A stretch of 61,865 nt of DNA, filler included, from Basidiobolus ranarum (lineage: Eukaryota), in assembly GCA_040143965.1 (NCBI GenBank). It is 11 parts of 11 records of this genome, joined end to end, with 100 filler letters (N's around TTAATTAATTAA, not from the genome) between each part and the next. Parts side by side here need not be neighbours in the genome. Positions count along the whole stretch, not along the records: positions 45,101 to 50,624 come from JASJQH010008442.1; 10 more parts are not named here. One strand, 5' to 3'. Shown here piece after piece: positions 1-61,865 of this stretch. Position numbers and translations under genes: made by a program. The notes beneath the pieces are model-generated. The model was given only the letters and a program-made list of their open reading frames with translations, searched no databases and had not been told where the DNA came from. Each line of letters opens with the position of its first letter. Within the stretch, counting starts at the first letter, position 1.

Positions 1-157
1 TTCCTGGGACCTTTCTTAACATATTCTACACGTTAGGTTGTTTACATCTTGACAAAACTATAAATGTCAACTGAATACTCAATAAATCAATAAGTGAAAA
101 CCACCAATTCCTCTAATTCTCCAAACCACTTCCTACAGGCTCCCAAATACTTTAACA
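1..157 (+). repeat. Partial LTR, copia family A (3' part)
   Basis: Aligns by eye with 680-832 (CTTAA..CATTCTACAC.TTAG...GAAAACCACCAATT..TCTAATTCTCCAAACCAC..CAGGCTCCCAAATACTTTAACA). Confidence 0.8.
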
Positions 158-425
158 AATACATGCCCCTAACTTGTCCTCTAGATGTACTTCTGTTTTT
201 CTAACCCCCTGGGCTTCCAGTAGCTAGTCATCTCATACATAAACTTTCCTGCCTATAATAGTTTTCAGTATTTCAAACCTGCTTATTTGATTTGAAGAGG
301 TTAAGAGGCATTGAAATCAATAAGCATGTTTAGCAGTGCTGATCAGATGCCACATTAAATGTGTAAATAAATAAAGATGCATCATTAGTTCAAATCTGAC
401 CTACCTACTCTACATCATCCATTTG

Positions 426-485
426 CTAAAGTATTTTGGGGGCCTGTAGGAAGTGGTTTGGAGAAATAGAGATATTGGTGGTTTT
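426..485 (-). repeat. Fragment of LTR family A, inverted
   Basis: AAAGTATTTTGGG.GCCTGTAGGAAGTGGTTTGG is the reverse complement of the LTR 3' end and matches 1505-1560. Confidence 0.7.
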
Positions 486-832
486 TGTTGAAATTAGCTT
501 TGCCTAAACACCTATATAGTCATATATAGCTTGGTATCTAGTTATCCTATATTCCACTAAGATATTACCCATTATTCTCAATTGGAATATACCTGGAATA
601 TTTTAACCAAATGAGAAGATCTCAGATATATAGATACTTTGAACTTGTGCTAGAAGCCCCAAACTTTGCACACATGTTGCTGGAACATTCTTAAGCACAT
701 TCTACACATTAGTTTGCTTACATCTTGACAAAATATAAATGTCAGCTTTCCACTCAATAAATCAACAAGTGAAAACCACCAATTTCTCTAATTCTCCAAA
801 CCACCCCCAACAGGCTCCCAAATACTTTAACA
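486..832 (+). mobile_element. Solo LTR, copia family A (~347 bp)
   Basis: Starts TGTTG and ends TTTAACA, with TATA-like and AATAAA signals. Homologous to 1502-1850 (-) and 17205-17532 (-). No clean TSD seen. Confidence 0.8.
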
Positions 833-879
833 TATGTTTTCTTCTCCAAGTGCTTTTGACCTATATACAAAGGTTTCCC

Positions 880-1850
880 ACAGCCAATTAAAGTATTTTC
901 TTCATACTTTTGGTTGGATCCTAATTTGTGTAAATCTTAATCATATGGTCCAATCAGTTCTGGGTTCAAGAGCCATTATTAGGTTCTGAAACTCATGTGG
1001 TAGGCTATTCAAGACTGTTACTATGATATCCTGATCAGTAGTATATACTACTATGCATTCCATTTCATCCACTAAAATAGTGACTCTGAAAATTAGTGAT
1101 TTAATGTGTTCTCCTAGTTTTATCTATAGGTTAAAGAATTGTCTCCAAACAATTTATATACATTGGAACATGTTTGGTAGGTGTCTTCCAAGGCTTTTCA
1201 TATCTTCTGGGCAGTTTTGGCTCTTGAACATTGAATTAGCAATACATCTTTAACATTAAGACACATTGTTTTAAAGGTACTTTGATCTTGTTTAACCTGG
1301 AGAAAAATATAGGTTTCAGATAGCTTTGCATTGTTGTTTTCTCCTACAGCAGTGTTCCAAAGTCCCTGTTCTTGAAGCAGCATTTTCATTTTAATTATCC
1401 AGACTCAATAATTGGTTCCATCCATTTTTTCAAAAGAGGGAAAAGTTCCAGAAATTTGAGAAGTAGACATTACAGAGAGTGTAAGCTTGGGGCTCATAGC
1501 TTGTAAAAGTATTTTGGGAGCCTGTAGGAAGTGGTTTGGAGGATTAGAGAAATTGGTGGTTCTCACTAATTGATTTATTGAGTTGAAAGTTGACATTTAT
1601 ATTTTTTCTGGTTGTAAGCAAAATAGCATGTAAAGTTGGTTAAGAAAGACTCCAGAAATATCTGTACAAAGTTTGGGGCTTCTAGCACAAATTACAAAAA
1701 ATCTACATATCTGAGAACTTCTAAGATGGTAAAAATATTAAAAATAAATTCTGATTCAGATTAATGGGTGATATCTTAGTGAAATATAGGATAACTAAAT
1801 ACTAAGCTATATATGACTATGTAGATATTTAGGCAATACTAATTTCAAAA
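880..1850 (-). mobile_element. Decayed Ty1/copia 5' end: LTR (1502-1850), PBS-like site and gag pseudogene
   Basis: On the minus strand the LTR ends ...TACTTTTACA, followed by AGCTATGAGCCCC (copia PBS-like). Then FEKMDGTNY*VWIIKMKMLLQEQGLW, a typical copia gag N-terminus with an in-frame stop. Confidence 0.8.
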
Positions 1851-2504
1851 GTTAAAATAGGAATAATAAACAAGTTTGAAACTAAGCAATCCTACTTTAA
1901 TCAATGTTGTTAATTGCAAAATACTACCAATTGTATAGAGAGTTTGGAAAATGAGATGGAATTGTTAGACAGGCATCCAAGCATTATTATATCTGCTTCA
2001 AATGCTGTTAATGTAGATTTTGTGAATATCATTTAACCCAAAGTCAAAAAATATATTTTGGATGCATATAGAAAACACTCAGAAAAGACAAAGCCCGTAC
2101 ACTAGTTAAAATCCTTCCTACTTTGTTATTAACATAACAAAACTGCCACAGTTATATTTTTTTGTTTTCAATATACGTATAACTAGTGATTTTCAATCCA
2201 ACAAGAAAGTAAGGGTAAACAGCAATATCATACATTCATAATGGGATCTGAGTACAACTAATAGGTGCTTCTAATGTTGCTGACTTGGCGCTAAAATGAT
2301 ACATGATGAATACGAATTGAAAGAGCGTTAATATCAGAAGCCGAAGTATTTGGGAGATGTAGCAAATTCAATTATTTTTTGTCCATCTACTCAGCTGAAT
2401 TTTTGGACAAATTTGGACACGAAATTTTACAAATGAAATAAGATTACGCTTTAGTGGCTTGTTACAATCCTATCCGTGGTACGCTTACGAAACGCTTAGC
2501 AACC

Positions 2505-5214
2505 ATGCATTTATTGAAAACGTTTTTTTTGCTATTAAGTCTCAGGTGTGCAATAGCACTTAATCTAACACCGGCTTCTTTTGAAGATAGAGTTAGCACG
2601 GGGATTTGGTAATTTCATTTAATTTGTGTTTGTTCTACTCGCTATTAAGACGTATTTCTTTTGCATGTAGGTTCATCCAATTCTATTCGCCATATTGCGG
2701 ATATTGCCGTGAACTAGGTTTTTCGAAATAGCTAGCATACTTTACCTAACCTTTCATTAACCTTTTAGCATAGCGCCTTTATGGAACGAGCTGGACAATA
2801 GATTGTCACCCCAAGTCGAAGGCAAAGATTTCCATCTTGCTCGTTTAGATTGTGTTGAATTCAAAGGTGTTATCACTTGTAGATTAGTGTTAATCCTCAT
2901 TACCTATTCACTAACCCTTGAATTCTGTTTATTAAGACTTTTGCGACGAACGTGGAATCACAGCGTATCCTACACTTCATCTGTAAGTGCTACCTTATAC
3001 AACTGCCAAGCCATGTAACGGTTGATTCTAAAATGAATATTGTCCCCTTTGAACAGGTTTAACAATGGAAAGCAAATTGATCAATTCGTTGGCATCAGAA
3101 ATTATGAAAACTTTGAACAATTTTTGTTACCTCGCATTGAAAACCCGCAAACAGTAAGTCGATGTTTTGAATTTGCTGAAGATTGCTTATAACTTACAAT
3201 TATCTGCAGACTGCAGCAGAAGATTCTTCATTGACCACCCCTCCGGTACAGGCTGCAGTAGATGTACTTGAAAGCCAAAATATACCAATCAACCCTGAAG
3301 GCAAAGTAGTGGTTCTAAGTACCGAGTCATTCAACCAGGTAAGCTATCAGCTACACTCATAGATATTTGGAATAATTATTTACATTGTTTAGTTGACTCC
3401 CAATGGACCCTGGTTTATTGTAAGATAATCTACTTAATATATAAGGAGTTTTGTCATAATTCTAATACATACGAAGAAATTTTTTGCTCCATGGTGTGGT
3501 CACTGTAAAAAAGTAAGCGCTTTATATCTCCTCATCAACACAATGTCATTCTAACCCCCAAGCAGCTAGGTATGTGGGTGTTTAATGTAAGTAGTCTCTA
3601 CAGATATTTAATATTATTCGTAACCAGCGCCTGTTTGGGAGGAACTCGGCGAGAGGCTCAAGAATGTGGCCAATGTAGCAACAGTGGACTGCACTCAGCA
3701 TGAAGGTAACTTCTCGACTGACTAGAAATAGACTGTTATTAGAGTTACTGAATCTTCCTTCTAGGCTTGTGTAAAGAACATGAAATCAGAGGCTATCCCA
3801 CTCTGAAATTGTATCTTTTTTTCTTTGGTTGATCCAGATGTAAGCATTGCCACTCGTTTATTTCCCTTCATTCATTTACAGCTTCCAGGATGGCAACTCA
3901 CTCTCTTACTCCGGATCCCGAAGCTTGGAAAAACTCTCCGACTTTGCTATAAAAGCTGCCAAGTAAGAATTCATGCAGTCATTAGATGATGAAAAGATAC
4001 TCAATCTGTTTCTTCAGCTCAAAGATCGAAGAGGTCAGCGCAAATCACTTGGACTACATCAAATACGGAGATGTTTCTTTCGTTTATTTCCATGACAGTA
4101 ACTCCCCCGGAGAATACCTGGTAAGCCTACAGGTATGCCTGCCTCTGTGTCTATGAAGCTAACTTTTTTGTCTAGGCCGCTGTCAAATCAGCAGCGAGAT
4201 CCCTGTTCATGAACTCTCACTTCTACACCTCGAGTGACCCTAATATGGCGAAAGAGTTGGAGATCAGCCAAGTACCATCTCTCGTTGTTTTCAAGGAGGA
4301 TCTCCGTCGAAAATATGAGCATGACCTCAGTGACAAGGTTGCTTTGGAAAAATGGATCTCGACCCAGCGCTTTCCTCTCATCACCCAAATCGAATCTCAA
4401 AACTCTGAAGCCCTGTTGAGATCGCCTTATTTGATCGTGGCTGGTGTCATAGATCCAGCTAGCGCTGATGCTCCTCAGGTGTTGCAAACATTACACGACG
4501 CTGCCAAAGAATACTACAAGCAAGGATCTACGAATCCTCAAGATCATGTCACCTTCGTGTGGATTGATGGGATTCTATGGTCTAATTATGTGTCTAAAGT
4601 CTTCTCAATCACCAAAGCCACACTGCCCTCTGTTATCCTTGCTTATATCAAGGTATGTTAGTTGCCAACTTGATCTATACGTACTGTCCAAGCCGGCTCA
4701 CTCTTTTATTCGTATAGGATGATGTCTATTATGATACGGATAAGCAGGAGACCCGACTTTTGATTGAAAAAGACAGTATTTTACAAGCCATCACAGCTGC
4801 TCAAAATGGAGAACTGACAGTAAATATAAGATGTAGCTCGTTTTATGGATAATAGTTGTAATTGACCTGTGACTATTTAGGGTAAAAGTACATTGGACAT
4901 CTTCTCGAGAACTAGCAAGGTTTGTAGACGCCTCACCTACAGATTACCTGACGGCAAGTTGACTAAACAACCACTTCTTCTCCCATGTAGAATGTATACA
5001 ACTTCTTCAGCCCTGTCTTGGTAAGAAACCTCACCTTTACCCATTCAGTCTAACCGACGGTACCTTACATTTATTTCATCCGCACTTCTAGACATTCTTC
5101 AAGAACAATCCTCTGGCCATAGTTGGTATATTGATCGTCGCAATTGCTAGCACCGTGTTTTTGGTTATCAAATGTATTGACGAAACTGATGAGGAACACA
5201 TCAAAGAAGAGTAG
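2505..5214 (+). CDS. Multi-exon ER protein disulfide isomerase/thioredoxin-domain membrane protein (Eps1/TMX3-like)
   Basis: Signal peptide MHLLKTFFLLLSLRCAIA. Active-site motifs FYSPYCGYC (~2680-2710) and FFAPWCGHC (~3480-3506), plus GYPTL. b/b'-like exon 4209-4652. C-terminal TM PLAIVGILIVAIASTVFLVI and tail ...EEHIKEE*. Many short GT-AG introns. Confidence 0.9.
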
Positions 5215-5543
5215 AATAGCCCGCCACTTCACGCAATATGTTTATTTGTCTGCTTTTATATTACTGAAGTCCACTTCGGACTCACGCTTCCTTTCTGTTT
5301 ATTGAAAAAAGTGTAGGCCACCTACGGCAAGCATTGACTATAATAAAGATTCATTTAAGATTGCCAACAATATGCACTAAAACTGCGTAGAAATATTCCA
5401 GTGTTTACCCATCAGAAGGATGTGTTATCGAGGGTCCAAATTGCCCCAAAGATAGCTCATTTTACTCCCACAGATGTTCTGAACACAACCCCAGTGTTAG
5501 TTTTCTGTATTTCCACCAAAATGTATAAATGCTTAATTTCTGG

Positions 5544-5643
5544 NNNNNNNNNNNNNNNNNNNNNNNNNNNNNNNNNNNNNNNNNNNNTTAATTAATTAAN
5601 NNNNNNNNNNNNNNNNNNNNNNNNNNNNNNNNNNNNNNNNNNN
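5544..5643. other. Artificial contig spacer (N-run with TTAATTAATTAA stop linker). Equivalent spacers at 11186-11285, 16827-16926, 22465-22564, 28102-28201, 33737-33836, 39372-39471, 45001-45100, 50625-50724, 56246-56345
   Basis: The same 100-bp N/TTAATTAATTAA/N block occurs ten times. Intervening segment lengths fall from 5543 to 5520 bp. Confidence 0.99.
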
Positions 5644-6626
5644 AAGTATGTCTTATTACCCCCACTTATCTATTATATCTTATTACACAAACTCCTGAAT
5701 ATCTCAAACAATTGATTTACTTTTCTACTATATAAGTCACCATATACTCTTAAGGATAAAGTAACTAAAAACACACTATCATAAGTTGCTTCTAATACTC
5801 AAAGTCTACCCCCATTATGTCAAGATCCTCCAACAAATATCTAAAATAGTAAAGTGTGCAAACATAGGAATAACAGACTTTATATCAATTTTTTGAATAG
5901 AAAACTATTCTCTTCTATTTGTATGTATATTGTGCAAATTTAGGGTCTTTGAAGATTTTTGGATATTGTGAATTTGAGAGATGTTTATTAAATGGCCAGA
6001 AATAAAGCATTTATGCTTTTGAAGGTATTACTAAGAAATCAATGAGGTGGCGCTCTGAACATCTGTGGGAGAAAGTGAGTTATCTGGGGATCAATTTGGA
6101 TGACTTTGGAATTTTTACCAAGTTGAATTTGAAATTTCAAAGTTTTGGTTGAGTGCGCAGCTAATACACTTGACTGAATATAATGATAAAATTGATTATT
6201 TTAGAGAATAGACCGCAACCAACTGGTTTTCTTGGCCTGCCCTAAATCTACTACTAGCGTTATGTTAGATAGAGTCGTGGATTACCTAAGCACAGAGCCA
6301 TTTGTAAAATATAGTAGATAGAATATTTCAAGTGGCTTAGGAATCTTTTTTCGCAAACCTAACAATCATTTTGTTGAAAAACGTCATCGAGTATATGTCT
6401 GGATTGGCAGATGAAAATAAATAATTCAAGAAATATTTCCATTTGCCCTATGAGAATACGACATTAATATGAGACAATACGAATCCCTACTAAATTGGAC
6501 ATGTCGTGGATTCATTGCTTCAATTATTTCATTGAAGTATTGAAACACTTGGACTTCTCTTGGTTAGTTTCGTAGAAGAAAACTACTTATCACTTAACCT
6601 TTTACTCCACTAAACGTTCAACTAAT

Positions 6627-7859
6627 ATGGATAAACTTAAGGAAGTAGGTTGCCTTTTATTTATTTTATAATCCTTTGGTTGAAATATATATATGCTTTA
6701 TTTCAAGCTCTACGAGAAACAAACTTGAAATTCAACTGAATCTCAACTGCTTCTTAGAAGTATAGAGCATCCTCTTGTTTATTAATATAAAATAGACTTT
6801 ACTTTCGCTCTATTTCATATTGAAAATATGTGCTCTTTATTAACTTTTGGAACCTTACTCTCATAGAGACTCAACGCACTTCGCGCTGAAGCTGATGCTG
6901 CTGCTACCCGTGCTGAAGAGGCTGAAGCTCAACTAAAAAAGTTGAACGAAACTCAACTCGACCATGACCAAGAAACCATCGGGTTTCAAAAGAAAATCCA
7001 ACTCCTTGAAGAACAGTTAGATCGTGCGGAACAAAAATTGGTTGAATCTAAAGCATCTTCTCAGGAAACCGAAGAACATCGTAGCTTAAACGATACCTTG
7101 AGTAAAAAGCTATCCATGGTAGAGGATAAATTAGAACAGACTGAAAATAAGCTTAAGGAGACCACAGAAAAGTAGATTGGTTGCTACTCACCTCTTCCCC
7201 CCTCCTTTAAATTAACCATCTTTTGTGTAGACTTCGTGAAATTGACTTAAAAGCTGAACAAGCAGAGCGTAAGGTCCACCAACTTGAGGTTGAGAGAACT
7301 GCCTTGGAGGAGAAGTACGTATTGTTTGTGCTGGGTTCCCTCCTATTTATAAAATACTTATCAATCATTTTGACATGATCAGACTTCAAGAGGCTCCAAA
7401 GTCAAGTGTAAACAATCATGAGCGCGACCAGGAATTCATCGAATTGCAAAGCAAATTAAGCATGTTACAGATTGAGTTGGATCGTACTGAAGAGAAGCTT
7501 GAGACCGCTAAGACTACACGTGTTGGAGAGGACCAAAGTAAGACTGAGATTGACACAAGAGATAAGAAAATTGGTTTGCTTGAAGATTCACTCGAAGAAA
7601 CTAAAAACCAACTTCGCGAATCTAACGAAAAGTAAGTGCTTTAACTAAACATTTTATTTCAAGAATTTCCTTCTGAACAAACATTGGATTTTATAGAGTT
7701 CGTGACTTAGATCTTAAATGTGAACAGCTAGAACGCCGTGTACAACAAATGGAGAGTGAGAGAGAAAAGATAGAAAAGCAATTGGAAGAGAAACAGCAGA
7801 AATATGATGAAGTTCGTAAGGAGTTGGATGATACTCTGAAGACAATCGAGGAGATGTAG
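6627..7859 (+). CDS. TPM: Tropomyosin with internal exon-pair duplication, 272 aa; exons 6627-6644, 6867-7171, 7231-7314, 7383-7631, 7697-7859
   Basis: The N-terminus MDKLKE|RLNALRAEADAAATRAEEAE and C-terminus ...KYDEVRKELDDTLKTIEEM* are typical of fungal tropomyosin. Near-continuous coiled coil. All introns are GT-AG and keep the frame. Confidence 0.9.
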
Positions 7860-8199
7860 ATTCAATTCATTCCTTCTTCACATGCTTAATATTAACCATC
7901 CTGAGTTGTTGCCTGTTTATCTTTAACTAATGTCATCCTCATCTTCTAAATTAGTTTGAGTAAATAAACTTTCTTTGTATCTGGTATCTTCTCAAATTCT
8001 AGCAGACAAAAATTGATAGTCAAACTCACTTTACAATGTGAGAGCTTGTGTGATAGTTTGGTTTGATATCCAGCACGTATATGAATAGATCGATGCTCTT
8101 TATATATTATCTTACATTCATCAATGAAAATAGGTGAGGTATGGGTGGTAGAAAAAGGGAATGTATTCAAGGGAGAGCTCAAGACAACAAAGGTGAAAG

Positions 8200-10525
8200 C
8201 TACTCCGAAGTTGTAGAGATAAACTCAGCAATACTGGGTGCGGAACGCTCATTTAATTGGAACGGGCTAGGTGGACTATTCTGAACTAGAGCAAGATATG
8301 CCTTTCGCAACGCAACACATTTCTTAATAAATGGAATTGAAAGTAATATTAATAAAATGGAGTCCAATAATAATATCTAGTATAAATATCGTACCTCTTC
8401 ATCATCCAATTCTTTTGTTCCTATCTTACACATCTTCTCCGCCCAGTCAGCCACCAACTTAAGAACTTCGGGTGAATTGTTGCTCACTCCAAAAGACTGG
8501 ACTTCAGCTAAAAATTTTACACCGTGTGTATGTGCAAAAATACTCCATTCGGTACAACGAATAAAGAAGTCCTCCACAAGGATCTTTTGCAACTTTCTAG
8601 AGCCCAAAATCACATTGATCGACTGTACCAATAAAGACAATACAGATTGGAATAAATCCTCATAACTGCTGGGGTTTGTAGGAAGTACTTGGAAGAGAAC
8701 AGGCACAATCCGATTAAATGCAACCAGGTCGCTTTCGTAAAGACGATCCAAAGTATATTGGCAGAAAATCTATTCATATAAACAACATCAATATAAATAG
8801 AAAATCCAAACTGGAGTCAAAATTACAAGATTTACCTTTCTAGCTACTTCACTTCTACCCAACACGGCAATCTCACTCTCAGTCAATGCCTCAGCGAATA
8901 CTTCCTCATCCTCTATACCGATGTTTTTCTTCGCATTCTCCTCACGATGTATATCGTCAGCGATCAATCCCCCCATTGCGGAATAGAATTTGGAAGTAAC
9001 CTCCTTGTCAACTTTAGGGATCTTGAAGCTCCTCGTCTGAATCATAATTCTTGCATGGTAGCCCAGATTTAAAATTGTAGAGGTCCAGATGATATTCCGT
9101 TCAGCCTAGAAAGCATGTGTTAAAGTTACTAGTCACTGAAAGAAAGAAATGATTGACAGGATTTACCTTGGGCTCGAGTTGCTTCGCAGCTGCTGTATGA
9201 AGTAAGTGTAGGAGTTGAAGTGAGAGCATATTAGCTGTAAATGGACCCAAAAGGATCATAGCAATGTCACTAGAGTTATTTGGAATCAATAGTTAGGTTT
9301 ACTATGCAACATGACTTGCCCAGGACTGTATAGCAATGTTTACCCGTATACGGGATCTTCTTTCATCACACCATCGAAGAACTTCTGCATATCACGCACT
9401 CGACGCTCATCCATGGACTGTGTACGAATACACGCGTCCAATGCCCATACAAGCTGATGGCATGGGTCTTTTTCATAAATCTACAATAAAACATTGGCAT
9501 AAATAACCACTATTGAAAGCCATCTGAGAGAGTTACACTGTCTATTCTCACCTCATTTACATCCGCCTCATGCATAGCCATTAACAGGTCAAATCTCAAA
9601 GTACAATAATTAGTGTATCCGGTGCTGAGAAACAAAGTTCTCAAAAATCCTAAAACCAAATCGTACAAAGTGATATTTGTTCCAATTACGTTGACCAAAT
9701 CTTTGATGGTTGAATGCTCACGACTATACTATGACATTAGATGACTAGCTTGTAAAAATTATACGAAAAGCAAATATTACCGTAATTTGGTTATCTTAAC
9801 TACATCTTTGTGCCTTAATTCTCTGCCTATGCCGTAATGATCCATATCGTAATGGTACCGCTGTAGTTTCGGTACAACATAATCTCTAAATAACGTATTG
9901 TCATTCAACCATAATTGACGCTTAACTTCCACTGGACACTCTGCGTAAACATCGCTCTGCTGTGAAATGCTTTCTAGCACTTCTTTAGGTATACGTTCCG
10001 GGTGTTTACTTAATAGTTTCACCGGAACCTCTCGTAATTCCTTCAAGTGTATGTAAGGCAGAGTTTTCTTTAAAAGCTTGTGAAAACTAATGGTGAATTA
10101 GCCCAAGGTTAAATACTTCCAAGTCACAAAATAAAAAATAAAATAAATACCGTTCTTCATCCAAATCTTCTTTTTGGATCTTCTCCAGCATTCGAAGCTT
10201 TAATGAATCTAAAAACGAGCCGTGAACCTCTGCGCGGGTATATTCCAGATGGTCTAATAGTGGATATATTGCCTGTATATTGGGTAGTAAAAAATAAAAA
10301 AACAATCTCACGTCAAATAAATCTAAGATAAAAATAAAGTAATAATTCTTCAGACATTGATAAGGTAAACTTTTGAAGACGAAAGGTATCATCTAAACCA
10401 TATTTTGTTCGAATTTCAGCGATAACTATCTTGGGATCATTCAATGATAAAGAATTCTTCACGTGTTGTCCTCCTTCCATACCAACCAGGTAACGTTTAG
10501 GTTCGGTCTCCATTGGATCAGCCAT
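8200..10525 (-). CDS. NELFB: Negative elongation factor B (COBRA1) homologue, multi-exon
   Basis: LYDLVLGFLRTLFLSTGYTNYCTLRFDLLMAMHE...DPCHQLVWALDACIR...DIAMILLGPF and CPVEVKRQLW match hallmark COBRA1/NELF-B motifs. The last exon reads ...IAEFISTTSE* (stop 8200-8202). Confidence 0.9.
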
Positions 10526-11036
10526 CGTTGAATGAATGTTTGTTGAAAGGTACTGTGTTCGCGTGAACTCTATTTAGACAGTATTTTATGGAAGAATGGT
10601 AAATATCCTCAAGTAATTTTCAATGAATTGTTTGAAACCAAGCTCTTCACTAACCAAAGATGTTATTCAATATTATTTTCCCGACAAATTAAATTTAAAG
10701 GAATTTTCGTCCAAAATCAACAATATCTCTTAGTTACCTTTTTTTTTATAAAAACGACTTAAAATCAAAATGAATGTTTAATCATCATTAGATTCTGATC
10801 AAACAGCTAATGTTGCCATTTGATTTCGATCTTGATAACGCGTAAATGATGAGATTCAATTACGACACGCGACCTTTGAATGCCGTGACTGAATGATTGG
10901 ATTTTTTTGGTTATTTCAATTATGGGTTTCGATTGGTTTAATACGACATCTCCACTATATATATAATACAAACTGAGCTATCGGCATTCTTCAAACTCCC
11001 CAATCTAATTATCCTGTTCTCACTTCATTAATTAAT
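10526..11036. promoter_or_regulatory. Divergent promoter region between NELF-B and H2A
   Basis: Inverted CCAAT boxes (ATTGG at ~10896 and ~10932), an ACGCGT MCB-like site at 10838-10843 and TATATATATAA at ~10956. Confidence 0.5.
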
Positions 11037-11185
11037 ATGTCCGGAAAAGCTGGTGGTAAAAGTGGTAAAGCAGTCAGCGGTGGCTCCAAGTCTCGTTCCT
11101 CTAAAGCCGGTCTTCACTTCCCTGTTGGTCGTATCCATCGTCAAGTACGTAACGGTAACTATTCCGAACGTATAGCCACTAGATC
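11037..11185 (+). CDS. HTA: Histone H2A, 5' part (truncated by contig end)
   Basis: [11 protein letters not shown]...[20 protein letters not shown] matches the H2A N-terminal fold. Confidence 0.93.
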
Positions 11186-11599
11186 NNNNNNNNNNNNNNN
11201 NNNNNNNNNNNNNNNNNNNNNNNNNNNNNTTAATTAATTAANNNNNNNNNNNNNNNNNNNNNNNNNNNNNNNNNNNNNNNNNNNNATTTAGTGTACTTAT
11301 TACAGTTGTTATACACCAGGCTTTGTGCAGCTGGTGGCTTTGTACAGTGACTGTGCTTGTAATTGTTTTTTCTATGAAGCCTCTGGCTTTGATAGCTCAA
11401 GAATTTGTGATAGTAATAGCAGGACTTCTTTAAACATTTGTGTTGTGGCATGAGAAGGATATTGTGGAAAAAAGAACACCTCCCACAAAAGGGTGCTATT
11501 TTAGGTATAGCCCATCAATATCATTAGCTGATTCTGAGACAGAGTCACAGATGAGTCATCAGGGGATATACAAGGTACTTGCGGTCATGGATTGCAATT

Positions 11600-13671
11600 T
11601 TGTTTTAATATAAGCTGTTTCTAAGCAATTTCATTACACCAAGTTTACCATCTGAAAATTTAAATGCCATTCAAAAAGCACTCAAAATCTAAGTCAAAAT
11701 TGGCTTCCAAGCCAATGCCTGCTGGCACAAGTGGAAAAAAACATGCAAGAACAGAGGGCTTAATTGATGAGCAGTCTATTGATCCACTATCCACTTTGGA
11801 AGGCATTACTATTCCAGAAACTAACTCAAGTAATTATAAAGCATTAATCAATTTACCAGACATGATCCTTTCCAGCAATAGTGCAAGTGAAAAGATTGTA
11901 ATCCCCCAATTACGTAGTAAATCAATAGTTGAGCCAAGATCAGCAAATACCATCAAGACCATCAACTTCCAAAATGGCTACTTTGCCCACTATTGAACAA
12001 CCCTCTGTAGAAAATTTGGATGGAATTATTACAACAAAGGTATCACAGTCAGAACACCATAAAGATTTGTATGCAATCATAAGTTAAAACTATGAAGTTG
12101 CTCTACAGGCCATGACAAGCAATAATGCTGCAATATTGCAATTAATACAGTGTCCAGAAGCAACTAGTCAACAGCTAAAGAGTCACTCAACAATGATACA
12201 AGACCTTCAGAATGCTGTACTTGAGCTACAGCAACATGTTGCTCCCTCCATCCATTCTCATATAGGATCTCAATCAATCCCACACCATACATATTGATTG
12301 TTGCTGTGACAATCTAGCAGAGCAGAATATGTGTCAGACCATTAAGCCTACACAATGACCTGAAATTGCTGGGGCACATGAAAGGAGAGAACTCATAGGA
12401 AAACCAACAAACCAAAATACTCTGAATGTCAGAGCTGCTGTGACTTGCCCTGATTATGAGTGGTTTAACATTTTGGAAACTGTGCAGAATCTTGACCAAA
12501 ATCACCTGGATTTGAGTCAATCATGGAAAAACCAAAAACCAGGTGTTATTCTGAAGGTTCTTGACTTAATTCAGGTAGCTTATCCTGGGTTTTTGCAAGC
12601 AAATGGCAATTGCAATAGTATAGGCCTATTCATGAAACATCTCAAAAATGTATGCAATTAACAACTTGGAAAAGAAAGAAAAGCAGCTAAAGAAGTACTA
12701 AAGGAGCAGAAAGTTAGTAAACCCAAGGGAAATGCAAGGGAGCCAGTGAGTTTAGGCTATGCTGTCCTACTCACCAAATTCTTCACACCATTACAAAGAT
12801 CTGCAATTTGTAAGTCAGATATACTGGCAAAAAAGCTTAATTTCACCATGGAACTGGGTACACCATTTGGAAGAGTGCTAAATTTGGAAGTTCATCCAAC
12901 ACCTTGCATCTCTCAACAAGCCAAAACACCAGCATATCAAACTCACAGCTCTCCAACCTCAACTAGTACTTTTCAAAGTATTGAAATTAGCCCCAAAGTT
13001 AAAGGCAAGCAAAAAGCTGCATAAACACTGCAAAGGACCCTCTGTAGTGTCACACTACAAGGTTGTATAAAAATAGTCAAAGTGCTTGAGAAGTATTTTC
13101 AAAAGTATGAAGGGAAAAACACTGTTCAAATATGCAGAAAGTGGCTTCAGAAGAAGAATATTCAATGTGACATTCAGTCTGGTGTTGACCGTGCAGATAT
13201 CTGGGAAGAACTTATTACAGAGTGGCATGATATTGCAGGGTATCCACCAGATAGCTGGCAGAAATTTGATTCAGCAACATTAATACAATGGTGGGCTTTG
13301 ATTGAGATATAGATACAAACTCAGGTTGGGTATGAGCTCAATCTTGGGTATGAAGAACTCTATAAAAATATTCAGGAGACTATATCAAAGAGACTAGAGA
13401 TTTCAAAGGTGACAAATTAGCATTCAAGTGGTATTTGTGTAAAATTTGAGTTACGTTTTTCACATATGTGTTGATCCATAGTTCTCTGAGATTGTAGCCA
13501 ATCATGCGCAGTTATTTTGCAAGATCTTGAAGTTTCACTCCTGAAACTGAAAAAATTGATTAAAATCAAATCTAACTTGATAATTTTATGATGGTAAGTA
13601 AATGGTCAATCCCAAATGGAATAAAATTGTGACACTTTTCCTACAGTGACAATCTTCAAATTTCTGTCAGG
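11600..13671 (+). mobile_element. Unclassified repeat family X, copy 1: decayed ORF (11664-~13420) plus ~250-bp conserved non-coding end
   Basis: Frameshifted, stop-ridden ORF fragments whose 3' part is near-identical to 15939-16826 (-), 41764-42115 and 45101-45430. CpG nearly absent. Confidence 0.75.
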
Positions 13672-13689
13672 GCAGAATGTTCACTTGTT

Positions 13690-15900
13690 CATATCTGCTC
13701 TATCTATGACTACCAATAAGGACTCTCAAGTATGGTATACTGATTCTGGAGCATCCCAACATTTCACAAATAAAAGCATTGGTTTGTGGATTATTAAGAA
13801 ATCCAAATTAGAAAGATTTTCATGGGATATAACTGCATATTAAATGTTATTTCAATAGGAACATTAAAAGTGTCTACTTTTAAGGATGTGCTACATGTTC
13901 CAGATATTGCAAAGAACTTAATATCTGTATGTAATGCCACCTCAGAAGGGCTAAAATACAATTTTGATAAGTCAGGATGCATCATCACTGATCAAAATAG
14001 GATTAATTGGCCTAGGGAGAAAAGGATCAGACCTTGTACAAACTTACATAAAATCCAAGAGGTTTGTGTATAAATAGAGGTTATTTCAATCAAGAAGCTA
14101 TTCAATTATTGCATAAAAGATTTGGCCATATTGGATTTGATAATTGGAGTAAATTGCTCCAAAATTACCTAATATCTGGAATACAAATTAACCTCCCAAC
14201 CACAATGGGCATTTGTGAGGATTTTATATATGGAAAACAGGTCAGGAAACCATTCAAGAGCTCTGGTTTAATCAAATCTGTCAAAAAATTGGATCTAATT
14301 CATTAAATTTGTATGGACCTATGCAAAATTTATCTTTGGGTGGAAAAATATATTTAATTTCATTTATTGATGATTATACAAGATACACTTGGGTCTGCTT
14401 TATGGACAGAAAAGAAGAAGGAATCTCTATCTTGAGAGTTATCAGAACACTTGTGGAGACTGAAACTGGAACTAAAATCACAAAAATATGTACATATAAT
14501 GGTGGAGAATATACTTCAACACTATTTAGGCACTTGCTGAAGGGTCATGGAATTAAGCAAGACACCGCTGCTCCCTGTTCACCTCAATCAAACTGAGTTG
14601 CTGAAAGTGCTAACAGGACTATAACAGAAATGGCAAGTTCTATGATAAATGCACAAAATTTGACTCCTCACTTTAGAGCAGAATCAGTTGATACAGCTCT
14701 ATATCTGAGGAATTGAAGTTTTGCTAGAAGTTTGTCTAACTCTACACCATATCAAGTCTGGTTTGGAGTTAAACCTGATGCAAAATATTTGAGGATTATT
14801 GGATGCATTACTTATGTCAAAATTATGTACACAAATTGGTCTAAATTTGATTCAAAAAGTAAGAAATGCATGTTTCTGGGTTATTGGACTCAAATTGAGA
14901 CCTAATCGCTCTATGACACCAAAATTTCCAAGTTAATCAAGTCCAGGGATGTTTTGTTCAATGTAAATGAAAAATATTTACCCAAAATGACCCCAGATAA
15001 TGACAAAAATTAATGTTCTCCTGATCCAATTTTTCAAATTGATTTAAACCAAAACAGTGAAGAAAAAAGCATTCTTGAGTACCCTTCAACCAAGATTTTG
15101 CCTACTGAAGTGCCCAATACAATGTCAGAAGTTGTAGTGCCTTTAACCCAAACTGGGAGATCCAATGATATTAGAAATAGCCCTGATCACTGTATCAATG
15201 AGTCCCAAAATTGGGCCTATGCCTGCACAGCTCAAATATATGAGCCCCAGACAGTAAACAAGGCCCTGAATGGCCCTCACAAACTTTTGGAGATCAGCAA
15301 TGGCAGATGAGTACTATACTTTAATTGATAATGAAACTTGGATTTTAACCAACTCAATTGATGGTAGAAAATCAATTGGCTGCCAATAGGTGTTTCAAAG
15401 TTAAAAACAACTCTGATAGGAGTATAGAAAGGTAGAAGGCTAGACTAGTAGACAAAGGCTATTCTCAAACACCAGGAGCAGGTTATACAGAAATTTTGCT
15501 CCTTTAGCAATATTTAATTTAATTAGATTGATTTTAGCTATTTCAGGTAAATATTACCTAAACAATAACTTTAAACAAGTCTAAGTATATCCTAGATATA
15601 TTAAAGAAGCTTAAAATGGAAGAACTTAATCCAGTATATACCCCAATGGAGACAAATCTTGACTTGACCAAAACTGGCTGAAATCAGATGCATTTGGATT
15701 CAAATGAAAGCCAGAAATTTTCTTATGAATCTATGGCTTGTAGTTTGATGCATATCATGGTTAGCACACAGCCAGATATTACATATTCTGTGGAAGTTTT
15801 GTGCCAATATCATCAACATTATGTAACCAAACAAATCATAGCAGTTAAGCAGATTTTCAGATATTAGAAAGATACTGTGAATCTGTGCTTATGATACACA
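13690..15900 (+). mobile_element. Decayed Ty1/copia pol fragment (protease, integrase, RT)
   Basis: WYTDSGASQHFT (protease), LHKRFGHIG (pre-integrase), GPM...YLISFIDDYTRYTWV and NGGEYTS (integrase), EPQTVNKALNGP and RT remnants. Many stops and frameshifts. Confidence 0.9.
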
Positions 15901-15938
15901 TATTCTGGATCAATGCAAATTGGAGAAGAGATATTGAA

Positions 15939-16826
15939 CCATAACAGAAATTTGAGGATTGTTATTGTAGGAAAACTGTCACCATTTTAACCCATTTGGG
16001 GTTGACTGTTTAGTTACTGTCATAAAATTGTCAAGTTAGATTTGAATCTAATCAATTTTTTCAGTTTCAGGAGTGAAATTTCAAGATCTTGCAAAAACAT
16101 TGCATACAATTTGCTACAATCTTAGAGAACTATGGATCAACACATGTGAAAAAACATAACTCAAATTTCACATGTTATCAATTGAATGCCAATTTGTAAC
16201 CTTTGGAATCCCTAGTCTCTTTGATATAATCACCTGAATATTTTTATAGAGTTCTTCATACCCAAGGTTTAGCTCATACCCAACATGAGTTTGTATCAAT
16301 ATTTCCATCAAAGCCCACCATTGTATTAATGTTGCTGATTCAACATTCTTCCAGCTATCTGGCAGATATTCTGTAATATTGTGCCACTCTGTATTAAGTT
16401 CTTCCCAGATATCTGCACAGTCAACACTAGACTTAATGTCAAGTTGAATGTTCTTTTTCTGAAGCCACTTTCTGCATACTTGCACTGCATTTTTCCCCTC
16501 ATACTTTTGAAAATACTCCTCAAGCTCTTTGACTATTTTTGTATGTCCTTGTAGTGTAAAACTACTGAGGGTGCTTTGCAGTGTTTGTGTAGCTTTTTGC
16601 TTGCCTTTAACTTTGGGGCTAATTTCAACACTTTGAAAAGTACCAGTTGAGGTTGGAGAGCCATGAGTTTTATTTGCTGGTGTTTTGGCTTGTTGAGAGG
16701 TGCCAGGTGTTGGATAAACTTCCAAATTTAGCACTCTTCCAACTGGTGTACCCAGTTCCATGGTGAAATTAAGCTTTTTTGCCAGTATATCTGACTCTGG
16801 AATTGCAGATCTTTGTAATGGTGTGA
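15939..16826 (-). mobile_element. Unclassified repeat family X, copy 2 (inverted), with an uninterrupted 197-aa C-terminal ORF
   Basis: ORF 16168-16761 (MELGTPVGRVLNLEV...WEELNTEWH...WWALMEI) aligns to fragments at 12848-13420. The non-coding end matches 13430-13671. Confidence 0.8.
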
Positions 16827-16926
16827 NNNNNNNNNNNNNNNNNNNNNNNNNNNNNNNNNNNNNNNNNNNNTTAATTAATTAANNNNNNNNNNNNNNNNNN
16901 NNNNNNNNNNNNNNNNNNNNNNNNNN

Positions 16927-17033
16927 AGTGATATTTGACTAAATAATGTTGACTAACTAATATGTGATATATGAAATAGTTAGGTGTATAAAGATAGGGA
17001 TAACATATATGATAAAGACAATAAACTTCAACA
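16927..17033 (+). repeat. LTR family B fragment
   Basis: GTGATATTTGACTAA...TAGGTGTATAAA...GATAAAGACAATAAACTTCAACA is shared with 25052-25176. Confidence 0.7.
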
Positions 17034-17204
17034 AACAAGCCTACTCTTTACAGTCTCTTCAATAAAATGTTGTCTAATAACTATATGCTTGCTTCTAATA
17101 TGAAATAACAAATTTTCAGCTAAATTTGATACAACTTAGATTATCTTCAAATATAGTTGTTTGGTGAATTTTGAGAATAGCCCAAATCTGTTAGGAGTTT
17201 TCTT

Positions 17205-17532
17205 TGTTAAAGTATTTGGGAGCCTGTTGGAAGTAGTTTAAAGAACTAGAGAAATTATTGGTTTTCATTTATTGGTTTATTGAGTTGAAAGTTGACATTT
17301 AGACTTTTGTCAAGATGTAAGCAAACTAACATGTAGAATGTGTTAAGGAAGGTCCCAGAAACATGTGTGCAAAGTTTAGGGCTTCTAGCATTTGCTTAAA
17401 AAATCTATGTATTTGAGGACACCTAAGTAGTTCCAATTTGGAATGATGGGTGATATGTTAGTGGCATATAGGTTAACTAAATACTAAGCTATATAGGATT
17501 ATATATATGTTTAGGCAATGCTAATTGCAACA
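17205..17532 (-). mobile_element. Solo LTR, copia family A
   Basis: Bounded by TG...CA. Reverse complement of 486-832. Confidence 0.8.
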
Positions 17533-19659
17533 GCATCTTGTGTACATTACTGGCAAAGTGTATCCATGAGAGATTGAATCTTCCAAACCCTTTGCTTTCT
17601 TTTTATATGGTGAAGATTATCCTGCATATCCTCTCAATCATCATTACATTATTGCATAAAAATCCATTACCCCAAGTGTCAAATTCTCCCAGTAAACTTG
17701 ATGTGATTGATTTGTGGCAATTGCTTGAGTCAATCAAAAGTCCACAATGTATTTCATAGTTTCAAACGCATGATGAATAAGAGTTGGTGAGTATCTTGAC
17801 AAATATTAATTCTTAGCACATTACTGGGTATATTTCACGAAATCAGCCAAGCTCAATTTACTTTCTCTCCACAACTTAGTTTTCTAGCACTGACAGAACA
17901 TCAAGCGTAGCAAGCTCTCGGACCCCTATAACATAAACAAGCTCTTCCAATTAGTTTATAGATTTTACAAAATGTACTATATGTACAAACAATCTCAGAA
18001 TTAGAAATTGCGAACTGGAATTTTGTAACTTGGCGAAATTTACCCAGAGATACCATACTTTAACAGATGTTCTGAATATGACCTCATCATTTTACTTCAG
18101 TATGATCTTTTCAAATGTTTAGGCGAATTCGTTTATTCATATGAACTTCAATTCTTAATAATCACTGGTTTTTATCTCTGCCCTGGTTATAAACTTACAC
18201 ACTAGACCAATGTATCATCAAATGACTGCTATAATCAGCAAGGTAAGCTTAGCCAACGGCCAGTCAAGACAAATCAGCAATGTACCTAGAGGAACTGTCG
18301 AATATGATCACTTTCAGTACGAGCAAGATTGAACGTCATATCTGAATAATCCAGAAAAGCGGTTGAAGAAGCAATATTAGCATATTGGGCATGTACGTAT
18401 CTCGATTAGTAAATCCGTATCATTGGATGTATGTGTAACGTATTGAGCTTTGTCACTAGTCGTCGTCATGGCAGAAACTGAAGAATTCGTCGTTGGATAT
18501 TGTATTCGTATTGTTTCCAACAGTTTACGTAATTTGACCTGATTGGAATCGAGTGTCACTAGTTTAGTCAAGAAGGTTTTAGCCATGATGTTGATCGAAT
18601 TCTCATCGACAGAAAATAAGAAGGATGGACTAGAACCAGTGCTTGATTTGCTAAATCCCGAACAGTCGCTGAACTGGCTATTCCCAATATGCTTAGTTGG
18701 AGAAGATTCCTAACTCATTAGAATTCAGTTCCACGAATTGGATTCTGAAACCCTCTAAACAATGCGTAATTTGTATTAACTTCGTTCAATCAATGATATG
18801 ATCGCTCAGACTCCATTGGGTAGAAATTCATCATAGTTTGTATTTGGACACGGCAAATCTGTAATCTCCGAGGAGATTTCATCGATTGATCAAACCAACA
18901 GGCGATTAATTAAGTCAGTCCAGTACAAATGTACACTGCGATCAAAAGAAACCTTCCAACACAACCACCCAAAGCTATTCTTGTACAAATCAGAGAGCGA
19001 ATTTGCTTAATTGCCAAGATCAGAATTAACAAGGACTTGAAACATGGTCAATTAGAGGACGGTTTCGGATCGGTTGATCTGAAGTATCAACATTGTCACT
19101 GTTTGACGAGTATGAAGTCACTACTAAAGCTCGAATGGTACATGCACATATGACCTTATCTCAATCCCCAGTAAAGAGTACGTTTCTCACCAAGCTGGCC
19201 TGTGTGATGATGATTTGTTTAGGCTTGAGTTTTGTACCAGTTGGTGAGGATCTGATCAGTAGTAGCACTGCTTTCCGATCAGCAACTCAATCAAAAGATC
19301 GCTATAGTAAAGTTAGTTTAATAGAAATCTTTCATCATAATGAAACCAACCCCGTCCACTGCAGTTTCTAATGGAGCTCTCTAATGTTGTGATGCTGTGA
19401 TGTCATAGAATGCTCATCTTCATGTTGCATTAGCCCTCACAGGATGACATAATCAGTTTCCCAAAAACGGCGATCCTTCCGGATTGCAGGATACCTGATC
19501 TTGTGGGAACCTATAAAGTCATGGAATCGCACTTTGATGATTCCCACATCAGTTCTCTTGAATAGAATACCAAAGCTCCTTGACAATTCTATCAGAGTAA
19601 TCTATTTGCACCAATCTAGTAGACCTCCTGTAATTACCCTAGACTAATACTCGCCTCTA

Positions 19660-20483
19660 ATGCCTATTAACAATGGTTCGCATCCAACTGATGGAACTAC
19701 AATCATAATTCCAGTTACTTTTCACTCGCCCTCCATCGGCCAATCCTATCTAGACTCAGATATAGGCCTCACAAACTCAGCAAACAACTCACATATACTC
19801 CGGCAGTTATTGCAGCGTTATTCCAATCTGCTGCTTCTGCCACATCATCAGAGACGGGAGGGCATGGGAGTGTTGAGCAATACGCTACCTGCGTCCAAAC
19901 AAGTTATGACTAAATTGGCAACAGTTTCTATCACATCATCGCATCTTTGTAAGTGAATTTTGTCATTAATACCGCATCGGATCAATTTTATCCAACGTGA
20001 AATTAATATGTAGCTTCTGTCTGATTAGCATCACAGCCCTCATGCTCCATATGTCATGATGAGTTCGCATGCGAAGGGGGATTGAAGAGCAAAGTACGGG
20101 AAATGCCTTGTCACCACATATTTCACGAACACTGCTTATTCCCCTGGTTAGCTAAATGTAACACGTGCCCAATGTGTAGATCACAAATCGAAGCTGAGCC
20201 TTCTGCTCCTCTACGAACTTACCAACTACTCCAAGTGGGCAACACGGATCACTCCGGAGCATGCGGCCATTGTCATAACAGCCTTAATGGCGAATGTGAA
20301 GAGGAGCAGACAAGCTCAGCCACCATCACTTTGATTGGTTGCAAGCACATATTTCACACAAGTTGTTTATGCAAGGTCGCCCTAAAGGAAAGAGGAATTC
20401 CTCTTTCTCAACACTCATATGTTCGATGCCCAACATGCCAAATGGAGCATTTGATTAAATCATCCCTACTCCTGCCATCGTAA
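19660..20483 (+). CDS. E3 ligase-like protein with two RING-H2-type fingers; intron 19949-20028
   Basis: LPASKQVM pre-RING motif (RNF181/RNF126-like). First finger CSIC..MPCHHIFHEHCLFPWL..CPMC. Second finger CGHC...GCKHIFHTSC...CPTC. Confidence 0.85.
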
Positions 20484-21838
20484 AACCATGTACCAGTCTT
20501 GTAACAACAACACGGGATTTGATATCCCTTTAGCATCTCAGGTGATTGCTGAACCAACTTTGTACCTCTCATCCCAATCAGCGTCACTACTCAATAACTG
20601 TGAGACCTCCATTACTATTTCCATTTGGTTTCAGTTTCTATTCTATCTTTTGTGTTGTGCTGATTTAAACACATTAGCCTGTATTTTTCTCATTTTATTC
20701 ATTAGTGTTTAGCCAACAAAACCTGGAGATACTGCTTATATGCTTGAGTGTTGATCCAGATGTACACTTCATATAGGCAAACACGTATATATTACTATTA
20801 CAAAAATTCATTGACCTAAACCTCTTCACTCATTTGTCAGCGTTAACTAAATCCAGGTAAAGTACTAAAGCTGTAAAAGCTCTTAAGAATTAAATAAACG
20901 TGCCATGACAACTCGCTTCAACAGATTAAGCGACATAATCAAGATGACCAAATCACTAGGGGTTTATCAGGTTCCATCACTAGATTAGCTATATATATAT
21001 AACCCAGGTTTACTTGAAACAACAGTAACTGTTAGAATTCCTAGAGTGCTAAGGGGTAACAACTTCGCAGAAGGGGAAGAGAAGATAAACAAGTACGCTA
21101 TGGTCTTAATATTTCAGTATCATATGAACGGTACATCAGTATGGATACTGTAAGACTCAATATTCTAAAATCAATAGAGTATCTCAACAATTCCCCTTTT
21201 ACTAACGCACACAAAAGAGCCTTGAAGTATAGGCAATAGTATAATCGATGGTATATTCTAAAAGGTCCTCCACAATCCCTGGCTAAACCATTCTCAATTC
21301 GGTTAACAAGAATCAGTCCACTGAAAAAAAGAACTATTATCACAAAGATTTACTGAAGCTCTCTGTATCTCTGCTCAAAGCGAATAGTACTAGTAGCTTA
21401 ATTACTAAAGGTGAATTTGTTACCATTTCTGGCATTTTTAAACTCATTTTCTAGTTTCAGTGTTTACTTTCCTCCTATTACAATGACAAATCGTGCACTA
21501 CTCGAAAATGTAGCCACATTATCAGTCAGTCAGTACTTCAGCCCGAAAAGTTAAAAGGTAAGTACTTGGAATACTGTATGGCAAATAATTAAAATGACAA
21601 ATACAAGTAAAATATTTAACCGTTACTAGTTCGACTTTCAGTTATACGGAGGTGAGCAAGATTTAGTCCAACAACTCTTGTGCCAAGACACTCAAGTATT
21701 ATATTTGCATTTTAAAGAGATTGATGGCTCTATTTAAGGTGACTGAAAGAAAGGTTTGAATCTAGAGAATAGGCAGTACGGCAAGGACGTCGTGAATCAG
21801 ATGAGTTTACGGTCAAAGGAACCTGACTTGCCTGTTCA

Positions 21839-22464
21839 CTAACCCACGCTGATCCTAAAGCAGAACATAGTAGTAATGGCTACGAGAATATTAGTTATTG
21901 AGGAGGTTAAGGAACTCCCTTGGTTACTGTGATGCTTCCCAACAAGGAAATCCTCTCTTAATCCAGTAGCCTCTGTGATGTACGTTAGATGATGCCCTAA
22001 ATTTGTATATATGCCGACATCGTTATCGCGATTAGTTTTATAGCAATCGATTTCTGGCTTATTTAATACTGAACTATTGGTCTTTATCCCAACCAGCTCA
22101 TATCTTTCTCCTTGAAGCGTGTATAATGGCCCTCCGACTTCCGGTAAACAGAACCCTCCTGCTACGCATAAATACGCGCTGTGGTCACTTGGGCTTCCCT
22201 GGTAGTAATTATCACAACTATTGGATGGTAAGATATGCATTTTAGTCTTACTCAATGTAGGCATCCACCCGGCAGACGACGCTTCCATACCAGGACCAAT
22301 TTGGACTGAACTAATTGGAATGGGCTGGATATGTTGACTAAAAGACAAAGACTGTCTCAACTCGATTAAAGCAAGGTCGCTCTAAATACACAAATATCGA
22401 GGCGCCTATTTCCCAATGATTTATTTAAAAGAAGTAAGACCAAACTTACATTTCCTCCAGTCTG
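21839..22464 (-). CDS. Trypsin-fold (S1) serine protease homologue, catalytically inactive, probable GPI anchor; 5' end off contig; intron 22382-22449
   Basis: NSDLALIEL (Asp102 region), IQPIPI, AGW, FCLPEVGGPL in place of CxGDSGGPL, LVGI and GIYT. The tail is Ser-rich and then hydrophobic. Confidence 0.8.
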
Positions 22465-22564
22465 NNNNNNNNNNNNNNNNNNNNNNNNNNNNNNNNNNNN
22501 NNNNNNNNTTAATTAATTAANNNNNNNNNNNNNNNNNNNNNNNNNNNNNNNNNNNNNNNNNNNN

Positions 22565-24800
22565 TTTCAATTTTTTTTCTCACTGATCATGATCTGGTAA
22601 GAAAAAGAATAATTTTCATCAATTTTTGGTTGTTTTTCTTGATCCTGGATTGTTTTGATTGAACATTTTTCCTCTTCAGCTGATTCCACATCCCTTGACT
22701 TGATTAGCTTCTTAATTGTAGTGTCTTATAGTCTGTACCCATTTGTTCCATTGCAATATTCCCAAAACAGACATTTCTGGCTTTTTTGGTCTAATTTTGA
22801 TCTTCTCTAGGCTGGAATCATGGCATATGTGGTACTTCCAAAAACTCTGAGATTAGTCACATCATGTTTACTTCCAAACCAAGCTTGATCAGGTATCACA
22901 CCCAATAGAGACCTAGAAGGATGTCCACTCCTATATATACTGCATTAGCAACTGTTTCAACCAGAACTGTTGTGGCAAATCTTGATCATAAAGCCTTGAT
23001 CTTGTCTTTTTCATTATTTTTTGTTTGCACATTCTGCTACTCTATTCTGCTGTGGGGAATATGGCACTGTAATCTGCTGTTTTATCCCATGTGTTGAGCA
23101 GAAGTTAGAGAAGAGTCTTGAGATACATTCCCTGCCATTATCAGTATAGATGATCTTTATCTTTACACCTGTTTCACGCTCCCCTTTGCTTTGAGTTTCT
23201 TCAAGGTATCAAAGGCTTCATCCTAACAGGTCAGAAAGTACACCCAAGTATACTTTGTCTTATCATCAATAAAGGTCATAAAGTATCTTTTTCCACCTGA
23301 GGATTTTGACTCATTGCACCACACAGAGCTGAGTGTATCAGGCCCAATTTTGATCAATTTTGCTATTCCAGAGCCCACAAATGGCTGTCTTTGTTGCCTA
23401 CCATAGAGGCAACCTTCACATAGCTCCAGCTCCAGTAGAATTACAAAACTTAATCCCAAAACCATCTTGTTTTGATTGAATTTCTCAGATTTTCAGCTCC
23501 CAGATGACCAAATCTCCTATGCCAATTTTCAAGTCTATCTCTTCAGCTGTGGCAGTATTAAATTGCTCATATATTGACCTAATATAAAGAAGTTTGTACA
23601 AGTTATTTTGCTAAGCTCCAGAAGCTATGTAATTCCCTTTTTGATCCATGATTGTACTGCCATGTTGATCAAAATTTAAGCTATATCTCTCAAATATAGC
23701 TTTACTCACTCATAACAAATATTTTGCTATTCCATGCACATATAGCACAATTTTCAGTATCAAATACATGTCCCCAGAGATGCTCCCAAGATCCACTTCC
23801 AATTCCCCCACTCCCAGAGCCTCTAGTGGCTGGTCTTCTCACACATAACCCTTCTTGTTTATGTCAGTTTTGAGTGTCTGAAACCAGTTCTCTTGATTAG
23901 AGAAATGTTCAGAGGCTCTGGAATCAATCTACCACAACCTACAGTCTTGTTCAGAGGTCACTGTTAGAACAGAAATGACTAAAAATTCCTCTTTGGTAGA
24001 AACCTGATTTACTTGTTCTGACTTCTCATTTTTGTTGTGATTTCATGATTTGCAATCTTTTAACTGGTGTCCTGGTTTGTAACAAACATAGCATAAGTCT
24101 GGTTTCAGTCTTTTGTAACCTTTGTACTTGCCAAAGCTACATTTTCCAGCTCCAAAAAGAGCCACTCCCTCAGATTCTTCATCCATATTCTTACTTCTGA
24201 GGTGTTGATCCCTTAGCCTTGCCACCAAAAGCTCCAAAGACAACTTGTCAGATCTTGCTTCCAAAGCTGTGATCAAGTTTGAATGCTGCTCTGGTAGACT
24301 ACTTAGAAAAGTCATAATGACATCTTGTTCCTGTAAAGTTGCACAAATATTCCAGTTATTTTGCCAAATATCTCACATTTGCAATATGGGTAACCATGCT
24401 TTGCAACTTTTCAATCTTAATATTGAAGAATTTTCTTCTGAGAAAAAGTCTATTAGCAAATCTCTTTGCTTCATAACACTCTTCCAACATAATCCAAGCT
24501 TGATGGGCAGTTTTTGCATATTGAATATTCAAAAGTTGTAGATCCGTCAAATTTTGACAAATGACATTAAAGGCCTTGTTGTCTCTTTTCTTGTAAGCTG
24601 CCAATAAAGAGAGGTCAGAAGGTTCATTTTCATCTCCAGAGACTACATTTTAAATCTCCCTGTCTTCCAGCATGATTAGTATCTTGAGCTTCCAGAAATT
24701 GTAATTTTCTCCATCAAGCTTTTTATCACTGGAGTTAATAAAAGTGGTAATAGTAGTTTCTGTCATGCTGTAAAGGTTAAAACACAGGGCTCATGGTTTA
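22565..24800 (-). mobile_element. Decayed Ty1/copia gag-protease-integrase
   Basis: Gag KLDGENYNFWKLKILIML..., FLSSLPEQHSNLITALE, zinc knuckle CYVCYKPGHQLKDC and integrase SSGGKRYFMTFIDDKTKYTWVYFL. PBS-like ATGAGCCC at ~24790. Confidence 0.9.
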
Positions 24801-25051
24801 TTGGGAAAATATGGGCTGTTTGGAGGAACTTTAGAACAGTGCAATTGTGAATAGCTTTGTGAGATTATTAATTATTGTCCAGAACTAAAGCATTTATACA
24901 ATTTGATAGAAATACAGAAAACCAACACTGGGGTTGTGTTCAGAACATCTGTGGCAGTACAATGCACTATTTTTTGGGCAATTTGGATGAGTTTGAAATT
25001 TCCAATATGGAATTGCAAACTCCCACATCATTCACATATATATATAACATA

Positions 25052-25176
25052 TGTTCGAATTTTCAGTTAGGTGATATTTGACTAAGTAATGTTAACAAAC
25101 TTATATGTGATGTATGAAACAATTAGGTGTATAAACAGAGAGATAGCAAATATGATAAAGACAATAAACTTCAACA
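25052..25176 (+). repeat. LTR family B copy abutting and truncating the gypsy chromodomain
   Basis: Bounded by TG...CAACA and homologous to 16927-17033. The chromodomain frame breaks at this junction. Confidence 0.65.
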
Positions 25177-28101
25177 GCAATTTATGCCAATAAATTCTGG
25201 AATCTAGAATTTTGCAAACTTCATATTCAGGGTGTTCTTCAACTTTGAATGCTGGGGGTGGGTCAATGGATTGGCTCTGGAAGGTGTTATTGGCATGTGG
25301 CTCTTGGAGAGACACATGTAGTACATTATGGACTGTGAAACGGGCCGGGAATTCAAGGCAGAAGGCTACAGAATTGATTTGCATAATAATCTTAAAAAGC
25401 CATAATCTTTTAAGATCAAGTTCAGCACAAGGTCTAGTGGTTTTGATATTTTTTTTTGAGTAGCCAAACTTAATCTCCTGGCTTGAGATCTTAGCTTGGC
25501 TTTCTTTTCTTATCAGCAAAGTTCTTGTCTTGGGATTGAGCATGCTCCAACTTGGATATCCATTGTTTATAGACGTCCTGAAGGAAAGTGGCATGGTCTG
25601 AGGCAGCAGGGCAAGGTAGATTGGATGGTGGGTGAGCTGTTGAACAAGGATTGAATCCATAACTTGCAAAGAAAGAAGTTTGTTTTGTTGAGGTATGATC
25701 AGAGTTGTTGTAAGCAAATTCAGCTAGGGGCAAGAATTGTGTCTAATTATCCTGATTATAGTTAATAGTGCATTGCAAATATTGTTCCAAAACTTGATTG
25801 ACTTTTCTGGTTTGGCCATCAGATGGGGATGGAAGGCAGTGGAGAGATTGGCAGAGATACCTAAGGTTTGGAGAAGACTTTTTCAGAATTTGTAAGCAAA
25901 CTGAGGTTCTTGGCCAGAGATGATAGTTTCAGGGAGTCCATGTAGATGGAAGATATTTTGGAGTTACCAATTCTGCTGTTGGTTTTGCATCATTTGACTT
26001 ATTGCAGGGCACAAAGTGGGACATCTTTGTTAGATGGTCAACAATTACCAGAATTGAATCATAATTGACAGACAAGGGTAGTTCAGTTATGAAATACAGT
26101 GATATATATTTCCACTGCTAATATGGAATTGGAAGTGGTTGTAGGAGAGCACAGGGCTGATATCTTGGAGTCTTCACTTGAGCACAAGTTTCACTGGTGG
26201 AAACATAAGTCTTGACAAAGGCAAACATTTTGGGCCATTAATAATCCCTGGATGCCAACATTTTTCTTTTGGCACTATCAAAGTGATGTGCAAGTGGTGA
26301 GTCATGTCTTTCCTGCATGATTTCAAGTCTAGAAGTGTGGTCTGGAATGTAAAGGTGCTTCATATAAAGCAAGAAATCATTGATGATAGAGAAATGGTGG
26401 TACAAGTTCAAGCTTGAGAGGTGTTTGTGTGAATCCTGGGCTTTCTTGATTGATATTACCGGTGAGTCTTCAGATTAAAGTTTGCAGATGTTTTCATGGA
26501 ATGTGCTTGAACTAGGAAGAGAAAGGGCACTTGCATCACTTTGAAGTTAATCGGGCTTCAATAAGGAAGTACTTTGTTGGCCAAAGGCCTCATCCCCTTC
26601 TTCAGGCTGAAATTCAGCTCTACATGATAAGGCATCAGGTTTCCCTTGCTGGCTATCTAGTCAATATGTAATCACAAAATTAAAACTAGCAAGAAATAAA
26701 GACCATCTTGCTTGATGGCATTTGAGAACTTTGGTTGTACTACATTATTGAAGATTCTTATGATCACACACTCTGACCCATGTTTAAGAGTATGGAGCTT
26801 AGTGACTGAAGTTCTTTCCTTGTCCACATTTCCAAATGTGGCTTGCAAGTCAGCAAGAAAGGCAAGGGAGTTTGAAAGAAGTGGAGATTGACTTTCCATC
26901 AAAGTAGCAAAATAAGATAGAGCTGTTCCTGATAATAATGTCCCACTAAGTCTACTTTTGTTTGGTAAGAGGGTAGCAATGGGGTTATAACTGAATGATG
27001 AGCTTTACTTGGTTAATGAAACCACAATAGTTTTGGCAAGAGCAATCAAACTTATTTGGTAAGGTGATTTTGGGTTCAGGAGTTGGATTTGCATGATAGT
27101 TGGGGGGAGCTGGACTCTATATTTGAGCAAGAGAAGTAGAAAGTTCTTGATTTTCTTGCTGAAGCTGAGTAAGAGCTCACATGATATCTTCCATTGTAGG
27201 GGCTGGTGTAGACATAGTTCTTAATTTGAAGGGAGGGGGAAGTTTTAAAACCACAAGTTTCTCTAGGAATGATAATGACAATGCAATGTACAACTTTCCA
27301 TTGTAGAAATCATTGGTGCCTTGACCAAAGAGTATGCTGGTGTTAATGTCCTTTGATCTTGATCAAGTACTAAAGCTTTTTTGATTAAAAACAACCATAA
27401 ACTCAACCAGTAGTGTCTTGACAAGGATGCACTTAGAGCAATTATCCAAAGGTGGAAGGTACCTTTGCCTTAGCTGGGAAGCTTGAGAAAGATAGGAAAT
27501 TAGAAGGAAGCCAACCTTAGGGGATTTCAAGGTTGGAGAATAGGGATGGAGAGAAGCCTACAGGCAAGTTTAAGTAGTCTGATTAAACTGTCACAATAAG
27601 GAACTGGACAAGGACTGAAAACAATAACAAGAGGCTAGAAGGCAGGAGAGTGCTTGGGTATAGACCATAAGACAAGACAAGACAGGGAAGATTCTTTGAT
27701 GAGAATCTTTATTGATAACTGGCACTGATCAAACTGAGATCTGATCAAGGAATACTTGGAGCATACATAGATATTGCAGGGTGAAACAAAATGTACTGAA
27801 TAAGTTATATACTGTGGCAAGTTTGAGTGTTGAGGTGTTGGGGACTACAAGGACCAATACACAGAGGGATAATGTAAGGATGATCAGGTGACCTTGCATG
27901 GAAGTTCTTGGCAGAAAAACACTATGTGTGGGATGACGTCATTGGATAGGTTTCTTGGAATGTTCAAAAGAACATGACTTCCATACAAGGTAACCTGGTT
28001 GAACTAACACAAGATTGCCAAGAAAGGATGGCACAGCAGAAATGATGTCATAATCTAATAATAGAAGAGTTCTATTTGCAGTATATGAGTACTCCAAGAT
28101 C
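25177..28101 (-). mobile_element. Decayed Ty3/gypsy chromovirus (LTR ~27589-28100, gag, RNase H end, integrase, chromodomain) with protease and RT deleted
   Basis: PLAEFAYNN, GKPDALS, HNVLHVS..EP, EYEVCKILDSR (chromodomain) and gag EPKITLPNKFD. The LTR end reads ...TTATTGTGACA on the minus strand. Confidence 0.88.
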
Positions 28102-29934
28102 NNNNNNNNNNNNNNNNNNNNNNNNNNNNNNNNNNNNNNNNNNNNTTAATTAATTAANNNNNNNNNNNNNNNNNNNNNNNNNNNNNNNNNNNNNNNNNNN
28201 NAAGGATAGAAGCCCACCACAACATGCCACATATTACCCCCATCTCTTAAGAACCAGATATAGCAGTAAAGTTTTATGTACTCTCCACTTTTCACAAGAC
28301 AATTAGCAAATAGCAGTGAGATTTGTGGAAATGTTGAATAGATCAACTAAAACCATGATGAGCGTGATTTTTTTATTTATCATTCGATGCTGTTTGTTAG
28401 TATTCCTTGTTAAAGCTAATTATCAGGCTGACTTTGCTCTATCTTACGTAACGTTAAATGCCTGTTTGAGCATAGGTAAGGCCAGTATGTGCCTCATTTC
28501 CAAAGAAAATCACCTGAACTTGGCTACATATCTCCTCAACTCTAATAGGGGCGATGGAGATTGAGTGTCTCCTGTAAAGAGTGATTTTGTACATGAAAAG
28601 AAAAGTAGTCGTTTTTGGGAATAAGCTATATATTTGGACCTCGTATAGTTAGGACTTTTGCAGACGCAAAACATCATTGTTTTGGACATAGAGCCTACAT
28701 CAGTCTAGTCGCATGGCACAAGGCGATATTGTGAAGTGAGCACTGCCGGTACGATTACCAATTCTGGGGAGCCTATGCGCAATCATGGGTCAGTCTAAGG
28801 AAACCATGAGAAAAACAGGTTTTTACTGGATTCGGTTCTTGACAAAGCCGTGTTGAAATCAGTGAACGTCCAATATTCCAGATGCTGCATGATGAACTAT
28901 CTTTTCTATAATTGCTTCTACCCAATGCCATATGTGACTAATGAAAGATTCTTGTGAATGGTCATAGAGACTTGTGGTCTAATCTTCGATTCTATGCCCG
29001 GCAGTGGATATATCTCGCCATGCCTTACAATGTTCACAGAATACTAACAATGGATACAGAGCTTGGACCATTGTAATTACCGGTAGTAAACAAACTTACC
29101 CTGACTCAATTTAATTCGTTCATGCTTGATTTGAAATCTAAAAACGAGAACTTCATTTTGGCATTGGGTTGGTTGTGATATCATGCTTGCATATTGACCA
29201 TATAGATCCTGCTGTGCACTCATCTTCTTAGTCCAATGTCACTCAATATCCTACCATTAATATGCTTAAATTAACATTCTATTAAAAGGATTCATGTTAC
29301 CGCAAATTCAACTCCAAGTCATTCTATTAAATATTAACGTGATCCCGCTTCAATCCCGATCTTTTAGTGTAGCTACTTAGAGCTTGTCTCATTTGATTTG
29401 GTTGGTTGGTAGAGTTGATCAAAATGAAGACCATGCGAGAATATAATAAACCATCAGCCACTTGGTGCTCACTCTCGTTTTTGTCGTGTGCGATTTTCCT
29501 CAAAATCATTTGTTTTCCTTAACTAAGAGCTGAACCTTTTAAAACAGAAACGACTTAGTAGACCCAACAATCCTCCCACATACCTCAATTATCCTCGACC
29601 ACCTCCAACGTTCAACAGCGCTTCAACCTGTACATTGTTTTGGCCGAGTTAAATAGTTGGCCTCCAATACAACTAGTTATAACCATTACATTTCGACACA
29701 ATAACGAGGTAAAAACATAAGAGAACTGAAGCATTAATGCAAGCTGTATAGCTATCGTATATCGAAATATTCACCAGCTTTGCTTTAATGTATCGTATCT
29801 CTTTGTCATTCTTTGAGTTAACCGACTTGTCCCTCCAGTATATTCGTTTCAGACCATACGACACTCCAATAAATAGATATATACCCTCCTAGAAAGCCGT
29901 TATACCCTTCTCTCCCTGAATCCTTCCTACGTAG

Positions 29935-30831
29935 ATGAACTTTCCAGGAAAAGTCATTCAAGAAACCCAGAAAATCACCAACCTATCCGAAAACAAATCT
30001 AAAGCTTACAAGGACAAAGGCCCCGAATCTCATACCCACCCCAAACTCGACTTATCTCGAGACTCATCTGACAACTTGTTTCAGAGATGTGAGCAAACAA
30101 ATTCGTGCGAACCAGACCCTCAGTATCAACAAAATCACACGTTGCTTTCCACTGAAAAGCTTGCATCTGTTTATAACGTCACAACAGGCGATCTGAATAC
30201 TCTACCAACTCAGACCTTGGATGCTGATCAAGTAGGGGAATTTGATAGCTCGTTAAGCACTTCCAACCCGCAACTTACCATATATGATTCTGGGGATGGA
30301 AGCGTATGCGAGGATTCAGAGGAATATTTTTCCCATGATGACGACGAGAATCTTTCCCCTTTCAACATCAACTTTATCCTCAACCCTGATCCCAAAGAGT
30401 ATACTGTGGGTTCCTATGACGTTCAGCGTGGAGAATCCTCCAAAACTCTTACTAGCGATATATCTACACAAGATACCACCAACACATCTTCTGATATCCT
30501 CTCCACTTCATTGACCTCAGCGACCGAATTCCAAAAGTTAAAATTTGTACATTTTCAAAACTCTTTGAACGCCCGTATCGAAGAAAAAGGGTATCGATGT
30601 ACCATTTGCCAAAGAGAGTTTCAACGACCCAGCACACTTCGAACACATATGTATTCCCATACTGGAGAAAAACCATTTGCTTGTACTTTTGAAGGGTGCA
30701 CCAAACGCTTTTCAGTGGAGTCCAATATGCGTCGCCACTTACGACTCCACTTCACCCCTAATCAGCGAGCAAGAAGCCCTAGAAGGCGAAAAACATGGGT
30801 TCATACATTCACACATCACTATAACCCCTAG
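29935..30831 (+). CDS. Intronless C2H2 zinc-finger transcription factor (2 C-terminal fingers)
   Basis: CTICQREFQRPSTLRTHMYSH-TGEKPF-ACTFEGCTKRFSVESNMRRHLRLH, preceded by an acidic, Ser/Thr-rich N-terminus. Confidence 0.92.
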   Translation: MNFPGKVIQETQKITNLSENKSKAYKDKGPESHTHPKLDLSRDSSDNLFQRCEQTNSCEPDPQYQQNHTLLSTEKLASVYNVTTGDLNTLPTQTLDADQVGEFDSSLSTSNPQLTIYDSGDGSVCEDSEEYFSHDDDENLSPFNINFILNPDPKEYTVGSYDVQRGESSKTLTSDISTQDTTNTSSDILSTSLTSATEFQKLKFVHFQNSLNARIEEKGYRCTICQREFQRPSTLRTHMYSHTGEKPFACTFEGCTKRFSVESNMRRHLRLHFTPNQRARSPRRRKTWVHTFTHHYNP

Positions 30832-33339
30832 TCCTCCAGCAGTTCTACCGTTGTTGACGGGTAGTACCTTTCTCATTGTTATTTTCCTTCTATTGCACTT
30901 TCATTTATAATCCATACCTCATAATGTTCAGATTTCAATTGATAGAGACCTCATAGCATACATTTCATATCGCCCGTTCTCCTCAGCCATATTTCTATAT
31001 TCAATTTTCTTGTATTCATCTTTCCCTTCCTCGTTCCAAGCCAAAAACCCAATAGATAATTCAGGTTACTCACCAAATGTATGTTGGTAAATGATCGGAA
31101 TTTTTCTGAATTTCTTAACAACCATGTATAAAGTTGCGTGATCAACTAACTTGCAGAAACCTAACCTCTTGTTTCCAGTTTTGGTAATCCACGGAGTATC
31201 TACAGAAAAAGAGCTTCCCAGAGTCAACCTTGTTGCATCAATTCTTTCAAAATTGGTAACTAGGCGTCGAAGCCATATTCTTATTTGGACTGTGGAAGCC
31301 ACTAGAACTTTTTGATGCTAGGGCGTCTACGTCTGAAACCATACGAATAAGTTCGAATTGGTATGTGTGTGGTTAGTTATGGAATGTCATGATAGTCCGT
31401 GGGAGTTAAAATCTGAATTTAGGGCTGAAAGGAAGCAGTTGTTGACTTCAGGATAGTGTATTTGATTTACAGATAGTGTGCCATAAATAACCCGATGAGA
31501 AACCCTATATGATCAGTAAAAATTTGCCTCATGATCAAAAACCAGTGTTTTACTAAATAGGTGGACAATCTATATCCAAAATCCTCATCACAGTCTTGGT
31601 GAGAACGTTCGTTAATTTCTTCCACTGACATCCTAAAAAGAATGACTGTAGGACTGTTAACATGATTTCACGTTACAGCTTGGCCTTCCATACATTACTC
31701 ATACATAGTCGCACACTGTGTTGACTGGAAAATCATCAAGGTTCATGGTTTGTAGCATACCAGATGCTGGGATACATGTCTTACCTCCATGTATTCCGCT
31801 TTCGATATCGAGTCAACCGTTTTCTTGCTCATGCTTCATCATCGCTATATATCCAGTTGCTAGCGTCAGATCGCACCTTGATCCATTCCAAGCCCATAAC
31901 GCTCTAGACAAAATTTATGACTAAACACATGTCTTGTATTATTCAGCCGAGATGCAGAGTATTCTTTTGGTAAATAATTAACGGATTGTCTAGATTTGAT
32001 TCGCGATCATGTGGGCACTTAGCTATCGGATATTCTTTATTGACTAGGTATGGTGGGGTGGGATCTTCAGGTTTCGAAAAGCGATTCGTATTGGTTGATT
32101 CGGAATATGTCCAAGGAAATGGGAGATGGATTGTCTGTACTGTCTGGGTCTACGAAAACTTGTGTAGCTTCTAGAGGAATTAAGCCCCTGATTTCCATCC
32201 GATTCATTCCAATTCTTCAGACATCCCAGACATTCTTTCTGATGAGCTTGAAACGGCACTACAGATGTGATTATCTTCCCATATTTGTCCGTCATATCTC
32301 AGTACAATTACTCCAATGTGATCAGTAACCCAATCAGCTATGTAATATTTTGCTATTCCCTGCAGTTGCTATATATATATCTTTGTTTGGTCGAGATCTG
32401 TACAAAACTTGAGAAACTAAATTTCGACTAGTTTCATCTTTTTGGGAACTACGAGTGCGGTAATATTACCAATTCAGTTAAATGCCATTGAGCTGAAGCA
32501 CTCCTAGATCGAAAAATAGGAACCAGAAGTAATACGATGCAAACTGGTTCGTAGCTTCGGGTTTCGATCATGAATACCTGGTCCAGGAAGACAGTAAGAG
32601 ATCACTACTCTCCAGAATCCATCTTAGCCTCAGAAATGGTACTGCTCATGAGACGTATCTATCTTTAAACAATGTATATTTCGTCACCTCAGGGTAGGTC
32701 AATCTTACTTTTCGAATGGGTATGAGGTAGCCATGGTATGCTACGCAAGTCATTTCCCGTGATGATATTTTAATTCTGTGTTACAATTTTAATTGATCTA
32801 AACATATCAAACACTAAGTTTGTACGTAGCCACAAAATCATGGGAGTTTCGGATATAATTAGCTCTTGAACCCTGGTCATCACTGGAAATCATAGGTAGT
32901 ACACATTAATGGGATTCACATGGTTTGACTAGTAAGTGGTAAGGTTTGGATCAGAGTATTGCCGGATTGTAGATAAATGGTTACGCTTATCCTCGGGTGT
33001 CGTGTGGTCCGCTTTGGTAGATGATTGTAAACAAACATTACTTGTTCCAAATATATTTACTAGTGCCTACCTGATATGGATGATTTTCTCTTGATTAGAC
33101 TACTTGCACCAGGTTATGATGTTCAACGTGTGTGGAAATGTGAGTGTAAATAATTTAACCTTTGTACCCCAGTAAACACCAATGAGGTGGTGGCCTCCGC
33201 CAACGTTCATGGAATAGAATCCAGGGATATCATGAGGCTATAGAATCGTTTTTGGAAAACCTCGTCAAACTGGAGCACCTTAGCCAAGGTCAGCAGTGCA
33301 CATCCATCATTTTAACAAATGATGAGATAGTTATTCGTA

Positions 33340-33440
33340 AGTTTTCCTTACCGAGGACCATTCGGGGTGGTAGTCTTTCAGATTTTTCCAGGGTCACAAA
33401 TATCCTCTTCGCAGATGATTTGATGACGCTGCTGCTCTAT
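33340..33440 (+). pseudogene. Possible non-LTR (LINE) reverse transcriptase relic
   Basis: IRGGSLSDFSRVTNILFADDL resembles the LINE RT catalytic (Y/F)ADD segment. No other RT motifs were recognised. Confidence 0.3.
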
Positions 33441-36400
33441 ACTCGATTGGTAAACGGTAAAATGTTTAGTATGAGGATCAAGCTAATTCTATGGGTGGAC
33501 ATCTAGTGGTATACCACATATTTTATGTAGGGTACACTAATTGTACCGAACTTTGGGAAAGTATTTAGCACTAGTTTATGAGGTTAACAGAATGGTATCC
33601 AGTATGATAGATAACACCCAGTCTGCCAATATGCATTGCATCGGCATCTGTGCTCAAATAGCGAAGTTATTGGAAAGAGGTTTCAGAACTAACACATTAC
33701 AAGATATACATCATTTCTGCGTGACTGATTGAGAGGNNNNNNNNNNNNNNNNNNNNNNNNNNNNNNNNNNNNNNNNNNNNTTAATTAATTAANNNNNNNN
33801 NNNNNNNNNNNNNNNNNNNNNNNNNNNNNNNNNNNNTGCATCCCCCATACCCCCTGCTTTCTTTTTATACTGGGAGGACTGCATCCCCCCGACCCCCTCT
33901 TTTCATCCTTACCCTCCCGTACCCTTACCAGAACATCTATACCCTAACTGTTGCAATATTGTAGAAGATTGATTTCTTAAATATCACTTTGCTTAGATTA
34001 TTATATTAGCCAAATGAAGTTCATAAAACCTGATACTTTTCATCTGCCTAAGCATAAATGCTTCATTTCTGGTCATTAAACTATCATCTCACAACTTCAT
34101 TTTCTAAATCATTCCTCAAAGCAGCCTATAGGTTCCCAATAAATATTTGGTGGCAAGGGGTTAGAATCTTTGATTTTCTTGGTGCAAAAGATAACACATT
34201 GGTTTTGCAGCCCCCTGTGCCAAAAAAAGGAATATGAAAAAGCAAGAATATAGACAATCACTCCAAAGCTTCCATCCAGGGAAGTTGGAAGGCCACTAAG
34301 AGCTAAAATGATTAAACCAATCATGTACAAGATGTAGAATACAACTAGTATAGATTTATAGCAGGTATCTTTGAGATGTAGCGTTTAAATAGGGTAAATG
34401 CTCCATAAATGCGAAGCACTCACATAATTCAGTGATGATATTAAACCAAGCAGTCATAGGAATTTTTTTGGCTGCACAAAGTTAATGTCCTGAAAGCAGT
34501 GACTTTCAATCAATTAGTTGCTTAACGGATAGATTGACCGATTTGATCACCATAGTTTCCAACATAATCTTGACATTCTCTAGTGTTTGAGAATAATCAG
34601 AATACTCTACTACGGTAACAATCATAATTATCATGATTATGATCACTATAAATTTTGCGCATACAAAGTTTCTATTTAGAGTTAAATTTATATAATATCG
34701 CTGAATCAATCAAATCAACTAATAGTGTTACCAATTGAAGATGGTACCCCAAGACTACCTTACATATTACAACTTTGGATGCAAGTCATCCTCGTAATTA
34801 AAAGAAAAGTGGTATGAACGTTTATGTGTTCAACGGTGATGTTATTTTTAGTGACAAGACTATTGAACTTTATACAGCATAAAGTATTTGATCTCATATG
34901 CTCAAAGATTTTTTGATTTTGTATCAGCGTATGACTGGTTAACGTAGCATTATAAATACTCTCACTGTATATATACTATCTGTTATCACTATTCATACTT
35001 TCCTTAGCAATTTGAGCACAATTCATCGAATATGCTGTCATCATGCAAAAGTGCAGCCTGAGGAACAGGAAATTCCAGTGAACATAATGTGCCTACTAGG
35101 TACAAGATAGATTGAGATCTACTTTCACAATACCATTCGCCATTTATTATCCAAATTAGTTATCATAGTTCAAGTCAGTTCAATCCCTCAGCAAGTTTAT
35201 TGTACCCTGCTCGAGCATCTTCTCTCATACACTTTTTATCAGACCGGTTGTCAAGAAGCTAGGCGCTTGTGACTAGTCTGTGTTGATATCCATCAATAAG
35301 CTTTCAGCCTATTCGTGTGAATTAGTGAATTCTCATCGGTGTAATTAGATCGAAAACACTTCTTTTTCTAATTATTCAATCACCACCCTGAGATTTTCTT
35401 ATGTTTGGCGTTGTGCTATGCAGGTATTATACCAGCCCCGTTCGTGATTACCTCTGATGTAGGCTCAGTAAGTGTGTATCGATGGCGATTGCTTCTTATA
35501 CAGAAAATTCTTTTGAACCAGGCTAACGAAGTCTGTAAAGCCCTTGGACTGTGCTATAGCATGTATGGTGGCCATTTGATAGAGCAGCTTTCACTTGATT
35601 AAAAAAGGGAAGATCTAAATGGGTCATTCGAATTATACTGAGCAAATACGAAACCACAACTTCAACGTTGCTATTACTCATTGATGCATGAGAAACAGGA
35701 TTAACAAATATACAGTTGCAACCAGATAAATGCCTGCTTTTTTATCACTGTGGTAATAAACCCGCGGGTGGAGAAGCGCTGCTTAGTGTAGATGGTGTTG
35801 ACAACTAGATCGGATAATCAGTATTGTTGCATCTGCATCCAGTAGTACTAAATTTTGTTCATTCTATTTGTGGCAATAGTCGGCAAATGAAACATTGCAT
35901 TTGATTGAAGCTATTGGTGCAAACATTGAAACAGCCCAAATTACTTGCGCACATCTATTCGAAAGCAATAGCATACCAGTATGGTGGTAAATAACTCAAC
36001 AGCAGCATATGGTGGAACCAGTCCTGGTTGCGCTTGATGGATAGAGTTGTTGATAGTGTAACATCATTTCTGTTGTGCCTGACATCCATCTTGGAGTCAT
36101 CAAAGTCGGTCGCATACTAGATTGAAGTTACCTGAAACTTAGGCATTAATAACTTGCGCTTAACCCACATCTGGCGTCGCTTTTATTGGACTACTATGAT
36201 TGCCATTGGTCGGCGCACATACGTTAGTGCCCCTTCTGAGCAGCGTGGATGCTATTTCATAGCCCCTATGGTGTGAAGCGGAGCTGATCTACCATGGGCG
36301 ACGAAACCTATAGATTATTTACGGGTATGTATGGTTTCACTATGTAGTTCCTGATTTACGTTCCGAAGCGTACCTTGTTGAACACTGTTCATTGCCATTT

Positions 36401-37173
36401 CTCTTTTTCCAATACGCACACTCTAATCGACTCATAGTAAAAATGAAAACAGGAATAATGGGGCTACATAGAACTTTCCTTGTCTACTGCTTAGTAAGCT
36501 TAGTCGTCTCTATCAAGTCATCAACCCAGAGATGATTGTTTATAGTAGCATATCCACGCCAGCCAATTTACAACAGGCTTGTATGTGCTTGATTTACCTC
36601 GAAGTTGATTACAATGGTGTGATATAGAGAGTTGAGGAAAAGGCAGCAATATTGGCTCCAAGTACTTCGTGTGTAATACTGGAATTAGACTAGTAGTAGG
36701 CTCACTCCTTGTTCTTGTTTGAAGTCTTTGTTGAAACTTCATTCGGGGGTTTGCATGCGAAAAGAAAACCCAATATCCAAGATATTGAAACTCCAATGCA
36801 CCAGTACAACTTACATTGCCACTTTCGCTGATGGCCTCTCAGACGTGAGAAATAGAGCATTTACCGAGGTTTCATGAAAAATCTATTAGTGATGCCACTT
36901 CACCATGATATCCATGTGAACACTCGTCAGTATGTTCCTATTTAATAACCTCATTGGAGGAAACTAGTGCCAGTTTAATAAATCCGATTACAATTTTTAT
37001 TTCATCAAGATGAACGATGATTCGAAGTTTATTTAATCTTTCCAAATGAGTAACTGTTAAAGTAGAACCTTGGGGTGTGTGCGATCTGTTTTGGTAAGGT
37101 TGGAAGATGCACTGACCATTGTTTTTAAAATAGCAACTAAGAATCGCCCGGCTTGAATGAAACTAAAAGGGAA

Positions 37174-39371
37174 ATGATGGGCAAGCTGATGCAAAGCCCC
37201 AGTGAACTACAATACGAAATGTGAATGATTATTACTGCTTTGTGATATATTCACCTGCCCAATCGCTGACATCACGTAGGGCACCCAGCAAGCTCAGGCG
37301 TATATATACACCAATGTCAGCGGAATGCTTTTCAAAGATATTCGAGGAAGAAATGTCAACAGTAATGAACTCATTAAATGCTGGCGTTTGCCAATTTCCG
37401 TGCTTGCTCAATGGTGAAGGTGCGAAGAACGAGGGAGCCAATACCTTTCATGTTAAGAAGTTCGATATCTTATCGATGGATCTTCCTGACGCTAACTCTC
37501 CCTTGAAAGCGCTGATTGGCCTTGAAAAAACTTTATTGTATGGTGCTTGGGCTATCATGCTCAATCTTTATACAAGAAACACCGATATCTCCTTTGGAGT
37601 CTTGGATAGTTCCAAACAGTGCTCACAGTGGACCGTCGAGGACTTTGAGGTGTTTCAGTCGGTATACGACCAAAAAACTGAGTGCATGATTGTTTCCGAT
37701 TGGCTGAAGCTGCTAGCTGGATATCCGGAAACTAGGAACACTACTGATTTGTCTTATAGCAAAGACCTCCATACATTCAATACATGTGTCATCTTACGCG
37801 AACAAGAAACATCGCTTGACTTAATTGGCTTGGAGGTATATTGGCTTTACTTTTTTTTCTTCCGAATAAATTCTAACCATCTTCTCATACTCGCTGTAGT
37901 TCGCTATTTGCCTGGAAGCATGGTTTGGTAGAGATGGTCTTGATATTCAACTAACTTTCTCAAGTAGCCATCTTCAGCAAGATCAAGGTCTACTCTTTAC
38001 TGAACAACTGGTCCATATAGTACAAACACTGGTTCAGAATCTCGGTACAACCTTAGAGCAATTGAATTGGACCCCAGAGTGCGAAAAAGAACTATTCTTG
38101 GACGCGTGGCAACAAGGGAAAGATGATCTCATCGGTGAGCTGGATGAATGCTGCATTCATACACTTGTCGAAAAGCAAGTGAAAAGCACCCCCGACAATG
38201 TTGCTCTCCAATTTGAAGATAAGGAGCTGATCACGTATGCCGAGCTGAATAGACGAGCTAACAGACTTGCTCACTGCATCATCCAATTAGGCGTTATGCC
38301 TGACGAACTGGTGCCACTATGTATTGAAAAATCCATCGACATGGTAGTTGCAATCCTAGCTGTTCTCAAAGCTGGAGCTGCCTATGTGCCTCTTGATGCT
38401 GAGTACCCGCAAGAGCGAATTTCATTTATTTTGCGGGATACCAATGCTGGCATTTGCATCACGACTAGCAGCTTAAGCGGAATTTTTAGTGAGTACCCTA
38501 ACATTCAGTTGGTAATGGCTGATCAGAGTGACTTCATACGCGGGGAAATCTACGAAACAAACCCGATAGTACCGCATTTGAAATCATCAAACCTCTGCTA
38601 CTTGATTTTCACTTCAGGTTCGACTGGGAAACCCAAGGGGGTTATGTTGGAGCACCGCAATGTCATTAATTATATAACTGCCCACAAAAAGCTCCTCAAT
38701 TTGACACAGAATGACCGTTTTCTTCAGTTTTCCAATTATACTTTTGATGCGTCTATACTCGATATATTCGTTAACCTTACTATTGGATCACGAATATGCT
38801 TAGCCTCCAAAAACAACTTGCTCACTAATTTGGCGCAGACAGCACGACTTATGGAGGTTACTGCAGCTCAGCTAACCACTACCGTTGCAGGTCTGCTGGA
38901 TCCGACAAAAGTTCCTACTCTCAAGTTACTTCAGCAAGGTGGTGAAATGCTCACAAAAGCCGTACGTGATACCTGGTCAGGGAGGGTTATTTTGCATAAC
39001 GGCTACGGTCCAACTGAAACAACTGTCTATACTGTTGTAAGGGAGTCTTTGAGTCAGTCTACATCTTGCACTAATATTGGTCGGCCTATAGGGCGTAACA
39101 AAGTATTCATTCTTAGCAATCAATTGAAGTTGATTCCTTTGGGAGCAGTAGGAGAACTTTGCTTCGGAGGCCCACAACTTGCTCGTGGATACTTAAACCG
39201 ACCAGATCTCACAGAAAAAGCTTTTGTGAACTCCCCATTTGTCAATGGAGAACGTTTGTATAGATCCGGGGACTTGGGAAGATTTAATCCTGACGGATCG
39301 ATCACTATCCTTGGCCGTAAAGACAACCAGATCAAATTGAATGGTTTACGAATCGAAATAGAAGAAATAGA
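37174..39371 (+). CDS. Non-ribosomal peptide synthetase, 5' part: degenerate condensation-like region plus adenylation domain; introns 37221-37279 and 37836-37899
   Basis: A1 ITYAEL, A2 LKAGAAYVPLD, A3 YLIFTSGSTGKPKG, A4 FDAS, A5 NGYGPTE, A6 GELCFGGPQLARGYL, A7 YRSGDL and A8 GRKDNQIKLNGLRIE. Upstream AWAIML..YT..DISFG is the C-terminal half of a C domain. Confidence 0.93.
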
Positions 39372-40289
39372 NNNNNNNNNNNNNNNNNNNNNNNNNNNNN
39401 NNNNNNNNNNNNNNNTTAATTAATTAANNNNNNNNNNNNNNNNNNNNNNNNNNNNNNNNNNNNNNNNNNNNCTAAAGAGATATAGCATTGTAGCAGGAAA
39501 GTATAGAGGAAAATCATTTTGTGGGCCTCAATCAAAGTTAGGCAAAGTAGTCAAAATCTTGATTAATTCTCAATACATTCATGCTCAAAGATATCCACTG
39601 AGAGCTCTAGACTTAAGACACTATGAATAAAGCTTTCATCATCTTTTGAATGTGCAATATTGTCTAAAAGTACTTTTCTTAAATATACCACATAAGTAAA
39701 ATAAACTGTTTCCAAAATGGTAAATAACATTGTGTCAGGTAGTGCCCAATCATGCCAATTTGTGTGGGCACACTCTTTAGCTGGCCTGATCTGGCTCAAT
39801 AAAATGGAACAAGTCTATTATATATATATCAGTATTTTCCCTAGAGCAGTGTTATCAGCATCATCAGTTACAGTTATCTAGTTATTAATCAGTATTAGTC
39901 TGCAATCACATTAGGTTGCATTAGTTAGTCATAGTAGGTCACATGATGGTCTTGCAATCATATACAATGAAAAGTGATATTATCATGTCCTATCCTTCTA
40001 TTTGTTAGCATGATTATATTAACAGTGCCACCCCAAGATGTATCAGCTAATTGCTGTGCTTCCCTAGGATGTCTGGCCCATGACTGTGCCATCCCAATTT
40101 GATATAACTAGACCCATATATAGTAATGAGATTAGTAATCAACATATTAGTCATCACTCATCTGATCTATCTGTTAAGTATAAATACAAAACTATCTCTA
40201 TCAATAAACCTCAGTACAGTTTTACTAAATACAATACTAGCTTACATAACCCTATATAATTCTAAGCTACTTAATAATTATAACAACAG

Positions 40290-42115
40290 AGGCACCATTA
40301 AGATTATCAACTTTCAAAATCCCAACTTTGCAAATTGCTGAACAGCTGTCTGTAGACAATTGGCATAGAAGCATCACAACAAGGTCATCTCAGGCAAAAC
40401 ACCACAATGATTAGTATGAGATTGCAAGTAAACGCAATACAGTGGCTATACAGGCCATACAGGCAAGAATGTAGCAATATCAAATTAAAGAAGTACTCTA
40501 AAGCAACAGGTCATTAGCTAGTGAGTGATTCAACAATGATACAAGACCTTCAGAATAGTATAATCAAGCTGCATCAACTTGCTGCTCTCTCATTCTTGTA
40601 CTGGATTACCAGCAATCCCACATCATATATATGAATTTCATTGTTACAATATAGAAGAGCAAAATATGTGCCATACCTTTAAGCCTACCAACTTCCAAAA
40701 ATTACTTGGGCACACAAAAGTACAAATCTCTTAGGAAAACCAGCCAACTAAAAGACAATGAATTTCAGAGCTGCTGTCTATTCAATCCTGCACCATATAT
40801 ATATACATCACCTTGACAATTTAGCATACAAAATATGTTTAATCATTAATCCAGCAATATGATCCAAAGCTGCTTTGGCACAAGAATGTAGAAATCTTAA
40901 AGGAAAACAAACAAACCAAGAGACTTTGAATGTCAGAGCCACTGTCACTTGCTATGATAATCACTGGTTTAACATTCTGCCAACTGAGTGGAATCTTGCC
41001 TAAAAGCACCTTGATGTGAGCTATTTGTGGCAAAACCAAAGGCCAGGCATTATTCAGAGGGTTCTTGACATATTTCATATGGCTCAATCTGGGTTTTTGC
41101 AAATAAATGGCGATTAGGCTAGCATTGGGCTATTTGTAAAACATCTCAAAAATGTAATCACTTTGTGACTTGAAAAAGAAAGAAAAGCAGATAAAGCAGT
41201 AGGCAAGGAGCAGGAAGTAAGTAAAACTATCAAGAAAGCAAAGAAGCCAGTGAGATATGGCTCTACTGCTGGATTTACCAATATCTTCCCATCATTTAAA
41301 AGCCCTGTATATTATGTGTGGGATATACCAGCAGATATAGTGTCAAAATGGCTCAATTTATCTATGCAACCAAGTACACCTGTTGTAGCTACACTTTCAA
41401 AAAGGCTTGACTTTGGTAAAATGTTTAGGTGATTTGGAAGTGTTTTGAACAAGATTGAAATTGCTCCATGAAACACTTGAGATTTATTGAATAGAATATG
41501 TCCTCTATGTGGTTTATTCTGAAATAAGATGTTTGGACAAGCTTTGATCATAAAAGACATGCCTGTAAAGCATGGGTGAATATATGATATGATTTGGAAA
41601 TGTTCAGAGAAAATAGTTGAAATTGAACAAATAAATACATCAAACAATTTGAGCTAAAAGCATGTTTTTTGAATGTCTGAATTGAGTACTAAATAATCCA
41701 AATTTGATTAAACTAACTAATAAAGAATGAGCAGTTATTAATATATTTTCAACAGACTCTAACATGCATCTAAGAACTCCTGTTGGAAAAGTTCAAAAGT
41801 TGGATATTCATCCAACACCTGGCATCTCTCAACAAGCTAAAGTACTAGGAAATAAACATCACTGCCTTCCAGCCTTGAATGGCTCTTCAACTACAACTGG
41901 TGCTTTACAAAGTGTTGTAATTAGCCTCAAATTTAACAGCAAGCAAAGTGCTATCCAAAAGCTGCAAAGTACACCAAGTAGTGTCACAGTACAAGGACAT
42001 AAAAAGTAGAAAAAGTGCTTGAAGAGTATTTTATAAAGTATCATGGGAAAGGCACAGTTCAAGTATGGAGCAAGTGGCTTGAGAAGAACAGTATTCAACT
42101 TGACAACAAGTCTGG
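40290..42115 (+). mobile_element. Unclassified repeat family X, copy 3 (more decayed, rearranged)
   Basis: TIKIINFQN and TPVGKVQKLDIHPTPGISQQAK match 11950-13180. The GGAAAAC.A.C.AAC.AA...TGAAT.TCAGAGC segment is internally duplicated (~40735 and ~40900). Confidence 0.75.
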
Positions 42116-42119
42116 TATT

Positions 42120-43560
42120 AGACTTTGATAGTGTTTATTCTAAACATGCAATCAAGATACAAACTACTGTACCTTATACTCCACAGCAAAATGTAGTATC
42201 AGATTGGGCTAATAGGACTATAGTGGAGTGGGCAAGAACAATGTTATATCACCAATAGTTAGATTACCAATATTGGGCTGAATCTGTCTCCACAGCAGTC
42301 ATATCAAACCCAAATGTCAAGCAAGATTGCTACAAAATTCTACTACATTTGAGGCCCTATATGCTTCAAACCAAGTGTGGATCATCTCAGGATCTTTGGT
42401 TTCACAGCATATTGCCTAATTGCAGCTCAAAAATGCTATACTACTCTAGATCAGGCACTAAAGAGTCCAGCATCAAAATTATGGGAAAAAGCAATGTTTG
42501 ATGAGTTTTCTTCATATCAGCACTATACAACAAGGCCTTTAAGTCCTCTACCATAAGGAAGAAAGCCAATAGGTTGGAAATGAGTCTACAAAGTCAAAAG
42601 CCAAGATGATGAAACCATAGAAAGATACAAAGAAAGATTAGTTGTAAAGGTTTTTCCCTAGCCAGGAGTTCCCTTAGCAATGCATGGTGGCTAGTTTAAT
42701 GTATAAATTGGCTGAAACACATCCAGACACTGCTGTGGCTGTGGGAACTGTCAACCAATATCTCAAGAATCCATGATGTGAGCTCAAAACTTCAGTAAAC
42801 CAAATATTCAGGTATTTGCGAGGAACTGTAGATCTACTTCTGAAATATTCTGGCACTCCAGATGCACAAACTTTTGAACAGTGATGCAGACTGGGAAAGA
42901 AACCATGAGGGTACAGGATCAGTAACTGGGTATACTTTTCCCCATGCTAATGGAGCCATAACATGGAGTAGTTAGAAGCAACCAACTAACCATAGCACTC
43001 TTCACTACATAAGCAGATTATATGGCTGCCTTTGCTACTACACAAGAAGCTATGTTGTGAAGGAAGTTATTTGCCCATGTAAGATAAATGCAAAAATGTG
43101 CTATTACTGTTTTCAAAGATAATCAAAGTTGTATCTGATAAGCTACAAACCCTACATTTCATGTTAAAACAAAACACATAGATATTAAGCATCATTTTGT
43201 TTGAGAAGCAATAGAGAATGATGAACTTGAACTTTTCTATTGCCCTACCAAAGAAATGATTGCTAACATCTTAACCAAACCTTTAGCTAACACTCAATTT
43301 GCTTTATCAAGATATCAGCCAAGATTAAAACAAAAACACAATATTTGGTAGAGTGGAAATGTTGAAATTAGGTAAATAATAACCCATTATTTATTGGGTA
43401 GCTTTTACATAAGCTGACAATTTAGGAGTCAATTCTGCCATGTGAAGTTGTGTGTTTGTTGCTCTACTTGATAGAAACACCAATTAGTTCACTTTTATCA
43501 ATTATCACTTTTTTCCAAAACTTCTCCAAATCATCTCAAATATTCACTTATCCTTTACAG
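42120..43560 (+). mobile_element. Decayed Ty1/copia 3' part (integrase end, RT, RNase H, PPT, 3' LTR ~43360-43560)
   Basis: TVPYTPQQN, RKPIG, DADW, KTKHIDIKHHFV and ANILTKPL motifs, then purine-rich GAGTGGAAA followed by TGTTG. A related LTR start lies at ~44638. Confidence 0.85.
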
Positions 43561-45100
43561 GCATTTTTGTTACAATATAAGCACATCCAATAGTCCAATA
43601 AAATACTGAACCATAAATAGAATCCATTCAGTTGAGTAAGACTGAAGTTTCTAATTCACAAATCCAAAATCTTGTACAAAATACTTCCAAATCCCCCAAA
43701 CACTTTCATCAGAAAGATGGCAATTATCCATAAACTTGATCCTAACAAAAATAAAATCTATTTGATCTTGATTTTATCCACCTTGCCAGGACACAAAACC
43801 AGGGTGGCTTCTTCACAGCATTACAATGATAATCATATATTGTGAAATTATGTTCCTTATATTTGGCATGCATTATATAATTTCCAACCATCATTAGAAG
43901 AATCAATTTTCAAATGGCAAATCATTAGGTTTAGTGCTATAGAAATTTGAATAAATATGTATGCACTTGTTTGGATATTTCAGCCTTTCTATATCAGCCA
44001 CAGTGAGAATCCCAATATGCAAGAATCTTGTTGTATTCAGTCTCAAGATAAGTACATACTTGACTGAACAGGCATAACTCAACTACATCAATATGCTCTG
44101 CCAGCAAACTAATGGTGGAAACATTGCTAAACATCAGAAGATTATCATAGCATTGGTACTCGGCAAATAGCATACCATTGAGAGCAAGAATGAGCTTATG
44201 GAGCTTGGCTAAATTCCATCTAGTATTTGGCCTAAATATCCCCAACTTGCAGTTAATAGATGTCCTGCCACAAGTGGATATGTTAGTGCTCAAATAGAGT
44301 ATCTCATGGTGAAAACATTAAACTGCATATTTTGATCTTTCTGCCCAAGAAGTCTGTCTTGCAGCTTTCCTAGAGACATCATCATGTTTTACCCAAACAG
44401 AATAGTCAAAATTATTGAGGTGCCTGTGCTGTAGTCATTGATTGCATTTTGTTGCTATTGCCATGCTCATACAATGAAAAAACCCATGAGCACATTGGGA
44501 AGAGCCTTGTGTTGGAAGAATAACATGGTTTAGAGTCATCTGAACTCATTGCATTGTATCCATCACTGAATTTGTTGAAACATTGTTGATTAGAATAGCA
44601 TATGGTGATACTGACAATTTCACAAAGAGCATCATTTTGTTGAATTAGGTAAATAGCAACTCATTATTTAGTAGTTAGTGCATTCATATTCTGATTATAT
44701 AGCACTCTATTAGACTTGTTCCATTGAACCAGGTCAGATTGTGCTGCTTGATCCAGCCTGCTATTACACCATCTGGTGCAATCTGTCAATTACCATGGCT
44801 GGGTCCTATAACACTTGATCGGACACTATAAGGAACAATATGGCACTATCCCACCACAATCGGACACGATGATTTTTTTGGAGATATTGTGCCAGTGCGT
44901 ACCAAGTTACCCAATTTAATATTGCCAAATTACGATTTTGGGTAACTGACAAAGTAAGTTCATCCCCTAGTTTGTAACTTACAAATTACTGAATGTGTAA
45001 NNNNNNNNNNNNNNNNNNNNNNNNNNNNNNNNNNNNNNNNNNNNTTAATTAATTAANNNNNNNNNNNNNNNNNNNNNNNNNNNNNNNNNNNNNNNNNNNN

Positions 45101-45432
45101 CTTTGACAGAGATATTGATACAAATTTGTATTGGATATGAGCTAAACCTTGGGTATCAAGAACTCTATAAAAATATTCAGGAGAGTATATCAAAGAAACT
45201 AGGGATTTTGAAGATGACAAATTAGCAATCAAGTGGTAAATGTGTAAAATTTGAGTTGCATTTTTTGCACAGGTGTTAATCCATAGTTCTCTGAGTTTGT
45301 AGCCAATCATGTGCAACTATTTTGCAAGATTTTAAAATTTCACTCCTGAAATTAAAAAATTGATTAAAATCAAATCTAACTTGACAATTTTATGATGTTA
45401 AGTAAATGGTTAATCCAAAATGGATTAAAATT
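45101..45432 (+). mobile_element. Unclassified repeat family X, copy 4 (ORF end and terminal region)
   Basis: Near-identical to 13296-13630. Confidence 0.8.
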
Positions 45433-46241
45433 TGTAGTATATTTAGTGAGGAAAGGTATACATAGAATGGTTGAGAGCTTTTTGGCAAATTCACAAATCA
45501 ACAAATATATTTTTGAAACTGTTTACTGGCTAGCTAAGAGTCATACTCTAATGTGCCTATCAGTTTATGATCTCTTAGTTATTTGATCCATAATTTAAAG
45601 AACTATAATAGCAGTAACATCAAACTATAACAGGATTCATGGGCTAGCAGGATTGATGATAGAGTAAATCTGATACAAAACACACATGGAAAGTCTATGC
45701 AACAGATATAAAATGAATTCCATTACATCAACACTATCAACTCACAGAAGTACAAATGGTGTGCTTTAAAGATGGAACTTTATAACCGATACAGTCTCTG
45801 AGATATTTTTATATATCTACCTTTTATCTTCGTAATAAGTATTCCATGATGCTGAGACAACTGCAATGCATAATCTATAGTCCATTAAGTATATATTTAA
45901 GTGTGACTTAGGGCCTTTAGGTAAGTATTTCCCTTGATTAAACACTACGTATTTCAAATTTACGGACTATATACTGCCATTTTACACAGTATATTTGTTG
46001 ATCAAACACGGCCGGATTAACTCGTCCCAAGGCCGGATAACAACTGTCTCTTTTCGTAAGTCTTAGCAAAGATAATAGATTTGATCTAGTTCTTCGAATA
46101 AGAACATTGAGAATAGGAATTTATCCGAAATATAGTTGCTAAATTTAGAATCTTAAAATAACATCATGGTATGATAGCTGACATATAGTTTTATCAAAAT
46201 TCGTAGTTTGACAAAATCAACAAATCCATTATATTTCATCA

Positions 46242-46313
46242 GCCTGCTTAGCGCAGTGGTAGCGCGTCAGTCTCGTAAACTGAAGGTCGCCAGTTCAATC
46301 CCGGCAGTAGGCA
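46242..46313 (+). tRNA. tRNA-Thr (anticodon CGT), intronless
   Basis: Acceptor GCCTGCT/AGTAGGC, D stem GCGC/GCGC, anticodon stem TCAGT/ACTGA with loop CTCGTAA, T arm GCCAG-TTCAATC-CCGGC (one A.C mismatch) and discriminator A. Pol III T-run at 46317-46322. Confidence 0.92.
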
Positions 46314-46643
46314 ACCTTTTTTAACAAACACTATAAATATGAGACTATTTTGTAAGTATACAACTATAAATTAGCCTATAGATGGTGGACATACATAGAA
46401 TCTGAAGATTAAAATGGCAATTGATCATTAGAGTATTCCTAGATTCAGAGATTTTAATGATCCGTTAGTTACCTTAATAGAATCCATTAATTCTGAACCT
46501 TATTAGCCGTGTATCCCCTTCCCCCAATATCCGATAGATTTACTTGCCTACTTTCATCTGCATATCCACCAAATACTTCTAAAGTACTGTACTGTCCAAC
46601 ATAAACCGTTACTTTTTATTTACGTGGTAGAAGTAGTGAACCC

Positions 46644-49600
46644 ATGAGTTACGTGGACTCTTTTCTGGTAATATTTGTTTGTCACAACTAAGATAAACTG
46701 CCACTTTTTATTACCTCCTAATTTACGCAAGTTGAACTCTAGAGTAAAAAAAATTAACCCTTCTTTCTTAGAATGATAGACCTAAGGATGCTTATGAGAT
46801 ACTCTCCTCTCGTCTAAAGGAGGGAAAATTGGTTTTTGAAGAAGTTTCTGAGTGGTTTCGTGAACGGTGAGTTATTAGAAAATTTGGTTTAAAGTTGAAG
46901 TTTCTCCTTGTTCTAGTTTTTCAAAAAAAAAAACAATAATAACTGACAAAAACGTTGATTGAACATATTTCTTCAATTTATTTTAGTGCTCAAATAGAAG
47001 AGATTTACGCCAAATCTTTAGCCAAGTTAAACAGCAAAAGGTTAACCTGTGAAAAGTATATGTGGTAAGTTAAAGTTGATATTTCTTTTTAACGTATGAG
47101 TCATGAGTAATTAACGAGCTTTCATCACTCTAAGCTCATTTTCCAAGGTTTGGTTAACTGTATTAGAAGAAACTAAAGAGGTGGCAGACGCCCACTTAGA
47201 GTTGAGTAAAGTTATTGGGGAGAAAATTTCCAAACCTATGAAAGAGTATGTCGTCATGGATGAACAATGGAGTAGTATTAAGACAGTAGGTGATCCCGTA
47301 TAGTACCACTGAATGCACTAGATTAATCTTACTTTACAACAGCATGAAATTCCAGTCATTAAAATTGTCAAGGAATACGACGAAAGATTATTGAGAGTTA
47401 CTAGGGTATGTCTATACTGTAATGTTTGTTCCTTATTGCAAAGAACTCACCAGTAGATCTTTTCAATTCCAATAGGCCAGAAAGATCGCTGAAAAAGAAA
47501 AAACCGTTGGAAAGAAAGCGGCAACTTCAAGTAATTCTAGTTCATGAAATAACTATGTTACACAATTCAAATTTAATGCTCTCATTAGTTATTAAGTCAC
47601 TCACCAAGTCGAAAGAACCAAAATTAGACGATTGTCAAAAAGCTTTGGACGAAACTGTACACAGATGGTCGACAGAAGCCCCCGCTTTAATCGAGGTATG
47701 TTGAATTTGAATCATCATGCAAGTAGTTTCCTATTTTAATGATTGAGCTTTAGAAATACAATCAAATTGACCGAAGTAGGCTTGAGAGTTTGAAACAGTA
47801 TATGACCACATATGAAGCTAGTCTCGCTGTGCTATGTCAAAATCAACTCAAGGTAAAGCTTTCCGTCATTCCAATTAGTTACCTTCATTCAACTTATACC
47901 TTGCTTATTAGACATACGAGAAAAACTCCAAAGTAGTGGAAGATTTTGATGTAAGCCTAGAGATGGAGGAGTTTTGCTCAACTAAGAAGAGAGGAATAGA
48001 ACCAATTGGTAATGTTCCAGAATGATCTCTGTATTATGGATTTTTACTAATGTAGTTTATAGCTTCAGCCAGTGATCTTTCGCTTGGTAATGATGTGCAA
48101 CTATATAGAGAATCAACGATTGTTTATTAACTTAGCATTCATTCGAAAGGATACTATAATACAAATACAAGTAAGAGTAGTATGAACGATGTCCAAAGCA
48201 TCAAGACAGTGTATGTCCCGAGTACTCGAATCCATTCAATTGAAACCCAAAGATAACAATATTTGTAAACAGACATACAGACGTTTCAACTAACAATGGA
48301 GAGGGGTCCAACGGAATATCACGCACAGTCAGTTGTCTTAAACCTTTCTTCTTGATAACGTGGTCAATTATTTACATTTAAATGAAGCCCACCATAGTGA
48401 TTGATGAGGAAGGATTTTCGGTACCTCCACCTGATAATTCAATCTGGAATCAACCCCCTAGTTCAGCCATAGAAGAAGTGGAGAACCTAGACGACGAAGA
48501 AGATTTGAACCAAATGTAAGTGGTAGTCAGAAAACAAATACAGAATATAGGCGAGTATTGAGTCAATTATTAAAGACCAGAAACCCCTCGTATGAAGATC
48601 GACATTAAAGACGATGCAATAACCGAAGCCCCTGAAGAAGCCGATAAAGCTTTGACTCGCGTTAGCACCACGTTACGATTGGTAATAACTTTGAACTTTA
48701 ACTAGCTTTGAAATTATATGTTAATATAATTGTTCAATATCCAAGCAGAAAAATACGACCAAGCAAACCGCTAGAGGTAGACGCGAGTAAGTATGATTGC
48801 TGAATTCTCTGCAAAGCTGAAAGAATATTAATGAATGGCAAATGGTTTAGAACTAAACGTGGCGTATCTACTATTGAATGGGACTCAAGTCCAACCGAAT
48901 CTTTCCCTTCGTCACCAAGCTCTATGTACTTCGATAGTGGTAAAAATGATTTCAACTTCAGTAATCCATCAAGCCTCCGTGGATTCAACTCATCACTCTC
49001 GCCCAGAGGAGATAACTTGAATGCAAGATTCTCAGTAATTAACAATCCCGCATTTTTTATCGCCGAGCAACCACTTCAAGTTCGAGTTACAGAGACTTTA
49101 AACGTGCTTTTACTACCCTCTGGTGATATATCCAAAGTATTTATTACTGGTGACATAGCAGTGCGTGGAAACTACAACGATGACTCTCCATTGAAATTGG
49201 TTGTCAATGGTTACGAGGATTTAGAGAAAAAGGTTTTAAATTACAAACATATAAAGGCCGATGCTGAAGAAGGTGTGTATTCCCTGGACAACCTCTCTCA
49301 ATTAAATAACCAAGAAGGGGCTTTGGTACTCAAGTATCAAGCTAAAATTGATTCCGATCGCATAAATCAATATGTTCCTTTACTATTGAAATCAGCTTGG
49401 AAATGTGAAGAAAACTTAACTTCGCTCGTGGTACAATATGGACCCAATCCTGACTTCTTAGCCCAAAAAGAAACGTGGGCAATCAAAAACTTATCATTTG
49501 TCCTGCCGGTAATAAACACTACCAATGTTCAATCAAAGCCAACCGGTGTTTGGAGTAACGAAAAGCAAAGGTTACTCTGGCGAGTTGACGATCTTAACTC

Positions 49601-49805
49601 AGGTGATGAAGGACAAAAATTGCTGGCTCGATTTGAAACAACCACCAAAGGCATACCCACCTCCATCGCAGCCAAATTCGCATTTTATGGAGATTCTGTG
49701 TCTGGTACAAAAGTCCATCTCAAATCTCAACGAGAGAATATATTCGTGCAAACTGAGTATCGAGTAAACACCGGGAAGTACATTTTAACTCCTCCTACCT
49801 CGTAA
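46644..49805 (+). CDS. SYP1: Muniscin Syp1/FCHo: F-BAR N-terminus, disordered linker, C-terminal mu-homology domain; many short exons
   Basis: MSYVDSFL|..WFRER|AQIEEIYAKSLAKL (F-BAR), the IDEEGFSVPP linker motif, and muHD VTETLNV..ITGDI..LKYQ..AWKCE..SKPTGVW..LLWRV..LLARFET..TGKY. Confidence 0.88.
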
Positions 49806-50196
49806 ATCTTCAGCCCATATTAGGCAATCTATAGAATTCTACTATGCTTGTTTTAGTAGCTTGTAAAAGTCATTCAAACTTATGCTATTTTGGCAATTTG
49901 AAACTTTCTATTGATACCAGATAGCCATTGGTTGCTTTTCTTATCGAAAATCTGTTTAGTTCGCAATAATAATCTAATCCAAACCAAACATGTCATCCAA
50001 TCAGCTTACTTGCAATAAAAAGACAACATAGTACTAACAATCTCTTTGTGAATTTAATGTAGTGAATTCTCAGTTTCAAAATATGTTAATGCAAAGTTGT
50101 TATTTTATGCTGTCGAAATCATAGTGGGAAATTGAATATTACATGATTATATTAGGTTTTGTAAGCTACATACTGTTAGATAGAGTGGTTAATGCA

Positions 50197-50624
50197 TCAG
50201 CAGAACCAACCTTCACAAAAACGATCAAGACCAGGATGGTTAACATTTTTTACTACTGCTGTGCTCGCTTTGTTATAAAGAGTTAAGTCATTCAGGTATT
50301 CTCCACTTCTCTGTATTGCAGAGATGACGTTGTCACGTAGAGTGATACTCCTCTTCTTTGTGTGTCCGCAAAACCACCCACCACACAGGTCATGTAGGTC
50401 TCTTTTGTCGTTGGGTGGATAGAGTAGCTCTAGCGGCTCCTTCTCTTCATCTTTGATATGTATTTCGTTTTCAGAGTTGGTAATTGGTAAGTTTATTCCA
50501 CTCTCCTGAGATGTTTCCATACGCTTTGTATGGCCACAGAACCATCCTCCACATAGGTCATGTAAGTCTCGTTTATCTACTGTTGATGCCGTGTAGCCTT
50601 GTCCCATAGGTAGACTTTGAGCAG
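50197..50624 (-). CDS. Kex2-processed repeat peptide precursor (KEP; pheromone- or RiPP-like), 5' end off contig
   Basis: The frame is open to the contig edge (..AQSLPMGQG). Two KR-DLHDLCGGWFCGHT-K(K)R units (cores 50527-50568 and 50359-50400), an acidic spacer and a terminal variant LDRFCEGWFC*. Confidence 0.85.
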
Positions 50625-50724
50625 NNNNNNNNNNNNNNNNNNNNNNNNNNNNNNNNNNNNNNNNNNNNTTAATTAATTAANNNNNNNNNNNNNNNNNNNN
50701 NNNNNNNNNNNNNNNNNNNNNNNN

Positions 50725-51153
50725 AAGGAAAATGGACGTATGGGCGTCAAACCCGAAACCCTTGCAAAGTTCAAAGAAATTTTCACCTCTAGAATGGTAA
50801 GTGATGACAACACCATTGATGCTATCAAACGGTACTACTACCCTAGTGATAAAGCGGCATCACCATATATGTTGGATCCACATACTGACGTAGGAATTCA
50901 TGCATCTGAGTCGGTAAAAGCACAATTCAGTGACTACTATACTATATCTCTTTCTACCGCACATCCAGCCAAATTTTCGGCAGCTGTCGAAAAAGCGCTG
51001 TTGGGTACAAGTGACTTTACTTTTGAGTCAGTGTTACCTAAAGAATTTATAGGCTTGCTTGATAAGGAGAGAAGATGCTTACATATTAAGGAAAACACTG
51101 CTGAGGCAGTCAAACGGGCGCTTGTTGATCAATTAAAGAAAGACCTGCAATAG
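50725..51153 (+). CDS. THR4: Threonine synthase, C-terminal part
   Basis: YMLDPHT.VG, ISLSTAHPAKFSAAV and LPKEFIGL are typical of the fungal Thr4 C-terminus. Confidence 0.88.
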   Translation, partial: KENGRMGVKPETLAKFKEIFTSRMVSDDNTIDAIKRYYYPSDKAASPYMLDPHTDVGIHASESVKAQFSDYYTISLSTAHPAKFSAAVEKALLGTSDFTFESVLPKEFIGLLDKERRCLHIKENTAEAVKRALVDQLKKDLQ

Positions 51154-51905
51154 AAGCATAACCTTTCATCAAGTCATATTGACCACGATCGCTTGTACGA
51201 CGTCCTCATTTCACTATTTATCCTATACATAATAAATCTAACATTCTATCATGATTATTTGGTCATTTTGAGGGCGATAAATGCTGTAGATTATACCACA
51301 TTTTTCTTATCTGAATTCATGAAAGTCTGTGCCTAGGCGATTGCTGTTTTAGAGGATACATGTGGAACTACATACTAAGACATCCATTAACCATTTGTCT
51401 GTGGCAAACCACCGTCTTTGCTAGCAATAACAGCCAAAGTCTTGAAGTATAATGAATGTGTAGATCGCATACTTGAATCGTTGGTCTCTGTAGAGGCTGA
51501 TAAGATGTCTGAGTGATTTTTTTAGAATGATCTTGCAGAATAGTACTCGTTAATTTCCTTCAATCATGTAGAGATAATCACTTTGCTGTCAAGATGTTTT
51601 TGAAACCGAAAATTCCAATGGTACATGGAGTTCATTTCATGTTTTATTTGTAGTTCGCGAGGCTCTATATTTGCAGAGTTTTTGAATCTCCAATGAATTA
51701 CAAACTCATATTTACGCAATATAAAAAAACCTTTGACAAAAAGAAATTGAAACCAACCATATATACATGTTGATTCGAATCTCGTAGGATTTTTTTTAAT
51801 CATGAATCTAGCATCCCATTAAGATTGGAATGATTTACATTCTTCGATTATTTTACCTGTGAAGCTATTGAAGGTAAATAATACTTCTCTTGACTTCAAA
51901 CCAGA

Positions 51906-54900
51906 ATGTCAAATCTTACCGCAGAGCAACGGTCACTTTACGATTTAATTGTACAGGTACAGTTTTCTTCAGTCGAACCTTTATTTCCCTGTTCAAAATT
52001 TTAATCACTTTATTATATGCGAACAGTCTATTCAGCGCGATGTTAATCGGTTGGAGGACGCTGGAACCGATCGAGTTAGTAAACGTCGTGCATTGGAAAG
52101 TATCGAAAAGGTTATCTTCGGAAGTGAAAAGGCTGAAGATATTTATATCGTACTTTTTGATACTCTTGGTGCCACTCTATTGAAAATGAGTGTTGATTCG
52201 GTGGAAAAGTGCCGAGAATTAAGCGTTAAAATAATCGCAAAGTAAATTTACCATACCTGTATTATGCTGAAAAAACGAACCTCTCTAACTGAAGCAATAT
52301 TGAAGATTTATGAAGTCAGAAAAAGTCTCTCCTATCAGTCATGTTTTAAAAGTTTTGAATGTAGCCAAGGACAGACTAACTGGTGCTAATATTGAAAACG
52401 TCGAGGAAATTCGCTTAGAGTGGATTGAGGCATGCGGAGAAATTATAAAGCAAGGCCGTATAGAAGGTGACCAACTGAATACTCTGGTCGAAATATTGCA
52501 GGCTAGCTTACAAGATAGTTTTCCTGAACTCAAAAAAGTAATCATTATGAACTGTAAGATATTCAAATGACTTGCTAATTATGATTGATTTTACAGCGCT
52601 CTGTCCAGCTAGTAATTGAACTTGGAAGAGAGATAGGAAAGAACCTTCGTTTGCATGCCCAACCTTTAATCAAAGCATTGATTCCTTCATTAGCACATCG
52701 ACACTCGTCTGTAAGAATACTCACTCTTCAAGTAAGTATCTTTGGTGGATTATGTGATGTGAATTTTTCAGAATTTTAACTCTCTTGTCGACAGGCTCTT
52801 CAAGTATTGATTGAACTTGACATCGCTGGTCTCGACTTGGTACTAGACCACTTGCACAAACTCATCTTTGATAAATCAGCCTCAGTCCGTGAAGTGCTTT
52901 ACACTGTAGTCAAGGAGTGGATATATCAAAGATCTGGCGACAAATCCAGTTTCAAAATATTGCCAATTTTGCTGGCTGGAATTTCTGACGAAGTGATGAA
53001 TCTACAATCATTATGTAGACAATACCTTTGTGATTTAGGCCAAGCATATAGCGGCGGAGACGTGAATCCAGGTAAAATAATAACTCTGCCTCATATCTTC
53101 AAAGCAAGTACAATTTTAACATTACAAAATAGATCTATCTGCGCAGGCTTTGGTCAGAGATTCAGTCCAATATACCCTTCCGTTGATTCTTGAAGATAGT
53201 CAGCACTGGAGCGCTACCAACAGAGCGTTGGCTTTAAAGGTTCTTGACACATTTATTGAGTATGCAAGAGATGCGATTGAGAGCTATACTGCCTTAGTAT
53301 TACAGAACCTCTATGTGCAAGTTCAGCACAAGGACTCAACCGTCGTCGGTCAGGTACATGATATTTGTTATTGTCATCTAGTATACATTTGACCCCTTCT
53401 GACACTGACTTAGGGAATAAAATGCGCTGAAACCTTGGGGAGATTTGTGAATCCTGCGATTTATGCTCATCTAACGATGCAACAAGTGAAACTAGCCAAC
53501 GAAGAAGTCCGAGCTAGCTTTTTAATGATTCTCGCAGCATTCATTCGCGGATCTTCTTTTTCACAACTTAACGAAATCTCGCCATGGTTAGTGGAGAGCC
53601 TTTGTGACAAAAAGCTTATCCGAGAAGATGAATGCTTGCAGAGAGTGGTAGACATCGCGTATAGCCTGGTGACAAAGATGTCTGAAGAAAACATTTCACT
53701 CTCAAAATCTCAAGAAGGATATAAATTATTTTATCTTTTCCTAACTCTTCAAAACGATCAACAGGTAAACATTTTAAAGGATCAAAGCTATTCATCTTGT
53801 GGCAATGGCCTAATATATATCAACAATACTTAGAGCGCCGAAAAGGTTACTTCAGGAATTTCGTTTCTTGCTACTGCCCATGGACTTACCGATCCTAGCG
53901 ATCTTTATTCCATGTATTTTGACGACCTTCTTGTTAGCCTAAGGGGTAATGAACACAAGTGGGCCGTGAACTCTATGGAACTTCGCATCTTTAGGCACGT
54001 ATTGATCGGAGCTAATAATTCTATTGAGAACCATCTCGAAAGCATCTTTACTTCTTTGAAGAATCTCACTGATGTCAAAAAGGAAGTTGAACTAAGAATC
54101 AGGTATGTGCACTCCTGTCGATTTAGTCCTAGTTTAAATACTAATGAGTTGTATAACAGTGTTTTCCAAACTATGACAAATATATTTGGTTCCTTTAACA
54201 AATGGGATCGATACACCATCCCAATCATCTTTGATATTATTTTGCCCAACCTTGAGTATCGTCCACCTCAAAAAACCCCAGGAGTAAGAGCTGCCGCGAT
54301 GGAAAGTCTCTATGCTTTGGTAGAATCAAACTCTTCAAGTGCAAACTATACTCCAGAACAATCAAATCAATTAGTCATGGTTTTATGCCAGGCACTGGAA
54401 GATGAAATTCCGGAAACTCGCTTCAAGTCTTTGAAACTTCTTCAAGTATTTACCAAAGAATCCTCGACAAAAGCACCTATCAGTAAGTAAATACGGAGTG
54501 AGTCGTCTTTCTTATCTAGACTAATCATGTTTTCAGATAATTTAATCTTCATCATGTATCCCGAAATCTTGAAGAGACTTGATGATGCTCAAGATGAAGT
54601 TAGGAACGAGGCAGTCTTCGCCGTAGCACAGTTAATGGAACTTATCTCTCCAGAGTTTGAAGAAAAACATGTGGAAACGATTTTGAAAGTATTGATGCTT
54701 CAACTCAACGATGATAATTTTGCGTATCAGGTATTATATTTTATAATATTTAATTTTGTTTATTTACCGCCCTAACCTTGTATATTTTTTGTCCAGAATA
54801 AGATTATTGCTGTTCTAACTGAAGCTTCAAAGAAATTCCCTTCTCAAACTCAATTAGTAGCCAAAGCAGTCCGCCCTATTCTTCAAAATACTAATGCTTT

Positions 54901-54925
54901 AGACCAGATTCAGGCAGGACTTTGA
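51906..54925 (+). CDS. DNAAF5: HEAT-repeat dynein axonemal assembly factor 5 (HEATR2) homologue, multi-exon
   Basis: IQRDVNRL..DRVSKRRALE, DSVEKCRELS, EEIRL, LQDSFPELKK, LAHRHSSVR, LIFDKSASVR, LLAGISDE and YPEILKRLDDAQDEVR match DNAAF5 hallmark segments as recalled. Intact frame across GT-AG introns. Confidence 0.75.
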
Positions 54926-55223
54926 AGTTTAGTTCAACTCTAATTCTCGCTTATCTTGGCCATCGGAGTTCATTCTTATCCCCCTCCTCTACCATTCATT
55001 CTGTACACTAGAACGTCTCTATTTTTCATATATAATTTATGGATAGGAGCAAGATAAATAGAAGTATTCTCTTGTTGCTTGATTTTAGAATAAATTATCC
55101 ATAATTTTTCCATGTGAATCTAATTTTTTGTTTCTACTTCTAATTACACCTTTGGTGATCACATGATATCACTTTTCAACCTTGAACAAAGGGTCAGTTT
55201 ATTCTTGGTTCGTAACTACACAA

Positions 55224-55816
55224 ATGGTAAGTAAACCTTCAGTATGATGTTCACCGTTCAAAGGATATTCAGTAATATCAATATTACTGAGAAACTATTT
55301 TCACAATATATCTCACTTTTCATTTGACTTATAATAAGCATTGTATTTTAACGAAACATGATTCCCTTTAGGCTGAACAAACATTTCAAGCACTTGCTTC
55401 CCTACCTAATCACGTAGGCTCCTTTGTCTCTGACTTAGATGGAAAATTGATCTCAGTAAGTCACCTCTCATTTGGCCAAAATAATCCTATGTTTAGATAT
55501 CTTTGAAAGATGATGTTGCTTCAATTTGTATTTTACTTGGATGTCACTAATGTCACTCCTTTGACACTAGTCTACCGGAGATTTTGGCAAACCTGATGAA
55601 GTGAAAACCGTCAAAGGTTTACTACAAGATGTATCTTTGCTTCTAAATAAGTCGGATAGCAGTGAATTACAAAGAGTGACAGGTGAGTTTAGTAAGCTTT
55701 TTGTGTGGGTATACTGTAAGTAATTAACAACTATATATTTAGTTCACGGGTCTCACTTCAATATTGCCATGACAGTTAACTCCGATCATATATATGCTGT
55801 AAAAGAAAGAAACTAG
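55224..55816 (+). CDS. LAMTOR4: Ragulator subunit LAMTOR4-like roadblock protein, 90 aa; exons 55224-55226, 55372-55455, 55571-55682, 55743-55816 (absent from ORF track)
   Basis: Spliced product MAEQTFQALASLPNHVGSFVSDLDGKLISSTGDFGK...LQRVTVHGSHFNIAMTVNSDHIYAVKERN* parallels the LAMTOR4 pattern (IPDQLGYLV..SSGDL..FKRLSV..VTVS..VFVVKR). Donors are canonical GTAAGT/GTGAGT. Confidence 0.72.
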
Positions 55817-56465
55817 CAATCTTTTATTTTTGCAATTCTTGCTTTAAACTTATCTTTAGTAACTAAGACTAGTAAATAAACTCCACGATCAAAAATTGCA
55901 TTATTGGATCCTCATTATAGAGAATGGATCCGTGAGATTCAAGTGTACCATTTTCTGTAGAAGCATAAAAATTTCAAGTGGCCAACACCACATTAAATTC
56001 AATACGGCCGTCTACTCAGCCAGAGTCATCATTCTCCGCCATGGCACTCAAAGTCCACGGATCTAGTTTATTAAGCTATTGAGAGTTTACCCATGACCCT
56101 TTTCCATCACTTCAGAAATAACCAGATTGCTGACTCGGATCCAAGTACTCTTCACAGTGATTTGTGTTCATCATTACTCTTGGAGGCACAAAGGTGCACA
56201 AGTATATTGCGCATGCAAATTTGGTATGAAGTGTTAAACCTTTCTNNNNNNNNNNNNNNNNNNNNNNNNNNNNNNNNNNNNNNNNNNNNTTAATTAATTA
56301 ANNNNNNNNNNNNNNNNNNNNNNNNNNNNNNNNNNNNNNNNNNNNTACTGCTATTAAAATTGTTTCTAATATTAGTAATGTAACTAAATATTTTCTTAGC
56401 TGCCCATTTTGATGAGGAATAGTTGACCAGCTTGCTAATATCGCTAATGGCATTATAAATGTAGT

Positions 56466-59323
56466 TAATATCTACAATTTCACCATCTCTTACGACTAGA
56501 ATCATATCGGCATGGACAATTGTGGAGAGGCGATGGGCAATGACCAAGGTAGTTCTATTTTTAGTCATAGACTTCAAAGCGGCTTGGATATGACGCTCAG
56601 TATTAGTATCAAGTGCAGAGGTGGCTTCATCTAGCAGTACGATTGGTGGATCTTTCAATATCGTCCGAGCGATGGCAACCCGTTGTTTCTCACCGCCACT
56701 CAACCTAAGACCACGCTCTCCAACCCTGGTGTCATAGCCATCAGGGAATGCAATGATTTTGTTGTGAATTCTGGCAGCTGAGGCAGCAGTCTCTACCTCT
56801 TTTTCAGTTGCATTAACTTTACCGTATCTGATATTGTAGCGAATATCATCATTGAAAAGGACGGTATCCTAAAAACCCAAATATGTTAAAGCCTATCGAT
56901 AAGTACGATACGAAGTAAATGCGAATAGCTTGCCTGAGGAACAACACCAATATGTCTTCTCAAATCTTTTTGCTTTACATGACGAATATCTTGCCCGTCG
57001 ATTAGAATTCTACCACTCTGAACATCATAAAAGCGGAAGAGTAAACGAAGCAGTGTACTTTTTCCGCTGCCTGACGGTCCGACCTTAAAATTAATGTTTA
57101 GACAAGGGGATAACGGGCCACCAAAATCCAAATTAAACCTACCAGCGCCACCGTGCTACCATGTGAAATCTTAAATGAGATATTTTTCAAAATATTGATC
57201 TTGTCGTCGTAGGAGAATGAGACATTTTCTAGATATTTCAGTTAATAACTTGCAATGTCGTGATATAGATATGCAAAAATCATACTTACCAAAGACAACA
57301 TCTCCTTTCTTTACAACCAATGCTTGGGCATCAGGAAGATCTCTGACCTCAATGGGTTCTTGGAATAGTTCGAGTAGGCATTCCATATCAATGAAATTTT
57401 TCTGGATGAGCCTGTAGTAGCTTCCAAACCTGAGATTTGAGAAAATGTGTAAGTATATAAATACCAAAAGCGCTGCAGAGATGAAAAATACCAGTTCAAG
57501 GGTCCGTAGAGTTGAGTAATATAAGTCAAATACAGTACAAAGTCACCTATGGTCATTTCACGGTTGACCACTCTCTTCGCACACAAAAGACATCCTACTA
57601 AGAGGCCAACTTGTATGATTGTATTTTGGGTAGTATTGAGAAGACTGAGGGTAAAATTGTTCATCCAATCGGCATGTTGGTAGGCATCAACAGCTTCGGT
57701 ATACTGGGCCACTTCATAATCCTCAGCGTTGTAGTATTTAACAGTCTCAAAATTCAACAACGAGTCTACAGCTTTGGCTTCCATAGCATTGTCCAACGTA
57801 TTCGCAAGACGACGGTATTTGGTTCTCCAATCAGTGATAATAATAGTTGATAGGATATACATCCCCATTGTAACAAAGACAATTGAGCCAAAATAAATGT
57901 CAAAGTGATAGGTAAGATAGGCGCAAGCCACACCAATATCTACAAGTGTAGGGACGATGTTGAAAAAGAGAGAGTTCAATAGGGACACAATACTAGCCAC
58001 TCCACGATCTATACAAGAATAAGTTAACTATGATACTTTGCCATTGGACAATCAAATCAAAAAGCCTACCCTGAACTCTGAGAACCTCTCCCGTTTTACG
58101 ATTGATATGGAAACGAAGCGATAGATTGTGTAAATGCTTGAACATCTTAACTGAAATGGCCTTGGTGGTGTACTAAAAATAAAAATCATCATTAAAATAC
58201 TGATCAAACCTCTAGGCTTTACAACTATGCCGACTTACCTGTCCTACTGGGATCCAGAAAATTTTCTGTGTGGAGCTGATTAATCCAACGCTTCCTTGTA
58301 GAAACCTTAAAAATACGAAATAGAGAATACGATCCCACGCAAAGTACGGAGTCGACTTATCATCACCTCCCAAAGAATCGACTACATCTTTGAATCCACG
58401 AGGAACAAGGAAGTTTACGACATTGCCAAGCATAAGAAGCAATATGCACATGACGATCATGAATTGTAGATAGAGATTGTCGGATGGCCAGAGAAACGGT
58501 AATAATAACTTGACTCGCTGATAAAACTTGCGGATTTTCCCTTGGGGAACATTAGACTTCAAACGAGGAACATATATTCCCTCTTCAACATCATCATCGC
58601 TATCACTAGTCGCGTTGTGTAAAAGAGAAGAGCGTTCAGTTCGAGATCCGTGTGTGAATTTCAAGAAAGGTAAGATTATTCCGGAGATTCCCATGAACGT
58701 ATTTAAAAGATAGCGAGTAGCAAATACGACAAAATAAACAATACTGGTATCCTTGAAAATATCTTTCGTTACATCTTTGTGGGCAAAATGGGTGATTAAG
58801 AGGTATAATTGAACGTTGGCTGCAATGTAGGACCAGACCCAAAATCCTCTATTGATCCAGCTATATCGCGTCTTTTTTTTCTTTTCTCTTTGAGTAAGAT
58901 ATGAGGTCAAGAACCAACTGACGAAGTTCGCTATAGACAAAGCGAGCAAAAAATAATCAACACTCTCTCCTTTGAATGGTTGAGGGAAAATAAGAACAAC
59001 AAGATCTATTATGCAGATATAGACTAGAAAACGGGATGCTTTCTTGCATAGCTTGGCTATCTTTCGACCTAAAGGGGAATATCGGGGAGGAGGCTTAGGC
59101 GAAGAAGTGGTAGTGGATGAACTTGCTCCATAAGACGCAGAGCCTAATTTTAATAACCTGAATTAGTTCTTACCAACAATTATTTCTTCAAAATTGTGTG
59201 TTTACCGTTAACATTAGTGAGCGGGGTTTCCCATTTATCAAGAAAATATAGACGAAGTGAACCTAACGTAAGTTGATATATAGCAGGGCTTAACAGTAAG
59301 AAATGATACGGTGTCAAATCCAT
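56466..59323 (-). CDS. HMT1: Half-size ABC transporter, HMT1/ABCB6 (heavy-metal tolerance) type; 3' end not resolved
   Basis: N-terminal extra TM region, [41 protein letters not shown], Walker [10 protein letters not shown], signature [13 protein letters not shown], Walker [11 protein letters not shown] and IAHRLST. Confidence 0.9.
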
Positions 59324-61865
59324 TGAGCCTTTTATCGAAAGTAAACCGCTGAGCAAAGACTAAAATGTACGGCAAGGAGTAATCGGATTGGTATAGTAGC
59401 GTAAAGTAGGCGTAAGGTAAAGACTTGTACTAAAATCCCATGTAAAATTGGTGGAAAACAAAAGGGTTAAGCGCAATAATAACCGTGACCTTCGTAAGAA
59501 AAAGGAAAAAAATGAAGCAATCAAATAAGTAGACAAATACAGGTTCTGGAAAAGGATGACCTAATTAGATAAATAGCCAAATTATTTTGAAATCTTGACT
59601 TTTAATTTGATTACAGGTTAGCAGGAAGCAAGTGTAGATATCGACACAGTAGAAATTGAAATAACTTATAATGGATACGATGACTACTGATGTTGTCATC
59701 CAATGATCGGATTTGTAGAAGCCAATGGTAATTGTGAAAACTTGGAATGTGACATCAAGACTTGACAGTCCAAATATACAGTGATCAATAGCAATTGATT
59801 CATGTTGCAAATAGAGACGAAAGCTGGGCGTCGTAACGGATTGTTAGGACGGAAGTGTCTCCGCAAACTAGTAATTTGATCGTGTCGCAGTAATGCAGAT
59901 TGTTCAAAGCTTGGCACCTGATTGAATCAAAGATATTGTTGATCTCTTAGCATACATTGTAGCCAATTTATTTAATTTGAGCACTGCGGTTGATGATGCA
60001 GTCGAGTTTCACTTTTGAAAGAGGTGATTCTATATGTTAAAGTAATGTATGACAAATTAGAGACAACTTATGCGCAGTTTCTTTCGACAACATTCGAATT
60101 CCTAGTTAATTTATTGTCATTAAGGTGGATGTGTTAGTCTGAATCTGTACCAACTTACGGCACCAAGACGATCAAGGGCGAATGTGGCTGTACTCAATAG
60201 CTCTCACCAGCTGCCTAATTGAGCTTAGTTATATTTGACATTGAATCATTTGCTAGCAGGACCAAGGATTTCAGTCACAGCCTAGATTTATACCTGACAT
60301 ATTATAACATGAGTGATGAGCTGTTTATGGGGCAAGAGATAGCCATACTGAAAAGTTACATGTGTAGTCTGAATATAGCTGGCTTATTTAAAATACATAG
60401 CAGGGAGAAGTAGGTAATTGCTATTCCACATTTGAATCCAAGCAAAACGGATTCAAAAGAAGCTTCATTTGGGATTTTCTCTTCCCTGAAAAGTTGATTC
60501 CAACAAAGCAGAAGTATCATTCCGCTCAGTTTATATCAAATTTTCCGAGTTGGTGGACTTGAAAAATAGCTCTAGTCATTAAACAATAGTGCTTGTATGA
60601 GCTTCGAATTTTTGATAAATAAGATTTATAATGTCTTGGCACCGTTGGCTTCGAAGACATAATATCATCAGTGATAAGATAAAAAATATTGGCAAGATGT
60701 ACTTTGTTAGTTAAGGCGGAACCAAGTGTCTCGGCAGTATTCTAGATCTTCGATCGCATTTTCATGTTCATCTAAGGTTAGAATTGTTCTAATTCTGACA
60801 AAGGTTCGACGTTATGCAGGCAAAAGTAATTGTGTGATTTGAAGCATTACATGGTATTGACAAGTGAGCAATTAGCAGATTTGATACTTTTACAAGTTGC
60901 ACAAGTCAATCTCCAAATAAGCTCCTTGACAGGATGGATAGCACTTAACACTCATTATCTTGGTGCTTGTGAAGGATCGCATTGATGTTATCTATCAAGA
61001 TGTAATTGACAAGACACTTGTTGTTTAGAAATATCGGGTGACTAAGCATTATAAATGTACAGTAAGAGGTCACACAATGTGAATCAATTACTGAAATCGA
61101 ACGAATCAATAGCCAGTCGTGCCCCGGAGAATGGATAAACCTTACAACGACCATGAGATATATTGACAAAGTTTTTGTTTCTAGTGTGAACTGGAGTATT
61201 CTAAAAAGAGCAATCCATAGCATCTCGTTGAGCAAATCCAGTGCGCTCAAAGTAAATTCGGTGTTGATTCCCTTGTTGTGAGTGGCTATAGAGCTTACAA
61301 ACCTCTACTGGAACCTAATGCGCATATAGTCCGATTGCTCACGTGATACAGCCCAGATATACCAGAGATGATCTTGGAAAAAGTGATATTGTTGAACGAA
61401 TAGTGACTTCAGCAGCCCTTATTTCACGAAATACAGGAGCAGCGATTCTTCAGTGTTCTAAACGTACATTAGTCTAAAAGCTATAATTGTTACGTACTTC
61501 CAAACAGTTGCTCGTCCCGGCCTGTAGAAAGTATCATTAAGTGATCTATATTGAACTCAGGGTTGATCATGCACAAGATGCTGCTGATGGATGCTTTACA
61601 CAAATGGGACACTGTTCCACCAAGTCCTGAACATATATCAATTCTACTTCCTCCTTCCAAATCAATATCCAAGGACTAATCAGAATAGAGTTCTCATTGG
61701 ATTGGTTCATTTGGATGTTGGATTTCGCAAAGACTTGTCACAAGATGAAACCAATCAGCTCCAGTACAAGACGCATTGAATACGTGCTTTGGCCTCTTAA
61801 AGGGGACACACAAAAGCGATACTCTGTTCTTGGCAACAGACGGGCATCGGCCACCACGCTCCTCA

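What the first reader, a model, noticed from the sequence alone, without database searches (positions are those of the whole stretch)
6627..7859. Long tropomyosin built by exon-pair duplication; skipping gives exactly 161 aa
Seen: exon 4 mirrors exon 2 (DQETIGFQKKIQLLEEQLDRAEQKL..KETTEK vs DQEFIELQSKLSMLQIELDRTEEKL..RESNEK). Exon 5 mirrors exon 3 (LREIDLKAEQAERKVHQLE vs VRDLDLKCEQLERRVQQME). Introns 2-4 are all phase 2 within a Lys codon. The full splice gives 272 aa, and joining exon 2 to exon 5 removes 111 aa to give 161 aa. Established: typical fungal tropomyosin (S. pombe Cdc8, yeast Tpm2) is 161 aa, spanning 4 actins, while animal long isoforms are 284 aa, spanning 7. Inference: independent evolution of a ~7-period tropomyosin, possibly with short/long alternative splicing. 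A Pro-containing junction (LQEAPKSSVNN) may kink the coil.
Basis: partly seen in the sequence, partly recalled or inferred. Interest (0 to 1): 0.7.

Follow-up and report, generated by a model that had tools for sequence, protein, structure and literature searches.

The report
Long fungal tropomyosin by internal duplication
A Basidiobolus-like fungus has a tropomyosin gene whose middle part was duplicated long ago, so it encodes 272 residues instead of the usual fungal 161; the gene form is real and unusual, but a short spliced form remains untested.

Summary
Window 6627-7859 (+) is a five-exon tropomyosin gene with four GT..AG introns. It encodes 272 aa, and introns 2-4 are all phase 2 inside a Lys codon. 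Residues 37-135 and 148-246 align without gaps (42 of 99 identical, offset 111). This is far above plain and heptad-preserving shuffles and above every other offset.

A profile of 161-aa fungal tropomyosins hits the protein twice, at profile 1-140 and 36-161. So this is a 161-type gene with about 111 codons repeated, not an animal-type 284-aa gene.

The duplication is old: synonymous sites are saturated (pS 0.83, pN 0.38). Both copies keep the same core pattern. A Basidiobolus ranarum protein shares exon 3 and the exon 3/intron 3 boundary.

Getting "exactly 161 aa" by skipping exons 3-4 follows from the duplication itself. It is not evidence for alternative splicing. RNA data could not be reached.

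Best reading: a long paralogue of about seven periods, spliced constitutively, with a non-helical Pro-containing joint. I found no paper describing it. Verdict: a new variant of a known kind, of moderate interest.

The parts
6627..6644 (+). Exon 1: start codon and residues 1-6, a tropomyosin-type N-terminus
   Evidence: model; aligns with the N-termini of 161-aa fungal tropomyosins.
6645..6866 (+). Intron 1, 222 nt, GT..AG, phase 0
   Evidence: Part of it (6730-6762) resembles, when translated, the mispredicted N-terminus of B. ranarum P0019.
6867..7171 (+). Exon 2: residues 7-108 (the last codon is split)
   Evidence: PF00261 at 1e-15, 58.3 bits, profile 7-110. 79% identical to B. ranarum P0001.
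7172..7230 (+). Intron 2, 59 nt, GTAGAT..TAG, phase 2 in Lys108; sits at the conserved fungal intron position
   Evidence: 69 of 150 homologues are read-through ORFs that break at profile 106-111. In 64 of those 69 the next codon starts with T, as a phase-2 GT donor requires.
7231..7314 (+). Exon 3: residues 109-136, the end of copy 1
   Evidence: PF00261 profile 190-216, E 4.9e-5. 21 of 28 identical to P0001.
7315..7382 (+). Intron 3, 68 nt, GTACGT..CAG, phase 2 in Lys136; lies at the duplication joint
   Evidence: Read-through meets a stop after 20 codons. Identity to P0001 falls from 21/28 in exon 3 to 5/20 past this point. Its length is not a multiple of 3.
7375..7377 (+). ATG inside intron 3, in frame with exon 4; a conceivable but unsupported internal start
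   Evidence: ORF 7294-7635; read directly from the sequence.
7383..7631 (+). Exon 4: residues 137-219, made of the joint (137-147, Pro141 at 7396-7398) and the divergent repeat of exon 2
   Evidence: PF00261 profile 35-115, E 6.9e-4, 19.6 bits, below cut-off alone. It lies within the second hit to the fungal profile, 1.8e-32. AF2: residues 1-10 not helical, helix 11-81.
7632..7696 (+). Intron 4, 65 nt, GTAAGT..TAG, phase 2 in Lys219; positional copy of intron 2
   Evidence: Same profile position as intron 2. No sequence similarity to intron 2 remains.
7697..7859 (+). Exon 5: residues 220-272 and TAG; repeats exon 3, then gives the canonical C-terminus
   Evidence: PF00261 at 2.8e-10, 40.5 bits, profile 191-242; alignment.
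6957..7312 (+). Copy 1 of the repeat (residues 37-135, with intron 2 inside)
7417..7778 (+). Copy 2 of the repeat (residues 148-246, with intron 4 inside)
   Evidence: Terminal branch 1.52 against 0.11 for copy 1.

Best explanation
This is a nuclear tropomyosin gene of a Basidiobolus-like fungus. An ancestral 161-aa-type gene suffered a tandem duplication of about 111 codons, covering profile positions about 26-136 together with the conserved phase-2 intron. That intron is now present twice, as introns 2 and 4. The duplication joint is removed from the mRNA as intron 3, and its remaining coding part (residues 137-147, with Pro141) links the two copies.

Inferred: all four short introns are spliced constitutively, giving one 272-aa product. 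The product has canonical head and tail. Its body is two coiled-coil segments of the fungal type, each with its own four-residue heptad break, joined by a short poorly helical hinge. Like other tropomyosins it should form parallel dimers that lie head-to-tail along actin filaments. It would span about seven rather than four actin subunits, and it would work beside a separate canonical 161-aa gene.

Shown here: gene structure, duplication, its age, and retained coding constraint. Inferred: constitutive splicing, dimerisation, actin binding and the span.
For: - Structure and frame.
- Family: PF00261 above its cut-off for exons 2 and 5. The best solved relatives are 161-aa tropomyosins 8puz and 9ff9, collinear at 7-107.
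- Duplication. Two overlapping hits to a profile of nine 161-aa fungal tropomyosins: profile 1-140 on residues 1-140 at 8e-45, and profile 36-161 on residues 147-272 at 2e-32.
- Old and constrained: pS 0.83 (saturated) against pN 0.38 between the copies. An 83-codon open frame has P about 0.004 at this base composition.
- Hydrophobic a/d occupancy is identical in the two copies: 6/8 and 6/8, then 12/16 and 12/16.
- Each copy shows the +3 register shift. This matches the four-residue interruption reported for fungal tropomyosins (PMC3805550, passages).
- Shared with a relative: B. ranarum KAK9718197.1 (P0001) has exon 2 at 80/102 and exon 3 at 21/28 identical. It then diverges at the same Lys, 5/20.
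- B. ranarum also has a canonical 161-aa tropomyosin, P0002.
- Head and tail align with canonical ends.
- Joint: residues 137-146 are non-helical with pLDDT 54. The homologous stretch of copy 1, folded as a matched fragment, is helical with pLDDT 90.
Against: - No transcript or protein evidence could be obtained, and no genome is held for the window.
- No database protein matches exon 4. 142 candidates among longer proteins and 1 among proteins of near length were scored, none at E <= 0.01. So no annotated long form was found in any relative. The only annotated relative that reaches the joint (P0001, 'variant 2') stops in intron 3.
- Copy 2 is no closer to copy 1 (39.1%) than to B. ranarum P0002 (39.1%) over 110 columns. 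Its place in the tree is unresolved: branch 1.52, AU p 0.337. An intragenic origin is therefore not proven.
- An internal proline is atypical; PMC3805550 used its absence as an inclusion rule.
- The added 111 aa is 3-7 residues short of three periods, and the heptad phase shifts by 3 at the joint. Regular binding to seven actins is uncertain.
- The AF2 models are single-sequence monomer fragments, and the joint sits at a fragment end.
Confidence: 0.7

Rival explanations
1. Regulated alternative splicing. The gene makes both the 272-aa form and a 161-aa form by joining exon 2 to exon 5. A single locus would then supply four-actin and seven-actin tropomyosins, as animal genes supply isoforms of different lengths.
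For: - Every combination of exons 3 and 4 keeps the frame.
- The 1-2-5 product has canonical length and ends.
- The B. ranarum relative is labelled 'variant 2'. I read that label, from recall of annotation practice, as a sign that more than one transcript model exists there.
Against: - Frame and length compatibility follow automatically from the duplication of a phase-2 intron, so they carry no weight.
- The introns are short (59-68 nt). From general knowledge, short fungal introns are mostly spliced one by one, and exon skipping is rare beside intron retention.
- B. ranarum already has a separate 161-aa gene, P0002.
- No database protein of the 1-2-5 type was found. The exon 2 searches returned only P0001 and P0019 as close hits.
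- No RNA test was possible.
Confidence: 0.15
2. Intron 3 is not removed, or not always. The locus then yields a truncated product of about 158 aa (exons 1-3 plus a 20-residue hydrophobic tail), as in the B. ranarum annotation. Exons 4-5 might be expressed separately from the in-frame ATG at 7375.
For: - P0001 is annotated exactly this way: 157 aa, ending in intron-derived residues.
- An in-frame ATG lies 9 nt upstream of exon 4.
Against: - The tail is not conserved (5/20) while the adjoining exon 3 is (21/28).
- Both products would lack one of the two ends needed for head-to-tail assembly (alignment).
- Donor GTACGT and acceptor CAG join the frames exactly.
- A chance in-frame ATG in an AT-rich intron is not unusual.
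Confidence: 0.07
3. Exons 3 and 4 are dead relics of a duplication that are always skipped. Only the 161-aa protein is made.
For: - Copy 2 evolves faster than copy 1: branch 1.52 against 0.11.
- Exon 4 alone is below the Pfam cut-off.
- Exon 4 has no significant match among solved structures or in the protein database.
Against: - Synonymous sites are saturated, yet exon 4 stays open over 83 codons (P about 0.004) with pN 0.38-0.40.
- Exon 4 keeps the same a/d core occupancy as copy 1.
- Exon 3 is 75% identical in B. ranarum.
- All splice sites are intact.
Confidence: 0.04
4. Different origin, same product. The long gene arose by unequal crossing-over or fusion between two tandem paralogous tropomyosin genes. 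In that case intron 3 descends from an older intron near codon 137-138 rather than being born at the joint.
For: - Copy 2 is as similar to the separate B. ranarum gene P0002 as to copy 1, 39.1% each.
- The tree does not place copy 2.
- 11 of 150 homologues break at profile 135-140, mostly as ..KKYE|V... This implies an intron within 7 nt of the intron 3 donor in other fungi.
Against: - A clade of copy 1 + P0001 + copy 2 is not rejected (AU p 0.337).
- The other fungi's intron is phase 0 after codon 138, not phase 2 in codon 136.
- Exon 5 has no intron at the equivalent place.
Confidence: 0.25

Closest known systems
Saccharomyces cerevisiae Tpm1 (199 aa) versus Tpm2 (161 aa)
   Same: A fungal 161-type tropomyosin lengthened by an internal duplication that begins near codon 35 and adds actin-binding period(s). 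It exists beside a 161-aa paralogue. Sources: PMC3805550 passages and a PMC12440208 passage.
   Different: Yeast added one 38-aa period. Here 111 aa (about three periods) were added at once. The unit carries an intron, a new intron sits at the joint, and a proline-containing linker remains.
Gonapodya sp. JEL0774 KAJ3339805.1 (P0029), annotated 'hypothetical protein'
   Same: A non-Dikarya fungal tropomyosin with a lengthened core. It is 237 aa counted from an internal Met, and it gives two overlapping hits to the 161-aa profile.
   Different: Its extra length comes from 38-aa unit repeats: self-offsets 38 and 76 score 216 and 101. It is not one 111-aa block. I did not check its gene structure or true start.
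Basidiobolus ranarum KAK9718197.1 'tropomyosin-2, variant 2' (P0001) and fragment KAK9762151.1 (P0019)
   Same: Nearest relatives. P0001 is 79% identical over exon 2 and shares exon 3 and the exon 3/intron 3 boundary. P0019 is 94% identical over 36% of exon 2.
   Different: Both annotated proteins are truncated or mispredicted (157 and 66 aa). No B. ranarum protein holding an exon 4 equivalent was found, so the long form is not annotated there.
Animal high-molecular-weight tropomyosin (284 aa, seven periods; e.g. PDB 1c1g, 2tma)
   Same: Similar length and number of periods. A coiled-coil actin-side binder of the same Pfam family.
   Different: Not collinear. After exon 3 the fungal protein returns to profile 35-115 instead of covering 111-189. 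It has heptad breaks and an internal proline. So the length is convergent, not inherited.
Intron creation by segmental or tandem duplication (PMC3265369, PMC4974935; I saw only the search listing and the start of each abstract)
   Same: A tandem duplication inside a gene is linked to a new intron at or near the repeat boundary.
   Different: In those cases the duplicate is spliced out and the mRNA stays unchanged. Here both copies stay in the mRNA and only a 68-nt joint is removed. Descent of intron 3 from an older nearby intron is not excluded.

Membership tests
Tropomyosin (Pfam PF00261) | Significant match to the family profile | tested here: met
   Exon 2 scores 58.3 bits and exon 5 scores 40.5 bits against a cut-off of 38.6. 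Exons 3 and 4 match the same family below the cut-off when taken alone. A fungal 161-aa profile hits the spliced protein twice, at 8e-45 and 2e-32.
Tropomyosin (Pfam PF00261) | Canonical N- and C-terminal ends that form the head-to-tail overlap | tested here: met
   Residues 1-36 and 247-272 align without gaps to the ends of 161-aa fungal tropomyosins.
Tropomyosin (Pfam PF00261) | Coiled-coil heptad pattern along the whole length, with no internal proline (the inclusion rule of PMC3805550) | tested here: not met
   The a/d pattern is good in both copies. Residues 136-150 have only 1-2 of 4-5 core positions hydrophobic, contain Pro141, and shift the register by 3. The AF2 fragment shows 137-146 as non-helical. 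The failure is local to the joint.
Tropomyosin (Pfam PF00261) | Binds along F-actin as a parallel dimer | not testable with these tools
   The dimer job for the exon 4 product could not be queued. Spliced sequences are not accepted by the folding tools.
Fungal four-period tropomyosin (Cdc8/Tpm2 type, 161 aa) | Length of 161 residues, four periods | tested here: not met
   The full splice gives 272 aa. 161 aa would arise only if exons 3-4 were skipped, which is untested.
Fungal four-period tropomyosin (Cdc8/Tpm2 type, 161 aa) | Four-residue heptad interruption typical of fungal tropomyosins | tested here: met
   The register shifts 0->3 near residues 66-80 and again 6->2 near 177-190, once per copy. 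The feature is described in PMC3805550.
Animal seven-period tropomyosin (284 aa) | Collinear coverage of the whole family profile | tested here: not met
   Profile order along the protein is 7-110, 190-216, 35-115, 191-242.
Seven-actin-span tropomyosin (functional class) | Length equal to a whole number of actin periods | tested here: inconclusive
   272 divided by 38 to 40.25 gives 6.8 to 7.2. Self-offsets 38, 73 and 111 show periods of about 37-38 aa. The added unit is 3-7 residues short of three periods.

The most novel reading that the evidence does not exclude
Basidiobolus independently evolved a seven-period, two-segment 'jointed' tropomyosin. One duplication added three periods at once. 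The fourth period is a hybrid that contains a flexible proline hinge, and the duplication joint became a new spliceosomal intron. The protein would coat actin in seven-subunit steps beside the ordinary four-subunit fungal form. That would give a fungus two tropomyosin lengths on different filament populations, convergent with animals.
Probability: 0.3. Interest if true: 0.6.

Novelty: new variant of a known kind. Interest (0 to 1): 0.4.

Why it matters
The passages read from PMC3805550 describe fungal tropomyosins as 161 aa (four actins), with a 199-aa form (five actins) in two yeasts. How molecule length sets filament identity and cooperativity is an open topic in the field.

A natural fungal protein of about seven periods, built from 161-type parts, would be a ready-made test case. 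It would show whether length or sequence decides which filaments a tropomyosin coats. It would also show how much irregularity the actin-tropomyosin lattice tolerates: a hinge, extra heptad breaks, and a unit that is not a whole number of periods.

The locus is also a clean example of a duplicated conserved intron with an intron sitting on a duplication joint.

On the practical side, it shows that current annotations of this gene in B. ranarum are truncated.

Tried and rejected
- Own genome: none is held, so paralogues outside the window could not be sought. tblastn of the spliced protein against the window found no second tropomyosin.
- Exon 4 product against the 5.8-billion protein set, with both longer and near lengths: nothing at E <= 0.01.
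- Metagenome scan with the exon 4 product: two loci (L001, L002). Both have 61-65% G+C and match only 36 aligned positions, so I rejected them as chance.
- Tree of the two copies with 15 homologues over 110 columns: copy 2 is unplaced, so the donor of copy 2 stays open.
- DNA comparison of the copies and of introns 2 and 4: no usable similarity beyond 71 nt. Breakpoints cannot be mapped to the base.
- A crude census of donor hexamers in the window, meant to judge splice-site strength, was too noisy. Only GTAAGT stood out. I draw nothing from it.
- Complex prediction for two copies of the exon 4 product was never accepted because the queue was full. There is no result.
- The spliced 272-aa sequence and the joint across intron 3 could not be folded. 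The remote tools take only unspliced translations.
- Earlier findings of this scan: nothing relevant.
- Literature: searches found no paper on a Basidiobolus tropomyosin or on long tropomyosins in early-diverging fungi. Supplementary File S1 of PMC3805550 (alignment and species list) was not opened.

Full report
**What is there**

Window 6627-7859 on the + strand is a five-exon gene. The exons are 6627-6644, 6867-7171, 7231-7314, 7383-7631 and 7697-7859. The four introns are 222, 59, 68 and 65 nt, and all are GT..AG. Intron 1 is phase 0. Introns 2, 3 and 4 each split a Lys codon after its second base. The spliced frame is open for 272 codons and ends at TAG 7857-7859 (searches used coordinates that were off by one).

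Joining exon 2 to exon 5 gives 161 aa. Dropping exon 4 alone gives 189 aa, and dropping exon 3 alone gives 244 aa. All are in frame.

**Family**

Pfam's Tropomyosin model (PF00261) matches as follows:

| Exon | Score or E-value | Profile positions |
|---|---|---|
| 2 | 58.3 bits | 7-110 |
| 3 | E 4.9e-5 | 190-216 |
| 4 | E 6.9e-4 | 35-115 |
| 5 | 40.5 bits | 191-242 |

The family cut-off is 38.6 bits. The best solved relatives of exon 2 are 161-aa tropomyosins (8puz, 9ff9), collinear at 7-107.

The nearest database proteins are from Basidiobolus ranarum:
- KAK9718197.1, 'tropomyosin-2, variant 2' (P0001), 157 aa, 79% identical over exon 2.
- A 66-aa fragment, KAK9762151.1 (P0019), 94% identical over 36% of exon 2.
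- A canonical 161-aa protein, KAK9762412.1 (P0002), 55% identical.

The window therefore comes from Basidiobolus or a close relative. The neighbouring frames are ordinary fungal nuclear genes.

**The repeat is real**

- Residues 37-135 and 148-246 align without a gap: 42 of 99 identical, score 224. 1000 shuffles gave 66 +/- 8.6.
- Coiled coils resemble each other by composition and periodicity, so I ran two stricter controls. Shuffling residues only within their heptad position gave 17.9 +/- 20.4, max 109 in 5000, against an observed 220. Among all self-offsets from 7 to 239, offset 111 scores 243; the runners-up are 38 (137), 73 (131) and 7 (121).
- Offsets 38 and 73 are the ordinary tropomyosin period showing through. 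111 is about three such periods.
- A profile built from nine clean 161-aa fungal tropomyosins hits the spliced protein twice: profile 1-140 on residues 1-140 (8e-45) and profile 36-161 on residues 147-272 (2e-32).
- The protein is therefore a 161-type tropomyosin in which positions about 26-136 occur twice. It is not collinear with the animal 284-aa form.

**Age and constraint**

- At DNA level the copies are almost unalignable. By Nei-Gojobori counting, pS is 0.83 (saturated) and pN is 0.38.
- Exon 4 is nevertheless open for 83 codons, which has P about 0.004 at this base composition.
- The two copies have identical hydrophobic occupancy of the a and d core positions: 6/8 and 6/8 in the first part, 12/16 and 12/16 in the second.
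- Each copy shows the same +3 shift of heptad register. This corresponds to the four-residue interruption described for fungal tropomyosins in PMC3805550 (passages).
- P0001 of B. ranarum is 80/102 identical in exon 2 and 21/28 in exon 3. It then drops to 5/20 exactly after Lys136, where the window has the intron 3 donor.
- So exon 3 and its downstream boundary exist in a second locus and are conserved. The annotated 157-aa protein is a read-through into the intron.
- Together these results argue against exons 3-4 being dead relics.

**Introns**

- Of the 150 database hits to the fungal profile, 69 are ORFs that run on past profile position 106-111. In 64 of these 69 the residue after Lys/Arg108 is C, Y, W, F or S, whose codons begin with T. 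That is what a GT donor at phase 2 gives.
- Introns 2 and 4 of the window therefore sit at a conserved fungal intron position and phase, and are two copies of that intron.
- This is why any joining of exon 2, 3 or 4 ends to exon 3, 4 or 5 starts keeps the frame. It is also why removing the material between introns 2 and 4 restores 161 aa. The 'exactly 161 aa' result follows from the duplication and is not evidence for skipping.
- Intron 3 sits on the joint. Its donor (AA|GTACGT) lies in Lys136. Read-through would give Tyr at position 137, which is the residue canonical proteins have there. The donor may thus have been carved from former coding sequence.
- However, 11 of 150 hits break at profile 135-140, mostly as KKYE|V. 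This implies a phase-0 intron after codon 138 in other fungi, 7 nt away. Whether intron 3 is new or descends from that intron cannot be settled here.

**Origin of copy 2**

Over 110 shared columns, copy 2 is 39.1% identical to copy 1 and also 39.1% to B. ranarum P0002. In a maximum-likelihood tree it has a long branch, 1.52 against 0.11 for copy 1, and no supported place. A clade of copy 1, P0001 and copy 2 is not rejected (AU p 0.337). Intragenic tandem duplication is the simplest reading. Fusion of two tandem paralogues is not excluded.

**The joint**

- Residues 136-150 have only 1-2 of 4-5 core positions hydrophobic and contain Pro141. They shift the register by another 3.
- A single-sequence AF2 model of the exon 4 product leaves its first ten residues non-helical (pLDDT 54) before one long helix.
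- The homologous 82-residue fragment of copy 1, folded the same way as a matched control, is helical from residue 2 with pLDDT 90.
- This supports a local break or hinge. It is weak evidence, because these are monomer fragments and the joint lies at a fragment end.

**What it most likely does**

By family membership and its intact canonical ends, the product should be a parallel coiled-coil dimer that polymerises head-to-tail along actin. Its length corresponds to 6.8-7.2 periods, depending on the period length used (38-40.25 aa). The added block is 3-7 residues short of three periods. A partly extended hinge could make up that deficit, but that is inference only.

I take constitutive splicing to the 272-aa form as the default. 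The introns are short, with intact signals, and a separate 161-aa gene exists in the genus. No transcript evidence could be obtained, and no annotated long form exists in the databases searched.

**Comparison and novelty**

- PMC3805550 reports 161 aa in all fungi it studied, plus 199 aa in two yeasts, caused by a 38-aa insertion after codon 35. PMC12440208 calls that insertion an internal duplication.
- Among 153 database proteins examined, only one other shows a lengthened core from repeats. It is a Gonapodya hypothetical protein with a 237-aa core made of 38-aa units. One 142-aa fragment (P0027) also has overlapping hits.
- The window's gene differs in three ways. It adds about three periods in one block, it duplicates an intron with them, and it carries an intron and a proline linker at the joint.
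- Searches found no paper describing it.
- I class it as a new variant of a known kind, of moderate interest. Its value would rise if the long protein is shown to be made and to bind actin with a seven-subunit stoichiometry.

Noticed in passing
window 52780-54490 (+): Three adjoining open frames match dynein axonemal assembly factor 5 (DNAAF5/HEATR2-like) TPR and HEAT domains and an IPO5-like TPR (E 2e-11, 7e-12, 9e-5). From recall, Basidiobolus-type fungi have no flagellum, so a DNAAF5-like gene here may deserve a look.
   Followed up: no
P0001 and P0019 (B. ranarum KAK9718197.1, KAK9762151.1): Both annotated B. ranarum proteins look mispredicted. P0001 runs into the intron after Lys136. P0019 starts with residues that match a translated piece of the window's intron 1 (6730-6762), then leaves the tropomyosin frame after the residue equivalent to residue 40.
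   Followed up: partly
P0029 (Gonapodya sp. JEL0774 KAJ3339805.1): This 'hypothetical protein' of 357 aa holds a tropomyosin core of 237 aa from an internal Met, with two extra 38-aa periods (self-offsets 38 and 76). It would be a six-period fungal tropomyosin in a chytrid.
   Followed up: partly
database hits P0001-P0150: About half of the hits are prokaryote-style ORF calls on fungal contigs that read through introns. They reveal two conserved intron positions in fungal tropomyosin genes: phase 2 in codon 108 (69 of 150) and about codon 137-138 (11 of 150).
   Followed up: partly
window 25082-25723 (-) and 21839-22381 (-): One frame carries a Tf2-1-like SH3 domain (E 5.6e-6, just below the Pfam cut-off), probably a retrotransposon remnant. 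A trypsin-family frame lies nearby.
   Followed up: no
window 46242-46313 (+): A single tRNA-Thr (anticodon CGT) gene.
   Followed up: no
window 7375-7377: An ATG inside intron 3 is in frame with exon 4. It could in principle start a product of about 138 aa lacking a tropomyosin N-terminus. Nothing supports its use.
   Followed up: partly

What the first reader, a model, noticed from the sequence alone, without database searches (positions are those of the whole stretch)
50197..50624. Secreted Kex2-processed repeat precursor releasing a disulfide-ring peptide DLHDLCGGWFCGHT
Seen in sequence: two identical 14-mer cores, each bounded by dibasic sites (DKR...KR and DKR...KKR) and separated by an acidic spacer. 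The frame stays open upstream of the annotated Met to the contig edge and reads A-Q-S-L-P, which fits a signal-peptidase A-x-S|LP site. Over the 18 aligned codons (DKR..HTK) the repeats differ at 10 synonymous and 0 non-synonymous positions, so the peptide is under purifying selection and this is not a fresh duplication. Established: this is the architecture of ascomycete alpha-pheromone precursors (often Cys/Trp-containing), fungal KEPs/dikaritin precursors and animal prohormones. Inference: a C-x4-C cyclic signalling, defence or host-manipulating peptide. I do not recognise the core, and I know of no peptide pheromone of this type in early-diverging fungi.
Basis: partly seen in the sequence, partly recalled or inferred. 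Interest (0 to 1): 0.9.

Follow-up and report, generated by a model that had tools for sequence, protein, structure and literature searches.

The report
Secreted two-copy ring-peptide precursor of Basidiobolus
This is the cut-off gene for a small secreted precursor that is probably clipped at paired basic residues to release two copies of a 14-residue two-cysteine peptide; it belongs to an undescribed gene family found only in the gut fungus Basidiobolus, and the peptide's role is still unknown.

Summary
On the minus strand, 50197-50622 is an ORF cut by a contig end. It carries two identical DLHDLCGGWFCGHT cores flanked by DKR and K(K)R. The two copies differ at 10 synonymous and 0 non-synonymous positions.

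The precursor reading holds as far as sequence can test it:
- The best homologue, B. ranarum K7432_012431 (152 aa, 79% identity), supplies the missing N-terminus MKLTSLYVAITLFTLTAQS|LP, a signal peptide.
- The gene belongs to a family found only in Basidiobolus: 20 genes in B. ranarum, mostly in tandem arrays, and 5 gene models in B. meristosporus.
- Cores with their flanks are 88-94% identical across paralogues. Spacers and tails are 24-31% identical.
- AlphaFold finds no compact fold.
- No Pfam family passes its threshold, no longer form exists, and no paper holds the motif.

[quoted passage not shown] KEPs as a class are already known to be abundant in Basidiobolus, so this is a new member of a known kind.

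Cleavage, the disulfide, expression and function remain untested. The predicted product also starts D-L-H, the sequence signature of an ATCUN Cu/Ni-binding site.

The parts
50197..50622 (-). ORF of the precursor, 141 codons plus the TGA stop (50197-50199). It is cut at the 5' end by the contig end at 50624. About 16 N-terminal residues of the signal peptide are missing, judged from the 152-aa orthologue.
50614..50622 (-). Last three residues (A-Q-S) of the signal peptide. The inferred signal-peptidase cut lies before L-P.
   Evidence: Alignment with 20 full-length relatives. The -3/-1 residues and the hydrophobic core were seen in 23 N-termini.
50578..50613 (-). N-terminal pro-piece LPMGQGYTASTV.
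   Evidence: Mean pairwise identity is 41% across the family.
50569..50577 (-). D-K-R, the first dibasic (Kex2-type) site.
   Evidence: K17 and R18 are invariant in 21 of 21 sequences.
50527..50568 (-). Core copy 1, DLHDLCGGWFCGHT.
50521..50526 (-). K-R, the second dibasic site.
   Evidence: R34 is invariant and K33 is conserved in at least 90% of sequences.
50410..50520 (-). Acidic spacer, METSQ...LYPPN (37 residues).
   Evidence: Measured with the following D included (38 residues): 10 D+E against 2 K+R, pI 4.1. Mean pairwise identity is 31% with indels. pLDDT is below 50.
50401..50409 (-). D-K-R, the third dibasic site.
   Evidence: K73 and R74 are invariant.
50359..50400 (-). Core copy 2, DLHDLCGGWFCGHT. 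It has 10 synonymous and 0 non-synonymous differences from copy 1, counted with the flanks.
50350..50358 (-). K-K-R, the fourth dibasic site.
   Evidence: K90 and R91 are conserved in at least 90% of sequences.
50200..50349 (-). C-terminal tail of 50 aa with a predicted helix (residues 91-127 of P0001). A tail this long is shared only with the B. ranarum orthologue.
50200..50229 (-). Third, degenerate motif copy LDRFCEGWFC at the very C-terminus. It has no dibasic flanks and lies 168 nt from copy 2.
   Evidence: It is conserved as LDRFCGGWFC in K7432_012431.

Best explanation
The gene encodes a small prepropeptide of the secretory pathway. I propose the following steps:

1. A signal peptide, lost here at the contig end except for its last residues AQS, takes the protein into the ER and is cut before L-P.
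2. In the Golgi a Kex2-type proprotein convertase cuts after each of four dibasic sites (DKR, KR, DKR, KKR).
3. A Kex1-type carboxypeptidase trims the trailing K/R.
4. Two copies of the 14-mer DLHDLCGGWFCGHT are released, together with an acidic spacer and a 50-aa tail.
5. In the oxidising secretory pathway, Cys6 and Cys11 most likely close a six-residue ring (C-G-G-W-F-C) that presents Trp-Phe.

The peptide acts outside the cell. All 14 positions are held constant across species and paralogues, not only the possible metal ligands. For that reason I think the most likely role is as a ligand recognised by a protein, meaning a receptor of the fungus itself or a target in another organism (about 0.4). 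A defence or competition role and a metal-binding role come next.

What is shown by sequence: the layout, the signal peptide in relatives, selection on the core and its flanks, and the absence of a fold.
What is inferred: cleavage, trimming, the disulfide, secretion and the role.
For: - Signal peptide: the full-length orthologue K7432_012431 (79% identity, 152 aa) begins MKLTSLYVAITLFTLTAQS|LP. Of the 26 stored family proteins, 23 show M-K/R, a hydrophobic stretch (maximum 10-residue Kyte-Doolittle mean 1.8-3.3) and small residues at -3/-1 before [LY]P.
- Dibasic flanks: K17, R18, R34, K73 and R74 are invariant in 21 of 21 sequences. K33, K90 and R91 are conserved in at least 90%.
- Core against the rest: cores with flanks have 93.5% and 88.3% mean pairwise identity. 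The spacer has 31%, the tail 24.5% and the signal peptide 43%. Of 42 cores, 29 are exactly DLHDLCGRWFCGHT.
- Within the gene: 10 synonymous and 0 non-synonymous differences between the two copies, with synonymous sites near saturation. None of 200,000 random placements was all-synonymous.
- No fold: the AF2 model built with the family alignment has mean pLDDT 52.9, 79 of 141 residues below 50, and only one helix, in the tail.
- Size: no larger form was found.
- Processing route: KEX2 followed by KEX1 processing of such precursors is described and shown by peptidomics in other fungi (PMC9769878, passages).
- Weak lead only: the ESM Atlas rank-2 feature neighbour of the orthologue is a cluster of yeast alpha-factor precursors, at score 0.83, below the 0.9 bar.
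Against: - Nothing shows that the gene is transcribed or that the peptide exists.
- The window's own copy lacks its 5' end, so its signal peptide is inferred from an orthologue.
- No SignalP was run.
- Kex2 and Kex1 homologues of this organism were not looked for, because no genome is held.
- The disulfide is only a chemical expectation. The same residues (H3, C6, C11, H13) could instead bind a metal.
- Only two dibasic-flanked copies exist, fewer than the three or more that KEP surveys require.
- One paralogue copy has lost a Cys (P0021 core 2) and one lacks its C-terminal dibasic site (P0017), so some copies may be decaying.
- In Coprinopsis, KEP knock-outs had no phenotype in axenic culture (PMC9769878), so a role may be hard to show.
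Confidence: 0.75

Rival explanations
1. Same processing, but the product is a defence, competition or host-directed peptide rather than a self-signal. It would be made in bulk to act on gut or soil microbes, or on the animal host.
For: - The family is amplified to 20 genes (40 cores, 29 of them identical) in B. ranarum, mostly in tandem arrays. That looks like selection for dose.
- Basidiobolus lives in amphibian and reptile guts and is rich in secondary metabolism (PMC7466969 and PMC10386755, passages).
- The authors of the Coprinopsis study suggest that KEP peptides act on the biotic environment (PMC9769878).
Against: - The peptide is anionic, with a charge of about -2.1 (GG form) or -1.1 (GR form) at pH 7. 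Classical membrane-active antimicrobial peptides are cationic.
- It is short and shows no amphipathic helix.
- It resembles no known toxin or defensin.
- Arms-race effectors usually diversify, whereas this core is frozen.
Confidence: 0.25
2. Same processing, but the product is a metal-binding peptide. Kex2 cleavage would expose a free N-terminus D-L-H, with His at position 3. That is the sequence definition of an ATCUN Cu(II)/Ni(II) site. H3-x2-C6-x4-C11-x-H13 could add a second site for Zn or Cu(I). The peptide would buffer, scavenge or weaponise metals.
For: - The ATCUN definition is a free alpha-amino group plus His3. DTH and DIH examples bind with femtomolar affinity (PMC13398410, passages).
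- 41 of 42 cores have His3, and all start directly after KR.
- The weak sub-threshold Pfam hits of the core are mainly to zinc-binding families: zf-RING_13 in 20 of 21 members, Prok-RING_2 in 15 of 21, RPAP2_Rtr1 in 16 of 21 and UPF1_Zn_bind in 7 of 21.
- The peptide is anionic and rich in Asp, His and Cys.
Against:
- All 14 positions are conserved, including G7, W9, F10 and G12, which metal binding alone would not require.
- All the Pfam hits are below their curated cut-offs and cover only about 10 residues.
- Two Cys in a secreted peptide are more often a disulfide.
- No metal chemistry can be computed here.
Confidence: 0.15
3. The protein is not cut. It would be a small secreted cysteine-containing protein in which the repeated C-x4-C motifs (4 Cys, or 6 in this orthologue) form disulfides or metal sites between repeats, and the KR pairs would be incidental.
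For: - This orthologue pair has three motif copies, and the third has no dibasic flanks.
- The tail is predicted helical with pLDDT around 82.
Against: - The dibasic residues are as invariant as the Cys.
- Spacers vary freely in length and sequence.
- No compact fold is predicted (pTM 0.27).
- B. meristosporus has single-core forms (P0023, P0025, P0026).
Confidence: 0.06
4. The conserved 14-mers are processing or sorting modules, and the variable spacers or tails are the active products, as with conserved pro-regions and hypervariable mature parts in cone-snail toxins or frog skin peptides.
For: Spacers and tails are also released by the same cuts, and they differ strongly between paralogues.
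Against: - The spacers are acidic, have low complexity, are rich in indels and are predicted disordered. That is the pattern of linkers.
- The core is duplicated within each gene, which makes sense for a product and not for a sorting signal.
Confidence: 0.04

Closest known systems
Kex2-processed repeat proteins (KEPs) of fungi, as catalogued by Le Marquer et al. 2019 (PMC6339444) and Umemura 2020 (PMC7329392)
   Same: - A signal peptide.
- Identical short cores (14 aa, inside the commonest 9-24 aa class) bounded by KR sites and separated by spacers.
- Restricted to one genus and expanded by gene duplication, as reported for many KEP types.
- Basidiobolus meristosporus is the KEP-richest strain in the Umemura survey.
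   Different: - Only two dibasic-flanked copies per gene. Both surveys require at least three (section 13), so the family falls outside their operational definition.
- Dose is raised by tandem gene arrays rather than by many repeats within one gene.
- The one Basidiobolus type described in the main text (S-3) is rich in Tyr and Asp. This core has no Tyr, so it is another family.
Ascomycete alpha-type mating pheromone precursors (yeast MF-alpha; two-Cys pheromones of Sordariomycetes, Leotiomycetes and some Dothideomycetes)
   Same: - Prepro layout with D-K-R before each core. That yeast pro-alpha-factor has L-D-K-R is recalled, not tested here.
- Cores of similar length containing Trp and two Cys. 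Two-Cys alpha pheromones are described in PMC6339444.
- Some of these precursors also have fewer than three repeats (same passage).
- The ESM Atlas feature neighbour is an MF_alpha cluster, at score 0.83, a lead only.
   Different: - No sequence membership: MF_alpha and MF_alpha_N match 0 of 21 members at E<=1.
- No STE13 X-Ala or X-Pro dipeptides after KR: all 42 cores begin D-L or N-L.
- The Cys spacing is C-x4-C, which is tighter than in the two-Cys motif RFCHLPGQGCSK quoted in that paper.
- No link to a mating locus or receptor is known.
Dikaritin-type RiPP precursors (ustiloxin, phomopsin, asperipin-2a)
   Same: Signal peptide plus KR-flanked repeated cores of 8-14 aa.
   Different: - No Tyr in the core for the ether cross-link.
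- No DUF3328/UstYa gene on the 5.5-kb contig.
- None of the 185 Zoopagomycota KEPs in Umemura's survey has such a neighbour (Table 1).
Animal prohormones giving C-x4-C ring peptides (oxytocin/vasopressin, urotensin II). This comparison is recalled from memory, not tested.
   Same: Secretory precursor, dibasic cleavage, and a six-residue disulfide ring carrying aromatic residues.
   Different: No sequence relationship was sought or found. There are also no amidation signal, no neurophysin-like partner, and different ring residues.
ATCUN-motif peptides (for example ant abaecin-2 with DTH or DIH; PMC13398410)
   Same: The predicted mature N-terminus D-L-H has His at position 3 behind a free amine.
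   Different: Not homologous. Binding is untested. The rest of the peptide, a ring with Trp-Phe, has no counterpart.

Membership tests
KEP (Kex2-processed repeat protein) | N-terminal ER signal peptide | tested here: met
   Present in the full-length orthologue and in 23 of the 26 stored family proteins, by simple rules (charged start, hydrophobic core, small -3/-1 residues). The window copy keeps only AQS|LP because the contig ends. SignalP was not available.
KEP (Kex2-processed repeat protein) | Near-identical short peptides each bounded by dibasic sites | tested here: met
   Two identical 14-mers between DKR/KR and DKR/KKR. The flanks are invariant or nearly so in 21 sequences.
KEP (Kex2-processed repeat protein) | At least three repeats (the operational threshold of both surveys) | tested here: not met
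   Two flanked copies in all 21 aligned members. The third motif copy in this orthologue pair has no dibasic flanks. Thresholds were read.
KEP (Kex2-processed repeat protein) | Actual cleavage by Kex2 and release of the peptides | not testable with these tools
   Needs peptidomics or expression in a Kex2-proficient host.
Yeast/ascomycete alpha-pheromone precursors (Pfam MF_alpha PF04648, MF_alpha_N PF05436) | Match to the family profiles | tested here: not met
   Neither profile is among the 17 families hit by any of the 21 members at E<=1.
Yeast/ascomycete alpha-pheromone precursors | STE13 signature (X-Ala or X-Pro dipeptides after the dibasic site) | tested here: not met
   None of the 42 cores has it: all start D-L or N-L. 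The signature is defined in PMC9769878 and PMC6339444.
Yeast/ascomycete alpha-pheromone precursors | Mating-type-dependent expression and a Ste2-type receptor | not testable with these tools
   No genome and no RNA data are held for this window.
Dikaritin (ustiloxin-type) RiPP precursors | DUF3328/UstYa gene nearby | tested here: inconclusive
   None among the ORFs of 50 aa or more on contig 45101-50196. The only neighbour is a muniscin gene. The contig is only 5.5 kb. The literature reports 0 of 185 Zoopagomycota KEPs with such a neighbour.
Dikaritin (ustiloxin-type) RiPP precursors | Tyr in the core for the ether bridge | tested here: not met
   No Tyr in any of the 12 core variants.
ATCUN metallopeptides | Free N-terminal amine with His at position 3 | tested here: met
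   41 of 42 cores read x-L-H directly after K-R. This is conditional on cleavage there and on no further trimming.
ATCUN metallopeptides | High-affinity Cu(II)/Ni(II) binding | not testable with these tools
   Needs a synthetic peptide with spectroscopy or competition assays.
RING/U-box-like zinc finger (Pfam PF17977) | Score above the curated cut-off over the domain | tested here: not met
   22.9 bits against a cut-off of 25. Only positions 16-25 of the 68 in the profile are matched, by LCGGWFCGHT.

The most novel reading that the evidence does not exclude
The 14-mer is a diffusible self-communication or mating peptide of Basidiobolus, sensed by a receptor such as a pheromone-receptor-type GPCR. 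One comparative study describes that GPCR family as the only one conserved across the fungal kingdom (PMC6733946, one passage). If so, it would be the first ribosomal peptide pheromone or hormone known in a zygomycete-grade fungus. From recall, sexual signalling in these lineages is so far tied to trisporoid small molecules.
Probability: 0.18. Interest if true: 0.85.

Novelty: new member of a known kind. Interest (0 to 1): 0.5.

Why it matters
- Organism: Basidiobolus is both a vertebrate gut associate and an occasional human pathogen. It is already reported as the fungus with the largest KEP repertoire, yet none of its peptides has a known role.
- A testable candidate: this family offers one sharply defined product. 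The same 14-mer is encoded about 40 times in B. ranarum and is almost unchanged across species. It can be sought by mass spectrometry and made synthetically at once.
- A blind spot in the catalogues: surveys that demand three or more repeats miss families that raise dose through tandem gene arrays of two-copy precursors.
- Possible reach: if the peptide proves to be a signal, it would open peptide signalling in early-diverging fungi. If it binds metal, it would be, to my knowledge (recalled; no literature search was made for this), an unusual ribosomal metallopeptide in a fungus.

Tried and rejected
- Whole-genome search of the window's own assembly: no genome is held. I therefore could not look for the 5' end, other paralogues, Kex2, Kex1, or Ste2-like genes.
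- Other family members in the window: none, by DNA pattern and by tblastn with all 26 stored family proteins. The only other hits had E>=0.18.
- Relatives outside Basidiobolus:
  - phmmer against 1.84 billion representatives gave 6 hits, all in the family.
  - The profile search gave 23 hits among 2881 candidates, all Basidiobolus or the window's own protein.
  - The JGI metagenome scan matched 71 pattern stretches, and none was confirmed.
  - The search among longer proteins gave 0 of 114 candidates.
- Pfam: nothing above threshold.
- PDB sequence search: best E-value 0.095, not significant.
- ESM Atlas structure neighbours: all TM<=0.35, meaningless.
- Earlier findings of this scan: nothing by sequence, place or words.
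- Literature:
  - The motif strings CGRWFC, CGGWFC, DLHDLCG and GWFCGH occur in 0 papers.
  - 'Basidiobolus' with 'Kex2' gives 1 paper.
  - 'Basidiobolus' with 'pheromone' gives 19 papers, 15 of them listed, and none of the listed titles is on a Basidiobolus peptide.
  - 'RiPP' and 'ribosomally' are absent from the Basidiobolus secondary-metabolism paper. 'RiPP' is also absent from the 19-genome preprint, where 'ribosomally' was not searched.
  - Supplementary tables of the two KEP surveys were closed, so a listing there cannot be excluded.
- Rejected reading, membership in the RING finger family: only 10 residues match, below the cut-off.
- Rejected reading, the exact 168-nt period as a conserved feature: in the orthologue the motif spacings are 52 and 55 residues, not 56 and 56.
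Full report
**What is there**

The window is not one piece of chromosome. It is a chain of contigs of about 5.6 kb, joined by N runs around a TTAATTAATTAA linker. There are 10 linkers, against 0.03 expected by chance. The finding sits at the right-hand end of contig 45101-50624.

On the minus strand, 50197-50622 is an open frame of 141 codons plus a TGA stop. It reads:

AQSLPMGQGYTASTV-DKR-DLHDLCGGWFCGHT-KR-METSQ...LYPPN-DKR-DLHDLCGGWFCGHT-KKR-SITLR...HPGLDRFCEGWFC*

The frame is still open where the contig stops, so the first in-frame Met (M6) is not the start. The database gene model for this contig (P0002, 136 aa) begins at that Met. This is an artefact of the truncation.

**Check of the observation**

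- The two 14-mers are identical in protein.
- Over the 18 codons DKR..HTK they differ at 10 nucleotides, all synonymous, on about 10.7 synonymous and 43.3 non-synonymous sites. Synonymous sites are therefore close to saturation while the peptide is unchanged.
- None of 200,000 random placements of ten substitutions was all-synonymous.
- The 54-nt DNA repeat is 81% identical.
C-x-G-W-F-C occurs three times, at residues 24, 80 and 136, at exact 168-nt steps. That is 3 pattern hits against 0.11 expected.
- The third copy (LDRFCEGWFC) forms the last ten residues and has no dibasic flanks.
- The exact 56-codon period is not conserved in the orthologue, where the spacings are 52 and 55 residues. I do not give it weight.

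**Relatives**

The word-indexed search found 22 proteins among 54 candidates:
- the window's own product;
- 19 B. ranarum proteins with K7432_ locus tags;
- 2 proteins of B. meristosporus CBS 931.73.

A profile of the family found 23 among 2881 candidates, adding K7432_015416. The exhaustive phmmer run over 1.84 billion representatives found 6 hits, all in the family. Name look-up identified two of those hits (P0025, P0026), plus P0027, a member of P0025's cluster, as three further B. meristosporus gene models: K493DRAFT_349408, 349410 and 364242.

The family therefore has 20 genes in B. ranarum and 5 gene models in B. meristosporus, and nothing outside the genus:
- the JGI metagenome scan confirmed none of 71 pattern matches;
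- none of 114 candidates of 267-2000 aa is related.

Locus tags and contig lengths show tandem arrays:
- K7432_012427-012432 on one 7.7-kb contig;
- K7432_013232-013236 on one 6.7-kb contig;
- K7432_016716-016717, 015415-015416 and 000096-000097;
- K493DRAFT_364242 and 364243.

From these homologues the window comes from a Basidiobolus that is close to, but not the same as, the B. ranarum assembly. The best match is 79% identical. In the family tree the window's protein pairs with K7432_012431 (support 94/76). The other 18 B. ranarum paralogues form one group (84/80), and the B. meristosporus protein lies outside on a long branch. That tree has a midpoint root and rests on short sequences, and I left out five fragmentary or fused models.

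**Anatomy of the family**

All 20 full-length relatives in the alignment share one plan:

1. M-K/R, then about 14 hydrophobic or small residues ending [TV]-x-Q-S/G.
2. L-P and a short pro-piece.
3. D-K-R, a 14-mer core, K-R.
4. A variable acidic spacer.
5. D-K-R, the 14-mer core again, K/R-K-R.
6. A variable tail.

By simple rules, 23 of the 26 proteins then stored have such an N-terminus: a charged start, a 10-residue hydrophobicity maximum of 1.8-3.3, and A/V/I/T at -3 with S/G/C at -1. The other three are the two 5'-cut window forms and one truncated model. The cleavage motif was part of my filter, so only the hydrophobic core and the charge are independent observations. SignalP was not available.

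Conservation is concentrated where a released peptide and its cleavage sites would lie:

| Region | Mean pairwise identity |
|---|---|
| Core 1 with flanks | 93.5% |
| Core 2 with flanks | 88.3% |
| Signal peptide | 43% |
| Pro-piece | 41% |
| Spacer (with indels) | 31% |
| Tail | 24.5% |

K17, R18, R34, K73 and R74 are invariant in 21 of 21 sequences. Of 42 cores, 29 are exactly DLHDLCGRWFCGHT. The window has DLHDLCGGWFCGHT twice, and B. meristosporus has DLHDFCGGWFCGHV. Across a species split deep enough to scramble everything else, the core changes at only 2-3 of 14 positions.

AlphaFold2 with the family alignment gives no fold: mean pLDDT 52.9, pTM 0.27, 79 of 141 residues below 50. The only confident element is a helix at residues 91-127, in the tail that this orthologue pair alone possesses.

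**How it most likely works**

The layout is that of a fungal prepropeptide. I propose these steps:

1. Signal peptidase cuts before L-P.
2. A Kex2-type convertase cuts after the four dibasic sites.
3. A Kex1-type carboxypeptidase removes the trailing K/R.
4. Two 14-mers leave the cell.

This route is described for KEPs and alpha pheromones, and has been confirmed by peptidomics in other fungi (PMC9769878, passages). No X-Ala or X-Pro dipeptides follow the KR sites in any of the 42 cores, so no Ste13 trimming is expected and the mature N-terminus should be Asp.

The two Cys, four residues apart, would most simply form a disulfide in the secretory pathway, giving a six-residue ring that displays Trp-Phe.

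None of these steps is shown here. No genome, reads or RNA data were available for this window. I give the processing model 0.75.

**Role**

The sequence cannot settle the role. The considerations are these:

- Every position of the 14-mer is frozen, including Gly, Trp and Phe. That fits recognition by a protein (a receptor or a target) better than a purely chemical role.
- The peptide is anionic, with a charge of -2.1 or -1.1 at pH 7. That argues against a classical cationic antimicrobial.
- Amplification to about 40 encoded copies in B. ranarum suggests selection for amount. That fits a defence or environment-directed product at least as well as a pheromone.
- The predicted mature N-terminus D-L-H has His at position 3 behind a free amine. 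This is the sequence definition of an ATCUN Cu(II)/Ni(II) site; DTH and DIH examples are described in PMC13398410. 41 of 42 cores keep it.
- The weak, sub-threshold Pfam hits of the core are nearly all to zinc-binding modules. This is a post-hoc lead, not evidence of binding.

My split within the processing model is:

| Role | Estimate |
|---|---|
| Ligand or signal | about 0.4 |
| Defence or host-directed | about 0.25 |
| Metal-binding | about 0.15 |

**Comparison with what is known**

- KEPs. The family works like a KEP or alpha-factor-type precursor. It is not a member of the MF_alpha families: 0 of 21 members match at E<=1.
- STE13. It lacks the STE13 signature.
- Dikaritins. It is not dikaritin-like. 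The core has no Tyr. The contig carries no DUF3328 gene, and its only neighbour is a convergent muniscin gene (FCH hint at 47115-47300, muHD at 48804-49805). None of the 185 Zoopagomycota KEPs in Umemura's survey has a DUF3328 neighbour.
- Repeat threshold. It fails the operational threshold of three or more repeats used by both KEP surveys (Umemura, section 13; Le Marquer, pipeline passage). That explains why I found no trace of it in their main texts.
- Other Basidiobolus KEPs. The one Basidiobolus type mentioned, S-3, is rich in Tyr and Asp, so it is different. Le Marquer's main text never mentions Basidiobolus.
- Literature. The motif strings occur in none of about 8.4 million searched papers and preprints.

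**Verdict**

The kind is known. KEP-type precursors are widespread, mostly genus-specific, and already noted as especially numerous in Basidiobolus (43 in B. meristosporus, the highest of 1461 strains).

The family and its peptide are new as far as I could search. So are three further points:
- amplification by tandem arrays of two-copy genes;
- the third, unflanked motif copy;
- the ATCUN-type N-terminus.

I rate it a new member of a known kind, with interest 0.5. It would rise sharply if the peptide proved to be a signalling molecule of a zygomycete-grade fungus.

Noticed in passing
window 5588-56301 (linkers at 5588, 11230, 16871, 22509, 28146, 33781, 39416, 45045, 50669, 56290): The window is a chain of separate contigs of about 5.6 kb, apparently ordered by slightly decreasing length. 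They are joined by N runs around a TTAATTAATTAA all-frame stop linker. Neighbouring contigs are therefore not neighbours in the genome.
   Followed up: partly
window 47115-49805 (+): A muniscin-type endocytic adaptor gene with introns. There is a weak FCH/F-BAR hint at 47115-47300 and a clear mu-homology domain (PF10291, E=3.7e-39) at 48804-49805. It is convergent with the peptide gene, with about 390 bp between the two stops. It is a housekeeping neighbour, not a biosynthetic partner.
   Followed up: partly
window 50740-51153 (+), next contig: C-terminal fragment of threonine synthase (PF24857, E=3.6e-24) at the start of the following contig. It is unrelated to the finding.
   Followed up: no
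P0023 (K493DRAFT_300011) and P0027 (K493DRAFT_349410), B. meristosporus: Both gene models contain the signal-peptide sequence twice. P0027 also repeats the whole unit of signal peptide, pro-piece, DKR, core, KR and acidic tail. They look like fusions of adjacent single-core genes, so B. meristosporus may carry tandem one-core versions of the family.
   Followed up: no
P0003 (K7432_012431), the B. ranarum orthologue of the window gene: Each of its two cores carries one substitution (DLHALC... and ...GGWLC...). Meanwhile 29 of the 36 cores in the other 18 aligned B. ranarum paralogues are identical GR-type peptides. This may reflect relaxed constraint on the GG-type gene after the GR-type expansion.
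   Followed up: no
window 45101-47000: No ORF of 50 aa or more in this stretch matches a Pfam family at E<=0.01. Its content was not identified.
   Followed up: partly
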